A DNA stretch of 64,000 nt from Rebecca billardiae RCC1528 (taxonomy: Eukaryota; Protista; Haptophyta). The notes beneath the pieces were generated by a model. The model ran no database searches, was not told the origin of the DNA, and saw only the letters and a program-made list of their open reading frames with translations. The first letter of the stretch is position 1; the number at the start of each line of letters is the position of its first letter. The stretch covers positions 930,001 to 994,000 of the forward strand of contig OZ251237.1 in the NCBI GenBank assembly GCA_965240325.2, given 5' to 3'. The translations under genes were made by a program, and so were the position numbers. Below are positions 1-64,000 of this stretch, piece after piece.

Positions 1-1765
1 GAGCATCATCGGCGCACCAGCCCGCACGCCGCCCGGTGGCGCGCCACACCATCGCGAAGTCGGGTCCGAAGTTCACCGCCACGTGCGCGTCCATGAAGAG
101 CGAGACCGCCGGGTAGTACCACTCGGAGGGGACGTCGGCGAACGCGACCCCTTGGAGCTCGCCGTTTTTATAGAAGCTGATGGAGCTGCCCTTGTTCGCC
201 GCGACTTTCTGGTCGAGGTCGACGATGAGGTAGTGCGAGTTCTTCAGCGTGAGCCGCGGGCGCTCCCTGCGCTCGCGCGCGCGCGCGCACGGGGCACGCG
301 CGGTCGGGACGCCGTGGGTGGGGTGAGGGGCCAGCTTGAGACGCGAGAGGAGTCGTGTGCCGAGATGCTGGCGCGCGCACACCGCACCGCCGCGGGTCGC
401 GGCAACGCGCGCGCGAGGCGAGAGCACGCGCGCGCACCGCGGCAGCGTGCTGCGCTGCGGCAGCGAGATGAGGCAGCCGATCACGTCGCCCGTGCCGAAC
501 CCCTCGCCGTACCGCTTCCCGCGGCTCTCGTGGAACGCGGTCCCGTGCTTGGAGCGATACCCATACGAATGCTCGTCGTACCCGGCCGGCGCGTCGGCTG
601 TCGAGAGCTCGGTCGCCCAGCCGAGCCGGCAGTGGCCGTCGGTCGGGCTCGCGCCGCCGACGTTCGACTCCATGCGCACCTCGTAGTACCACGCGCCCTC
701 GCCGCACGCGTGCGTCGCGCACACCGTGCGGTACCCCTTGTACCCCGTCGCCAGCAGGTAGCGCTCGTCGTCGGGCGCGCGGCCGAGCTTGAGCTGAGAC
801 GCCTTGTGCGCGCACGACAGCTGCACGTGGCTCGCGTCCTGGAGCACGTTGCCCATCTCGGTGCAGCGCACGAAGGGCACCATCTTGTGCCGCTCGGGCA
901 GCTCGTGCAGCTGCGGCTGCGGCTGCGCGGGCGGCGCGCGCTCGCGCTCCCGCGGCCGCTCCTGCCGCCGCGCACCGCCCGTGATGCTCACAGGCCGCCG
1001 CCGCTTGGAACCGACCGCCGCGCCGCCGCCCGATGCGCGCGCCGCCTTGGACGCCGCCTCGTCCTCGCCGGGATCGGCGGGCGGCGGCTTGCGCACGAGC
1101 GCCTGCGCCTTGGCGCTGAGCGCGGCCACGCGCGCGCACGTCTGCCGCGGCTTCTTCAGCGCGACGTGCGAGCGCTCGCGCACGTCGAAGACGTCCGACA
1201 CGTTGCCGTGCGTGACGAGCTTGAGCAGGTCCGCCTCGTTCACCTTCGACTTGTTGCGCCCGTGGCCGAGCGGCGTGTCGTCGAAGCGGTCGAGGATCCA
1301 CGGGACGAGCTCGTCGCGCACCGAGTGCATCCCGCCGCGCCCCTTCGTCCCCGGCGCCATCGGCTGCCCGCCCGACTGCGCGAGCGTGAGGTTGTAGAGA
1401 GCTGTCTCGACCATCCCGCGCCAGCTGAGCGCTTTGAACTCGAAGAACTCGGCGCCGCTCTCGGCGCACGACTTGCACACGAAGTCGTAGTTCCGCTGGC
1501 ACACGAACAGGCCCTTCGCCTCGGGCGCCGAGACGCACGCCGCGTGGCACCACTGCTCGCAGCCGCCGCACTGCGCGGCCGGCTCGGCGTATGGGTTGCA
1601 CCGCTCGGCGCACGTGCTGCACGGCGCCTCGTCGGCGGAGCCCGGCGCAGGCTCGGACGACGGCGCGCCAGGCGCCTCCCCGGCCGGCGAGGCCGCCTCG
1701 CGCGGCGCGTCAGGCGCGTCGCACGGCTCCTCCTTCGTGGCGGCGGGCGCGTGGTCCACCTCCAT
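1..1765 (-). CDS. ASH2L: Set1/COMPASS subunit ASH2-like (PHD-like + SPRY); 3' end runs off the window
   Basis: Manual translation from ATG 1765 (MEVDHAPAATKEE). It has a Cys/His PHD-like region (QCGGCEQWCHAACV...FVCKSC) and an ASH2-type SPRY (GYKGYRTVCATHACGEGAWYYEV...HCRLGW...PAGYDEHSYGYRSKHGTAFHESRGKRYGEGFGTGDVIGCLI...SISFYKNGELQGVAF...YYPAVSLF...NFGP). There is one in-frame 171-nt GT-AG intron at 267-437. The ORF track misses this gene because there is no stop inside the window. Confidence 0.88.
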   Translation of the reverse strand, partial: MEVDHAPAATKEEPCDAPDAPREAASPAGEAPGAPSSEPAPGSADEAPCSTCAERCNPYAEPAAQCGGCEQWCHAACVSAPEAKGLFVCQRNYDFVCKSCAESGAEFFEFKALSWRGMVETALYNLTLAQSGGQPMAPGTKGRGGMHSVRDELVPWILDRFDDTPLGHGRNKSKVNEADLLKLVTHGNVSDVFDVRERSHVALKKPRQTCARVAALSAKAQALVRKPPPADPGEDEAASKAARASGGGAAVGSKRRRPVSITGGARRQERPRERERAPPAQPQPQLHELPERHKMVPFVRCTEMGNVLQDASHVQLSCAHKASQLKLGRAPDDERYLLATGYKGYRTVCATHACGEGAWYYEVRMESNVGGASPTDGHCRLGWATELSTADAPAGYDEHSYGYRSKHGTAFHESRGKRYGEGFGTGDVIGCLISLPQRSTLPRCARVLSPRARVAATRGGAVCARQHLGTRLLSRLKLAPHPTHGVPTARAPCARARERRERPRLTLKNSHYLIVDLDQKVAANKGSSISFYKNGELQGVAFADVPSEWYYPAVSLFMDAHVAVNFGPDFAMVWRATGRRAGWCADDA

Positions 1766-2047
1766 GGCGTCGGTCGTGCGCACCGTTGCCCTTGCTTTGT
1801 TGTTGCCGCTTTCGCCAGTCTCAACTCTCAAGTCTCTGCGCTTTTTCCTGCTCAAGCTCCGTGTGACGGTACCTGTGTCCGGCGGCGGGGCCCACTGGCC
1901 CAGCCCCCGAGCTGTCCGGACTCCACCAGAGAGGCGCAGATGAGATCCGCGCCGGGTGGGGAGGCTGGACCAGGGTGGTGCCCGCCTTCCTGGGCGCGGG
2001 CAGGAAGGAAGGGGGCGCCACCTTGAGCAGCGCCTGTCGGCGCGCCC
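1766..2047. promoter_or_regulatory. Putative bidirectional promoter ASH2L / Orai-like (282 bp between ATGs)
   Basis: Head-to-head geometry only. Confidence 0.45.
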
Positions 2048-3868
2048 ATGCTCTTCGCGGACAAGGCGCACCTGCAGCGGCAGCTGGAGGTAGACCTCCT
2101 CAACCTCCGGCAGAAGGAGCTGCAGCACTTCACCACGTGCTGCCTCACGCTCTCGTCGCCGGCGGCGCTGATTGCAGGCTTTGCGTACACCGGCATCGCG
2201 GAGGTCAGCGTGGCCGAGGGGACGCACTGGGCGGTGGAGGCGTTGTACTATGCGCTCACTGTCACGGCGATGCTCCTACAGATCGCCGCGACCATCCGCT
2301 CGTCGCTCGTCGCGCTGATGGGCCCGGCGCTTGCCCTGCGCGGCAAGTCTGGCGCGATGCATCGCTCGGTGGAGGCGATGGAGCCGTGCTTCAAGGGCGC
2401 GTGGCAGTGCTTCATCGCTGGCATGTTCTTCTGGCTCATGTCCACGCTCGTCAACCTCTTCATCCAGTCGCAGCACTGGGGCATCGGCCTCTTTGTCGGC
2501 GTGATCATCATGGTCTCGACCGTGCTGATCTATCGCGACATTGCATTCATTTCGATGCGCTTCAACCTGCCGCTGCACCAGGTGGAGCGCGGCTCCTTCT
2601 CGCGGCAGGAGGTGGCGAGGATGTTCCGCAGGCGAGGCGAGTCGTCGCGTGGGCACGGCTCGCCCGGCACGCGGCGCGACCGCAACGCCTCGCCCTCCGC
2701 CTCCGCCACCGCAGACACGTCGAGCCACCTGATCCTCGCCGCGCAGACGCGGCCAAACGACTCGCAGCTCAAGTCGCTCACGCGGCAGAAGACGGTGATC
2801 ATCAGGGGGCGCGGGGAGAAGCGCACGAACGTGCTCAGCGCCAATCGGTGCGCCGGCGGCGGCACGGACGCGAGCCCGGCCCGCAGCAGCCCCGCCGCGT
2901 CCTCGTCGGAGCCGCACGGGCGCGGCGCGCGCGCGCGGCTCGACGGCGGGTTTGAGGAAAGCGAGTTCCAGCAGGCGAGGTGCGGCCCGGTGGGCTCGGC
3001 GGACGAGCGGCGGACGGTGACCTTCGAGGTCGACTCGAGCGAGCAGCCCGTCGCCTCGACCGTGCGCGGCGCCGACGGGGGCAGCTTTGGCCGCAAGGGC
3101 CGCGCCCCCAGGCCGGTGGGCGGCGGCGCCGTCACTGTCGGTGACGGCGGCTATCTCCCGTGCGTCTCGTCGGGGCGCGCCCACTCCGCGCCGCCTGAGG
3201 AGTCGGCGGCGGCGGGCGTGCGGCGGGGTCCCGCGGCGGGCTGGTCGGACCAGTCGGCCGTGATGGCGCCCGACGGGGACGCGCTCGTCAACGTCGTGCT
3301 CACCGTGCGCGAGGGCAAGCGCCTTCGGTGCGTGAGCCTCTGCGCGCGCGGACGCCGCGGCGCTCGCCGCGACCGGGCCGCGCGCCGCGCCCGAGCCAGG
3401 CAGCCGCGCTGCGCGCGGGCGACCCGTCGCGCGCGCGCCGGTTCTGATGCGCGGCCGGCCACCCCTGCGCGCGGCGCGCAGATGGCAGGTCCCGCCAAGC
3501 ACGACGATTGCCGAGCTGCACGAGCAGGCGGAGAAGCACTTTGGCATTGTGCGCCGCCGCACGGACGCCACCGCCACTGGAGCGGTCGTTGCGAGTGGCG
3601 CCGAGCTGACGCCTGCCCCCTGCGCGCGCGCGCGCGCGCGCGCGCGCGCTCGTGTGCCACACGCGCGCCGCAGGAGATTGCTTCGCTCATCGACGCGCAC
3701 GGCGCCACGTTTGCCAATCCGCACGAGGAGCCGGTGTTCCGGCACACGCGCTCGAGCGGGGAGGAGAAAGTCGCCTTCTTCGAGGTGCTGCCGCGCTCCG
3801 GGGCCACCTCGTCGTCGTCGTCGTCGTTTGCCCGCATGATGTGGGGCAACTTCCTCGGCCAAATCTAG
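2048..3868 (+). CDS. Orai/CRAC-channel-like 4-TM membrane protein with putative C-terminal ubiquitin-like domain (~513 aa)
   Basis: Four hydrophobic segments lie in the first ~165 aa. TM1 SSPAALIAGFAYTGIAEV aligns by eye with Orai1 SRTSALLSGFAMVAMVEV, including the selectivity Glu. Predicted introns are 3328-3481 and 3549-3673 (sum 279 nt, restoring the frame). The spliced tail reads VNVVLTVREGKRLRWQVPPSTTIAELHEQAEKHFGIEIASLIDAHGATF. Confidence 0.6.
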   Translation: MLFADKAHLQRQLEVDLLNLRQKELQHFTTCCLTLSSPAALIAGFAYTGIAEVSVAEGTHWAVEALYYALTVTAMLLQIAATIRSSLVALMGPALALRGKSGAMHRSVEAMEPCFKGAWQCFIAGMFFWLMSTLVNLFIQSQHWGIGLFVGVIIMVSTVLIYRDIAFISMRFNLPLHQVERGSFSRQEVARMFRRRGESSRGHGSPGTRRDRNASPSASATADTSSHLILAAQTRPNDSQLKSLTRQKTVIIRGRGEKRTNVLSANRCAGGGTDASPARSSPAASSSEPHGRGARARLDGGFEESEFQQARCGPVGSADERRTVTFEVDSSEQPVASTVRGADGGSFGRKGRAPRPVGGGAVTVGDGGYLPCVSSGRAHSAPPEESAAAGVRRGPAAGWSDQSAVMAPDGDALVNVVLTVREGKRLRCVSLCARGRRGARRDRAARRARARQPRCARATRRARAGSDARPATPARGAQMAGPAKHDDCRAARAGGEALWHCAPPHGRHRHWSGRCEWRRADACPLRARARARARSCATRAPQEIASLIDAHGATFANPHEEPVFRHTRSSGEEKVAFFEVLPRSGATSSSSSSFARMMWGNFLGQI

Positions 3869-4933
3869 CCAATGGTCTTTTTTAGCTGCGTGCAGCACCG
3901 TGCGCGCGGCGTGGCTCCTGGGACGCCGCGGCTGAGGGAGTACTCCGGGTCATCCGCGGTGCCTCGTAACTTACACACCGTTCGCAGGCGGCGCTGCCAC
4001 GTCGGTGGCCGGTCTGCGTGAGTCGGGCGAGCCGCAGTATGAGTATCGAACGCCCGCGACGCGCGGTCTCGTGGCACGAATCCGGCCCAGATCTGGCCGA
4101 TCAGTGACTGATCCGGTGATCCCCCGAAGTACGCCTGCCGTTAGCTTGTAAGACTAGCTGATAATGAAAGCAGTAAGCACTCGGTGTGACAGTAGCTAGA
4201 GCAGCGCTGCGAAGGCTTGAACCGTTCCAAGTGCGCGCCGCGGTTGCCCGTCGGTGCTGTCTCATCAGGACTCGGTCGCGCTCACAGTCCGGGACAGTGT
4301 GAGCGTCTGAGCGAGCAGTCCGCTTCCGGAGCCTGAGCAGCACCACCGGCTGCATCAAAGCTACTGCTCGAAGATAGTGTTGAAGCCCGTTGGGCGAATG
4401 TTCTGAACGACATAAATAAGTTCTCCAGGAGATTTTCGATCTCCGTTGCCTGAGGGAGACGATTGGTGCCATGGTCAAATGACGTTGATCAAAGTACCCA
4501 TGTCGTTCGGGGCATAGAATGGCATGCGAATGCGAAGCGCCACGATAGGCGCGTCGGAATTCTCCACTCATCGATGACTGACTGAGCCGGGTAGGCCTCA
4601 GTCAAACCTCGAATCATGCAACAACGCGAACAATTCATGCAATTATGGGACGCGCGCAGATAGGTCACTGCGAAGCGTTCTCAGCAGGAGATCGTTACTC
4701 GTACTGGCTCGGGGTATTCAAAGTAATCGATGATTGGTGCCCGCGGCTCATACCGCATCGGGTTGTAGCTGGGCCCATATGCATGCCGTCAAAAAGTGCG
4801 ATTAGAGAGGTTGACGGAACTATTCAACGGCTCGGGGAGGCGCGAACTCCCCTCCGCCTGCGAAACTTGGCTCGGCGACACGAGCGAAAACCAACCCGAC
4901 AACCCGACGCAAACCAACGCGAGAGCGTTTTTG

Positions 4934-7900
4934 ATGGGCGAGACCAAGGTGACACCCCTGCCGACGGAGGGCGGAGCGGAGGTCGACGAGGCGGCGAAGA
5001 GCGCCGACAGCCAAGACGAGTCCCCACGCGAGGTGGGCCGCAGCCGCATCGCCGCCGCCGCGCACGGCGCGGGCGCGCGCGCGCGCAAGCTCATCGACGT
5101 CGCGCTCACGCGCAACAACAAGGGGGACGACTCGGAGGACGAAGAGGAGGGCGTGGCGAAGAAGGGCCGCGCGCAGGACACAAAGAAAGTGAAGGGCATC
5201 CTCAAGACCGGCAACGACCATCGCCGCAAGGCGGGCGACCGCACGGTCAAGTGGCGGACGGTGCTCGCCGGCGAGGAGGCGACGCTGGACGACGAGCGCG
5301 CGCGTGAGCAGATCTTGACGGACGAGCGCGAGAAGCGCGAGCGGTTCAAGGCGATTGCTCGACTCGCGCGCATCCCCATATTCACGATGGAGGAGCTCAT
5401 GATCCCGCTCCGTCTCGCCTTCCCGCACGAGCTCGCGTACAGCAGCTTCGCGATCGTGATCGACGTGATCGGTGACCTCTTCGAGCTGTGCTGGATCGCC
5501 AAGACGATCATGGAGCAGCCGACGGGCGAGGAGCGGCGCAAGTTGATCGCGGAGGCGCAGGCGAGCGCGACGGGCGACGGCGATGCCGCCGTCGCCGGCC
5601 TCTACCTCGCCAAGCACGCCGTGCGCGACATCGGCACGACCTTTGCGCTGCACATCGCGCGCGCCGTCTACATCCTGACGGGCAACGACTGGATGTGGTC
5701 GCTCGTGCAGATCCTGCGCGCGGTGCGCGTGCGCGAGCTGGTCATGTACGTGCAGGAGATCAACACCGACTTGACCGTCAACGTCAAGTTCCTCGCCGCG
5801 TACAAGTTCTCCATCGTGATCATCTCCGTGCCCCACTGGGTGCGCGCGCATGCGCACGCACGACGAGCGTGCGCGCGCGCGCGCGAGTCTGCGTGCACGC
5901 GCGCGCGCGCCTGCGCCGAGCGAGGGTGCTGCTGCGCCCGGCGCGCGCTCTCTCACGCGCCGCGCGCGCGCCGCGCGCGCGCCGTACTTCCTCCACCACG
6001 CGCTACCGCTCGGCAGGTCGCCTGCTGCTGGTGGGCGCTCGGCGAACGCTGGTCCAACCAGCCGCTCGAGCTGCCCAACTGGCCGGCGCAGATCCCGCTG
6101 CTGACCGAGAACGCAGACCTCGACCCGGGGACCGCCAGCCTGTACCAGCAGTACCTGATGAGCCTGTACATGGCGTGGATGGGCCTCACGTCGATGGGCT
6201 ACGGCACGATCATCCTCACGGTGAAGGCCGAGGTGCTCTTCGCCGCGGTCGTCGCCGCGCTGCAGATGGTCTTCTACGCGTTCGTGCTCGGCACGCTCTT
6301 CCAGTACCTCGTGCGCACCGACCAGAGCACCGTGCACTACAACGAGCTGATGAAGGCGGTGGACGACTACGTCACCGAGCGCAAGCTGCCCAAGGAGCTC
6401 GCACTCCGCATCCGCGGGCACTACCAGTTCCAGCACCGCAAGCTCGCCGCGGGCTCCGACCTGATCAACGGGCAGATGCCGCTCTCGCTGCGCGTCGAGG
6501 TGGCGTCCTCGCAGCACATGCGGCAGATGGAGCAGACGTGGGTCTTCTGGTCGTGCAACCACCAGTTCCTCACGTACGTCACGCTGTACCTGCGCGAGCG
6601 GTACATGATGGTAAGCGCTCTCGTCGGCGTACGCGCCGTGCCGCACCGCGCCTGCCGCGCGGGCGCGCTGGGTTGCGCGCGCGGCGCGCACGCGCACGCG
6701 AGACTCGCGCATGTCGCCTTCTCAGCTGTCGGCGCTGCCGTGCCCTCCATCCCCGCCACCGGCGCCCCACCGCATCCGCCCACCTCCGCCGCCGACGCCG
6801 ATACCGTCGTCCACAGCCAAGCCAGGTGGCCTTCAAGCGCGGCGACGGCGCGGCCGAGCTCCTCTGGTGCGTCGGCGGCACGATGCACATGTGGCGCGGC
6901 GACACGCTCGTCTCCACCGTCCGCTCCGAGCTGGGCCCGGGCCAGGTGGTGGGCGAGGTCGCCTTCTTCATCGGCCTGCCGCACCCGTACACGGCGCTCG
7001 CGTCGTCCAAGGGCGAGGTGACGCTGAGCGTGCTCACCGCCACCACCTTCCTCGAGGTCATCGCCTCGTACCCCGAGCAGACCGACCTCATCCTGCAGAA
7101 CGTGCTGCGCAAGTACGGCCTCGACAAGCAGGGCGCCGACCTCGCGACCGGCGGCTTTGCCGAGCAGATGGACGAGGACGAGCTGCGCGAGTACGAGGCG
7201 CTGCGCACGTTGATCCGCACGGCGATCCTCGACCGGAACGAGGAGCTGTTCTCGCAGATGGCCATCGCGGTGCGCCACGGCGACGTCGAGACCGTGCGCC
7301 AGCTCATCGCCCGCGGCTTCGACATCCAGGCCTTCTCGCACGACAAGCGCACGCCGCTCCACCTCGCGTGCGTCGAGGGCCACAGCACGGTCGTCAAGCT
7401 GCTGTGCGAGCTCGGCGCGAACACGGCGGTGAAGGACCGCTTCGGCGCGTCGCCGTTCGAGAACGCGATGAAGGGGAAGCACTCGGCGGTCGCGGAGGAG
7501 CTCGTGAAGGCGGGCGCGCAGCTCATCCTCGACCTGCCGCACGCGTGGACGCACTCCGCCGCCAAGCAGGGCGACATGCCGATGATGACGATGCTCGTCG
7601 CGCACGGCGTGGCGCTCGACTCGAAGAACTACGACGGGCGCACCGCGCTGCACGTCGCCGCGACGGAGGGCAACCTGCGCGTGACGGAGTACCTCATCTC
7701 GAACATGTGCGACGTGCACGTGCGCGACCGCCACGGCCGCTCCGCGCTCGACGACGCCATCCTGCTCAACCACCACCTCGTCGCGCAGATGCTTGTCAAG
7801 GCGTCGGCGCGCGCCGAGGGCGAGCACATCGCCAACATGGTGCGGCAGGCGGCGACGCGGGGCGACGTCGAGCGGCTGCGCTTCCTCTTCACGGTGGGCG

Positions 7901-10900
7901 CGAAGGTCGACATGCCCGACTACGACGGGCGCACCCCGCTCCACTTCGCCGTCATGTCCGGCTCGATCTCGAGCGTGTACCTGCTGGTGAAGGCGATGGC
8001 GGACGTGAACCGCGAGGATCGGTGGAATCGGCCGCCGCTGATGGACGCGTTCAACGTCGACCTCAAGATCGCGAGCATCCTGATCTCGGCGGGGGCGACG
8101 GTGCCGGAGCGGTACATGGCGGACGAGAAGATCCAGCTCAAGATGCACAAGGCGAAGACCCTCAACCTCTACGAGGTCACGCGCGCGGTGACGAAGCTCG
8201 CGCACCTGCACGATCACCACGCGACCGAGCTCGTCGACAAGTCGCGCGAGGTCGAGATGTCGATCATGGAGCTCGCCAACGACCTGAGCAAGCTGCACCG
8301 GCACCAGCGCATCCTCTTCCGCTCGGTGGGCAAGTGGTCCGACTTCTGGATCAACGAGTACGGCGAGGAGCTCGACTCGGACACCGACTCCGACCCGGAC
8401 TCGGACGACGGCAAGGGCAAGGACGACGACTCGGACAGCGACGACGGCCGCGGCGCGCAGGCCGTGGGCGGCGCCGTGGACGGGCAGGGCGAGTCGACGG
8501 AGCAGCAGGACTCGCGCGCGGCGTCGAAGCAGTTCATCAAGCTCGTGCTGCAGCTGCCCTCCGCCGAGGCCGGCCTCATCGACATCCGCGACCGCTTCGC
8601 CGCCGTGCTCTCGTCCGAGCGGTTCTCGCAGCTCGAGGAGAAGGAGCGGCGCAAGGCGGAGGACAAGGAGCTGCTGCTCATGCTGCAGCACGTGTTCGAG
8701 CTCGACGCGGACAAGTCGAGCGAGGTGCTGCGCGACGTGTACGACGAGCTCAAGTCGATCCTCGGCGACTCGGCGCCGATGTCGCCCGCCGACATCGCCA
8801 AGATGGGCACGACCAAGCCGGGCCGCGCCGCGGCGGGCGCCGAGAGCACGGCCGCGGACGAGATGGAGGCGATGGCGCGGCAGCACGCGGCCAGCGGCAG
8901 CAACAACGGCTCGCTCTACGGCCGGCGGAACTCGAACACCGACGCGAAGGCGGCGGCGGCGGCGGTTCAGCGCCACGACTCGAAGGGCGGCAAGGACGGC
9001 TCCTTCTCCAAGGGCAACGGCTCGTTCAAGGAGACGCTGCGTCGCGGCTCGAAGACCGGCGCCGTGTTGATCGAGATGTCGCGACAGCTCAACGACCCCA
9101 AGGCGAGCGCGGAGCGCTCCGGTGAGGAGCGTGACGGGCCGCTGTTCCTCTCGGAGCTCGGCCACGTGGTGCTCTTCTGCTCGCGCCGCTTCATCGACCT
9201 GCTCGCCGAGCGCTACGGCATGCGGCGGCGGAAGAAGGCGCTGGCCAAGAGCGCCGCGGCCGCGATCGGCGCGGCCGAGCCTGGCTCGCCGCCCGCGCGC
9301 GCTTCCAAGGACAATGATCTCGCCGCCGAGGACGACGACACCACCGGCTCGCCCAAGCGCAAGAGCCGGTTCAGCGGCATGGCCGCGCGGCTGCGCACCA
9401 GCTTCAACGCCGACGAGCGCGGCAGCGGCGCGCTGCCCACGGCCGACGCTGCGGCGGGCGGCGACGGCTCGGGCTCGCCGCGCGAGTCCGACCCGGGCGC
9501 GGACGGCGTGGAGGCCGGCATCGTCGCCATCGAGGAGGCGTGCTTCGTGATCACGCGGCTCTTCCGCGTGTTCGACGCGTCGCGCACCGGGCAGATCCGC
9601 ATGCGCGACGTGCGCAAGCTGCAGGGCGAGCTCGGCGAGTTCGGCTCGGAGGAGATCAAGTCGCTGCTCACCTACCTGATGGCCGCGTCGCGCAACCTGA
9701 CCGCGCCGCCGGAGGAGGTCGCGGCCGTCGCCGAGGACGGCCAGCTCGTTGCCGACGCCGAGCCGATGGGCACGGTGGCGGGCCGTCGGCGCAGCACGTC
9801 GCGCGTGCTCGAGAACGGCGGCGCGAGCGGCACCAGCTCGCGCCGCACCACGCTCCAAGTCGGGCAGAAGGCCGAGGGCAACGCGGTCGACCTGGAGCTC
9901 GAAAAGCTCTTTGCCGCCGTCGCCGCGGACGCGGACGACGGCTCCGCCGACCGCAGGTCCTCCGACGACCGCAACGCCGCGGAGGCGGCGGAGAACACGG
10001 CCGCGGCCGACGCCGCCGACGCGGCCGCGGCCGAGGCTACCGGCGCCGACGCCGCCGGCGCTGCCAAGGACCCCAACAGCGTCAACGTCGCGCCGGCGCC
10101 GGAGGTGGGCGCGGAGGAGTCGGCGCCCGCGGAGGCGGCGGGCAGCGCGGCCGAGGCGGCGAGCGTGGCGGCGGACGAGAGCACGGCGGTCGTCGCGCAC
10201 ACCGCCGGCGAGGCCGAGGACGCGCCCCCCGCCGAGGCGCCGTCGAGCACGGTGGCGCCGAGCGGCCGCGCGATCCACGCGGGCAACGACCAGGTGCTGC
10301 AGCTGCGCTCCAAGGGGCGGAGCAACCGGCCGGCGCAGTCCATGTCCGAGTCTCAGTTCTTCATCGGCGTGTCCTCTTGGATTTTGCTCGCGGTCTCGGA
10401 GGACGCGGCGGCTGGGGCGGGCGCCGGCAGCAACGGCGTCTTCATCCCGAAGCTGCGCAAGGGCGACGTGCTGGCGGCGGGCAAGGTGATGTCCAAGGCG
10501 GCGCAGGCCAAGGCGAAGGCGGCGAAGGCGGAGGCGGCGCGCATCGCCGCCGCGGAGGCGTCGATTGTCGCCGAGCTCAACGCAGCGCTGGGCACCGCGA
10601 CTGCGTGCATGCTGCTCGCGGACAACCTCACGCTGCGCATCGAGACCGGCCGCATCGAGCCGGCGGACGAGGTCGACACGAACGTGCTGCTCGGCGCGGT
10701 GCAGCACGCGCTCGCGATCCCGATGGAGACGACGGCCGAGCACATCCGAGGCTGGGTCGAGCGCGAGCTCGAGCTGACGATCCCGCAGCGCGGGAGGCCC
10801 GTCGCGGACGCGCACGCCGGCGAGGAAGGCGCGGCCGTCGCGGAGGGCTCCGTCGCCAAGGGCCACGACGGCGAGGACGAGGACGACCCCAACGCCGCGT

Positions 10901-13900
10901 TCGCGCACTCGCTGCTGCTCAGCGCGGCCGAGCTCGAGGCCGAGGAGCTCGAGCAGCGGAAGGTCACCTGGGAGAAGCTCGTGACCAAGCTGCGCGACCG
11001 CGTGGCGGCGCTGCGCGCGGCTGGCGGTGTCGACCCGGTCACCGGCGCGGCGAACGGCGGGAAGAAGAAGGGCATCGTCGCGCTGCTCGAGAGGTTCGAC
11101 ATCCAGGTGGGCTCGCGCGAGATTGTCTCCGCAGAGGCGGGCGTCGAGAACGGCGCGAGCACGACGACGGTGTGGCCGTGGTACATCGTCTCGGTCCACT
11201 CTCGGATGAACAAGCTGAGCGTGTGGCTCTTCTACATCACCGCGCTGTGGGACGTGCTCACCGTGCCGATGCAGCTGTGCTTCTTCGAGGAGGTGGTGCT
11301 GATGCGCTGGGTGCCGTACGTCAACCTCGTGTGCGACGCGCTGTACATGCTGCGCATCATCCTGCGCTTCAACACGACGTTCATCAACGACAAGTCGGTC
11401 GAGGTGTTTGCGCCGTCCGAGGTGCGCGCGCACTACCTCTCCAACGACTTTGGCCTCGACGCGTTCGCGTGCTGGCCGCACGACCAGGTGCTGTGGGTGC
11501 TCGGCATCGACCCGATGATCCGCTTCGGCGTGCGCCACCTGCGCATGATCAACGCGCGCTACCTGCTCGGCGCGTTCAAGGTGTGGCGGTCGAACCTCTC
11601 CGAGCGCCAGATGGGCCGGATGCTGCTCAAGAACGCGCTGCCGCTCATCCTGATCATCCACTACTGCGCGGGCGTGTGGAACGTGATCGGCTTCTCGTCG
11701 ATGGCGCTCGGCCAGTGGGACAACACGTGGGCCACGTACTACCTGCGCCAGCGCGTGATGGTGGGCGGCGAGGATGGGCTGCTCACGCAGATGGCGCCCG
11801 AGGAGCGGCTCATGGAGCACTACATCACCGCGGTCTTCTTCGTGCTCTCGCTCGTCTCTGCGCTCGGCGTCGTGCAGCTGCCCGCCACGTACGTCGAGTT
11901 CTCGATGTTCGTGTGCTTCTGCGTGATCAACATGACCATCTGTACGTGCCGCGTGCGCAGCGAGCGGACCACCTCGCGCGCGCGCTCACGCGCTTCCTCT
12001 GCGCGCACGCCCCGGCGCCCGCGCGCCACCTGTGCGCCGCAGACGCGTACTGCGTCGGCGGCATCTCGGGCATCGTGATGAAGATGGACGACGAGATCGT
12101 CGGCAAGCGCGCGCACCTCGAGCTCGTGCACGCGTACGTGCGCCACGTGAACGTGCCGGCCGATCTGAAGGAGCGGATGACCAAGTTCTTCGTCGACAAG
12201 ATGCAGCACGCCTCCTTCTCCAACATCGACTCGGAGCAGATCTACACGGGGCTGCCCGTGCCGCTGCAGATGGAGATCTCGTCGAACACCAACCGCGCGC
12301 TCATGGCCAACACCACGCTGCTCAAGGGCTGCGACGAGGGCTTCATCGACCGGCTCTCGGGCGTGCTCACCGAGCGCGAGATCGAGGCGGAGACGGTGAT
12401 CTACCGCACGGGCGACCAGTGCAAGGAGCTGATCCTGCTCGCCTCGGGCTCGGTCGAGATCTGCGACGGCGACGATGCCGAGCAGAGCGACGACAAGAAC
12501 CAGACGGCCGGTCCGGGCGAGTTCCTCGGCGAGGTCGCGTTCATCTTCGGGATCAGACATTACAAGACGGCCAAGGTGAGCCGCAACGACAAGGCGACCA
12601 CGTTCGTGCTGAACCAGGAGCTGTACCGCGAGCTGCTCAAGTCCTTCCCGGCCCAGGAGGACACGCTCATGGACAACGCCGTCCGCCAGTATGAGGGCCT
12701 GAGTACGCGCGGCGCGCGCGCGCGCGCGCGCGCATGCGCTCGCGGGCCACGCGGCCCTCAACTCTCGGCGCGCGCGCATGGCTGACGCGATGGCTGACTG
12801 CTCGCGCCCGCCACGCACCCCTCTCCCGGCGCTGCGCGCACGTGCGGATGTGCGCAGCCATGGGCTCGGCGCGCTCTGGCCGCTCCAAGGCCTCCTCCGG
12901 CAACCGCAGCAGCCACAGCTCGGGCTCGGGAGGCGGCAGCTCGCAGCACAGCAGCAGCCTTGATGCCAGCTCGCAGGATGGCCGCTCGGAGACTGGCAGC
13001 TCGGGTGGCGCCTCCGACATCATCTCGCTGCAGCAGGTGCGCCGGCCGCCAGCGCGATCGCGCCCCATCCCGCGCCTCCCGCGTGCACGGCGCTGAGCCG
13101 CGCTCCGCCCGGCGCTCCGCACGCGCGTGGCGCGCGCGCGCGGCGCCACTGCACAGACGCTCGCCAACGCGAAGGCGAAGCGCGATGAGATGATGCACGC
13201 GAAGATCTGCACGGCGTGCGTCAAGGGCGAGTTCGAGAAGGTGCGCCGGCTGATCTCGGCACGCTCGATGGATGTCGACCACGCCGACTCGCACGGCCGC
13301 CGCCCGCTGCAGCTCGCCGCATGCGGCGGGCACAAGAAGCTGATCGAGCTGCTGCTCGCCGCGCGCGCAGACGTGAACGCGGAGGACAAGATCGGGCACA
13401 CAGCGCTCGACGACGCGCTGCAGTCGGACAACTTCGAGACCGCGGCGCTGCTCGCGAGCCACGGCGGGCTGCACGGCACGCGCAACGTGTCCGAGGAGAT
13501 GTGCGCGGCCGGCGCCGTGCCGGGCGGCACGGCGGTGCTGCAGCGGTTCTGCTCGTTCGGCGGCAACGTGAATGCGGGCACGCTCGAGCTGCGCTCGGCG
13601 ACGCACGTGGCGGCGGCGGAGGGGCGGACGGAGAACCTGCTGCTGCTCATCGACAACAACTCCGACGTGAACAACCGCGACCTCCGCGGCGCGACCGCGC
13701 TGCAGGACGCGCTACTCGGCCACCAGGACGAGGCGTGCGCGCTGCTCGTCAAGCACGGCGCCAAGCTCGGCGAGTTCGACATCGCGCGGTACGTGAACGA
13801 GTCGGCGACGCTGCCGGACGTGGAGAACCTCAAGCGGATCATCACGTTCGCCTGCTCCGTCAACCAGCAGGACGAGCTCGGCCGCGCGCCCCTCCACCTC

Positions 13901-14762
13901 GCCGCGTCGTCACGCAACGTGAACGGCCTCAACTTCCTGGTCGGGCTGCCGGACATCGAGATTAATCTGGAGGATGCGTTCGGGAATACGGCGTACGACG
14001 ACGCGCTGCGCGACGGGACGGACGAGGGGAAGGTGGTGCTGGCGATCCTGCTCGCGCGCGGCGGCAAGCCCGGCTCGCACGTCCATCGCCCGACCAAGTT
14101 CCGCACGGACGTCGAGGCGGCGCGCATCAAGGTGATGCGCGCCGGCATCGACCAGCGCGAGCAGATGCTGCGCGACGTGGTCGCGATGCGCGCGTGGGTG
14201 AAGGAGGAGAAGGAGGCGAATAAGTTGCTGAAGGAGCAGGTCGACAAGGCGGTGCAGCTGCAGCGCAACCGCGGCGCCGTGCTCGCCGACGAGATGCCCG
14301 AGCTGTGGGACCATCTCTACAACTATGCCGGTGCGCGCGCGTGGCCCGCGCCACGCCCTGCCAACTGCCGCGCGCCCGCGCGCGCTACGCGCGACGCGCG
14401 TGCTGCTGACTTTGCGCGCACGCGCGCGCCCACCCGTCCGCCCGGGCGCAGAGGGCTACTTCGACTGGCGCGACGACGCGACGGGCACGCTCGCGCCCCT
14501 CATCGACCGCTGGTCCGACGACGCCAAGGAGTTCGCTCTCTTCGCCACGAAGAAACTGAAGTCGAAGGTGCGCCCGCGCGCGGGCGGGGCGGCAGGGGGC
14601 TCGCACGCGCGCACCGCTCACACGCGCACGCGCGCCCGCGCCGCGCACCCCCCGCCCCCGCAGTACGACGACATCATCGCGCTCGGCGACACGGACGCCA
14701 AGCCGGTCGAGAGACTGTATGAGGTCACCTTCCGCAAGCCGGTCAAGGCGGACGCGAGCTGA
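4934..14762 (+). CDS. Tandem two-repeat voltage-gated/cyclic-nucleotide-binding-domain cation (K+) channel with ankyrin repeats (~2950 aa)
   Basis: Introns at 5840-6016, 6611-6816, 11942-12042, 12703-12857, 13037-13156, 14331-14451 and 14568-14663 give a spliced length of 8853 nt (2951 codons). Repeat I: S1-S6 with pore SLYMAWMGLTSMGYGTI, C-linker, CNBD (GEVAFFIGLPHPYTA) and ankyrins (RTPLHLAC, GRTALHVAA, GRTPLHFAV). Repeat II: S1-S6 with pore AVFFVLSLVSALGVVQLP, CNBD (GEFLGEVAFIFGIRHYKTA) and ankyrins (GRRPLQLAA, GHTALDDA, GRAPLHLAA). Confidence 0.85.
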
Positions 14763-15143
14763 TTGGCTGAGGGCGGACACTCGGCGGGCGCGAGGGGCTA
14801 GGCGCGCACACAGAACCCTTTGTTTGCTTGCTTTGGAGCTTGAAGACCAAGTCGTGATCATCCGGTGCTGTGCTCGATGATGCACAACGCGTGGCGGCGC
14901 GTGCGAGGACTCACACCACACGAGTCAAGGACGTGTGCGCGCTACTGTGCGATTGCTGCGAATGCTGCTGCTGCTACTGCGAAGAATGGAGAGTGGTGAT
15001 GATGGTTATTTTATAATGTTATCTTCTTGGAGACGTCGCAGGCTCCGAAGCGCTCGAACCCCTGCTGAGACTGCTACAGGCATCATGATCATATCCTACC
15101 ATCATCTGCTGGGGCATTGTCATGCGCCAAACCGTTTGCGCGA

Positions 15144-15145
<2 letters not shown>

Positions 15146-15232
<87 letters not shown>
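15146..15232. repeat. (AT)n microsatellite, ~43 units
   Basis: Uninterrupted ATAT run read directly, between two convergent genes. Confidence 0.97.
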
Positions 15233-15233
<1 letters not shown>

Positions 15234-15964
15234 CGCAGTAGCTATATAGTGTAACAGTATATCGTCAGCATAATATATTGTATGCTGATAGATCCGTAGT
15301 CGGCCCGGACTCGGCCAGATCCGCGAGTCTGACGCGTGCTGCGCGCGTCAGGCCGGCGTCATCGGCGATCGGTCAGAACTGCTGAGCAGATCGATGAACA
15401 ACTACGACGTCGATGCCAGTAGTAGTACGACGACGGCTGCTCGCTTGCAGCACGTGGAGCAGCTGTCATCGGAGTGAGAGAGAGTCGTCAATCGTCATCG
15501 CTGATCGCAGTTCGCATCGCGGCACCGTGTAAATACGTAGTAGTACTACTACGACTACTACTATGACGAGTTCGTACTTACTGCTATACGACTACGGTAT
15601 ACTGCCGAGTGCTAGTACTCACTAGAGTAGTAGTACTACTCGTAGCATATATATCATATGTGCGGTCGCAGGCCGGATATATCTTGGATCATCATTTGCG
15701 CGCCGGCCGGCGGCACGGCCGCGGAGCGCCCGCGCGGGCCAATATCTCAATCTGAACGCCGTCGTAAGCTACCGACTACCGCGAGTCGGGCATATCCGAG
15801 AAGTCGGCTCAGTGCGGACCGTGCATGCAGCAGTCCGGCCAGCAGTCGTCCGGTAGGCGGTACTCTCCGGTGATCACTCGACGACGATGATTATTATTTA
15901 CTAATATAATTAATTGGGCGGCTACGTACGAAGAACTCGACGAACGGAAGAACCAACGGTAAGC

Positions 15965-17221
15965 TCAGTTTTCTTCACCAGCTTGCAACCAGCTGCCCAT
16001 ACGGAGCGTCTCGACCGGGACGCGCTCAGCAAGTCGTGGCCACACCGAGCGCAAAACATCCTCAGTCGCTTGTGAGGCGCTACTGAGGCCAGAGACGAAG
16101 CGGGCACGTTGGTCGTTTGTGTTGCTGATGATGGTGCACTTACCTTTGACTTTGTTCTTGAAGTCCAGCGCTCGATGCTGTTTCCCAACGCCGACGGGCA
16201 GGGTCGCGTCACGGCCGTGCCCTTGCCTGTACTCCTTCAGCTTGCACTCGGCATACGAGCGCGAGTAGTAGTGGTAGAGCTGCAGGTCTCTGTACTCATA
16301 GAACTTGCTTTCCGTGAGCTGAGTCACGTCCACGCCGAGCGGCCACTGGCCACCTGCCTCCTGGAATCTCTCAAACAAGCCTGTCTTGCGCCACCCAAAG
16401 GCGCACTTCATGTTCGCTCTGAGCGAGGTGAGGGGTGCCGGATAATGTCTATCCGTCAACGAGCCGTTGCTCACGTCAGCGGGAGGGTATTGCTCGATCA
16501 CCGTGTGCTGCCACGCCCCGACTCCCCGGCCGACGCGTATGATGGGCTTGCCGAAGCACGTCGTGTATGTCGGGCCCGTGCTGTCAGCCTCTGTCCGCAC
16601 GTACGCTCGCGGCTCGAAGAAGAAAGGCCCAAGCGTCTCGGTCGGCGGCACCGGCGTCTGTGGAACGCCTGAGGCTGCGGTCACGTCGTAAAAGGTGAGC
16701 CTGGGCATGATCAAGCCAAGGATGTGATCAGGCACTCTGCGGAGTACCGAGGGCAGACTCCACGCCACCCAGTCGCTGGTATTGGCACGCCTGTGACGCG
16801 GGCGCCCAAAATGCATGTACTCGTCGCCGTCGGGAAACGCGAGCCAATCCGCGTCTCGAGCGGCCTCAGTCGTGCGGATGCAGTGGCCGCGGGCTTCGTC
16901 CTGGTTCCCGACACGCGTGGTGGTCCAGGGAAACACGCGTATGTACTTGGCCCACGACCGCAGCGCTTCGAGCCAGGCAGCGCTCTCCGGTGGGTCCGCC
17001 GTGCGGTCGTCGATGTAAACCCACGCGCTCTCGACGCCGATGAGCCGATGGTAGGCGAGGTGGTGGAAGAGGGTATGCTTTTCGTATTCGTACAGCGCGA
17101 TGATGCAGATACGCACCGACGTATCTTCCTTCCCCCACGCGCTTGCTTCCCCATCGCGCTGGCCACCTCCGATCGCGCTGGCCACCACCAGCGCGATCGC
17201 CGCAGTGCCAACGGCGCCCAT
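15965..17221 (-). CDS. Glycosyltransferase, GT92/DUF23 (GT-A fold)-like, secreted or type II membrane
   Basis: N-terminal hydrophobic segment MGAVGTAAIALVVAS. Motifs include ICIIALYEYE...LAYHRLIGVESAWVYIDD, a DxD-containing DWLAFPDGDEY, KPI, and C-terminal LYHYYSRS. Appears intronless. The start is chosen at ATG 17221, not the upstream ORF start. Confidence 0.7.
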   Translation of the reverse strand: MGAVGTAAIALVVASAIGGGQRDGEASAWGKEDTSVRICIIALYEYEKHTLFHHLAYHRLIGVESAWVYIDDRTADPPESAAWLEALRSWAKYIRVFPWTTTRVGNQDEARGHCIRTTEAARDADWLAFPDGDEYMHFGRPRHRRANTSDWVAWSLPSVLRRVPDHILGLIMPRLTFYDVTAASGVPQTPVPPTETLGPFFFEPRAYVRTEADSTGPTYTTCFGKPIIRVGRGVGAWQHTVIEQYPPADVSNGSLTDRHYPAPLTSLRANMKCAFGWRKTGLFERFQEAGGQWPLGVDVTQLTESKFYEYRDLQLYHYYSRSYAECKLKEYRQGHGRDATLPVGVGKQHRALDFKNKVKGKCTIISNTNDQRARFVSGLSSASQATEDVLRSVWPRLAERVPVETLRMGSWLQAGEEN

Positions 17222-17408
17222 GCACTTCGGGGGTCCGGGCGCGCGGGAGTCGGGACTACGTACTCCCTGTACGATGAGGATACTGTCAGCTAGTAGTAGT
17301 AGTACGCGTACTACTGAGTACTGTACGACATTTACTGTCGTAATTGAGGCGGTCATCGTCATCGTCATCATCTGATGACCACTCGCAAGCCAAGTGAGCT
17401 CGTCGTCA

Positions 17409-19229
17409 TCACGCGATCACAACGTCATCGTCGGGGAGACCGCCGCCACCGGCAGCTGCCGCAGTGCCGCCCGCGCCCGAACCAAGCTTGAGTCGGCGGG
17501 CCTCCGCTTTGCGCTTCAGCTTCTGCTGCTTTCGCAGGCTGACGGGAACTGCGTACGTCTCGAGTGCCGACTCGTGCTGCGTGAGCGCCGCGAGGCGTGG
17601 CGTGGAGCCATCAGGGTGGGCGCGGGGGCAGCAGGGGGGCGTCAGCGCGTGACGCGAAGCGCCGTGCGTGTGGGCGCGTGGCGTCGCCCCCACGCCGCGT
17701 GGCCCTAGGCCTACCTTCCGGCGCGCGATCGGCTCTCGCGCGTGCGCCGCGGGCTTCGCGGCGACCGCGCGGCGGCCGCTGCCGGCCTGCATCCCCTGCA
17801 GCAGCGCGCGCGCGCCCACGTCGTCCTCGAGGGGCTCCGGCCCGTCCTCGTCCGCGTCGCTGCCGCCGTCACTCGATCCGCTCGTGGCTGTGTCTCCCTC
17901 GGGCCGTTGCCCCACCGCCCCGGCTCCGCCGCCGGCGGGCAGGGCGCTGGGCCGCGGTTGCACGGCCGGGGGCTGCGCGAGCGCGTCGGGGTCGAACGCG
18001 GGGGCGAGGTCCGTGAGGATCGCCGCGCCGTCGTCCGCGCTCTCGGCGGCGAGGGGCACTTTTGAGAAGTAGGGAAGCGCGCCGCTGCACCACTCGCGCA
18101 GCACGACGCGCGCCGCGAGCTCCTGGTCGATGCTGCCGCCCTTGCGCAGCAGGCCGCGCTTGAAGGCGATGAGCGCGAGCAGCTCGCCGGGCTCGGCGAA
18201 CGGGCCCACCTCGAAGTGCTCGCGCACGCACTCCGCCGAGCAGCGGCGCAGCAGCACGCCCATGGTCACCAGCGGGTCGATGGGCGTCTCGACGGGAAGG
18301 ACGTTTCTGAGAACCATCTCCGCCTCCTCCTCCGCGCTCCGGGGCTTGCTGAAGACGATGCCCGGGGAGTCGACGAGCTTGACCTTGCGGTCGAGGGCGA
18401 CGACCTGCACGCGGCGCGTCACGCCCGGCGTCGCCCCCGTCGTCACGGCCTTCGCCCGCTTCAGCGCGTTGATCACCGAAGACTTACCCACGTTCGGATA
18501 GCCGACCACGCCGACCGTGATCGCGGTCGTGATCTTGTCCGAGCGCGAGTACGACTTGAGGAGGCCGATGAGCGCGTCGACGGAGTGGACGCCCGCGGGC
18601 GCGGTGCCCGGCGCGCCGCCGCCGCCCTCGGCGCTGCTGCCCGCCGCGCGCTTCGCGCCGCTCGACGAGGCGCTGAAGGCGATGGTCGGGTGGAATCGGC
18701 GCAGGTAGCGTACCCACCCCTCCCGATTCTCCGCGGGCACGAGGTCGGCCTTGTTGAGGACGATGACGATGCGCTTGGGCACGCGCTGCTCGAGGGCGGT
18801 CGCCTCGAGCGCCGCGCACCGGCAGCCGAGCGGGTCGCGCGCGTCGACCACCTCCAGCAGCACGTCAGCCATCGCCACGACCCGATCCAGCTCCTTGTGG
18901 AATGAGCGCTGCGAGCCGCCGTGCATGGGCAACGAGGGCGCGTTCGCGTCGTCGGCCGAGGCGGGGGCGGACGGGTGGTCGGCTGCAGCCCGTCGCTCGA
19001 ACATCCGACGCCGTCGCTCGGCTTGCTTGCTCAGCTTGGCCAGATCGCGCTCACGGGGCTCAGGCGCGGCCGGGGGCGGCGGCGCTAGCCCGCGCGCGGC
19101 CGCGAGGCGCTCTGCCCGCGAGTTGGCGCTGTTCTGCCGCGCAGAGGCCACAAGCCGCTGCTGCTGCTGCGCCGGGCGCCGCTTCCCACTGGCCTTGATC
19201 GGCGCGCGCCGCTTCTGACTGTGCTTCAT
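17409..19229 (-). CDS. GNL3: Nucleostemin/GNL3-like (NUG1) circularly permuted GTPase
   Basis: Basic N-terminus MKHSQKRR; FHKELDRVVAMADVLLEVVDARDPLGCR; G4 NKAD precedes G1 GYPNVGKSS; G2 TPGVT; G3 DSPG; RGLLRKGG...AARVVLREW. Confidence 0.9.
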   Translation of the reverse strand: MKHSQKRRAPIKASGKRRPAQQQQRLVASARQNSANSRAERLAAARGLAPPPPAAPEPRERDLAKLSKQAERRRRMFERRAAADHPSAPASADDANAPSLPMHGGSQRSFHKELDRVVAMADVLLEVVDARDPLGCRCAALEATALEQRVPKRIVIVLNKADLVPAENREGWVRYLRRFHPTIAFSASSSGAKRAAGSSAEGGGGAPGTAPAGVHSVDALIGLLKSYSRSDKITTAITVGVVGYPNVGKSSVINALKRAKAVTTGATPGVTRRVQVVALDRKVKLVDSPGIVFSKPRSAEEEAEMVLRNVLPVETPIDPLVTMGVLLRRCSAECVREHFEVGPFAEPGELLALIAFKRGLLRKGGSIDQELAARVVLREWCSGALPYFSKVPLAAESADDGAAILTDLAPAFDPDALAQPPAVQPRPSALPAGGGAGAVGQRPEGDTATSGSSDGGSDADEDGPEPLEDDVGARALLQGMQAGSGRRAVAAKPAAHAREPIARRKVGLGPRGVGATPRAHTHGASRHALTPPCCPRAHPDGSTPRLAALTQHESALETYAVPVSLRKQQKLKRKAEARRLKLGSGAGGTAAAAGGGGLPDDDVVIA

Positions 19230-19384
19230 CTTGACCCACGGCCGCGGAGGGCGCCACGTGGGACGATGCGGTCCTTGGTCAGGGCCGTGGCTTGCACCTG
19301 GGCATCCATCCACGATGGCGTCTGCCTCGGCTCGCTGGGGGGTAGGGTGGGTGTGGTAGGGGGCACCCCACCCATAGCAGGCGA
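19230..19384. promoter_or_regulatory. Putative bidirectional promoter GNL3 / INTS9 (155 bp)
   Basis: Head-to-head geometry only. Confidence 0.5.
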
Positions 19385-21532
19385 ATGGAGGTCGAGGCGC
19401 TCGGTGGATGCGTGCGCATTGATCTGCACGGGACGCGCTTCCTCGTCGACGGCGTGCTGACCACGAGCGAGCCGCCCACCCTCTCCGCCGCGGCTGCCGA
19501 TGTGTCCTCTGTCGACGTTGTGCTGCTCTGCCACGCGCGCACGGCGCTCGCGCTGCCGGCCGCACTCGCGCATCCGAGCTTCCGCGGCCGGCTGCTCGCG
19601 ACCGAGCCAGTCGTCGCGACGCTGCGCGCGGCGTGGCACGACGAGCTCCACGCGCACGGCTGCGTGCGGCCCATCGACGAGGCCGCGCTCCGCGCGGAGC
19701 CCGAGGTCGACTCGGCAGCTCGGCGCTCGGAGATTTCCGCGTGCCTCGCGCGCCTGACGACCGTCGTCTACGGCCAAGTGGTCGAGGTGGGCGCGACGAG
19801 CGTGTGCGCGTACAGCGCGGGCGCCACGCTCGGCGCGGCCAACTGGGTGCTCCACGCGCGCGGCGATTACCGCGTCGCCCTGCTCGGCTCAGTCACTGAC
19901 CTCGGGGGCCTTCCGCGAGTGCACGCGCTGTCCTCGCAGCCGGGTGCGCTCGCCGCCGCCGACGTGCTCGTCCTCCCGATCGTGCTCTCGGACCAGAGCG
20001 CGCACGGCTCGGCGCTCAAGCGGATGGCCGCGCTGGTCTCGGCCGCCCTGGACGACAGCGCCGGCGCGGGCGACGGCCAAGGCAGTGCTGCAGAATCTGG
20101 CGGCGGCACCGCGCCGCGCCCACCGCACGCGGGAGCGCCCCCGCAGCAGCCACGGGCGCTGCGCTGCGCTTGCGCCGGCGAGCCGAGAGCGCCGGGCGGC
20201 TCCGACGTGCTGGTCACCCTCTCGCTCGAGGACGGCGCCCTGGTGGACGCGGTCGAGGTGCTTGACGCGGTGCTGCGCGCCCGCGCGGGCCGCGGCCAGC
20301 GCGCGCCTCCGCTCGTGCTCGTCTCTTCGGGGGCGAGCGCGGCGCTTGCTTTCGCGCAGGCGGCGGCGGAGTGGGCGGCGCCCGAGCGGCAGCCGAGAGG
20401 CTTCGCTCCGAGCCCCGTCTTCCCGTTCGCGGAGATGCAGCGGCACGGGCGGCTCCACGTCGTGCGGCACTGGGCTGAGGCCGCAGGCTGGGTGCGCGCC
20501 TCCGCCGCCGAGCTGCCACGGGCTGTCCTGCTGTGCACCGCCGCCATGCTGTCAGCCGCGCCGAGCCAGCCTCGGGCGGATGGGCGCTGGCGTGTGCTCC
20601 CACTCGACGCAGCGAGCGCTCGCGAGGCCGCGCGGACGCTGGGCGCGCGCGGCGGGGCGCTGGTCGAAGGTCTCCCGTGCTTTGCGCACGCGCGTCGGCT
20701 GCGCGCGCGAGACGCGAACGCTCTCGTCAGCCGCACGCTGCGTCCGCACTCGCTGGCCCTGAGCGCGCCGCCGGCGGCGCTGCTCGCCGCGTTGCGACTG
20801 CGCGGCGCGCACGGCGCCGAGAGCGCCGCGGAGGCGCCCGTGGCGCAGGCGAGCGCGCCGCCCGCGCCGCCGCGAGTGCACGTGCTCGGCGGCGCGGGTG
20901 AGCCGCTGAGGCTGCCGGCGCGAGGCGGGTTCTGGCGTGCTCGGCTTGACGGCGCCGTGGCAGCGGCCCTCCCCGCGCTGCTCGGGCCGCCCGGCGCGGA
21001 TCTCGGCTGCGTGGGGAGCGTGGCGCCCAGCAGGGGCGCGGGGCACGCCGGGGCGGACGCGGCGTGGGCCTGCGTCCCAGACGCGCGCTTTAGCGTCGCG
21101 CTCGGCGCGAGCGGCGAGCTCACGCTGAGCGCGGCACCTGCGCGCGGGCGCGCGGCGCAGCAGCCAGCGAGAGCCGAGTATTCCGGCGCGCGCTCCGGCC
21201 GCTGCCGCCTCTGGGGGCGGCCTGACCCCGACCGGGTCCTCGACGCGCTGGAAGCCCTGGGCATCCAGGCGCGCGCGTTTGTCGACGCGCCGACGCCGGG
21301 CGCGCGTGGCGCGGGTGCCGCCGAGCCCGCCGAGCCGGAGCCGAGCCGCATCGAGATACGGCTGCTCGGCGAATATGCGGGCGCGGGGGCGGTGCTGCAC
21401 CGGGATTGCACCGAGATTTTCGTCGACGGGCGGCGCGACGGGCTCGCACCGGGGGCGGCACACGTCGCCCTCGAATCGCTGCGCCACGCACTCACGGCCG
21501 GCGGAGGCAGCCTGATCAGCCATCGCTGCTAA
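19385..21532 (+). CDS. INTS9: Integrator complex subunit 9-like (inactive MBL/beta-CASP)
   Basis: DVSSVDVVLL..ALALP...FRGRLLATEPVV and EISACLARLTTVVYGQ...AYSAGATLGAANWVL match INTS9 blocks (DLSTVDVILI..MALP..FTGTVYATEPT; SSGYALGSSNW). There is no HxHxDH metal motif. It is a single 715-aa ORF. Confidence 0.75.
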   Translation: MEVEALGGCVRIDLHGTRFLVDGVLTTSEPPTLSAAAADVSSVDVVLLCHARTALALPAALAHPSFRGRLLATEPVVATLRAAWHDELHAHGCVRPIDEAALRAEPEVDSAARRSEISACLARLTTVVYGQVVEVGATSVCAYSAGATLGAANWVLHARGDYRVALLGSVTDLGGLPRVHALSSQPGALAAADVLVLPIVLSDQSAHGSALKRMAALVSAALDDSAGAGDGQGSAAESGGGTAPRPPHAGAPPQQPRALRCACAGEPRAPGGSDVLVTLSLEDGALVDAVEVLDAVLRARAGRGQRAPPLVLVSSGASAALAFAQAAAEWAAPERQPRGFAPSPVFPFAEMQRHGRLHVVRHWAEAAGWVRASAAELPRAVLLCTAAMLSAAPSQPRADGRWRVLPLDAASAREAARTLGARGGALVEGLPCFAHARRLRARDANALVSRTLRPHSLALSAPPAALLAALRLRGAHGAESAAEAPVAQASAPPAPPRVHVLGGAGEPLRLPARGGFWRARLDGAVAAALPALLGPPGADLGCVGSVAPSRGAGHAGADAAWACVPDARFSVALGASGELTLSAAPARGRAAQQPARAEYSGARSGRCRLWGRPDPDRVLDALEALGIQARAFVDAPTPGARGAGAAEPAEPEPSRIEIRLLGEYAGAGAVLHRDCTEIFVDGRRDGLAPGAAHVALESLRHALTAGGGSLISHRC

Positions 21533-22159
21533 GCAGTCTGAGTCTGGGGGCTGGCAGCCCGCCGGCTGGACTCCCAGGCGGAGCCTAGGCCTAGGGCTGG
21601 ACCTCGGGCACCCTAGTCCCTACTGACTACTCCTACGACTACGACCCGTGCTATCGGAAGTAGCTCACGCCGCGTGTCTCCTCGTCAGCGCATCACGCAC
21701 TCGTCGGATGATCCTCGAAGGCTCGGCAGAGACCGCTGCCAGAGTTAACTCCTGGCCCCGCGGCCCGCCGGAGTGCTAATATTGATGCTGGCATTGCTGG
21801 CTGATGACGATGTCGATGGCATGGCGGCAGTCATCGACATCATGGCATGGCTGATGGCAAGCCTCCGAGTCCGCCAGCCCGAGGCCGTTCTGACGCTGCG
21901 AGTACGGTGCGCCGGCCCGGCCGATCAGAGCGCCCACCGGCGTTCGACCGCAACGGTCCCGTCTGGGCCTGCCTGGACGTCGGCCCGTGCGCACCACAGC
22001 AGCGGCGGCCAGGCGTGAGTCTCCCGAGAGCGGCTGCCCCGTTTGGCTGCGCGCTCGGCCGCACGCCGGCGCGCTCTCGGCAGCCCGCCCGTGCGCCGAG
22101 CGGGTGTACGCCCGCGGCCGAGTACCGTGGCGCACGCGCGTCGGCTCCGGCGCTGCCGC

Positions 22160-22819
22160 TCAGATCGGCAGCTTGACCGGCTTGTTCAGCCCGGCCCGCT
22201 TCGAGTTGTAGTAGTGGTAGAAGAAGTCGCAGTACAGAAGCGTCTGCACCGTGCCGGCAAACCACACGATGCGCTGCACGTAGCCCGGCTCGGTGAAGTA
22301 TCTGTAGATCCAGTTGAGCAGGTAGAAGCCGCGGTACGCGCCGAGCGCGGCCACGTAGTGCGACGTGAGGTTCTCCACCTCGCCCTGCTTTTGCAGCATC
22401 GCGAGCTGTGGCAAGATCGCGACCGCCTCCAAATAAATCGAAAAAGCCCAGATCATCTCAAACAGGCTGCTGTGGTCCTGGTTGATGAGCAGGCCGAGGA
22501 CGGCGCACGGCCCGACGAGGTACTTCCACGGGAACGCGTCCAGGTCGGCGTTGTACGTGCTCGCGTGCGGCTTGCCCCGCATCATCACCACGACCACGCC
22601 CGCCGAGCAGCCGATGAAAAGCACCTTGAGGATCCAGTTGTACAGCGACGAGAAATTCCACGCGAGGTCGAGGTAGCGCGCGACGAAGACGACGAGGTAG
22701 AGCTGCTGCGTCTTGAGCGAGATCCCCGCCACGCTGCGCGCCTTGTACATCTTCCATAGCAGCAGCACGAAGCTGAAGATGTGCGAGAGGTCACCGAGGA
22801 CTCGGAAGAGGTTCATCAT
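22160..22819 (-). CDS. ERD2: ER lumen protein-retaining (KDEL/HDEL) receptor
   Basis: MNLFRVLGDLSH...GISLKTQQLYLVVFVARYLDL...FSIYLEAVAILPQL...YRGFYLLNWIYRY...VQTLLYCDFFY. A GCGCAG acceptor at 22823, just upstream of the ATG, suggests a 5'-UTR intron. Confidence 0.95.
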   Translation of the reverse strand: MMNLFRVLGDLSHIFSFVLLLWKMYKARSVAGISLKTQQLYLVVFVARYLDLAWNFSSLYNWILKVLFIGCSAGVVVVMMRGKPHASTYNADLDAFPWKYLVGPCAVLGLLINQDHSSLFEMIWAFSIYLEAVAILPQLAMLQKQGEVENLTSHYVAALGAYRGFYLLNWIYRYFTEPGYVQRIVWFAGTVQTLLYCDFFYHYYNSKRAGLNKPVKLPI

Positions 22820-23550
22820 CGTCTGCGCGCGCGGCGCGGGTGCGCGGGAGGGAGCAAGGACGCAGAGCGGGGCGGCGTCGGCGGAGGCACGTGCGTGCGC
22901 GTGGGTGCCCGCGTCGCCGCGCCGGCCCGAGCTCGCCTGTGCCGCCCGCGCACGGGAAGTGACGGCGGGGCGCGCACCGCTGCACGACAAGCCCAACGCT
23001 TTCGGCGATGGCGGCGCGACTCGGGTGCGCCTCCGCTGCCACTGATGCAAGCTGAACACGCGAGCGGCGGGCAGGACTCTCAAGTCTCAAACGGCCCCGG
23101 ACTCACCCGGACGAAGCTGACAATGGCGCGCATCCAGTTTTTGCTGGCATCAACTAAGACGGGAAGGCCCGGCCAGCCTGACCAAGGACATTCTGAGCCC
23201 TACCGGGGCCTATGACAGCTTCAGTAACTAGTCCTACGTACGACGGCACTGGTCGGGGCCAGCAGGCGATCACCGCGCGGGCGGTAGTCGCGTTCATCAG
23301 TGAGCTCGACAGTGAACGGGGCGACGACTTCACGCTTGAAGTAGTATTAGTCGGAAGACTCGGAAGCGGCCGCGAGTTTCAGGCCACGGCGGCAGCTGGC
23401 AGCCAGACGTGAGACGACACACTTTCAGTGTGACAGTGCGAGTGTCCGAGTCAGACACGGCTGTGCGGCGGCGGCCGGCGCGGGCCGACCTGACTGGCAC
23501 CCGGACCGCGAGGCCCAGTAGACGTACGTACCCGACTGAGTCTACTGTCC

Positions 23551-26142
23551 CTACGCGTCGCTCGACTCGGATGGCTGGTTCGAGTCGTTGCGCGGCAGCT
23601 GCGCGTTGGCGACGCCCTCGCCGCTCGTGTCCGCGTCGATGTCCACGCAGTTGGAGATGGCGTAGAGCAGCTTCTGGTGGCACACGCGCGCGGACGAGTA
23701 GCGCGGCAGCTCGACGCTGAAGAAGCACGTGTGCGCGACCGGCAGCCTCGAGTCCGGGCGCGGCGACTCCATCGTGTGGATGCGCATCCATTGGTCCTTC
23801 CACGCGGCGCGGCTCGACGGCAGCCGCGAGCGGCCCCAGACAAAGCGGAGGAACGCCGCGCGCTCCTCGGGCGCGAACGCGTGCATCGCCTGCCAGAAGA
23901 AGCGCACGTGCGGCTCGTGCGCGCCCACGCCCTCGCCGTACTTGGTGCGCGCGCGGAGCGCGTCGACGGAGACGTCCGCCGAGCCGCACGCCATGCGCTC
24001 GAGCTCGGGCGCCGCCCAGAGCGCGATGGCGCGCGGCGGCACGCACTGCAGCAGCCCCGCGCGCATCGCGGCGAGCTGCGGCGCGCTCTCGGCCGCGCGC
24101 ACGCGCGCCACGAGCTGCGCGTAGCCGCGCAGGTGTGCCACGCGCACGCGCACGCGCCGAGCGCCTGGCCAGAGCTCCACCTAAAGAGCGGGCGCGGGCG
24201 GCGCGCGCGGGCGGGGGCGCGCCGAGCAGGGCGGCGGCGGCGGGGCGGCGGGCGGGGCGCGGCGGGTGTGAGGCATGGGCGCCGGAGCCGCGGCGAGGGC
24301 GTGCCCGGTGTCGGGTGCGGGCGCGTGCACACAGCCCGCACGGCCGAGCCCGCCGCCTCCGCCAGCGCGGCTGACTGGCGCCGCGTGGCGTGCGTGCCCC
24401 GCGCGCGGGCCGCGCGCGCCCGCGGCCCGCTGCTCCAGACAGGCCCGCTGCCCGGCGCGCGCGAGCGCTGTGCCCGCGCACACACGCTCGCACGCGCGCG
24501 CGGCCCCACGCGCAGCCGCCCCCGCGCACGCACGCACGCACGCGTAGCCCCGCGCACACACCTGCTCGCCGCTTGAGAGCGCCGCGGTGAAGCCGTCGAC
24601 GACCAGCATCTCCTCGAGCTCGTCGTCGCCCATCCCGCCGCCGAACGCGGGGTCGGCGAGCAGCGCCAGCGAGTGGAGCGAGTCGGAGAGCTGCACGTCA
24701 GACTCGCGGAGGCCGAGCTCGAGCGCGCTGGGCTCGGGCTGCGAGCGCGGCGGCGGCGGCGGCGCGGCCGCGCATCACGCGGGCGTGGCGCGAGGGGCGC
24801 GGCGAGATCGCGCGAGATCGCGCGAGATCGCGGGAGATCGCCCGGAGTGAACGGCGGGAGCGCGGGTCGGACCGACGCGGGGCGGCGGGCGTGCACGCGG
24901 GGGGCAGGGCGAAGGGCGCGGTGAGAGCGCAGCAAGCCGCCTGCCCAGCGACTGGCGACGCGACGCGCGCGCTCGGCGGCAGCGGCGGCAGCGGCGGCAG
25001 CGGCGGCAGCGGCGGCAGCGGCGGCAGCACTGGGCGCGCGCGCGCATACGCACACGCGCACGCGCACCGCACGCGCACGCACCTGCACTCCGCCGTGCAG
25101 CGCGCGCCACACGGCGGGCGCGAGCTGCAGGTCGATCAGTGGCTCGTCGTGCCGCAGCGCGGTGCCGATCAGCATGCCCAGGAACTCGAAGAGCCTCAGC
25201 TCGCGCGCCGAGCACGCCTCCGGCCGGGGCAACCAGCAGTCGCGGTGCGCGCCCACGCCTGAGAGGGCGTTGGGTGTCGGGCAGAGCAGCGGCGCCGCGC
25301 CGCCAGACACGTCGACGCACGCCTCGGCGATCGCCTCGCGGAACGGCCCGCCCAGGTCGTCCGACGCCTCGCCCGCCAGCCGCACGCGGAACGGGCGCGT
25401 GCGCTGGCGCAGCGAGTGACCAAGCTCACCCACCAGCTGCGACCCCAGCTGAGACAACACAGAGGCGCGCGCGGCCGCGGCGGGGTCCTCGGCGGCGCGC
25501 TCGCGCGCCTGCGCCGCGCGCGCGCGGTCGAGCGTCGCCGCGGGCGTGTGCGCGCCGCCGAGCTGCGTGCTCGCGATCACCTGCTGCCACAGCCGCTCCC
25601 GGCAGTGCCGCGGGATCAGCCGCACGAGCGAGCTCAGCTGCGCGCCGAGCGTCCAGCCGTGGCCGTGGCTGTTGCCCGACCACACGAACGGCGCCGCCTC
25701 GACGAGGGCGTCGGCGAAGGCGAGGAGAAGCGCGGCGCGCGCGCGCACGGGCGCGGACTCGCGCAGGCCGGCGCGCTGCGCGAGCGAGCCCAGGTGCAGG
25801 CGCGCCAGCACCTTGGCCGTCGGCAGGCGCTGCGCGGCGGCGGCGGCGGCGGCAGCGGTGCCAGCGGGTGGGGCGGCGGGGCGCGCGTGTGTGCACGCGG
25901 GAAGCGCCAAGGTTGGCGCGTGCGCGCGCGTCAGCCTGCGCGCGCGCGCGCGGCGGTGGTCTGCTCTGCGCACAGACCGCGCGCGCGCACAGCTCGGCAC
26001 ACACACACATACACGCGCGCGCGCCAGCGCGCACCACTAGCGACGGGTGTCGCTCGCACTGGCCGTCCACGGACGCGACGAGTGACGCGTCGTCCTCGCT
26101 CGACCAGTGCGGCGTGGGGAGCGCGGACGGGTCGATGGCCGC

Positions 26143-26174
<32 letters not shown>

Positions 26175-29100
26175 CGGGCTCCTCGCCGCGCGCCATCGCG
26201 CGCTCGGTCGCCACCGCCCGGACGAGCTCCCGGACCCGAGATGCCATCTCGGCGGGCAGCGTGGGCGGCCGTGCCAGCATGGCCGCCGACGCCTGCTGCG
26301 CCGCCGCCGAGTTGACGGCCGCGCCGGCGTCGCGCGGCGGGCCATCCTCGCTCTCGGCGGCGGCGGCCTGCGCCGCGCGCGACGACGCCGCCTGCGGGCT
26401 GTTGCTGCCCAGAGCGGCCGCCACGTCGGCCAGCCGCTGCGCTGCCAGCAGCCAGCGCGGCGCGCTCGGCGCGGCGGGCGCGCGCGCGCGCGCGGACGCG
26501 GCGCGAGGCTCGCGCGTGGGCGGAGCGGGTCGCGGCGGCGGCGGCGGCGGCTGCGGCTCACGCGGGCCGCCCTCGGCCTCGGCGGCGGCGCCCGCCGCGG
26601 CGGTTGCGCCCGCGCCGGGCGGCGGCGCGGCGGCGGCAGTGGCGGTGGTGCTGGCCGCCGACGGCGGCGGTGGCCCTGCCGTCACCTCCGCAGCACCCGC
26701 CGCCACCGCCGCCGCCGCCGCAGGCGCAGCCGCCGCCGCCGCCGCCGCCGCCGCTGCAGCCGCGGCCGAGTGGGCAACGCCAGCGCCGCTGGCAGGGGCG
26801 GCGGCGGCGGCGGCCGACGCGGCGAGAGCCGACGGCTGCTGCTGCGCATCTGCGGGCGCGGGCGCAGCCCAGACCTCGCCCGCCGCGCCCGCCGGCGCGT
26901 CTGCTGATCCTCCGGCCGCACCGGCGGTGCCGGCCTCGGGCGCGCCGGCGGCGCGCGCCGCCGCCGCCGGCGCACCGCCGTCGCTTGGGTCGCCGTCGGC
27001 AGCGTTGCTGCCGCGGGCGTCTTCCAGGGCGGCGTTGAACTCGGCGGCGCCCCGGATGGCGGCGGCGGCGGCGGGCGCGCTCTCAGCGGCAGCCGCGCTC
27101 GCCGCCGCGGACGCCGCCGTCAACTCCGCAGCAGCACCTGTTGCCGCCGCCGCCGCCGCGCTCGCCGCCGCCGTCGGTTGCGCCGCTGCGGCCGGCGCCG
27201 CCTGTGCAGGCGCCGCGGCCGCGGCCACGGTCGCGGCGGGGGCGTCCGCGGGCGCCGCGCCAGACGGCGCAGCGCCCTGCTCTTTCCGCGCGTCCGCCGC
27301 CGCGGGCGCGGCCGCGGGCGGCCGCCAGTGCCGCGCGAGCAGGCTCGTCGCCGCGGCCACGGGCCGGGGCAGCAGCTGCGGCGGCGCGCGCGCGTCCACG
27401 AGCGCGATCTCCCACGTGACGAGATCGGCGAGATCGCGGATCGCGCCGTCCGGCAGCGCGGCGGCGCGGGCGCTCGGCGGCAGCGCGAGCAGAAGCCGCT
27501 CAGCCAGGCCCGCCGCGCGCTCGCGCAGACGCCCCGGGAGCGCCGCGCTGCACGCGCAGTCGACGAGGGCGGCGGTGAGCGCGCACACGCTGGCAGGAGG
27601 CGGCGCCGCCGCGGCGTCGGCGTCGGCGGCGTCGGCGGGCACGGGCCGCGCCGCGCGCGCCGCGCACTCCGCCACGGCCCACGCCATGGCCGGCAGCAGG
27701 AGCGCCGGCGCCGCCGGCGCCGGCGCCGTCGTCGGCTCCGCGGCCGGCGCGGCGGCGGCCGGCGCCGCGTCGGTTGCTTCCCAGTCAAGGGCGACCGCGA
27801 CGATGGCTGCGCCCCACGCGCCGCTGCCGCCGCCCGAGTAGCCGACCCAGATCGCATCTCCCGGCACGTGCACGCGCGCGCTCGTCTGCAGCGCGCTCGG
27901 GCCGCCGAGCCGCGCGAGCGGCGCGCTCGCGCCCTCGTCTGCGCTCAGCAACAGCGAGCCTCGCTCACCCAGGTCCGTCCGCCCGTCGACAAACAACTCG
28001 AGCGCGCACGCGCCGCGCACGCGCAGCGGGCGTGCGCTCTCGGGCTCGTTGCTCAGCGGGTGGCGCGTGTGCCGCGTACTCGCCGTGCGCGCGAGCTCGC
28101 GCAGGCTGGCGGCCGCGGACGTGCACGCCGCGTCGCCCAGCGCAGACTGCACGCGCGCCGCCGCGTCCGCCGCCGCGTCAGGCGCGGCACCCGGCGCCGC
28201 GCCCGCGCGCGCAAGCAGCGCGCGCACGCCGTCGAGCAGCACGCTGGCCACTGCCTCGAACGCGCCCGCCTCGGCCACGCTCGGATCCTCAAGCGGCGCC
28301 TCGGCGGGCGGGACGTGCAGGCGGTGCGCCGCGCGGCGCTCCGCCTCGATTGCCTCGGCGGCGCGCGCGGCGGGCGGCGCGAGCGGCGGAGGCGCGGGCT
28401 GCGCGCCGCCAACGCCGTCCAGCGACGCGTGGTAGGCCGCGGCCCACGCGGCGGGCGGCGGCGACGGGCTGAGCTGCGGCAGAAGAGCGGGCGCGCACGC
28501 GGCGAGCGCGGCCGCGGGCAGCGCGCGCAGCGCGAGCGCGCGGCGCACGCCCGCGGGCCGCGCGCCGTCCCGCCACACGTGGGCTCCAATCGCTGCCCAG
28601 GCGATGTCGCTCGTGCCTTCTTCCGCCGCCGCCGCCGCCTCCGCGCCGGCCTCGCCCTCGCCGCCGGCGCGCCCGGCCGGCGCGCCGGCGCCCTCGGCCG
28701 TGAGCACCCGGATCGCCGCGTGGCGGAGGAGCTCGTCGCACAGCTGAGCACGCAGCCTCGCACAGAGCGCGCGCACGCTCGCACACGATGGCTCCAGCTC
28801 ACCGGCGGAGCGCGGCGGCGCGGCGGAGACGTCGGCGTGCGCCGCCGCCAACTCGCACAGGACCGCGCGCGGCAGGGCGGCGGCGAGCTCGGCGGCGGCG
28901 TCCGCGGCCGTTGCGGCCGTGAGCAGCGCGCGCGCCGGCGCGCCCGAGTCCAAGTCCGCGCCGGCGCCGATGCGCGCGTGCGGCGCTACGGCAACGCCGT
29001 CCAGCGCGCCGCCGCCAATGGCGGCCGCGCCGGGAGATTGAATCTGGGCGCTGCTGTGGGTACCGGCCGTGAGCCAGACGTCTGCGGCGAGCGGCAGCGC

Positions 29101-29593
29101 GTGCGCTCCCAGCGGGACGAGGTCCATCCCGCCGGCGGCCACCACCGCCGCCGCGCCGCGCGCCGCCGCGCCGCCGCCGAGCCCGAGCGCGCGCACCCGC
29201 AGCACGTGCGGCGCGGCCTCCGAGCCGTCCGCCCAGCTGAAGGGTGCATCGGCCGCACCGCCGACGCTGGCGCGGCCCGCGCGCTCCGCCGCCGCGCCGT
29301 CGCGCGGCGTGAACGGCGGCGACGCGGCGCCGACGAACGAGCCGCCCGCCGCGCCGCCCGCCGCGCCGCCGCGCGCCGCCAGCGTCGGCTGCCAGAATGC
29401 AACCACCATCGCCTCGTCCGTCTCGTCGCGGTGGTCAGCCGCCGAGCGCGGGCGCACGACCGTGTGCGAGCCGCCTGCGCCAAAGTCGTCGAGGACGCCG
29501 GCGCCGGACTCGGCGGACGCGGCGCTGCCGCCGCTACCGGCACCGCCGCCCACGGCCGCGCGGCCCGCGCCGCGCCCGCCACCGCCGCCACCT

Positions 29594-29636
<43 letters not shown>

Positions 29637-29642
29637 CGCCGT

Positions 29643-29688
<46 letters not shown>

Positions 29689-30240
29689 CGAGCCGGCACC
29701 GCCGGTGCCATGCCGCGCGCCAGTCTCGAGCTCGGTCGCCGCCATGTCCGCCTCGAGCACGGCGATCTCCTCCGGGTCCGCGGCGAGCAGCCACGCCGCG
29801 GCTATGTTCCCGTCGCCGCCCGCGCGCCGGAGCGCGTGCCTACACAGCCGGGCTGAGAAGCCGAGTGCGGCGGCGAGCTCGTGCGCAGTGGCCCACGAGG
29901 GCGAGCGGCGCACGGCCGCGGTGGGCGAGGCGAGCGTCGAGCCGTGGTGCTGGTGCGCGCCGCCCGCGCCGCCGCGCGCCGCCGCCGCGTACGTCGGCGT
30001 GCGCGGCGACGCGCCGGGCCCGCCGCCAGCGCCGCTGCCCTCGCCGCCCTCGCCGCCGCCGCCCGCGCCGCCGCCGCCCTCGCCGTCAGGCCGCGAGTAG
30101 AGCTCACCTTCTGCGAGCGCCTCCGCCGCGGCCTCGAAGCTGGGCGAGGCCCAGAGCGCGCGCTCGCACAGCTCCTCGTCGAAGCCGAGCTGGCAGAGCA
30201 TCGCCACCGCGTCGGCGAACGGGCTCCGCGACCCCTCGCT

Positions 30241-30271
<31 letters not shown>

Positions 30272-31981
30272 CGCGCGAGCGCCAGCGCTCCTACCCGCCC
30301 TGCCCAGCCTCCGTCGAGCGCAACCTCGAGGCTGTGGAGCGTGCGCTCGGTGCTCGCGATGCCAATCTCGGCGACGACGCGCGCCGGGCGCGGCCGCGCC
30401 GCGGCGCCGAGCAGCTGCTCGAGCGCCGCCGCGCCGCGCCGCGCCGCCTCCGACGCGCCGGGCGCGCGCGCGCCGCCCAGCGCCGCCGGCGGCGGCTGTG
30501 TACCAAGCAGCGCGCGCAGCGCGCGCGCGGCGGCGAAGCGCAGGGCGGGCGCTTGGGCGGCGAGGCCGTCGCCCGCGCCGAGCGCCGTGAGCCGCACGAG
30601 CGCGTGCAGGTACACGGCCGCGGGCAGCGGCGCGAGCGCGCGGGACCCGATCGCTTGCGCCGACGGCGGCGGCCGGCGCGCCGCAGGCGCGAGGCACGTG
30701 GTTGGCACGCGCGCGGCGCGCGCTGGCCGCGGCAGCGGCGCCGCCAGCGCCGTGCACAGGTCGGCGTCGGCCCACTCGACGCGGTGCGCGTCGGTCGCGG
30801 GCAGCACGGGCAGCAGCAGCGGCGGCACGCTCGCGCGCGCCACCACCGCCTCGACCACGCCCAGGCTCGCGGGCAGCAGCACCCGCGCGCCGAGCCGCGC
30901 GCCCTCCGCCTCGCCGCCAAGGACTACGGCAGCGCCGACACTCTCCGCCAGTAGTGCGCCGTCGAGCGCGGCGCGCAGCGCGGCGGCCATGGGCGTGTGC
31001 CAGCCTGCGTCGTCGAGTAGCGCGCGCGCCATCGCCACGCCCTCGCTCAGCGCCACGCGCCGCGCGTGCCGCTCGGCGCCGCGCGAGTACACCGCGCCGG
31101 GCGCGGCGCGCAGCGCGCGCAGCGCGGCGCAGAATGGCGGCGCGCCGCCGCCGCCGCCGCCGCCGGCACTGGCGGCGGCGGTGGCGGCGTCAAGGGCAGG
31201 CGCGGCGTGCGCGCGGCGCGCGGCGCTGCCGGCCGCTCCGCCGGGTGCGCCGCCGCGCTGCGCGAGCGCGCCGAGCGCGCCGAGCAGCGCGCGGCACACG
31301 TGCTCGCCGCCGCCGCCGCTGTCGGCCGCGGCCGCGCCACTGCCCGCAGCGCGCGCGGGCGCGTGCGCCGCAGCGGACTCGGCGGCGGCGGACGCGGCGC
31401 GCGCGCGCGCGCTCGCGGCGAGGAGCAGCGAGCGAAGCAGCCGCAGCGCGCGGAGCACGCAGCGCGCCGAGCCGACGCTCGCCGCGCGCACGAGCAGGCT
31501 CGCCAGCGCGGCGGGCGCGAGCACGCCGCCGCTCAGCCCCTCCTCCGCATCGGCTGCGGCCGCGCCGCGACGCTCGGCCGGACTCGGCGGCGCTCGCGCG
31601 CGCTCGGGAGCGCGCGCCGCCGCGCCGCCGGCGCCGCCGTCGAAGAGCGCGAGTGAGAGCGGCGCGGCGCCGCGCGCGGCGGCGGCGTCGAGCAGCGCGG
31701 AAGCGCCGTCCCCGCCGCCGCCGTCCGCGCCGCCGTCCGCGCACGCCGCGTCGAGCTGGGCGAGGCAGCCGAGCAGACAAGCAACCTGCGACTCCGCATG
31801 CACGCCGCCCGCGGCAATCGCCATCGCCTCCGCCTCCTCCGCCGCGCGCAGCTCGGCCTCGGCGGAGCCCTCGCTCCGCGCGTCGTCGTCGTACTCGGCG
31901 GAGTCATCGGCGGAGCCGCCGCCGCGCCCCGCTGCCGCCGCCGCCGCCGCCGCCTTCGAGTTGGAATCGACGCCAGCCGAC

Positions 31982-32013
<32 letters not shown>

Positions 32014-33533
32014 CTTGATGGCGGGCGGCAGGCAAAGCGAGGCGGCGGCGGGCGCGGCGCCGTCCGCCTGTGGCACGTGCGCGCCGCGCCACTCGGCGGC
32101 GGCCTGCGTGGCGAGCGTGTGCATCAGCTCGGCTGGCCGCGGCTGCGAGCCACCGCCGGCACCGCCGCCGCGAGCAGCGCCCGGGCCGCCGCCGACCGCC
32201 GCGGCGGCGGCGGCGGTCGGCGCGCGCGCAGAGAGCGAGCTCGCGAGCGCGGCGGCGAGCGGCGCCGCTTGCTCGAGTAACGAAACCCGCGAGATTAGGA
32301 TCTCGACGAGCCAGCCGAGCACGCGCGGCACGGAGCGGTGGCGCGCCTCCGCCTCCTTCGGCTCGCGCGCGGGCGAGCCCACGAGCGCGGCCGCGCACAG
32401 CACGGTGCTCATCGCGAGCGTCGCCAGCGACGGCGCACGCAGCCGGTCGGCGCCGCCGGCCGCCGCCGAGCCGCCGTGTTGGCGCGCGCCGTCGCCGTCC
32501 TCGAGCTCGTCGTCGGCGTACGCGGCGGCGTCACTCGCGGCGCGCGCGAGCAGGTGGCACCCGTCGAGCAGCCCCGTGCTCGCCACCGCAAAGTCGTCGT
32601 CGGGCGAGAGCAGCAGCAGCGTGCACTCTGCGAGCGGCCGCAGCAGCGCGCGCGCGCGCGCGGCGCGCGCCGCGTGCTCCAGCCGAGGCGCGGGGCCGGC
32701 GCCGCCGTCGGCGCCGGCAGCGTGCAGGTGCACGGCGCCGGCGAGCAGCTCGCGCTCGGCGCTGGCGAACTCGGAGCTCGCGGCGGCGAGCGCGGCGGCG
32801 AGCGCCGCCGCGCACTCGCGCGCCGCCGCGTCGAGCGCGCGGCTGCGCGCCGCCGACACCGCGGCCGGCCTCAGAACGGGCGCGGGCGCGCGGCCGAGCG
32901 CGCTCGCGCCGCCGCCAGCCACGCCGCCACCGAGCAGCTCGTGGTCGGGCGCGGCGCGCGCGGCGGCGCCGCCGGCGATGAGCGCGTGCAGCCGGGGCGC
33001 CTGCGCGCTCACCGACGCCGCGCGCGCGTGCACCGCGCGCAGCGCCCTCGAGATCGGCGTGAGTGCGGGCGTGAGCGCGTGCGCGCCCACGCGGCCCGTG
33101 CGCAGCCGCAGCAGCGCCGTGAGCGTTCGCAAGGCGGCTGTGCGCGCGAGCGCGCGGTTGTGCGCCGCAGAGAGCGCGGCGCAGACGTCGGCGAGGCGCA
33201 GCGGCGGCGGCGAGCGCGCGGCGCCGCCGCCGCGCGCGCGCGATGGCGGCGGCGGCGGCACCGCCGCCGCAGCCTTGCCGCGCGCCGCGCCGCCCGCGCC
33301 GCCCGCGTCCGCCGCCGCCGCTGCGTCCGCGCCGCCGTCCGCGTCCGCGTCCGCGTCTTGCGCCGCGCCGCCCGCCGCGCTCGGGGCGACGAGGCCGGTG
33401 CTGAGGAAGGCGAGCGTGCACTCGCAGTCCGCATCGACGCTCCGCGCGCCGCCGCCGACGTCCGCGCCGCCGCTCGGCGCGCGCTCCGCCGCCGCGCCGC
33501 CCGCCGCGCCGCCCGCCGCGCCATCCGCGCCAT

Positions 33534-33609
<76 letters not shown>

Positions 33610-34200
33610 ACGTTCCTCCGCGCCGTCGCAGAGCGGCCGGAGCGTGAGGGCGAGGTCGACGCGCTCCAGCGCGCGCGGCACGAGCTCGGCCAGCCGCGCC
33701 TCCGCCGCCTGCGCGCGCAGCCCCGCGTGCCGCCCCGACGCCGAGTCGTCGCCGCCGCCGCCGCCGCCGCCATCCATCTCGCGGCCGAGCTGGATTTCGT
33801 CAATTCCGCCGTCGGCGAGTTCGGCCGCCTCGGGCTGGCCGGCGGCCGCCGAGGCCGCGCCGCCGGCTGTGCTGGGCGCGGCACCGCCGCCGCCCTTGTG
33901 GCTCACCCGCCGCACCCGCGCGAGCCGAGCCTCGCGCTCGGCGTGCGCGGCGAGCCTGCTCGCGTACGCGCGCGCGTGCCGCCACACCGCGCACGCGTCC
34001 GCGCCGTCCGCCAGCGCGCGGCCGCTCGAAAGCTGCCGGCCAACGCCGGTGTGATAGAGCAGCGCGGCGCGCGCCGCGGCCTCGAGCTTGAGCGCCGAGG
34101 GCGACATGCGCGCGCTCGCGAGAGCCGCGGCGCGCGCGTCCGCCGTGGCCACCCACGACGCCGCGGCGCTGCGCCCGCCGCCACCACCGCTGCCACCACG

Positions 34201-34253
<53 letters not shown>

Positions 34254-35333
34254 TCGGGGCGACTAGCCCGAGGGCCTCGAGCGTTTCGTCAAGCCAGGCG
34301 GCGTCGTCGTCGAACGGGGCGGGCTCGGCGTGCGCGGCGGCGGGCGTGCCGTCTGCGCCTGGCGCGGCGGCGCGCTCCGCCGCGCCGAGCGCGCGCTCGA
34401 GCCCGACCAAGTGCGACGACTCGTCGAGCGACTTTTGTCGCACGCCGCCGCACGCGCGCGGCAGCGCGTGGTGCAGGAGCGAAAACGCTTCGACCTCCTC
34501 CGAGCTCACGCCGGGGCGGAGGAGCAGCGTGCCGGCGTACTGGCCGCAGAGCGCGGCCGCGGCGCGCGCGAGCTCGAGCGAGTCCGTCGCCGCGCACGCC
34601 GCGCGCGCCACCACGCGCCAGCCCCACGGGCGCGCGCCGCCGTCGGCCGCATGCCCGGCCATGCCTGACACGGTAAGGCGCACGGTGTCACCCGGCAGCA
34701 GCAGTGCGCGCTTCGGCCAGAGGCCGCGCGGCCCGCCGCAGGTGACGCGCAGCTCGGAGCCGACGGACTCAACCCGCATGCTCGCGCCCGGCGGCAGCGC
34801 GCAGCGCGCGTCGAAGCTCAGCTGCACGAGCTGCGCGCCGCGGACGTGAATCAGCGCAGGCGCGCCAAGGGCGTCCGCCGGCGCCGCGCCCGCCGACGCG
34901 TCCGCCGCCGCTGCCGCCGCCGCCGGCGCCCATGGGTGGGCTGACTCGAAGGTGGCCGCGCCGCCGAGCAGCTGCGGCGCGTAGATCGGCGGGCGCGCGG
35001 CGGGCGAGTGCAGCGCCTTCGTGAGCAGCAGCAGCGGCGGCAGCAGCCTCGTCGACAGCTCAAGCCCAAAGTTGCCGAACAGCGACAGTGTGGTCAGTGC
35101 CAGCATCGGCAGTGCCGCAGTGGGCGCGCGCGCCAACGCCGCGGGCCGCCGCGCGCAGCGCTCGAGCACGGCGGAGGCGAACGCGACGAAGGGCGCGCAC
35201 AGCGCGCTCGCAAAGTCGGGCGCGCGCGCCGCGTCGCTCGCGCGCTCGAGCCACGCCGAGCACAGCAGCGCATCCGCCGCGGCGCACATGCCCCCGCCCG
35301 CGCCGCCCGCGCCCGCACTCGCGTTTGGTTCGC

Positions 35334-35372
<39 letters not shown>

Positions 35373-35737
35373 ATGTTTCGTCAGGGAGCAAGAGCTCGAG
35401 GAGCGCCGAGACGAGCGGCGCGTCGACGGCGTCGGCGCAGCGCGGCGCGCGCGCCATCGCCAGCGCGAAGCGCTCGGCAAGCCGCCACGCCTCACTCGCC
35501 GCCGCCGCCGCCGCCGCGGGCGCCGACGCGGCGGGCGCGCCCTGAGCTGACGCTGACGCGGCGCCGGCGGCGGCGCCGGCCAATGCGCGCTGCGCCGCGT
35601 GCGCGTCCGCGAGGAGCGAGCGTAGCTGCGAGCCGCGCGCGCTCGGCGCGGGCCAGAAGAGCTCGAGCAGGCTGCACAGCGACAGCGCCATCTCCTCCCG
35701 CAGCGGCCCGAGGGTCGCCTCGTGCACCGCACCCAAC

Positions 35738-35809
<72 letters not shown>

Positions 35810-37065
35810 ATGGACCCAGCGCCGTGCGCTCGCCTCAGCTCGAGCAGCCGCGTGCGCAGCTGGTTGAGCGCGGCGCGCGCGGCCGCGGCCGCGCCGCCGT
35901 GCTCCGCGCCAGCGGGCCCCACGCCCTCCCCGTCGCGCGCGGGCTGCGCCAGCGCCGAGATTGCAATCTCAGACTCGTGCGCGCAGTATACGTGCGCCCG
36001 CAACAGTCGCAGCGCGCCGAGCGCGCAGTGGAGTGCCGGCACAGCGGCGCCCCGTAAGCTGGTGAGCTCGGTGAGGCAGTCCGCGCCGAAGCTCGCGATC
36101 GCGCCAAGGCACTCGGAGCTCAGATCGAGCGCGAACGCGAGACGCGTCGGCGCGCGCAGCCCGCGGCGTCCGCCGCCGCCGCCGCCGCCGCCGCTGACAG
36201 GCTGGCCGGCGGCGGCGGCGGCGCCGCCGCCGCCGCCGCCGCCTCTCGCGTCGGGGCCGACGGCGGTGGGATCGGCCGTGAGCGCCAGCGGCACGTGCTG
36301 CGTGAGCTGCAGCAGCGCGGCGAGCAGCATCGACGCCGCGGCGGCGAGCGGCGGCGTCGCGTTGTCGTCCGCGCCAGGCGGCGCGGGCAGCTGCGCCAGA
36401 GCACTCAGGCCAGCTAACACGCCATGGCTGTAGCCGCCCGCTCCTGAAGGCTCGGTGGCCGCCGCCGCCGCGGCGGGCGAGGCGCCCGGCGGCGCGCTCG
36501 CGCGCACGGCGGCGTGCACGGCGCGCAGCACGTCCGCGAGCGGCAGCGCGCGCACCGCCGGCTGCGCGTGCGAGCCGCCGCCGCCCGCCGAGCCGTGCCG
36601 GCGCGAGAGGGCCGCTCGCCAGAACGCGTGCGCCGCGCGCGCGCAGTCAGTGGCCGAGCCGGTGGCGGCGGCCAGCTGGCAGAGCACGCGCGCGGCGGTG
36701 GGCACGTGCGCGGCGTCGCCCTCGGCGACGAGCGCGCACAGCCGCGTGACCAGCCCCTCCGCGCCGAAGCTCTCCCGCGCCACGCCCTCGAGGCACAGCG
36801 GCGCCGCGCCCTGCAGCGCAGCGCCGAGCCGCGCGAGCCGAGTCGATGAGCGGAACCATTTAGTCTGTATCTCCGTCAGATCTCCCGGACCGGAGAGTCC
36901 GGAGAGCGCGGCGGCGATGGCCTGCGGCGTGGTCGGCGGGGCGCGCGAGCCGCCGAAGCCGCCGCCCAGCCCGTCGCCGCCCATCCCTGCGCCCTCGCCG
37001 GCCGCGCTGCTCGAGGCGCGCGCGCGCACCGCCTCGGCTGCGCTCCCTAGCCAGTCCCGGCCGCT

Positions 37066-37100
<35 letters not shown>

Positions 37101-38556
37101 GCGCGGACTGCGAGCCGGAGGTCGAGCCGGCGTGCGCGAAGGCGGTGGCGGCCGCGCTGACGGAGCCGCCCGCGCCGGAGCCGCCGACCCCGCCGCCGCT
37201 CCCGTACGCCGCGCCGGCGCTCGAGCGGCGCGCGCCCACGCCGCTCGGAGCGGCTCGTCCAGAAGCTGCGGCGCGGCCGCCGGCTGCGCGGCCGCCTTCG
37301 CCCAGGCTGCGCGACGCGCTGAGCTCGGCGGCGATGCGCTGGAGCACGCGCATGCGCAGCCTCTGCCGCGCCTCGAAGCCGCGCTCGTGCGCGAGCACCA
37401 GCACGTCCGCGTCGCGAGCGCCCCCGTGCGACCCGTCGCCGCCGCCGCCAACGCCAACGCCGCCAACGCCAACGCTGCCGCCGCCCAGACCGCCGCCGCC
37501 GCCGCCGCCCAGCCCCAAGCGCAGCTGCATGCTCGTCGCGTCCCACGCCGCGCGCGCGACAAGGCCGACGCGCGCGTCACCAGGCCTGGCCTCCGCCGCC
37601 TGGAACAGCGGGCGCGTGCGCGCGGCGAAAAGCAGCCGCGCGTGCGCGCCGGCGAGCTGCCGAGCGCGCGCGGCCGAGCGCGCGCGCTGAGCGCCATCGG
37701 CGCCGGCCGCGCGCTCGCGCCGCGCCTCAGCCTCGGCACGCGGCAGCTCGTCGTGGACGAGCGTGCCGCCCCACGCCCGCGTCTCGAGGCACGCCACGAG
37801 CTGCGACGCGCTCGCCTCGAGCTCGAGCGTCAGCGCATCGGGGGCCAGCGGCGAAACACCGCCGGCCGCGTCCGCCGCCGCCGCGGCCGCGGCTTCGAAC
37901 GGTGTGGCCGGCTCGCAGCGCGCGCGCAGCTCGGCCGGCGTGCACGTGGTGAGCGTGACGGTGGGCGCGCGCGGCTCGGCGAGCAGCGCGACGGCCTGGC
38001 TCGCCGTCGTCACGCGCACGCCGTCCACGCCGAGCAGCACGTCGCCCGCGCACATGTTGCCCTCCTGTGCAGCCATCCCGAACGCATCGACGACCGAGAT
38101 CACGGCGTAGGTCACCGGCTCCGGGCCGGCTGGGCCCAGGCTCGGGTCGGCTGGGAGCGTGCACAGCGTGGCGCCGAGCTGGGCCGGGTCGCGCGGCCGC
38201 GGGAGCACCGTCTCGCGGCACACGCCCGTCAGCGTGCTCGCGCTCGCCGGGAGCGCCAAGCGCGCGGCCGCATGCTGCCGGCGCGGATCCGCCCACGTCG
38301 TGGAGCGGCGCGTGTGGTCGACGAAGAAGAGGCGGCCCGAAGCCTCGTGCACGCGCTGCTCGTAGCCGATCGGCAGCTGCGGCGGCGGCAGGCTCGCGCT
38401 GAAGCGGTCGCACAGCTCCGGGAGCAGCAGCTCGTATGCGCCGAGGTCGCTTACATTCTGGAAGAGCGGACCGTCGTGCACGACGCGCGCGTGCAGGCGC
38501 GAGCGCGGCGGCGCGGGCGGCGCCGCGTCGTGCCGCTCGTAGCCCGTCGGAAACAT
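23551..38556 (-). CDS. Giant HERC-type HECT E3 ubiquitin ligase with N-terminal WW and PDZ and two UBA-like domains (~4690 aa)
   Basis: Probable start MFPTGYERH at 38556. WW at ~38283-38376 (LPIGYEQR..SGRLFFVDHTRRSTTWADPR). PDZ at ~37945-38180 (AVISVVDAFGMAAQEGNMCAGDVLLGVDGVRV). UBA-like segments LCQLGFDEELCERAL and LGFSARLCRHALRRAGGDGNIAAAWL. HECT: PFRVRLAGEASDDLGGPFRE ... FLRFVWGRSRLP ... LPVAHTCFFSVELPRYSS with the catalytic Cys. Introns at 25830-26034, 24739-25082 and 24181-24561; hidden in-frame introns in exon 1 are possible. Confidence 0.82.
24802..24841. repeat. Intronic 10-bp tandem repeat (CGAGATCGCG)x~4
   Basis: gcgagatcgcgcgagatcgcgcgagatcgcgggagatcgc read directly inside HECT intron 24739-25082. 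Confidence 0.9.
24975..25028. repeat. Intronic 9-bp tandem repeat (GGCGGCAGC)x~6
   Basis: Read directly, in the same intron. Confidence 0.9.
29595..29685. repeat. Coding (GCC)n/(GTC)n tracts encoding poly-Gly and poly-Asp in the HECT ligase
   Basis: Translates as DDDDDDDDDDGGGDGDGGGGGG... on the minus strand. Confidence 0.85.
33536..33609. repeat. Coding hexamer repeat (CGCGCC)n encoding (Gly-Ala)n
   Basis: About 12 copies read directly; protein GAGAGAGAGA. Confidence 0.9.
35738..35808. repeat. Coding (CCG)n tract encoding ~23 Gly
   Basis: Read directly; a similar tract lies at ~34204-34253. Confidence 0.9.
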
Positions 38557-38895
38557 CCCGCCGGCTCGATCGCCGGGGACGCCGGCGCACGGCTGCGCGG
38601 ATGCCGCACGCCCGGATGCGACCCTCCCCCCGCGGCGTCCGCCGAAGGAGCAGTGCGCGGCGCTGATGCCACAGGACTGGTACTTCGAGTCCTCTTTTTG
38701 TAGTGACGCCCGGCCTTTCACCAGTGACCGCGCCCCATCGGACGTGGGCAACACGTCCGGTGTCCGGTTCATCACCAGTAGTCACCACCCTCTGGGTTCA
38801 TCATCACCGTCGTTGACGGGTGGCGACCAGCGGCGGATCGCGATCCCAAATTGCAAGGGTGCCGGTGCGGCGGTGCTCACCACTGCCACTGCAGG
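38557..38895. promoter_or_regulatory. Putative bidirectional promoter HECT / LRR (339 bp)
   Basis: Head-to-head geometry; both start codons are uncertain. Confidence 0.4.
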
Positions 38896-40623
38896 ATGGC
38901 CGATCGGGTTCATCACCGCTCTGCGGCCATGTTGCTGCTCGTGCTCGCCAACCTCACCCATCTGGCATCGAGCGCCCCTCGGTTCTCGCTCGAGTCGACC
39001 GCAGACTATGAGAACTGCGTGGCGAACGCATCCGGGTGCTATTCCATGAGGTTGCCAGGCCTTGGTTCCTTGAACCCGCTCACGGGCACCGTGCCAACCG
39101 AGGTCGGCTCCATGACCAGCCTGACTTTCATGGAGCTGAACTGGAACTCGCTCACGGGCACTGTGCCAACCGAGGTCGGCTCGATGACCAGCCTGACCTA
39201 CATGGAGCTGGGCTGGAACTCCCTCACGGGCACCGTGCCGACGGAGGTGGGCGCCATGACCAGCCTTGCGCACTTGGTACTGCGCAGGAACTCGCTCAGC
39301 GCCACCTTGCCGACGGAGGTGGGTGCGATTATCAGCCTGGGTCTGATGGGCCTGGGCTGGAATTCGCTCACCGGCACCGTCCCGACGGAGGTTGGTCGGC
39401 TTACCCACCTCCACCGCCAGCTTTGGCTGGAATGGAACTCCCTCAGCGGCACAGTGCCGACAGAGGTCGGCACTATGGCCAGAATTGGACTCATGGGGCT
39501 GGGACGGAACTCGCTCACTGGGACTGTGCCGACCGAGGTGGGCACTATGAGCAACCTGTATTACATGGTGCTGGATCAGAACTCGCTCACCGGCACTGTG
39601 CCGACCGAGGTGGGCACGCTGACCGAGCTTGCTGCGGTGTGGCTGGGCCGGAACTCGCTCACCGGCGCCGTGCCGACGGAGTTGGGCACGATGACTAGCA
39701 CTACGGTCCTGAGGCTGGAAGAGAACTCGCTGACGGGCACCCTGCCGACAGAGGTGGGCATGGGCAAGCTGAACGACATGGGCCTGGTCTGGAACTCGCT
39801 GACGGGCACCGTGCCGACAGAGGTGGGCGCGATGACCAGCCTGATGATCATGGAGCTCGGGATCAACTCGCTCACGGGCACATTGCCGACGGAGGTGGGC
39901 ACGATGGCCAGCGCTATCGAGTTGAGGCTGGAAGAAAACTCGCTCATTGGCTCCATCCCGACCGAGATGGGCGCGCTCACTGGAGCTGGGCACCTAGATT
40001 TGGGCATCAACGCGCTCACTGGTGCCGTGCCGACGGAGTTGGGCACGACCAGCCTGACTGTCATGGACTTGGGGATCAACTCGCTCACCGGGGCCGTGCC
40101 GACCGAGTTGGGCGCGCTGACCAGCCTCGATCGGATCTGGTTGGGTAGGGGCTCGTTCACAGGCACCGTGCCAACCGAGGTGGGCAGGTGGAGCAGCCTT
40201 AGCTTGATGTGGCTCGGGAGGAACTCGCTCACGGGCACCGTGCCGACTGAGCTGGGCGCGATGACAAGTCTGACTGTCATGGATCTGGGCGTCAACTTGC
40301 TCACCGGCACAGTGCCGACCGAGGTGGGCGCGATGGCCAAGCTTCAGCTGCAAGTGGACAACACGAACATGTGGGGCGGCACCCATGGTTATTCTAACGT
40401 GTCTCCTGCTGTGCTGCCGCCGCGAGCCACACCAGAAAACAGCCGGCCGAGCGCTGGTGCATCGCCGCTCGTTGGCCAACGCCAACGAGCAGCGGATGCA
40501 GCGGCTGGCGGAGCTGGCCTGGTGGTCGGTGCTACTCTTGCTCTCATCACCATCTGCATTGCCTCAGTGCAACGCAAGGCCCTGCAGCAGAAGTGGGATG
40601 AGTCCTCGCTTGCGCTTCTCTGA
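38896..40623 (+). CDS. Leucine-rich-repeat receptor-like surface protein (signal peptide, 18 plant-type 24-aa LRRs, C-terminal TM, no kinase)
   Basis: Signal-like MLLLVLANLTHLASS (alternative start 38929) and a Cys cap (YENCVANASGC). There are 18 units of LxxNSLTGTVPTEVGxMTSLxxM, then a Pro/Ser stalk, TM GLVVGATLALITICIASV and a ~17-aa tail. Intronless. Confidence 0.88.
   Translation: MADRVHHRSAAMLLLVLANLTHLASSAPRFSLESTADYENCVANASGCYSMRLPGLGSLNPLTGTVPTEVGSMTSLTFMELNWNSLTGTVPTEVGSMTSLTYMELGWNSLTGTVPTEVGAMTSLAHLVLRRNSLSATLPTEVGAIISLGLMGLGWNSLTGTVPTEVGRLTHLHRQLWLEWNSLSGTVPTEVGTMARIGLMGLGRNSLTGTVPTEVGTMSNLYYMVLDQNSLTGTVPTEVGTLTELAAVWLGRNSLTGAVPTELGTMTSTTVLRLEENSLTGTLPTEVGMGKLNDMGLVWNSLTGTVPTEVGAMTSLMIMELGINSLTGTLPTEVGTMASAIELRLEENSLIGSIPTEMGALTGAGHLDLGINALTGAVPTELGTTSLTVMDLGINSLTGAVPTELGALTSLDRIWLGRGSFTGTVPTEVGRWSSLSLMWLGRNSLTGTVPTELGAMTSLTVMDLGVNLLTGTVPTEVGAMAKLQLQVDNTNMWGGTHGYSNVSPAVLPPRATPENSRPSAGASPLVGQRQRAADAAAGGAGLVVGATLALITICIASVQRKALQQKWDESSLALL
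39070..40340 (+). repeat. ~72-bp coding tandem repeat array (LRR units)
   Basis: Recurrent AACTCGCTCACNGGCACNGTGCCGACNGAGGTGGGC core at ~72-bp spacing (69 or 75 bp in a few units). Confidence 0.9.
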
Positions 40624-40796
40624 ATGTGAACGTCATCGTGGCAGAGGCACGCACGACTCTGACTCCGGTATACGACGGTGACTCGCCCGTAGTGCAGGTT
40701 ATAATAACTATATATATACTATATGTCGTCACAGCACGCACTGATTACATGGCAGCGACCATAAGTTCCCATATGCGCCTCTCGTCAGTGTCCTAG

Positions 40797-40923
<127 letters not shown>

Positions 40924-40973
40924 TATTTTATGATGCGATAACGACGACCGCAGGCTCGTGGCAGCTGACTAAT

Positions 40974-42698
40974 CTACACAGCCGGACCGCGAGGCCCTGC
41001 CGTATCGGTAATCGGTCCACTAGCGGCCGATGAAGCCGGCGCCCGCAGTGCCGACGCTGCAGTGCCGAGTCCGCCACCACTTCTCGGCCGAGACATGGCC
41101 GCCACTGCTCTCGTCAACGTGTTGTTCGGCCACGACGCGAGCGCCTTCTTGAAGACCTTCCCTATGGGCTCTTCGCGATTTATGGCGACGCAATCGGCCA
41201 CTTCCTCCAGGAAGTGCGTCGCGGCCGCCCACCCGCCCTCCGCCTGCAGCAGGATCTCGCCTCTGTACTTGGCGAGCGCCGCCTGCCGCCGGCGCACCTC
41301 CGTGTGATTGAGTGAGCGCAGCATGCGCACCACGCCGCGCGGGTCGCGCACGAAGGGCTTGGCGGGCAGCTTGATCCAAAAGTCGTCGTAGGGCACCGGG
41401 CGGAGCACCGAGCCTTCAGGCTTGCCGTACGGCCCCTCGAGGCCGTCGCAGATGACAACCGGGATGCAGCCGGCGGCAATCGACGTGACAAAACGGCTCG
41501 TCGTGCAAATGTCGCCCGCAGGGCACAGGCAGAAGCGCGAGGTCGCCATCTCGCGGCCCATCCGCTCGTAGTTGGAGATCTGCCTGGTCGCGTCGCTCGG
41601 GTGCGTCGCGGCGAGCAGCGAGCGCAGCGTCGCGCTCACGCGCTCGCGCCGCTTCTTGGCGAGTGCGGTGACGGCGCGCAGCAGGCACTGCGGCGCCTTG
41701 CCGTGGCTGAAGTTGGCGGAGACAGACTCGCGCATGGCTGGGCGGATCAGCACATCTTGCGAGGACTCAAGCAGCAGCTGGCCCACCTGGCAGCGGATAT
41801 CCTTGCCAGTGCAGCAGACGTCCAGGCCGCCCGCGAAGTAGACCAGCACGGGCCGCTCGTAGTCAAACGGCGGCCCATGCTGGTCTATGTCGCGGGCGGC
41901 GCGGGCGTCTGAACGAGGCGCGAGGGTCGCCGCGGCACGCGCGGCGCGGCGCGCGGCGGCCGTGTGCTCGGTGAAAGCGAGCAGCGCGTACTGATTGGGC
42001 TGGTGGCCCATGTCGAAGGTGCAGCGCGCGACGACCGAGGGGTGCCGCTTCCACTCGCTCGTCGCGCGATTGGGCATGCGGCCGAACGGCTTCATCCGGC
42101 CGACCGAGGTCTCGGAGAGCAGCCACGCCACCTCCAGCCTCAGCCGCAGCGTCAGATCGGCCGCGACGCTCAGGTTCTTTGCGTTCGGGCCGACGCCGTA
42201 GAAGCTGCGCTTCTGCTTGTCGGTGAGCTGCTCGTAGATGTCGAGGCTGTGGATGTCGGCGAGCTCGTGCGACTTGGACGACGCCCAGAAGTGGTTGCGC
42301 CCGGCGGAGCGCATGAAGTGCGGCGACATGACGAGCGCTTGGCCCGCCGCCCGCATCCGGCCCCTGTGCGTGGTGCCCAGGCAGTCCTGCATGCGGAAGG
42401 AGGTGTACTCCCAGATCGGGATGTAGAAGAGCGAAGCGGCGCTCGCGTTGCGCGTGCGGTACGGGTGGTGCTTGAGCTGGTCGTACAAGTGGGCCTCCTG
42501 CATGCCCTCGCCTGCCGTCGACTTGACGAGCGCATCGTACCCGCGGCAGCGGCGGAGGAACGAAAAGTCGAGGGCACGCTTGCTGTACATGTAGAAGCTC
42601 AGCTCCGGCCGCGGCGGGGGCGCGGGCCCGAGGTCGGTGGTGGCTCTTCGTGCGAAGGAGACCACCACCACCACCACCACCAACACTCCTCCTCTCAT
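40974..42698 (-). CDS. Exostosin-family glycosyltransferase (GT47)
   Basis: N-terminal anchor MRGGVLVVVVVVVSFA; HPYRTRNASAASLFYIP; GRNHFW; LVYFAG; signature SRFCLCPAGDICTTSRFVTSIAAGCIPVVI. Intronless. Confidence 0.88.
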   Translation of the reverse strand: MRGGVLVVVVVVVSFARRATTDLGPAPPPRPELSFYMYSKRALDFSFLRRCRGYDALVKSTAGEGMQEAHLYDQLKHHPYRTRNASAASLFYIPIWEYTSFRMQDCLGTTHRGRMRAAGQALVMSPHFMRSAGRNHFWASSKSHELADIHSLDIYEQLTDKQKRSFYGVGPNAKNLSVAADLTLRLRLEVAWLLSETSVGRMKPFGRMPNRATSEWKRHPSVVARCTFDMGHQPNQYALLAFTEHTAAARRAARAAATLAPRSDARAARDIDQHGPPFDYERPVLVYFAGGLDVCCTGKDIRCQVGQLLLESSQDVLIRPAMRESVSANFSHGKAPQCLLRAVTALAKKRRERVSATLRSLLAATHPSDATRQISNYERMGREMATSRFCLCPAGDICTTSRFVTSIAAGCIPVVICDGLEGPYGKPEGSVLRPVPYDDFWIKLPAKPFVRDPRGVVRMLRSLNHTEVRRRQAALAKYRGEILLQAEGGWAAATHFLEEVADCVAINREEPIGKVFKKALASWPNNTLTRAVAAMSRPRSGGGLGTAASALRAPASSAASGPITDTAGPRGPAV

Positions 42699-42794
42699 GA
42701 GCCCTCGGCGGCCGCCATCGTGCGGACGTTGGCTCAAGGACCCCAACGCCTGAGCGTGCTTGGATTCGGCGCGGCCCGTGGAGCTGCGTTGTGT
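42699..42794. promoter_or_regulatory. Putative bidirectional promoter GT47 / NTT (96 bp)
   Basis: Head-to-head geometry only. Confidence 0.5.
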
Positions 42795-44745
42795 ATGGGC
42801 AGCGGCGACGAGAGCGCTGCGGGGTTGCTGCCTGTCCTCTGTGGCCTGGGCATCGTCGCGTTCCTCGCGTGGTTCATCATGTCGCGCCAGATCAACGTGT
42901 GCTTGAGATCCCTCGGCCTCGACCGCATGCTCTTCGAGAGCGACGTCGTGGACACGCGGGAGGGCGTGGCGGGCCGCTGCATGACGACGCTGTACGGCAA
43001 GCTGCCGCCGTCGCAGTTCCCGCAGGTGGGCATGCTCTCAGCCATGCTCTTCTGCATCATCGGCGTCTACTGGCTCCTGCGCTCGCTGAAGGTACGCGCG
43101 CTCGGACGCCGCTGCACCGCGGCGCGCGCGCGCGTGCGCGCTCGCGCTACGCCACACAGGTGCTCACGCGCGCGCGCGCGCATGCTGCGCCGTGCGCCGC
43201 GTTGCGCGAGCAGGACACGGTCTTCGCCACGACCGTGGGGATTGAGTACCAGCCGCGCGCGAAGATGGTCTCGCTCTGCGTCGTCTTCGTGCTGCTCTTT
43301 GTGTACAATCGCATGATTGACACTTTTGAGAAGCACGTGCTCTTCTACATTCTCTCCATCACGTACGGCAGCATCTTCTTGGTGATCGGCGTGCTGCTGC
43401 ACATGCCAGTGATCGGTCTGAGCAACACCGAGTCGGACCCCACGCGCCTGATCGGCTGGTGCGCGCAGTGCGGCGGCAGCCGGCTGGCGGCGTGCGCAGC
43501 GCCTCGGCTGAGTGCCTGTGAGACCGCGCCCCGCTGCGCCTCGCGCGCGCGCGCTCTCGTGTGCGCGCGCGCGCAGGGTGAGCTACTGCGCGATCGAGAG
43601 CTTCGGCTCGATCTTCGTCTCGCTCTTCTGGTCCTTCGTCAACTCCAGCGTCAGCCTCGAGCACGCGAAGGCGAGCTACGGCCTGATCATCGCGGGCGCG
43701 CAGGTGGGCGCGATCCTGGGGCCGACGCTGGTGGTCATGTCGAACGTGCTGGGCGTGGCGAACCTGTACGTGTTCGGCGGCGCCGTGGTGGGGCTCGTGT
43801 GGGTGCTGATGAAGAAGTACGTCTCGTTCTACGGCGTCGGCCGCGGCATCAACGCCGGCGGCGCCAAGCCGGACAAGGGCGCCACCGGCCTGGTGGAGGG
43901 GCTGTGGCTGCTGCTCAAGCACCCGTACGTGATGGGCATCTTTGCGATCACGTGCCTCTTCGAGGTGGTGGTCACGGTGCTCGACTTCGAGATGAAGGTG
44001 ATCGCGAAGAAGCAGCCGCAGTACGTCAAGGCCGAGGACTTCGCCCGCTTCATGGGCTTCTTCGGCCAGGCGACCAACTCGGTCTCGCTCTTCTTCTCGC
44101 TGGTCGGCACGTCGTTTGTGATCCGCCGGCTCGGGCTGTCGAGCACGCTGATGCTCTTCCCGACGATGCTGATGGCGGTGCTCTCGTACGTGATGGTGTA
44201 CCCGTCGCTCGACGTCTTCTTCTTCGCGCTCGTCACCGTGAAGGGCCTCTCCTACGCGCTCAACAAGCCGTCCGTCGAGATGCTCTACTTCGCCACCTCC
44301 GACACGATCAAGTTCAAGTCGAAGTCGTGGTCGGACGTCTTCGGCGCGCGCTGCGCCAAGGCCTTCGGGTCGGTGATCACTGACTCGCTGCGGTGCGCGC
44401 GGCGCGGCGCGCGCGGGGCCGCCGGCGCGGAGCCCGCTCGGCGCGCGCGCCAGCACTCACGCCGCGCCCCCCGGCTCCGCCCGACACGCGGCCGCGCGCG
44501 CGACGCGCAGGTACTCGATGGAGGCGCTGCTGACGCAGGGGAACCGCTGGTCGATCGCCGTCAACGCTGTGCTACTGGTGACCGCGCTGCTGATGGGCAG
44601 GAAATTCAACGAGCTGCAGGCGACGGGCGAGGTGATTGGCGAGGGCAAGCTGCCCCACGACGACAAGGGCGCGGGCGAGCTCAAGGCTCTCAACTCGGCA
44701 GACAGCGGCGAGGAGTCGGAGGCGGAGCCGTCAGGCACCAAGTGA
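42795..44745 (+). CDS. TLC/NTT-family (ATP/ADP antiporter-type) nucleotide transporter (~530 aa)
   Basis: LFCIIGVYWLLRSLK|DTVF; VSLFWSFVN; AKASYGLIIAGAQVGAILG; KGLSYALNKPSVEMLY; KFKSKSWSDVFGARCAKAFGS. Introns at 43092-43213, 43459-43576 and 44393-44510 give a spliced length of 1593 nt. Confidence 0.88.
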
Positions 44746-45514
44746 CTACGCCGGGGCCAGCTCGACCGCGACCGCGCGACCGCCGTCCCTCCGTACCTTC
44801 TGCATACCACCCAGTACCACCACCGCCACCAGCGCCGAGGGGGCGGCGCGGCCGGCGGGGAGCAGGGCTCGCTGCCGCCGTCACCGCTCCTCAACGTGTG
44901 ACGCGACGTCACTGCTGCGACGATGCGGCGATCCGCAGCCGATAACAGGGCGCCGTGTTCTCCATCCGGCGGTCGCACGGTCGGTCACTGGGTGTGCCGC
45001 CGTGTGTGAGTTTGACGGGCCCGGCGTCGGGGCCGACACTCAGTCCCCGGCCGCCGTGACGGCGGCGGCGCCCGCACCAGGGGCACCATAGTAGCGGTTC
45101 GACCGTCGACATGATTGAAATGTGGCTTCTGCTGCCTGAGTCCCAGCGGCTGATAGACTATGGCCGAGCGCGCAGTCGCCCGGCAGTCGGGAGGCCCAAG
45201 CGAGTCTTGTCCTTACCTCCCGTTGCGGAGGCACCGCCACTGTCCGCCATCCTGAACTTGAAGAACATGCACGAAACCAAGCCACCGCCAAATCTGAGCC
45301 TGTCGAATATTACCGTATGCTCAATTTGGCTCATCTCCCTATAAGCAGCGGGTAGCTTTCAATAAGCTTGGGGAAGGTGTCAGATAGGGCGACGGCCGCT
45401 CGGAGGCGCTCGCCCAGCGCGGTCCCTTTTTCGCGGACGGCAGACGACGGCTTTACCGCCGCCCCTCGCTCAGCTTGCGCGACTCGCCGCCACGGCCCGG
45501 GCGGACGCGGCGTC

Positions 45515-48500
45515 ATGCTGCGCCCTATCGGCGGCGCCGACCCGCGCGGCGAGGAGCGCGATCGCGAGCCGTGCGCAGCTCTTTTTAGGCGCAGCTACTC
45601 CTCTCCCGGCGAGTCGCTCGCCGCTCGGCTCGCAGCCGCCGAGGCGGCGTCCGGTGAGGAGGGTGGCCCAAATGCTCGCGGCGGCGAGAGCTCGCCACGC
45701 GCGCCGAGCGTGTCCATCCCGCTGCGGCCGCACATGACTCGGTCGCGCGAGGCGCCTCGGCTGGTACCCATGGACGAGTCTCCGCGCGACTCGCCGCGGC
45801 GTCCACCACCACGCCTCACGCGCGTGGAGAGCACGCCGTCTGTGCAGCGGCCTCCGTACGGGCGTACTGTGCAGGACCCGACTTCGATGCGCAGCCTGGT
45901 GAGCGCGATCGCCCCGCTGGTGCCGGGCGCGACCGGGTACCCGAGGCGCGCACAGCAGATGCCGCACACGTCGTCGGCCTCTGTACGCCCGCTGGTGCGT
46001 GGCGCGCACACCGCGCGCCGATGGCGCGGGACAGCTGGCCGGCGCGCGCCGCGGCGCGCCGCGCCTCTCACCGCGCGGCTGCACTGCGCGCGCGCGCGTT
46101 GCGGTGGCGCCGCGGCCGTGCGCAGGAGCACATGTCACCTCCGCCGACGACCAAAGCCGTCGAGCTGCCGCGCGAGCAGTACCTCAAGCTCACGCGCGAC
46201 CACGAGCTGCTGACGTCGAAGGTGAAGGAGCTGACAGCGTCGCTCGCCGAGGCCGAGGGGCGCGCGCGCCGCGCAGAGCAGGAGGCGGCGGAGCTGCGGC
46301 GGCAGCTGCGCGCGGTGGATCGCGGCGAGACGCGGCCCTCCTCGCCGCCCCGGCCGGTGCGCACGCACATCGTCTCGCCACCGCCTCTCGCCACATGGAA
46401 CACAGCTTCGCTCGCACCTGGGTGCGTGCGCGCACCGGCCGCGCTCCGCCGTGCGCCGCACGTGCGCTCGCGCGCGGGCCGTGCCGCGCGCGCCCCCGCG
46501 AGGCCCGGCCCCGTGACGCGGCCGCCCCTTGCCGCCCGCCCCTCCCGCGCCGCCGCGCGCGCGCAGCTCGCGCGGCGGGAGCGCCTCGCGCAGGCGGCAG
46601 GAGGTCCATAGGCTCGCTCGCGTCTTCTCAGAGCACACGTTCCGGGAGGAGGGCGGCGCGACGCCGCCCGGCGCGGGCGCTGGGCTGAGCAGCCCGGAGC
46701 GCGAGCTGGCGGGGCTCTCGCCGCCGCCCGTGCGGCTCCGCAGCCCCCGGCCGAACGATCGGCACCCGACACCGTCGGACGCCGGGCGGCGGCTTCTGCT
46801 CACGGCGCTGCGCCGCTCGCCGATCCTGTCGTCCATGCGCGAGGACGAGCTGAGCGCGCTGGTCGAGCACATGTCCGCGCACGTGGCGCACTTCCCCTCG
46901 GGCCAGGCGCTCATGACCGCGGGCAGCCGGCCGGACCGCTGCCTGATCATCAAGGCGGGCTGGGCGTCCGTCACGCAGCCGGCGGCGGCGGGCGGCGACG
47001 GCGCGACGCCGCCCGCCACGCCGCTCAGCCTCGCCCGGCTCGGGCCGGGCGACCCGGTGGGCGACTTTGCGCTGATCTACGACACGCCGGCGCAGGTCAC
47101 GGTCAGCGCGGACGGCGGCTCGGTCGAGGCGTGGCAGCTGCACTCCGTCGACTTCTACCGGCTGGTGCAGGGGCGGCACATCAAGCTGCGCAAGGTGGCG
47201 TTTGGCGCGCTGCGCGAGCTGCAGCTGCTCGCGCCGCTCCCGGACGGCGTGCTCTCGCGGCTGCTGGACATGTGCGAGGCGAGCGGCTTCGAGTCGGGCG
47301 AGCGGCTGACCGGCCGCTCCGCCGGCGGCGACCTCTCCGCGTACGACGCGCACATCATCGTGCGCGGCGAGGTGGTCGTGCCGGCGGACGCGGCGATCGG
47401 CGAGGAGGACGACGGCGAGGACGCAGACGACGACGAGGAGCCGATCGCGCTGCCCAAGGGCGGCTTCTTCTCGGGGAAGATCCCGCCGGGCGTGTGCGTG
47501 CGCGGCTCGACAACGATCGTCACGGTGCCCAGAGGAGCCGCGCCGCTCGCCGAGTACCCGACGATCAGCGAGCAGCTCTTCGGCCGGCTCGCGCCGCGCG
47601 CGCCGATGGTCGGCGCCGGGCCGAGCACGCCGCCGCCGCCGCCCTTCCGCTGCGGCTTCGCCGCGGCGGACGCGCGCGACGCGCCGGGTGCGGCGGGCGG
47701 GCAGAAGGCGCGCGCGGCGGGCGGCGCCTCGCCCAGCGAGCCGCCGCGCCCGGCCTTCGCCGACCTGCACGCGCTCAAGCTGATCAACTCGGGCTCGTTC
47801 GCGGTCGTGCGGCTCGTGCGCGACCGCGGCAGCGGCAACGTGTACGCGCTCAAGGTGCTCAAGAAGCAGCTGGTCGTGCAGATGCGGCAGCAGCACCACG
47901 TGGTGCAGGAGCTGCACGCGATGCGCACGCTGGACCACCCGTTCATCGTCTCGCTCAAGGGCGCCTTCCAGGACGCGGAGCACCTCTACCTGCTGCAGGA
48001 GCTCGTGCTCGGCGGCGAGCTCTTCACGGTGCTCGACAAGTTTGGAAGGCTGCCGCTCGAGCTCGCGCGCTTCTACGCGGCGAGCCTCACGCTGGTGCTC
48101 GCGTACATGCACGCGAACAACTTCGTGTACCGGGACCTGAAGCCCGAGAACGTGCTCATCGACACGCAGGGCTACGTCAAGCTGTGCGACTTTGGCTTCA
48201 CCAAGCGCGTGGCGGACCGCACATGGACGATGTGCGGCACACCCGAGTACATGCCGCCCGAGGTGATCACCGGGCAGGGCGCGAACGCGGCGGCGGACTG
48301 GTGGATGCTGGGCATCCTGATGTACGAGATGCTCGTGGGTGCGCGCCCGGTGCTCGCGCCGGCGCGGCGGCACCGCGGCACCGCCCGGTACGGCCCTCGC
48401 GCAGCAGGCCGCGCTGGCTGACACGCGCGAGCGAGCGATCGCGCCGCCGCTGCCGCGCGCGCCCACGCCGCTGCGCAGGCGAGGCACCGTTCACCGGCGA

Positions 48501-49115
48501 GACGGACCTCGACATCTTCGCGAGCATCAAGCGGGGGCAGGTGCACTTCCCCGACTTCGTGCCGAAGGACGCTGCGGATCTCATCTCGCGGCTGCTCCGC
48601 CTAGACGTGTGTGCTGCGCGCAAGGCGCCGCGCAGGGCGGCGCGCCCGCGCGCAGTCCTCGGCCACGCGCCTGTGCCGCCGCTGACTGCCTGGAGCGCCG
48701 CGCGCGCGCACGCGCGCGCGCCGCTGCGACGTGTGCAGGTCAAGGAACGGCCGGGGTACCTGCAGGGCGGTGCACGCGACGTCATGCGTCACTCCGTGTT
48801 CGAGGTGAGCCGCGCACCCCCCCCGTTCACGCGGCTGGCCCATCGAATGCGCGCCGTGCTGCCGCGCACATGACACGGCCGCTGGCGCTGGCGCCGCCCG
48901 GCTCCCATCGCCCCCCCGCGCCGGCGCAGGGCATGGACTGGGACTGTCTACAGCAGCGGGCGCTGCATCCACCATACCAGCCGACGGTGCAGAGCGTCGA
49001 CGACACCTCCAACTTCGCGGGCCAGGAGGAGACCACGCCCATCGATGACAGCAGGCCGTATGACGCCAAGCGGTACGAAAGGCTATTCGGCGACTTCGAG
49101 GCGGTTGCGGTATAG
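45515..49115 (+). CDS. PKG/PKA-like AGC Ser/Thr kinase with N-terminal coiled coil and two degenerate cNMP-binding domains (~970 aa)
   Basis: Introns at 45983-46125, 46422-46566, 48339-48478, 48607-48738 and 48805-48929 give a spliced length of 2916 nt. Kinase motifs: YALK, VYRDLKPEN, DFG, RTWTMCGTPEYMPPE, and AGC tail PPYQP...DTSNF...FGDF. CNBD-A reads GDPVGDFALIYDTPAQVTV. Confidence 0.85.
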
Positions 49116-49816
49116 TGGAATATAGCGCAGCTGAATAAGACTCAAAGTGAGTAGTGACGGTCTATCTCACAGATGTAATAACTATCATCTTAGACATATA
49201 TATATAGCGGCAGTCGTCGTGACAGTCCGAGTAGTCACTGAGTCTCGGAGTGGATGCGGACCACACTGTAGTTATCCCGCCACTGAGCCACAGTGAAATC
49301 AGCAGTTAATAATAATCGTTATCTGATGAGTGCTGGTAGTAGTGGCGGCCCGCGGACTCAGGTGACGCTGGTGACGGAGGGCGCGGAGCGCGAAGTCGTC
49401 AGAGCGTGGAGGCTGGAGCCCGCAGGGCCAGGCGCCGGCCGCACGAATCGAATTACGTACTATGTAGTTATTAAATTCGATCGTCAAAAAAGCATATATA
49501 TATATCGGTCTCTGATGCTCGCTTATATTAATATTTGCGCTAGTGATCATCATCAAAAAAACAGCAACTAATGGGACAGGGGACGGATGAAATTATTCTT
49601 GATCTTCGAGGGCGGCGCGGTGGTTGAGACTAGTTTCTATTTTTCGAGATGACCCGCTATATATAGACAGCCATTTGAGACAAAACGGATTACAACAGTA
49701 GTCATATAGTTAGGAGCGGCCCTATGGCATATAGGATGAGTTCCGGAGACTACGAGCGCGCTACCAGGGGCCGTCAGGATGAACCGGCCCCTGGTGGCGC
49801 GCTCGCTGCTAGCTTA

Positions 49817-50701
49817 TTACTTCGAACTCGACGCGTGCGCCATCAAAGCCTGGAAGCGCTCGCTCGACGACAGCGCATCGTAGTCTCCCAACGACCACTC
49901 CACCTCCAGCGGCAGGGTGCCAGGGTAGTGCCGAACGTACTCGAGCCGGCCGCAAAACACATACGGTGAGGGTGGCGCGCCCGACTGCACGAGACGGCAA
50001 AACAGCAGGCGGCGGGGTGACTTGGCGGAGAGCAGGCGCTTGATCACCGGGGTTTCTTCGTGCTGCCGCCCGCCCGCGAACCACGACATCCGCCTGGCGC
50101 CGTCCATAAATAGATTTTTGTAGTCGGAGCCGCCAACGTTCACAAAGAGGAAGATGGCATTCTTCCACTCGATCGCGCCGGCGTATTTGCTGAATTTCGG
50201 GCAACTCGCGCGCGAGGCGAACTCCATGACGGACGCCTTGGTGGGCGGCCCCGGGATCTCCCCGCCGATGCCGAGCTGCTCGAGGGCGTCGAGGTTTGCC
50301 GACACCGCGCGCGAAGACCCGGGCTGCGCCATGCCCTGGTCTGTGTCGTCAGCGAGCAGCCCGGCCTCGGAGGCCACGCGAGGCTGCGAGGGCGAGGCCT
50401 GTGATGTGGGCTTATCCGCGGTCGCGCGTTGCTTCTCGGCGCCCCGCCGGTCCTCCGCCGCGGGCGTCTCGGCAGGTGCGCGCCGCACGCGTGAGGACCG
50501 ACGGACCTCGATGCCAAGCTCTTCAGGCGATCGCTTTGTCACGCGGCTCGGCTTGCGGCTGGCGCTGGCGGGCTGACGGGTGGCGCTGGCGGAGGGCGGG
50601 GGCGCAGTGGGCTGCCCCAGGAGCCCGAGACCATCGAGCACTGCGCGGTTCTGCGCGATCTGCTCAAGCCGTGCGCGTTCGTAGGGCGTAAGTTCCGCCA
50701 T
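49817..50701 (-). CDS. Hypothetical nuclear protein: CDCA7/WDR76-like N-terminal helix plus C-terminal DUF3427 (PUA/SRA-like)-type domain
   Basis: 294-aa intronless ORF. N-terminus LTPYERARLEQIAQNRAVLDGLGL...RRSSR. C-terminus AIFLFVN...YKNLF...MSWF...TPVIKRL...LLFCR...PYVFCGRLEY...PLEVEWSL follows the DUF3427 pattern. Confidence 0.6.
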   Translation of the reverse strand: MAELTPYERARLEQIAQNRAVLDGLGLLGQPTAPPPSASATRQPASASRKPSRVTKRSPEELGIEVRRSSRVRRAPAETPAAEDRRGAEKQRATADKPTSQASPSQPRVASEAGLLADDTDQGMAQPGSSRAVSANLDALEQLGIGGEIPGPPTKASVMEFASRASCPKFSKYAGAIEWKNAIFLFVNVGGSDYKNLFMDGARRMSWFAGGRQHEETPVIKRLLSAKSPRRLLFCRLVQSGAPPSPYVFCGRLEYVRHYPGTLPLEVEWSLGDYDALSSSERFQALMAHASSSK

Positions 50702-51933
50702 CGTCGATTCGTCGCGACTCGCGACGACAGCTTGCCCGAACGCAAGTCACGTCCGGACGTGGGTTTCGCGAGGCGACATGGCGGACACGTTGCCGCAGTG
50801 GCAAGCGTCGGAGGACCCTATCGTCGCTCGCATGCAGCTCCTGTGGGAGCATGCCCTTCTTCACCTCGACGAGTCACCAGACCTCAGCCGTCACTACATG
50901 TACGCGCACCCGACGCCCTGAGCCTGGCTCGGTGCACACGCGCGGCCGTGTTTTAAGCGCGTGCTTCCCTCCCGCGCCCACCGCAGTATGCGGTTGTGTC
51001 AGGTCTCAAGACAACAGAACGTGGAGCTCCCGAGGCAGCTGCAAGCGCGCTTCTGCGACTCATGCTGCATTCTGCACGTGCCGGGCGTAAACTGCAGCAT
51101 TCGCGCGCGCGTGAGCCGCAAGAGCCGCCGGGTCCGCACGCGGCTGGGTGCGCGGCGCGTGCAGAAGCACCTGCTTGTTGCACGCACGTGCTGGGCATGC
51201 GGCTCCACCTCGCGCCAGCGTGCATCCGGTGGTGCAGGCCATGCGGCTGTGCCACTCCATGGCTCGAGGCCGCAGTCCAACCCAGGCGCAGGCACACGCG
51301 CAGCCTCCCAGCAAGCTGCAGCATCTTGTGCGGGGCTGTCTGCAGCACGTGCGACAGCAGCAGCATCGACAGGTGGCAGAGCTGATGGCAGCCATCAAGC
51401 GGATGCATCAGTCATCATGTTTGACGACTTCTTCAGCCTGGGATGATGATACTGTAGTATGTACAACGACTAGCATCTCGGAGTCGTAGCGCAGCATCGT
51501 CAGCTAAGCCGAGCCGAGCGGAAGAAATATAATAATCATATCATGCATCACACTGCTTTACATCTGGCGCCCGCCGCCCCGCCGTGACCGCGCACTGACT
51601 CACTCACTGACTGACACTCATACGTTCGTAACTGTTATTCGTCAGCGGACGCGGTGACTGTAGTGCTGCGAGTGTGGCTGTCACTGTCAGCCAGCGGCAG
51701 CGTCATGCCGATCCCGGGATATGTCATATGATGATGATGACTCATTATCATAATAGAGTGCACCGTTACAGACGTACTGCACTGTCACTGAGCACTGATG
51801 GTAGCTAGTTGCACTGCTCCGTATCAATCATCGGACTGCTACTATATAATAGTAGTCTACTCACTACTGCTCGGACGGAGCGACCTCGCCCTCGGGCTCG
51901 GCGCCTCGGCGCATTCTGACACTCCGCCGCCGC

Positions 51934-54900
51934 TCAGTGGTCGAGCGCCAGTAACAACGCGGTGCCGCGCTTCACCCAGTGCTCGGGTTCGCTCTGCCCG
52001 CTCTTCAGATCGACGACGATCATGAAGGACGGCCGCTCGCGCGAGCCGGTGCGCAGCGGGTACATGTACAGCGGGCACTGGTACACGCCGCGGCCGGCTC
52101 GTCGCGTGCGCGACTCGACCGGCCTGAAGTGGATGATGGGCATCGAGTAGACCAGCTCCATCGGCTCGGGCTCGGCGAGGCACGACTGCTCGTAGTTCCA
52201 CCCGGCGCCCTCGAGGAACAGCCCCTTCACGTACGCGCCCTCCTTAGGCGGCTGCATGATGTCCTTCTCCTCGAGGTTGATCACCTGGAAGTCCCACGCG
52301 AGCGAGTCGATCGAGACGTTGTTCTTGCGCGCGGACGTCTGCATGAGCGCGGTGAGGAAGCCGGTGGGGTAGGTGAAGCCGGTGAGCCAGAAGACCTTGG
52401 GCGCGCCCTGCTCCGCCCACAGCTGCAGCTGCGCGATCCGCTGCAGCAGGTCGCGCGACCACGCCGCGAGCGGCTTGAGCGACGGGTAGGCGGACAGCCA
52501 CGTCGTCGGCACGCGCCCCTCGAGCAACGCGTTGAAGACGACCTCGAGCTCCGAGCTCATCACGACGAGGCCCTTGATCGCCTTCTCGAGGTTGGCGAGG
52601 CTCGAGCGGATCTTGGTGAGCACCGCGTTGTACCGCTGCATCTCCTGCACCAGCACCGTCGTGAGCGGCGTCGGCTCGTCGAGCTGGTCGTGCAGCAGCG
52701 CGCGCACGTTGAAGGGGGGCGGGATGAGGCCCGTGAGGTCGCCGGCGATCAGCAGGACCTTGGCCTCCGGGCCGGAGCCCTCCGCCTCGGCCGAGCGCGG
52801 CTGGAGCGAGACGATGGTCTGGAGCATCTCCGACCCCTCCGAGATCTGCGACGCGATGTCCGCGTTCGGGTGCTGCCCGAACGCCTCGGGCCGGTCGATG
52901 CCCGGCAGCGTCGAGCAGAACTCGCGGTAGGACTGGAGCGAGCCGTCGTCCGGGATGAAGTAGTGGTTGAGCGACGAGAGCTTGTAGTTGGCCGTCGAGA
53001 GCGCGTCGTCGTTGAAGAAGGTGTTCATGTACACGTTCATCAGCCGGCGGTCCCAGTCGTCCGTCACCCGCCCGCCGTAGTTGATCTCGGCGATCAGGTA
53101 CTTGAGCGCGTCCCAAGGCGTCACCTCGTACTCGTCTAGGTAGAGCGAGAGGCACAGCTCGGACACGTCGAAGTCCGAGTCGTTGAAGTCGTACGGGATG
53201 TTCCAGCCGAGGTTGAGGAACTTGCGCCGGTCGACGAGCACCTGCGGGACGAGCGCGAGCCGCGCCCGCCGAGCGCGCGGCCGAGGGATGCGCGTCGGCG
53301 CCAGCCGCGCGCGCGCGCGCGCGCGCAACGCTCGCGCCCGCGCCGCGCGCGCCGAGCGAGCCGGCGCGCCGCGCCGCGCCGCGCGCGCGCACGCACCGAG
53401 TGGAACCAGCACAGGCTGAAGAGCAGCTTCTTGTACTTGGACGGCTTGGAGCAGCGCGCGAACTTGGCCTCGGACATGTTGCTGAAGAGCCGCCCCATGT
53501 TCGCCTTGAGCCCCTTCGGCGGCTCGGTCGTCATCTTGATGCCCTTCTGCAGGATCCCTGCTTGGGCGCGGCCGCGCGCGCGACGCGAGCGAGCGCGCGC
53601 GCGCCGAGCGTGGCACGCGTGTGAGCGGCGGCACGAGCACGCGGGGCCCGCGCGCGGCGGCGCGGCGCCGCCGCGCCGCGCCGCGCACCGATCGGGAACT
53701 TGGGGTGCGGCGCGCTGCTCAGCCAGAGCCGGAACTGCGGGCGCGGGTTGCGCGCGGGCAGTCCCTCGATGATCTTCTCGAGCTCGTTCAGCCAGCTCAT
53801 CATCAGGTGGCAGTTGGCGAGCAGCACCTGCGCGCGAGCACGGGCGGGCGCGAGGAGCGCGCGGCGTGCGTGAGCCGCGGCGCGCGCGCGGTCGGTCGCG
53901 GCTCGCGGCGCGCGCGCGCACCCAGTGGCCGCCCTCGACACCGTCGTCGATCAGTCGGACGGCGTGTGGCGACTGGCCCTGGCCGAGCGCGATGGTCGAG
54001 AAGGACACGCCCTTCTGCTCGGCGAGCTGCATCAGCTGGTTCGTCGGGTCCACGCCGGGCGAGAGCACGAACACGAGCGGCGAGGTCGGCACCGAGTCCA
54101 CCACGACCTGCTGCAGATCGAGCACAGGCGGCTCGGTGAAGCGCTGGCCGAGGTTGTTCACGATGAACGCGGTGACGGCGAAGACGATGCGGTCGGGCCG
54201 GAGGCAGCGCACGATGATGAGGCGCTGCAGCTCGGTCGCCTTGTTCTCCCACTCGCCGGGCAGCCGCGCCGCCGACGTCTCGGGCTCCGCCTGCCTGTAC
54301 CACGTCTTCCAGTCGCGCGGGTTTGAGGAGAAGGACGCGACAATGTTGCGGAAGTTGTACAGCTTGTCCAGCTCGGTGATGTTGTCCCACGCCGCCTCGC
54401 CGACCCAGTCGGAGCACGGGTTGGGCGGCTGCTGCGTGCGGTCGAAGACCTGCCCGCCGCGCAGGAAGAAGTTGTACTCGTCGAGGTTCATCTTCTTCGC
54501 GCCCTGCAGGATCTTGGCGCAGATCTGGAAGGCGAAGAGCAGCTTGTGCGCCTCGAACAGGCCGCGGCACGTGTTGCGGTACACAAAGAAGGTGTGGTAG
54601 TCGTTCAGGTGCTTGATGCGCTCCTGCAGGTCGTCCGACTTGGTCGACTTCTCGAGCGAGATGTTGAAGAGCGTGACGTACGCGTCCAGGCTGAACTGGT
54701 ACATCGGGTCCACGCGCGCGAGGTCGTTGAGCATGAAGTAGAGGATGGACGCGCGGTACGCGCACGGCCGGTACCCCTCGCGCGCCTTATCAATCTCAAC
54801 CTCCGTGCGCTCCGACACCTCGAGCTGCGCCTTGACCTCCTCCGAGGTGTTCTTCGAGGACTGCAGCGTGAGCACGAGGTCCTCGTCGTCGAGCAGCGAG

Positions 54901-57900
54901 CCCGACGCCTGCGAGAGCATGCGCAGGATCAGGTCCTCCAGCTCGACGATCTTGCGCTTGCCCGCCGCGACCGCGACCACGAGGTCGTTCTTCTCGACCT
55001 CGAGCTCGGGCCGCTCCTTGCGCACGACCGCGCCGAGCAGCTGGTCCTCGAGGCCCTGCTCCTTGACGGAGAAGTTGACGATGGTCGACTTGGTCGAGAT
55101 CTCCGGCGTGTAGTGCGGGTTGCCCAGCTTCGTCGTCAGGTAGAACTTGAAGTCGTAGTTGTAGTCGACCTCCTTGTCGCCGATCCGCAGGATCGAGCGG
55201 TTGCCCGACTTGACGATCGCCTTGGACATGATCGGCTCGAGCGACGGGTCGAGCTCCTCGAGGACCTCCTGCATGAGCACGGGCGCACCGAAGGAGATGG
55301 CGTTCTCGAGCGTGCGCAGGAAGTCCGACTGCTTCAGCGTGATCAGCTTCAGCCCGTTCTCCTTCTCGTGGTTCTTCACCCACTTGTTGGCCTGCTCCTG
55401 CGGGTCGATCATGAGCGGCCAGCGCGTGCCGCGCGTGACGAGCACGCCGTTCTCGGTGGAGAAGGCGTCCTGCGGCAGCCCCTGGATGTTCCAGTCGCGC
55501 ACGTCCTCGGGGTTGGAGAGGAACGTGCAGAAGTCGAAGTCCGCGCTCGACGGGATCTCGAGCTGCTTCACCGCGAGCAGCCACTGGTCGTTGACGAGCG
55601 CGTTGCGGTACTCGGACGGGAACGGGCCGCAGTACGAGAGGAACGCGGCCGCGACGAGGCAGTCGCCGGGCAGCGCGGCGAACTGCTCCTCGTACCGCGC
55701 GATCGAGCCCTCCCAGCGCTCGCGCTCGCCGCCCAGCCCGTCCACCAGCGCCGTCGCGCGCTCGAGCTTGATCTCGAGCTCCTCCGACTCCTGCTTGAGC
55801 CGCTCCTTGTTGGAGACGTTGTCGTTGTACTTCTCCTTGAGCGCAAACACCTTGTCGGTGATCTCCTGCAGCGAGGCCTTGGCGGCGGCGTGCGCCTCCT
55901 GCTTCTGCGAGAGCTGGCGCATCGCCGCCTGCACCTTGGCGCGCTTCGGCGCGACGTCCTTCGCGATCCGGCCGTACACCTCCATCGCGCGCACCCACAT
56001 GCACAGCGACTTTGCCGCCTTGGACACCTGGCCGACGCCGTCCGGGTCGAACTCGGGCTTGGTGGTGAACTTGGAGACCTTGTTGAGCAGCGAGTCGGTG
56101 AGCGCGTCCTTGTCGTAGTTGATCAGCCGGTTCAGGAAGTTCGGGTCGCCGAGCTGCTTCTTCGCCTCGTTCCACGACGGCTCCGCCTTGCAGAGCACCA
56201 TCACGCCCGAGAGCACGAGCGCGACGACGTCGGGCGGCTTCTGGTACGCCTTGATCTCGGACATGTCCTTCTTGTTGAGGAGCTCGAGCGCCTTCTGCGC
56301 GGCCTCGAGCGCGGGCAGCGCCTTGTCCAGGTCCGCCTGCGCCTCCTCCGCCTGCGCCTTGCACTGCACCTCCTCCAGCCCGATCTTCTCCGACTCGGCG
56401 GTGACCGTCTTCTGCTGCTCGTCCACCTGCCGCTTCTCCTGCACGATCACGACGAGCAGCTCCTCGCACTCGGTCTGCGCCTTGGCGACGACCTTCTTCT
56501 TCTGCTCGAGCTCGACGGACATCTCGCGCACCTGCACCGCCGTGTCCGACAGCTTGTTCAGCCCGCCCACCAGCTTGTTGCGCAGCTCGCCCACGTGCCG
56601 CCGCTTCTCGTGCAGCAGCTCGCAGTAGCCCTTCACGAGCGAGAGGTAGTTGGTCGGCGTCGTGTAGTTGTGCCGCTGCAGCCCGGCGAGCATGCGGCGC
56701 GAGGCGTCGATCACGGAGTAGTGCGCGGAGGCGAAGACGGTGCTCACGTTCTCGATCACCTGCGGCTCGCCCAGCTCGATCGACTCGAGGAACTTCATCG
56801 CCACCTCCTGCAGCGCCGCCTTGGGCCAGTCAGCAAACCAGTCGATCGTCGTGCAGTTCACGAGCGACGGGAACATGCGCACGTAGTTGCGGAACGAGTC
56901 GCCGACGGGCGACATGGCGAGGACGATGTGCATGTTGGAGCGCGAGCGCTCGATGAAGAACGCCCACAGCTCGTCGTTCGTCTCGCCCATCCCCGCCTCC
57001 TTGGCCGGGCCGCGGATGGCCTCGCGCAGCGCTGAGAGGTCCTCCGGCGCGTATAGGTTGGGCACCTCGCCCGACGTGAGCATCGAGTTGATGTCCTCGA
57101 GGAAGGACTTCTCGATGACCTGCGTGTCGTTGAAGAGGAAGACCGTCTGCTTCCCCTGCGCGCCCGTCAGGTCGAACAGCTTGCGCAGGTCCTCGTGGAA
57201 CTCCGCCTTCTTGTACGAGCGCGTGATCTCGACCTGGAAGAGGCCGTAGTCGGACATGAACGCGGCGAGCTTGGTGAGCGACTGCCGGCCCGAGCCGCCC
57301 ACGCCGACGAGCATCGCGTTGCCGCGCGGCATGGAGATCACGCGGCGCACGCGGCACACGTGCTCGATCGCGTCGCGGAACAGCACCAGGTCCATCGCCG
57401 AGAACCCCTCCATGTTGTACTCCTCGAGCTTGTCCTCCATGTAGCGCTTGAGCCCGCCCGCGTCGTTCATCTCCTCGTACGGCGGCCGCTTGTCGCCGAC
57501 GGGCTCGCGCATGAAGTCGCCGAAGGGCGGGCACGCGCCCTCGTCGCGGAAGAGCCGGCCCCACGCCGAGCCGAACCGCGACTCGAGCTTGTCCGAGACG
57601 ATGCGCTTGAGCGTCGCGCGGTCCGCGTCGGTCGAGAGCCGGTCGGAGAAGACGCGCAGCACCTCGTGCACCCACAGCCGGATCACGCCGTCCTTCGAGT
57701 CGTAAAAGTCGCGGCTCATCTGGAGCACGCCCTCGAAGACGCGCGAGATGTCGCGCAGGTTGAACACGTAGTGCGGCTTGTCCGGCGTGGGCAGCAGGTC
57801 GGTGCACGCCTTCTGGTACAGCTCGTACGTCGCTGACGTGATCATCTCGCCGACCGGCTTGATCTCCTCGTCAAAGTCGACGAGCTTCGCGTTGATCAGC

Positions 57901-60900
57901 GTGCCGAAGATGCGCTTGATCGCGGGCTCGGAGGGGAAGGTGACGTTGAGCACGTGGAACTTGGAGAGCACGCGCGGCGAGATCACCGTGCGCCCGCCGC
58001 CGGGGTGCCCCATCGCGGCGAGCAGCTGCATCTCCTTGACGTACTTGGGCGACTGCTTCTTGAGGTCGTACCAGAACTCGTATTCCATCCACATGCGCAG
58101 CAGCTCGAGCGGCGGCTGCGCGCCAAAGACCTCCTTCTCGGGCATGTTGAAGTCGTCGACGAAGGTGACGAGGCGGCGCCCGCCGGGCGGCGCGTACGTG
58201 TCCTTCGTGCGCTTCTCGATCCGCGTCTCGATCGTGTCCGACACGCGCACCGAGTTGGTCTGCGCGGAGAAGTTGATGTTGAGCCACGTGGTCGACTCGT
58301 CGAGCCCGGCGAGCACCGAGAAGATGATCGACGACTTGGCGACGCCGGACTCGCCGGTGACGAGCGTGTTCCGCCGCGCGCGCACGAGCGTCGAGATCAC
58401 CGACGAGTAGCGCACCGTGTCGATCGTCGGCACGAACAGCCGGTAGAACGGCAGCTCGAAGTTGGGCCGCCACGCGTGGTTCACCTTGTCGTCCCACGGC
58501 GCCCACGACCGCTTCTTCGGGTCGATGTAGCAGTCGTACACGAGCCCCTTGCCCGGGATCTGCGCGTCGATCTCGCGGAAGAGCGAGTCCATCTCCATCC
58601 GGCCGGGCTCGTCCACCGTGATCCCCACCGTCCACAGCAGGCAGAAGAGGAACCACAGCTCCGTCATCCGCGCGTACGACTGGTCCTTCGGGTCGACGCC
58701 GTTCTCGGCCGTCGCGACGTGGTCGAACATCTGCGTGAGCGAGACGACGCAGCACACGTCCGGCACGGGGACGGGCTCCTTGCACCGGTTGGCGCGCAGC
58801 TCGAGCGCCTTGTTGAGGCACTTGTCGCACAGCTCGCGCAGCACCGCCGCCTGCTCCTTCGACTCGTTCCGCTGCAGCCACGAGTCGACGTACGGCTGGT
58901 GGCCGAGGTCGGCCGCGTCCACGTACACCATGCCGGCGCGCGAGACGGTCGCGGGCGACGCGACCGAGAGGTCCATCACCTCGAAGAGGAGCGAGACCTG
59001 CGGCGGCATGGCGATGCGCTCGCCGTTGATCAGCGTGAGCATCTTGTTGTCGTCGAGCACCGTGTTCATCGACTCGATCCACAGCGTGTCCACCGGGCCG
59101 TCGAGCAGCAGCCACTTCTGGTCGGGCTTCTCGTCCGCGCACACCTCGCGCATCACCTTGGAGAGCACGCCGTCCGTCCACTCGAAGGTCTGCAGGTCGT
59201 ACTCGCCGTAGAGGTTGGCGTACGGGATGGCCTTGGGGTTGATCACGAACGTGCGCACCGAGACGAACCCCTCGACCCCCTCGCGCTTCAGCCGGCCCAT
59301 CGCCTTGACGAGCGTCTGCCACGCGGTCGACTTGCCCGAGAGCGTCGAGCCGACCAGCATGTTGCCGTGGCGCGTCAGCTTCGACTCGTAGGTCTGGATG
59401 GCCTTCTTGATGGTCTGCGGGTGCTTCTGCAGGCCGGCGAGCTCGAGCTCGGCCTCGATCGCCGCCTGCAGCGCGCCGTAGTCCACCACCGGCACCTCGG
59501 TCGAGGGGAACAGGTCGGAGACGAGCGCGTTGAACAGCGGCATGTCCTGCGAGATGAACTTTGGCACGTTCATGTCGCGGATCGCGCGCAGCAGGATCAC
59601 GTCCTCCGCGTTGTCCGGGTCGGCGCGCTTGAGCGCGCCAGCGGAGTTGAGCACCGAGCGCACCGAGCGCAGGCCGTAGTCGTAGTGGTCCTGCTTCGAC
59701 AGCTGCTGGATGCACATCTGGTACAGCGTCGTCATCTTCTTGGCGAGCACCTTGGCGGTCGTGAAGCCCTCGGCAAAGAGCATGATCTCGATGATGAGCG
59801 AGATGTCGGGCACCATCATCGAGATGGGCCGGAGCAGCGCCTTGAGGTTCTCGGGCAGCTCGGAGCGCCCGGCGTAGCCCGGGTTCATCGTGACGAAGAT
59901 GCCGCACGTCGGGTCGAGCTTGATCTCCGCGTCCTCGAACCAGAAGCGCGTCTTGCCCGCGGTGATCGCCGACAGGATCGAGAGGATCTGCTGCGCGACG
60001 ACCGAGAGCACCTCGACCTCGATGCGGTTGAACTCGTCGAAGCACGACCACGCGCCGGTCTGCGCGAGGCCGGAGAACATGCGGCCGAGCGAGCGGTAGT
60101 CCAGCCCGTCGGAGCAGTTGAACACGATGCACGCCTTCGCCAGCGCCTTCGACAGGTCCTTGACCGTCTCCGTCTTGCCCGTGCCGGCCGGGCCCTGCGG
60201 CAGCCCGCCGCGCCGCAGGTGCAGCGCGGTCGTGAGCGTCGTGTAGCAGCGGTCGGTGAGCGGCGTGATGACGAGCCGGCCGTTGTTGCCGAGGTACTCG
60301 TACCCGTACACGTGGCGCGTGTTCGTCTGCCGCACCACGCACACGTTGTCCTGCCCCTCCCAGTAGAAGCGCAGCTGCAGCAGCCACTCAAAGTCGTTGA
60401 CCGACTGGCAGCCGCCCTTGGCCATCCGGTCGATCACGTCGCGGCCGTGCACCTCGATCGTGATGATCGCGACGACCTTCTTGCGGTCGACCTTGCCGAG
60501 CGAGCCGCGCACCATGTCCGAGAACTTGCCCAGCAGCGACACCTGCTTCTTCTTGAGCTGGCGCAGCGCGTGCTTGTTGCCCTTCTCGGCGTCGTTGAGC
60601 GCCTTGGTGCAGCCGACCGTCCACTCGATCTGGCCCGAGGTGAGCGCGAGCTGCCCCGCCCACTCCTTGATCCACTTCTCCTTCTTGGTGCGGCGCATCT
60701 CGGAGTAGCACATGAAGAGCAGCTTCTCCAGCGTGCCGCGCATGCCCAGCTCGACGTTGAGCAGCCACGTCTCGACCGGCCCCGAGCATGCGACCGGCGC
60801 GGACAGCGGCACGACCTCGCCGTCCGGCGAGTTCATCGCGACGGCCTCGTAGGTCTTGCGCCCGTCGCGGCCGGGCGGCAGCATCTCGAGCGTCTTGATC

Positions 60901-63900
60901 GCCTCGAAGCACTTCTTCACGTGCGGCTGCACCGCCGTCGGGTCGCGCGCCTGCCCGAGGATCTCGAGCAGGTCGTCGTTCGACAGGAAGTAGAAGCGCG
61001 GGAACGCCTGCCGCTTGGTCTCGAGGTACTTGTCGAGCGACTTCTGGATCTTCTGCAGCTTGCCGTCCATGTCGGCGAGGCGCGCGGGGATGCCCTGCGC
61101 GTGCGTCGCCTTGAGCGCGGTGTGCGCCGCCTGCATCGTGCTCATCACGTGCTTGTAGTTGGCGTTCACCTCCTCGAACATGGCCGACTCGGTCGGCAGC
61201 TGCTTGCGGATGTCCTCCGAGCCGCCAAAGATCGACTCGAGGTACATCCACTGGCGCTGCACGGCCATGAGCAGCTCGATCGTCTCGGAGACGTGCGAGA
61301 GCGCGCGCTCCCACCGGTCCAGGTCCGCCACGAACGCCGCCGCGTACCGCGACGCCTTCATCGTCGAGAGCAGCACCGCGTTGTCCTCGAGCGCAGTGAA
61401 GACGTCCTCGACCGTCTTCACCTTGAGGTACTCGCCCTTGTACTCGGTGAGCTCGAGCGGGAGCTCGGCGAACTGGCGGTCGATCTTCTCGACGGCCTGC
61501 TCGATGGCGAGCTCCTTCCCCGCCGCGGTCGAGATCGTCGCGATCACGTCGACGTACAGGTCGAGCCCGAGCGAGAAGACCTTCTCGAGCGTGAAGTCGT
61601 CTGAGTGCGGGTTGAAGTGCTTGCCGATCTCCTCCATGAGCTGCGCCCAGTGCCGGTCGCGCAGCGCGTCGTTGCGCAGGTCGAGGATGAGCGGCAGCGT
61701 CTTCTTGAACTGGTCGACCTGCTCCTTCAGCGACTCCAGCGCCTTCCACGACTTCACCTCGCGCTGCAGCTTGTAGATCCGCTTCGAGAACGTCTGCGCG
61801 AACGCCTCCATCGAGCCGACGTCCATCGTGCCAAACTTGCCGTACTTCCACTCGGCCCAGTGCTCGTTCCACTCGCGGCGCATGTCCCAGACGGACTTGA
61901 GCAGCTCGAGGTCGCGCTCGGTCTGCGTGGTCTCCTTGTTCGCCGGCGGCTCGATCGAGAAGATGTCCAGCCCCGGCCGCATCTGCGACTCCTTCGAGCG
62001 GAGCGACGCGGCGTTCTGCGCAAACTCGGTGACGAGCTCGGCGGCGCGCTCCTCGGTGAACTCGTCGGAGAAGGGGCCGTTGCGCAGGAAGTCGGAGCGG
62101 AAGTTGGCGACCTGCGAGTTGAAGTCGTTGAGCGACTGCAGCAGGTCGTCGCGGAAGTCGCCCTTCGCCTTCTCCAGCCGGCGCTCCGCGTCGACGAGCG
62201 CCTGCTTGTACGTCGCCCACTCGGCGCCGAGCGCCGCGAGCCGCGCGAGCTCCTCCTCCTTCACCGTCACCTCGCACTTCTCGAGCAGCTTGTACTGCGC
62301 CTGCAGCGGCTCGAAGCGCGTCTCGTTCTTCTCGACGTCGCCCTGCTCCTGGTGCAGCACGTTGATCTGGTCCGCGAGCTGGTCGAGGTTGAGCGGCCGC
62401 TTCTTGAACGTCGCGCTCACCTTGGCCATGTGCGAGTAGAGCGAGCTGAGCTCCGAGTTGGCGTTCGAGTTGAGCAGGTCGGTGAACTTGCCCTGCCACT
62501 TGTGGCAGTGGCCGGTGAGCGCCTGCTTGAGCGGCGACGAGTCGATGCGGATGAAGCCCGAGTTGGTGATCCCCTCCTCCGACTGGATCTCGTTCTGCAG
62601 CTCGCGGTACCGCTGGATGTCCGTCTCGAACGCCGTGAGCGAGCGGTTCGCCTTGGCGTACCGGCGCATGAACGCGTCCTTGTCGACGTCCCAGATGTGC
62701 TTGTACCGGTCCCACGTGGTGAGGTACTTCTGCATCTTGGCCTGCACGCCGTTCATGCCGCCGATGATCTGGCCGACGATCTTGATGATGTCCTCGTCGC
62801 CCGAGATCGCCTCGAAGAACGTGAGCTTGCGCTCGGCCTCGACGCCCTCGCCCGTGCGCATCCCCTCGGTCAGCCGCGGCACGACCGCGACCGTCGAGAT
62901 CGCCTCGCGCGAGACGGTCTCGACGGTGTCCTTGAGGTTGGGGATGGTCGGCTTGAACTCGACGCGGTTGTTGTCCAGCACCGCGTTGATGCGGAACAGC
63001 GGCTGCACGTCCGTGCGCGCGTCGCCGTTGATCGCGCGCGCGAGCTCCTGCAGCGACTTTTTGACGGTCGTGCGCAGCGCCTCCTCGAGCATCTTGTCGA
63101 CCTTCTCGACGAAGCGGAGCCACTCGGCCTGCACGTCGTCGCCGTCGTAGCGGAAGGTCTCGAACGCGCGCATCATCGTCGAGCGCACCTCCTGCTGCGT
63201 GTCCTCCAGCGTCTGCCGCATCGCGTCCGCGTGCGCGCGCTGCTGCGTCTGGAATTCGACGTCGTCGTACACCTGCTTCTTGCGGATCGAGACGAGCACC
63301 ATCGCGGCGACCGCGCGGCACGCGCGCGTGATCTGGTCCTTCGCCGCCTTGAAGTCGACGACGAGGGAGCGCACGTCGGAGCAGTGCTTGCGGCACTCGC
63401 GGATGTAGTCGGTGATCCCGCGGCTCGCCCACTTCAGCTTGCCCAGCCCGGGCGTGATCTTCTTGTCGAGGAAGAGGATCCGCTCGTGGAAGAGCCGCCG
63501 CTCCTCACGCGAGAGCATCGACAGGATCGAGTTGTAGTCGCGCACGACGAGCATCACGTTCTCGCGCATGATGCGGAAGCGCTCGCGGTGCGTGGTGATC
63601 TCCATCGCGACGAACGGGATCTCGTACCGCAGCTTCTCCCAGTAGTGCACCTCGTTGAAGAGCCGGATCAGCACCTTGTCGAAGTTCTGCTCGAGCGCGC
63701 CGCCCGACTCGCGGTCGCCGCGCTTCACGAGCGCCGTGTCGAGGTGGTCGAGCAGCATCGCCTCGGCGCGGACCATGAGCGCCTTCTCGAGGTGCGCGGC
63801 GAGCCCCGCCTCGATCGTCTGCACCCAGTCGCCGTAGCACCGCCGGATGTACTCCTCGAGCGCCGACTCGAGCTGCGTGCACGTCGCGCGCGCGTCCTCC

Positions 63901-64000
63901 GCCTCGCGCGTCGACGGCAGCCGCTGCGCCTGCAGCTTGGCCGACTGCTGCTGGATGCGCACCAGCCGGCCCTTGGCCCACATGGCCGAGCCGGCGTAGC
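51934..64000 (-). CDS. DNAH2: Axonemal inner-arm dynein heavy chain, DNAH2 / I1-beta (DHC10) type; 5' end lies beyond the window
   Basis: FPRFYFLSNDDLLEILGQ; YGYEYLGNNGRLVITPLTDRCY..LTTALHL; P-loops GPAGTGKT, GSTLSGKS, GESGVAKS and GVGGSGRQS; stalk; C-terminal HWVKRGTALLL. Introns at 53828-53921, 53558-53688 and 53242-53396. Confidence 0.93.

What the first reader, a model, noticed from the sequence alone, without database searches (positions are those of the whole stretch)
4934..14762. Covalent two-repeat Shaker/CNBD-ankyrin channel with an asymmetric selectivity filter (GYG vs ALGVV)
Seen: one continuous spliced frame encodes [6TM-CNBD-ANK]-long linker-[6TM-CNBD-ANK]-helical tail. Exon 6817-11941 runs without a stop from the repeat I CNBD to repeat II S6, so the fusion is not a gene-model artefact. 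Pore I is TSMGYGT (~6188-6208, K+ signature); pore II is VSALGVVQ (~11854-11877, signature lost). Known: plant AKT/SKOR channels are single-repeat tetramers, and sperm tetraKCNG/CNGK channels have four repeats but no ankyrins. Inference: a dimer would form a pseudo-tetramer with a fixed 2:2 asymmetric filter, possibly giving altered selectivity or a built-in regulatory (KC1-like) half. I do not recognise this architecture as characterised.
Basis: partly seen in the sequence, partly recalled or inferred. Interest (0 to 1): 0.75.

Follow-up and report, generated by a model that had tools for sequence, protein, structure and literature searches.

The report
Two-repeat ankyrin CNBD channel, mismatched filters
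One algal gene really does encode two different plant-Shaker-like channel units in a single chain of about 2,950 residues, only the first with a potassium-type filter; it belongs to a large, old, functionally untested family, so it is a new variant of a known kind.

Summary
Window 4934-14762 (+) is one 8-exon gene of about 2,950 codons. All seven introns are GT-AG. Its layout is [divergent S1-S4-like, GYG pore, C-linker, CNBHD, ANK], then a linker of about 950 aa, then [6TM, deviant pore, C-linker, CNBD-like, ANK], then a helical tail.

Exon 6817-11941 is open for 1,708 codons and keeps GC3 at 0.95-1.0 throughout.

Filter II is not a sequencing error. At least 18 paralogs in the same genome, and homologues from other organisms, carry the same LG..Q(L/V)P.N..E motif, which is never GYG. 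The genome holds at least 42 repeat-II-type loci.

Full-length two-repeat homologues exist as MMETSP transcripts and in Diacronema, Rhodelphis and Cymbomonas. In a tree, repeat I and repeat II modules form separate clades (100/99 support each). Both are distinct from compact tandem and four-repeat CNBD channels.

Two-repeat tandem CNBD channels were described from sequences in 2020 (dinoflagellates, oomycetes; GYG-like in both repeats; no ankyrin mentioned). This is therefore a new variant, not a new kind. The 2:2 dimer pore and altered selectivity remain inference.

This scan reached the same reading for two paralogs on other pieces of this genome.

The parts
4934..5839 (+). Exon 1: N-terminal cytosolic region, a long helix running into a weakly hydrophobic S1-like stretch, S2-, S3- and S4-like helices of repeat I, and the start of S5
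   Evidence: Translation and GT donor at 5840. Family alignment A1 has invariant D/D/E in the S2-like helix and R..R in the S4-like helix. Hydropathy. AF2 model with pLDDT 77. Best Foldseek hits are GORK/SKOR/SthK VSD+S5, but only at E=0.07 or weaker. GC3 0.94.
6017..6610 (+). Exon 2: end of S5, turret, pore helix, filter I, S6 and C-linker of repeat I
   Evidence: AG at 6015-6016 and GT at 6611. Pfam Ion_trans_2 at 21.5 bits. The homologous part of P0016 matches GORK at 1e-21 and SKOR at 1e-18.
6188..6208 (+). Selectivity filter I, TSMGYGT (K+ signature)
   Evidence: T[SA][ML]GYG is conserved in the own-genome paralogs where the exon was caught.
6817..7150 (+). Start of exon 3: CNBD-homology domain I; the phosphate-binding Arg position is Tyr (PYT), as in GORK (QPFT)
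   Evidence: Pfam cNMP_binding at 23.9 bits, below the 27.5 cut-off. Alignment to GORK. Rows of A3.
7243..8319 (+). Ankyrin repeat domain I
   Evidence: Pfam Ank_2 1.6e-38. tblastn to P0001 ANK, 55% identity.
8320..11175 (+). Inter-repeat linker of about 950 aa, inside exon 3. Conserved blocks at 8320-8367, 8515-8613, 9133-9216, 9568-9618 plus 9646-9699 (EF-hand-like helix-loop-helix), 10336-10404 and 10582-10632, separated by variable acidic/Ala/Ser-rich stretches
   Evidence: No stop. GC3 at least 0.95. Lowest GC 0.67, so no intergenic-like dip. Blocks are collinear in 9 paralogs and in P0001, P0016, P0020, P0025. The EF-hand evidence is weak only: Pfam E 0.18-0.26 and atlas scores 0.84-0.86.
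11176..11941 (+). End of exon 3: S1-S5, pore helix, filter II and most of S6 of repeat II
   Evidence: Pfam Ion_trans at 28.3 bits, profile positions 5-217 of 241. Alignment A2. GT donor at 11942.
11854..11877 (+). Filter II, VSALGVVQ, followed by LPAT..E: no Tyr, no second Gly, and one residue shorter than the plant-Shaker GYGDLHPxN
   Evidence: The paralog L016 has the same SALGVVQLPA stretch, and 18 paralogs have LG..Q(L/V)P.N. 66 repeat-II-type modules in public data show TxG + 3-4 aa + PxN..E.
12043..12702 (+). Exon 4: end of S6 (restores ..NMTI-YAYCVGG-ISG..), C-linker and CNBD II; the canonical PBC Arg position is Lys here
   Evidence: AG at 12041-12042, and the join is collinear with paralogs. 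Pfam cNMP_binding at 38 bits.
12858..13036 (+). Exon 5: Ser/Gly-rich spacer (..RSGRSKASS..)
   Evidence: Splice sites. Collinear with P0001, P0016 and P0017.
13157..14330 (+). Exon 6: ankyrin repeat domain II and a helical (coiled-coil-like) segment
   Evidence: Pfam Ank_2 3.5e-26. 30% identical and collinear with ANK I, E=6e-27. Splice sites.
14452..14567 (+). Exon 7: conserved tail (E-GYFDW...)
   Evidence: Splice sites and collinearity with P0001, P0016 and P0017.
14664..14762 (+). Exon 8: conserved C-terminus (..DAKPVERLYEVTFRKPVK..) and stop codon
   Evidence: The same C-terminal motif is present in P0001, P0016 and P0017. Low-GC intergenic DNA begins at about 14800.

Best explanation
Window 4934-14762 (+) is a single gene of 8 exons and about 2,950 codons. 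It encodes a two-repeat member of the CNBD-channel superfamily.

Repeat I is plant-Shaker-like. It has a divergent, weakly hydrophobic voltage-sensor-like bundle, a pore with the K+ signature TSMGYG, a C-linker, a CNBD-homology domain lacking the phosphate-binding Arg, and ankyrin repeats. A conserved linker of about 950 aa, with an EF-hand-like motif, leads to repeat II.

Repeat II has an ordinary S1-S6 with 3-4 Arg in S4, a deviant filter (S-A-L-G-V-V-Q-L-P-A), a C-linker, a CNBD-like domain, ankyrin repeats and a helical tail.

Shown here:
- It is one gene with both modules.
- The asymmetry is conserved.
- The two repeats arose by an old duplication of the pore-to-CNBD module.
- The family is separate from the compact tandem and four-repeat CNBD channels.

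Inferred:
- Two chains assemble so that the two repeat-I and the two repeat-II pore domains alternate around one pore, as in two-pore channels and K2P channels.
- Filter II is a residue shorter and lacks the Tyr and the second Gly, so the outer K+ sites cannot be four-fold. The pore should be a weakly selective cation pathway rather than a strict K+ channel.
- Gating would come from voltage (mainly repeat II) and from the cytosolic CNBHD/ANK/linker assembly, not from cyclic nucleotides.
For: Single gene:
- The exon is open for 1,708 codons, with GC3 0.95-1.0 along it and no low-GC island between the repeats.
- All seven introns are GT-AG, and every join is collinear with homologues.
- The linker blocks are conserved.
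- 18 of 20 fetched paralog loci have the same order of parts.
- Full-length two-repeat homologues exist as an MMETSP transcript (P0020, 2,647 aa), as an intronless 8,395-nt JGI contig with short UTR-like ends (P0016) and as the Diacronema model P0001.

Domains.

Conserved asymmetry.

Old duplication and separate family: in the careful IQ-TREE, repeat I modules (16 rows, 100/99), repeat II modules (24 rows, 100/99) and the other tandem modules (26 rows, 99/99) are each one side of a branch. ANK I and ANK II are collinear at 30% identity. Repeats I and II are 27% identical from pore to CNBD, and the alignment places SMGY opposite ALGV.

No canonical cNMP site: PYT in CNBHD I as in GORK; the canonical Arg position in CNBD II varies.

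The one-pore model rests on analogy with TPC, K2P and CNGK. The 2020 survey reviews how tandem repeats build one pore (PMC7576140).
Against: - No RNA run could be listed for this genome, so the window's own transcript is not shown.
- One MMETSP ORF (P0017) starts inside the linker. It could be a shorter isoform or a truncated contig.
- The linker is long enough to let the two repeats sit in different pores.
- The complex prediction of the pore domains gave no answer (score 0.02).
- Repeat I's S1 is poorly hydrophobic. Its structural match to voltage sensors is below significance, so its topology is not settled.
- Selectivity cannot be read from sequence. HCN has CIGYG yet is non-selective (PMC7576140).
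Confidence: 0.6

Rival explanations
1. Twin-pore assembly. Four chains come together; the four repeat-I modules form a classical K+-selective pore and the four repeat-II modules form a second, differently selective pore, tethered by the long linkers.
For: The linker is about 950 aa, far longer than inter-repeat linkers of TPC or Cav/Nav (my own knowledge), so nothing forces the two pore domains together. Each repeat has its own complete pore-C-linker-CNBD-ANK set. Plant Shaker relatives are homotetramers (GORK/SKOR entries). The MMETSP ORF P0017 holds repeat II without repeat I.
Against: In every characterised channel with several pore modules in one chain, the modules share one pore (my own knowledge; reviewed in PMC7576140). 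Repeats I and II stay distinct and paired across distant lineages, which fits complementary roles. Repeat I's degenerate sensor suggests that it relies on repeat II.
Confidence: 0.2
2. Repeat II, or the whole protein, is not a conducting channel. Filter II is collapsed, and the protein acts as a membrane sensor or scaffold, or as a silent regulatory half that only modulates repeat I.
For: Filter II lacks the Tyr and the second Gly and is one residue short. Outside the pavlovophyte-type subfamily both filters are highly variable, as expected if ion coordination is relaxed.
Against: Filter II still has conserved positions (L, G, P, E nearly invariant in A2). The pore helix and S6 are conserved too. 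At least 42 loci keep open frames. CNG channels conduct with TIGE-type filters (PMC7576140).
Confidence: 0.12
3. Gene-model artefact. Two adjacent channel genes are read through only because stops are rare in GC-rich DNA, and they are transcribed separately.
For: Long open frames occur by chance here: there is an antisense ORF of 1,799 aa. No RNA evidence exists for this locus. The ORF of P0017 starts in the linker.
Against: GC3 is 0.95-1.0 in one frame through the linker, and there is no low-GC spacer. The linker blocks are conserved in other species. Full-length two-repeat transcripts exist for homologues. The same layout occurs in 18 paralogs. The antisense ORF has no family.
Confidence: 0.04

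Closest known systems
Plant Shaker-type K+ channels with ankyrin repeats (GORK, SKOR, AKT1)
   Same: Repeat I from the pore to the ankyrin domain aligns in one stretch with SKOR and GORK (E about 1e-49 with ANK; 1e-21 and 1e-18 without). It has a GYG filter, a CNBD-homology domain without the phosphate-binding Arg (PYT versus GORK's QPFT), and ANK directly after the CNBHD. Filter II keeps the Shaker-like outer motif P-x-N..E.
   Different: One chain carries two such modules, whereas plant Shakers are single-repeat tetramers. Repeat I's S1-S4 is degenerate. Repeat II's best solved relatives are KCNH2/EAG/HCN rather than plant channels. Filter II is not a K+ signature. A KHA tail was not looked for. 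No tree with plant sequences could be made.
[quoted passage not shown] 2020, PMC7576140)
   Same: Two 6TM-CNBD modules sit in one chain. The repeats are 30% identical or less, and first and second repeats form separate clades. They are known from sequence only.
   Different: That paper reports TVGYG-like filters in both repeats, does not mention ankyrin, and found no tandem channel in haptophytes. In my tree the compact tandem proteins, including the Phytophthora protein P0019, fall outside the repeat I + repeat II clade (99/99). The inter-repeat linker here is about 950 aa and conserved.
Four-repeat CNGK / tetraKCNG channels
   Same: Several CNBD-channel modules in one chain form, by inference, one pore. 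The repeats have diverged from each other.
   Different: Four repeats, no ankyrin domains, K+-selective GYG-type filters (my own knowledge). Four-module proteins found here (for example P0028, P0032) group away from this family.
Two-pore channels (TPC1)
   Same: Two non-identical 6TM repeats per chain, a dimer as the working unit, two different filters lining one pore, and an EF-hand region in the inter-repeat linker of plant TPC1 (my own knowledge). This is the model for how the protein here may work.
   Different: TPCs have no CNBD, C-linker or ankyrin domains and belong to a different branch of the voltage-gated superfamily. The EF-hand-like motif here is only weakly supported.
Heteromeric CNG channels (CNGA/CNGB)
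   Same: The pore is built from unlike subunits with non-GYG filters (TIGE-type) and conducts cations non-selectively. They show that a CNBD-family pore works without the K+ signature.
   Different: The subunits are separate genes, gating is by cyclic nucleotide with an intact binding site, and there is no ankyrin.

Membership tests
CNBD-channel superfamily (6TM + C-linker + CNBD) | Pore module followed by C-linker and a CNBD fold, in each repeat | tested here: met
   Pfam cNMP_binding in E3 and E4, Ion_trans in E3, Ion_trans_2 in E2. PDB phmmer for repeat I: GORK 1e-21. For repeat II: KCNH2 1e-28, HCN4 2e-18.
CNBD-channel superfamily (6TM + C-linker + CNBD) | Four-helix voltage-sensor domain S1-S4 before the pore | tested here: inconclusive
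   Repeat II meets it: Ion_trans profile positions 5-217, and hydrophobic S1-S5. Repeat I does not clearly meet it. It has no Pfam hit and its S1-like stretch carries E/E/R with low hydropathy. The AF2 model shows a helical bundle, but its best matches to GORK/SKOR/SthK are only at E=0.07 or weaker.
K+-selective channels | Signature T-x-G-Y/F/L-G in every pore-lining loop | tested here: not met
   Filter I (TSMGYG) meets it. Filter II (SALGVV) does not: no Tyr/Phe, no second Gly, one residue shorter.
Plant Shaker family (AKT/KAT/SKOR/GORK) | Single 6TM-CNBHD(-ANK)-KHA subunit that tetramerises; membership of the plant Shaker clade | tested here: not met
   The architecture is two-repeat. Clade membership could not be tested, because no named plant sequences were retrievable. 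The resemblance of repeat I is strong. KHA was not examined.
Two-repeat tandem CNBD channels (Pozdnyakov 2020) | Two 6TM-CNBD modules in one polypeptide, with the repeats diverged | tested here: met
   Definition taken from PMC7576140.
Two-repeat tandem CNBD channels (Pozdnyakov 2020) | Common descent with the oomycete/dinoflagellate tandem clades | tested here: not met
   Modules of the Phytophthora protein P0019 and of the compact tandem proteins P0067, P0079, P0087 and P0089 lie on the other side of a 99/99 branch from both repeat clades of this family. The organisms of the compact proteins, apart from P0019, are not known.
Cyclic-nucleotide-gated channels | Phosphate-binding cassette with the conserved Arg before (T/S)A | tested here: not met
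   CNBHD I has Tyr (PYTA), as plant Shaker CNBHDs do. CNBD II has Lys in the window gene, and the position varies (K, N, S, R, L, Y) across the family. Binding itself is not testable with these tools.
EF-hand Ca2+ sensors (for the linker motif) | 12-residue loop D-x-[DNS]-x-[DNS]-G-x-[ILV]-x-x-x-[ED] within helix-loop-helix | tested here: inconclusive
   The window has D-A-S-R-T-G-Q-I-R-M-R-D at 9574-9609. Pfam EF-hand models give only E 0.18-0.26, and atlas EF-hand clusters score 0.84-0.86, below the trust level. Positions 3 and 5 are often Ala/Arg in homologues.

The most novel reading that the evidence does not exclude
This may be a hard-wired C2 version of the plant outward-rectifier type. 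A dimer of two-repeat chains would fix a 2:2 pore in which a GYG loop alternates with a one-residue-shorter LG..QLP loop. That would give a non-K+-selective (possibly Ca2+-permeable) cation channel, controlled through a conserved EF-hand-like linker and two unlike ankyrin/CNBHD rings. The family has expanded to more than 40 copies as a sensory channel repertoire of pavlovophyte flagellates, and it is old enough to be shared with Rhodelphis and prasinophytes.
Probability: 0.3. Interest if true: 0.75.

Novelty: new variant of a known kind. Interest (0 to 1): 0.6.

Why it matters
Tandem repeats are how four-fold channels became asymmetric (K2P, TPC, Cav/Nav). This family is an independent, natural case within the plant-Shaker/CNBD lineage. 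Its two halves have been kept different for a very long time: one has a K+ filter and a degenerate sensor, the other a proper sensor and a shortened non-K+ filter.

It offers a direct experimental handle on two questions. The first is how many GYG loops a pore needs for K+ selectivity. The second is what the C4-to-C2 symmetry reduction seen in SKOR and GORK structures is for.

The size of the family (at least 42 loci in a 72-Mb genome), and its presence in haptophytes, Rhodelphis and a prasinophyte, suggest an important but unstudied signalling function in marine flagellates.

Tried and rejected
- RNA evidence for the locus: no sequencing run could be listed.
- dN/dS of the linker against the closest paralog L016: uninformative. 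Even the CNBD gives dN about equal to dS, because synonymous sites are pinned at GC3 of about 0.97. GC3 periodicity was used instead.
- AF2 of the whole repeat I module: poor (pLDDT 62, pTM 0.42). Its Foldseek hits to GORK/SthK/SKOR have TM of only about 0.24.
- Alignment A4 (trimmed fragments) misaligned and was discarded.
- Complex prediction of the two pore domains of P0016, two copies each: no answer (score 0.02). This is evidence neither for nor against.
- Word-based search for single-repeat relatives of repeat I: only a fragment and an animal KCNH3. No plant Shaker sequences were available for a tree, and the tree is unrooted.
- Pfam on the linker: nothing significant.
- The protein atlas on the linker: weak EF-hand leads only.
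- Exons were searched one by one by reference, and full-length homologues (P0016, P0001) stood in where a contiguous module was needed.
- Rejected: a sequencing error in filter II, because paralog L016 carries the same SALGVVQLPA filter.
- Rejected: the antisense ORF 6421-11820 as a gene.
Full report
**What is there**

The window is about 70% GC and eukaryotic. The region holds one gene on the + strand, bounded by low-GC intergenic DNA at 4100-4800 and 14800-16300. No such dip occurs inside the gene; the lowest GC in the linker is 0.67.

From translations, peptide mapping and splice-site inspection the model has eight exons:
- E1: 4934-5839
- E2: 6017-6610
- E3: 6817-11941
- E4: 12043-12702
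- E5: 12858-13036
- E6: 13157-14330
- E7: 14452-14567
- E8: 14664-14762

All seven introns are GT-AG, and every join is in frame and collinear with homologues. The coding length sums to 8,853 nt, about 2,950 codons.

An open frame alone means little here, because the antisense strand is open for 1,799 aa and matches no family. But GC3 is 0.95-1.0 in the sense frame in every 300-nt step of the exon, linker included, while introns show no periodicity.

**Domains**

Pfam, run exon by exon, gives:
- E2: Ion_trans_2.
- E3: cNMP_binding, five ankyrin families and Ion_trans.
- E4: cNMP_binding.
- E6: ankyrin families.

Filter I (TSMGYGT) is at 6188-6208 and filter II (VSALGVVQ) at 11854-11877. In the full-length homologue P0001 the two repeats align at 27% identity from the pore helix to the CNBD, with SMGY opposite ALGV. 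The two ankyrin domains are collinear at 30% identity.

Against solved structures, repeat I from pore to CNBD is closest to GORK (1e-21) and SKOR (1e-18). With the ankyrin part included, it aligns in one stretch to SKOR and GORK at about 1e-49. Repeat II is closest to KCNH2 (1e-28), then EAG, HCN and GORK.

**Caveat on repeat I**

Exon 1 gets no Pfam hit. The family alignment shows an S2-like helix with invariant acidic residues, an S3-like helix, and an S4-like helix with two invariant Arg (a third Arg in many members). The S1-like stretch (..LARLP.LT.EEL.IPLRLAF..) is charged and weakly hydrophobic.

An AF2 model of this part (pLDDT 77) is a helical bundle. Its best Foldseek hits are the sensor-plus-S5 parts of GORK, SKOR, SthK and HCN1, but only at E=0.07 or weaker. 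'6TM' is therefore established for repeat II and only plausible for repeat I.

**The CNBDs**

CNBHD I has Tyr where cyclic-nucleotide binders have the phosphate-binding Arg. This is the same local motif as in GORK. In CNBD II that position is Lys in the window gene and varies across the family. Cyclic-nucleotide gating is therefore doubtful.

**Not an artefact, and not a one-off**

The closest named protein is Diacronema lutheri KFE25_007711 (P0001, 2,650 aa). It has the same order of parts, filter I TSMGYAT and filter II SALGVAQLPA. From this and other best hits, the window's organism is probably a pavlovophyte-like haptophyte. That is an inference and was not verified.

The window's own genome (72 Mb, 41 contigs) has at least 42 repeat-II-type loci. 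Most have a repeat-I-type hit 5-7 kb upstream on the same strand. Of 20 loci fetched, 18 show the full order: N/S1-S5 I, pore I, CNBD I, ANK I, about 3 kb of linker, TM II, pore II, CNBD II.

- Filter I is T[SA][ML]GYG in these loci.
- Filter II is [ST]-x-L-G-x-x-Q-[LV]-P-[AT]-N..E and never GYG.
- Three paralogs keep a second Gly (GSG, GAG, GLG).
- The paralog L016 has the window's exact SALGVVQLPA filter.

This rules out a sequencing error and shows that the asymmetry is maintained.

The linker is an uninterrupted frame in 9 of 10 paralogs checked. It carries seven blocks conserved with P0001, P0016, P0020 and P0025. One block is EF-hand-like (D-A-S-R-T-G-Q-I-R-M-R-D), supported only weakly by Pfam (E about 0.2) and by the atlas (0.84-0.86).

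**Transcript evidence**

No RNA run could be listed for this genome, so the window's own mRNA is not shown. For homologues the evidence is:
- P0020 (2,647 aa) is an MMETSP transcript with both repeats and both ankyrin blocks.
- P0168 (3,020 aa) is another MMETSP transcript.
- P0016 (2,704 aa, both repeats) lies on an intronless 8,395-nt JGI contig with an 82-nt leader and a 198-nt trailer. This looks like assembled cDNA, which is an inference.
- The MMETSP ORF P0017 (1,773 aa) begins inside the linker and runs to the C-terminus. It may be a truncated contig or a shorter isoform.

**Wider family**

A profile of repeat II found 1,059 representatives at E of 1e-30 or better. Among the best 150 there are three groups:
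- Long-linker two-repeat proteins.
- Compact two-module proteins of about 1,300 aa.
- Four-module proteins.

Named long-linker members come from Diacronema, Rhodelphis marinus (three proteins) and Cymbomonas tetramitiformis. All have two cNMP domains and two ankyrin blocks.

I built a careful IQ-TREE (LG+C20+F+G4, 66 modules, pore helix to CNBD). In it, repeat I modules (16 rows), repeat II modules (24 rows) and all other tandem modules (26 rows, including Phytophthora P0019) are each one side of a branch, with support 100/99, 100/99 and 99/99 (the quick tree agrees). The tree is unrooted.

So the pore-to-CNBD module was duplicated once, before these lineages diverged or before any transfer between them. 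The family is also distinct from the compact tandem channels.

Across 66 repeat-II-type modules the filter reads TxG, then 3-4 residues, then P-x-N..E. A minority read G(A/T)GD at full Shaker length. The window's type therefore looks like a Shaker-like GYGDLHPxN that lost one residue, the Tyr and the second Gly.

Outside the pavlovophyte-type subfamily, filter I also departs from GYG, for example GNLG in Rhodelphis and GYDG in Cymbomonas.

**Literature**

Pozdnyakov et al. 2020 (PMC7576140) first reported two-repeat tandem CNBD channels. The main points:
- They were found in dinoflagellates and oomycetes.
- Both repeats have TVGYG-like filters.
- Ankyrin is not mentioned.
- The only haptophyte channels described are single-repeat ones from Chrysochromulina.
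- The paper states that clade-wide filter deviations are rare, with CNG the exception.
- No electrophysiology was done.

Further searches found no paper on this ankyrin-bearing family.

Two earlier follow-ups of this scan, on paralogs elsewhere in this genome, reached the same reading. I re-derived it independently here.

**How it most likely works**

Shown: one chain carries two unlike channel modules, and the asymmetry is conserved.

Inferred, by analogy with TPC, K2P and CNGK: two chains form one pore with alternating I and II pore domains. The outer ion sites cannot then be four-fold, so K+ selectivity should be weakened. Repeat II supplies the better voltage sensor. The CNBHD/ANK rings and the conserved linker supply cytosolic control.

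The main rival is a twin-pore tetramer (I4 plus II4), which the very long linker permits. The single complex prediction gave no answer.

**Verdict**

This is a new variant of a known kind. It is interesting mainly as an untested, ancient, much-expanded natural experiment in pore asymmetry.

Noticed in passing
L030 (G000:C8:1554937-1564936, - strand) and L031 (G000:C8:1487912-1497911); also G000:C3:3524708: These loci hold giant open frames (13,615, 12,933 and 8,009 aa) that end in a repeat-II-type CNBD channel module with filter TSLGLTQLPAT. The 2,694 aa just upstream in L030 hold PAS_9 (the family that includes LOV domains) in 8 stretches (E=3e-119) and RGS in 4 stretches (E=1e-19). No repeat-I module lies within 10 kb. 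This is a candidate RGS/PAS-array::channel fusion.
   Followed up: partly
G000, 42 loci listed (for example C5:3701661, C15:1544602, C7:3856452): The two-repeat channel family is expanded to at least 42 loci in a 72-Mb genome. The window gene is not the copy closest to Diacronema P0001. Its nearest paralog is L016 (C15), which has the same filter II.
   Followed up: partly
L022 (G000:C8:2652584-2654050) and L024 (G000:C7:1746475-1756474): L022 has one in-frame TGA inside repeat II. L024 has 6 stops in the linker frame. These could be pseudogenes, extra introns or assembly errors.
   Followed up: no
window 6421-11820, - strand: A 1,799-aa antisense open frame lies over exon 3 and has no Pfam family. 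It is a by-product of the sense strand's GC3 of about 0.97, which makes stop codons rare.
   Followed up: yes
P0001 (Diacronema lutheri KFE25_007711): The deposited model lacks ankyrin domain II and part of the S5-turret of repeat I, although the flanking sequence is collinear with P0016 and the window gene. These are probably gene-model gaps.
   Followed up: no
P0019 (Phytophthora lilii, 2,459 aa); P0028, P0032, P0034 and others: Many public proteins carry four CNBD-channel modules in one chain. The Phytophthora protein shows 4 cNMP and 3-4 Ion_trans stretches rather than two. Their organisms, apart from P0019, are unknown.
   Followed up: no
P0017 (MMETSP transcript, 1,773 aa): An ORF flagged 'complete' starts inside the inter-repeat linker and contains only repeat II. 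It is either a 5'-truncated contig or a shorter isoform from an internal start.
   Followed up: no
L001 (ENA metagenome contig, P0007) and L035 (P0018): On these metagenomic contigs an ankyrin block, a long linker, a 6TM module with a non-GYG pore, a CNBD and more ankyrin lie in one intronless frame. On L035 a separate ankyrin ORF follows, perhaps split off by an intron.
   Followed up: no
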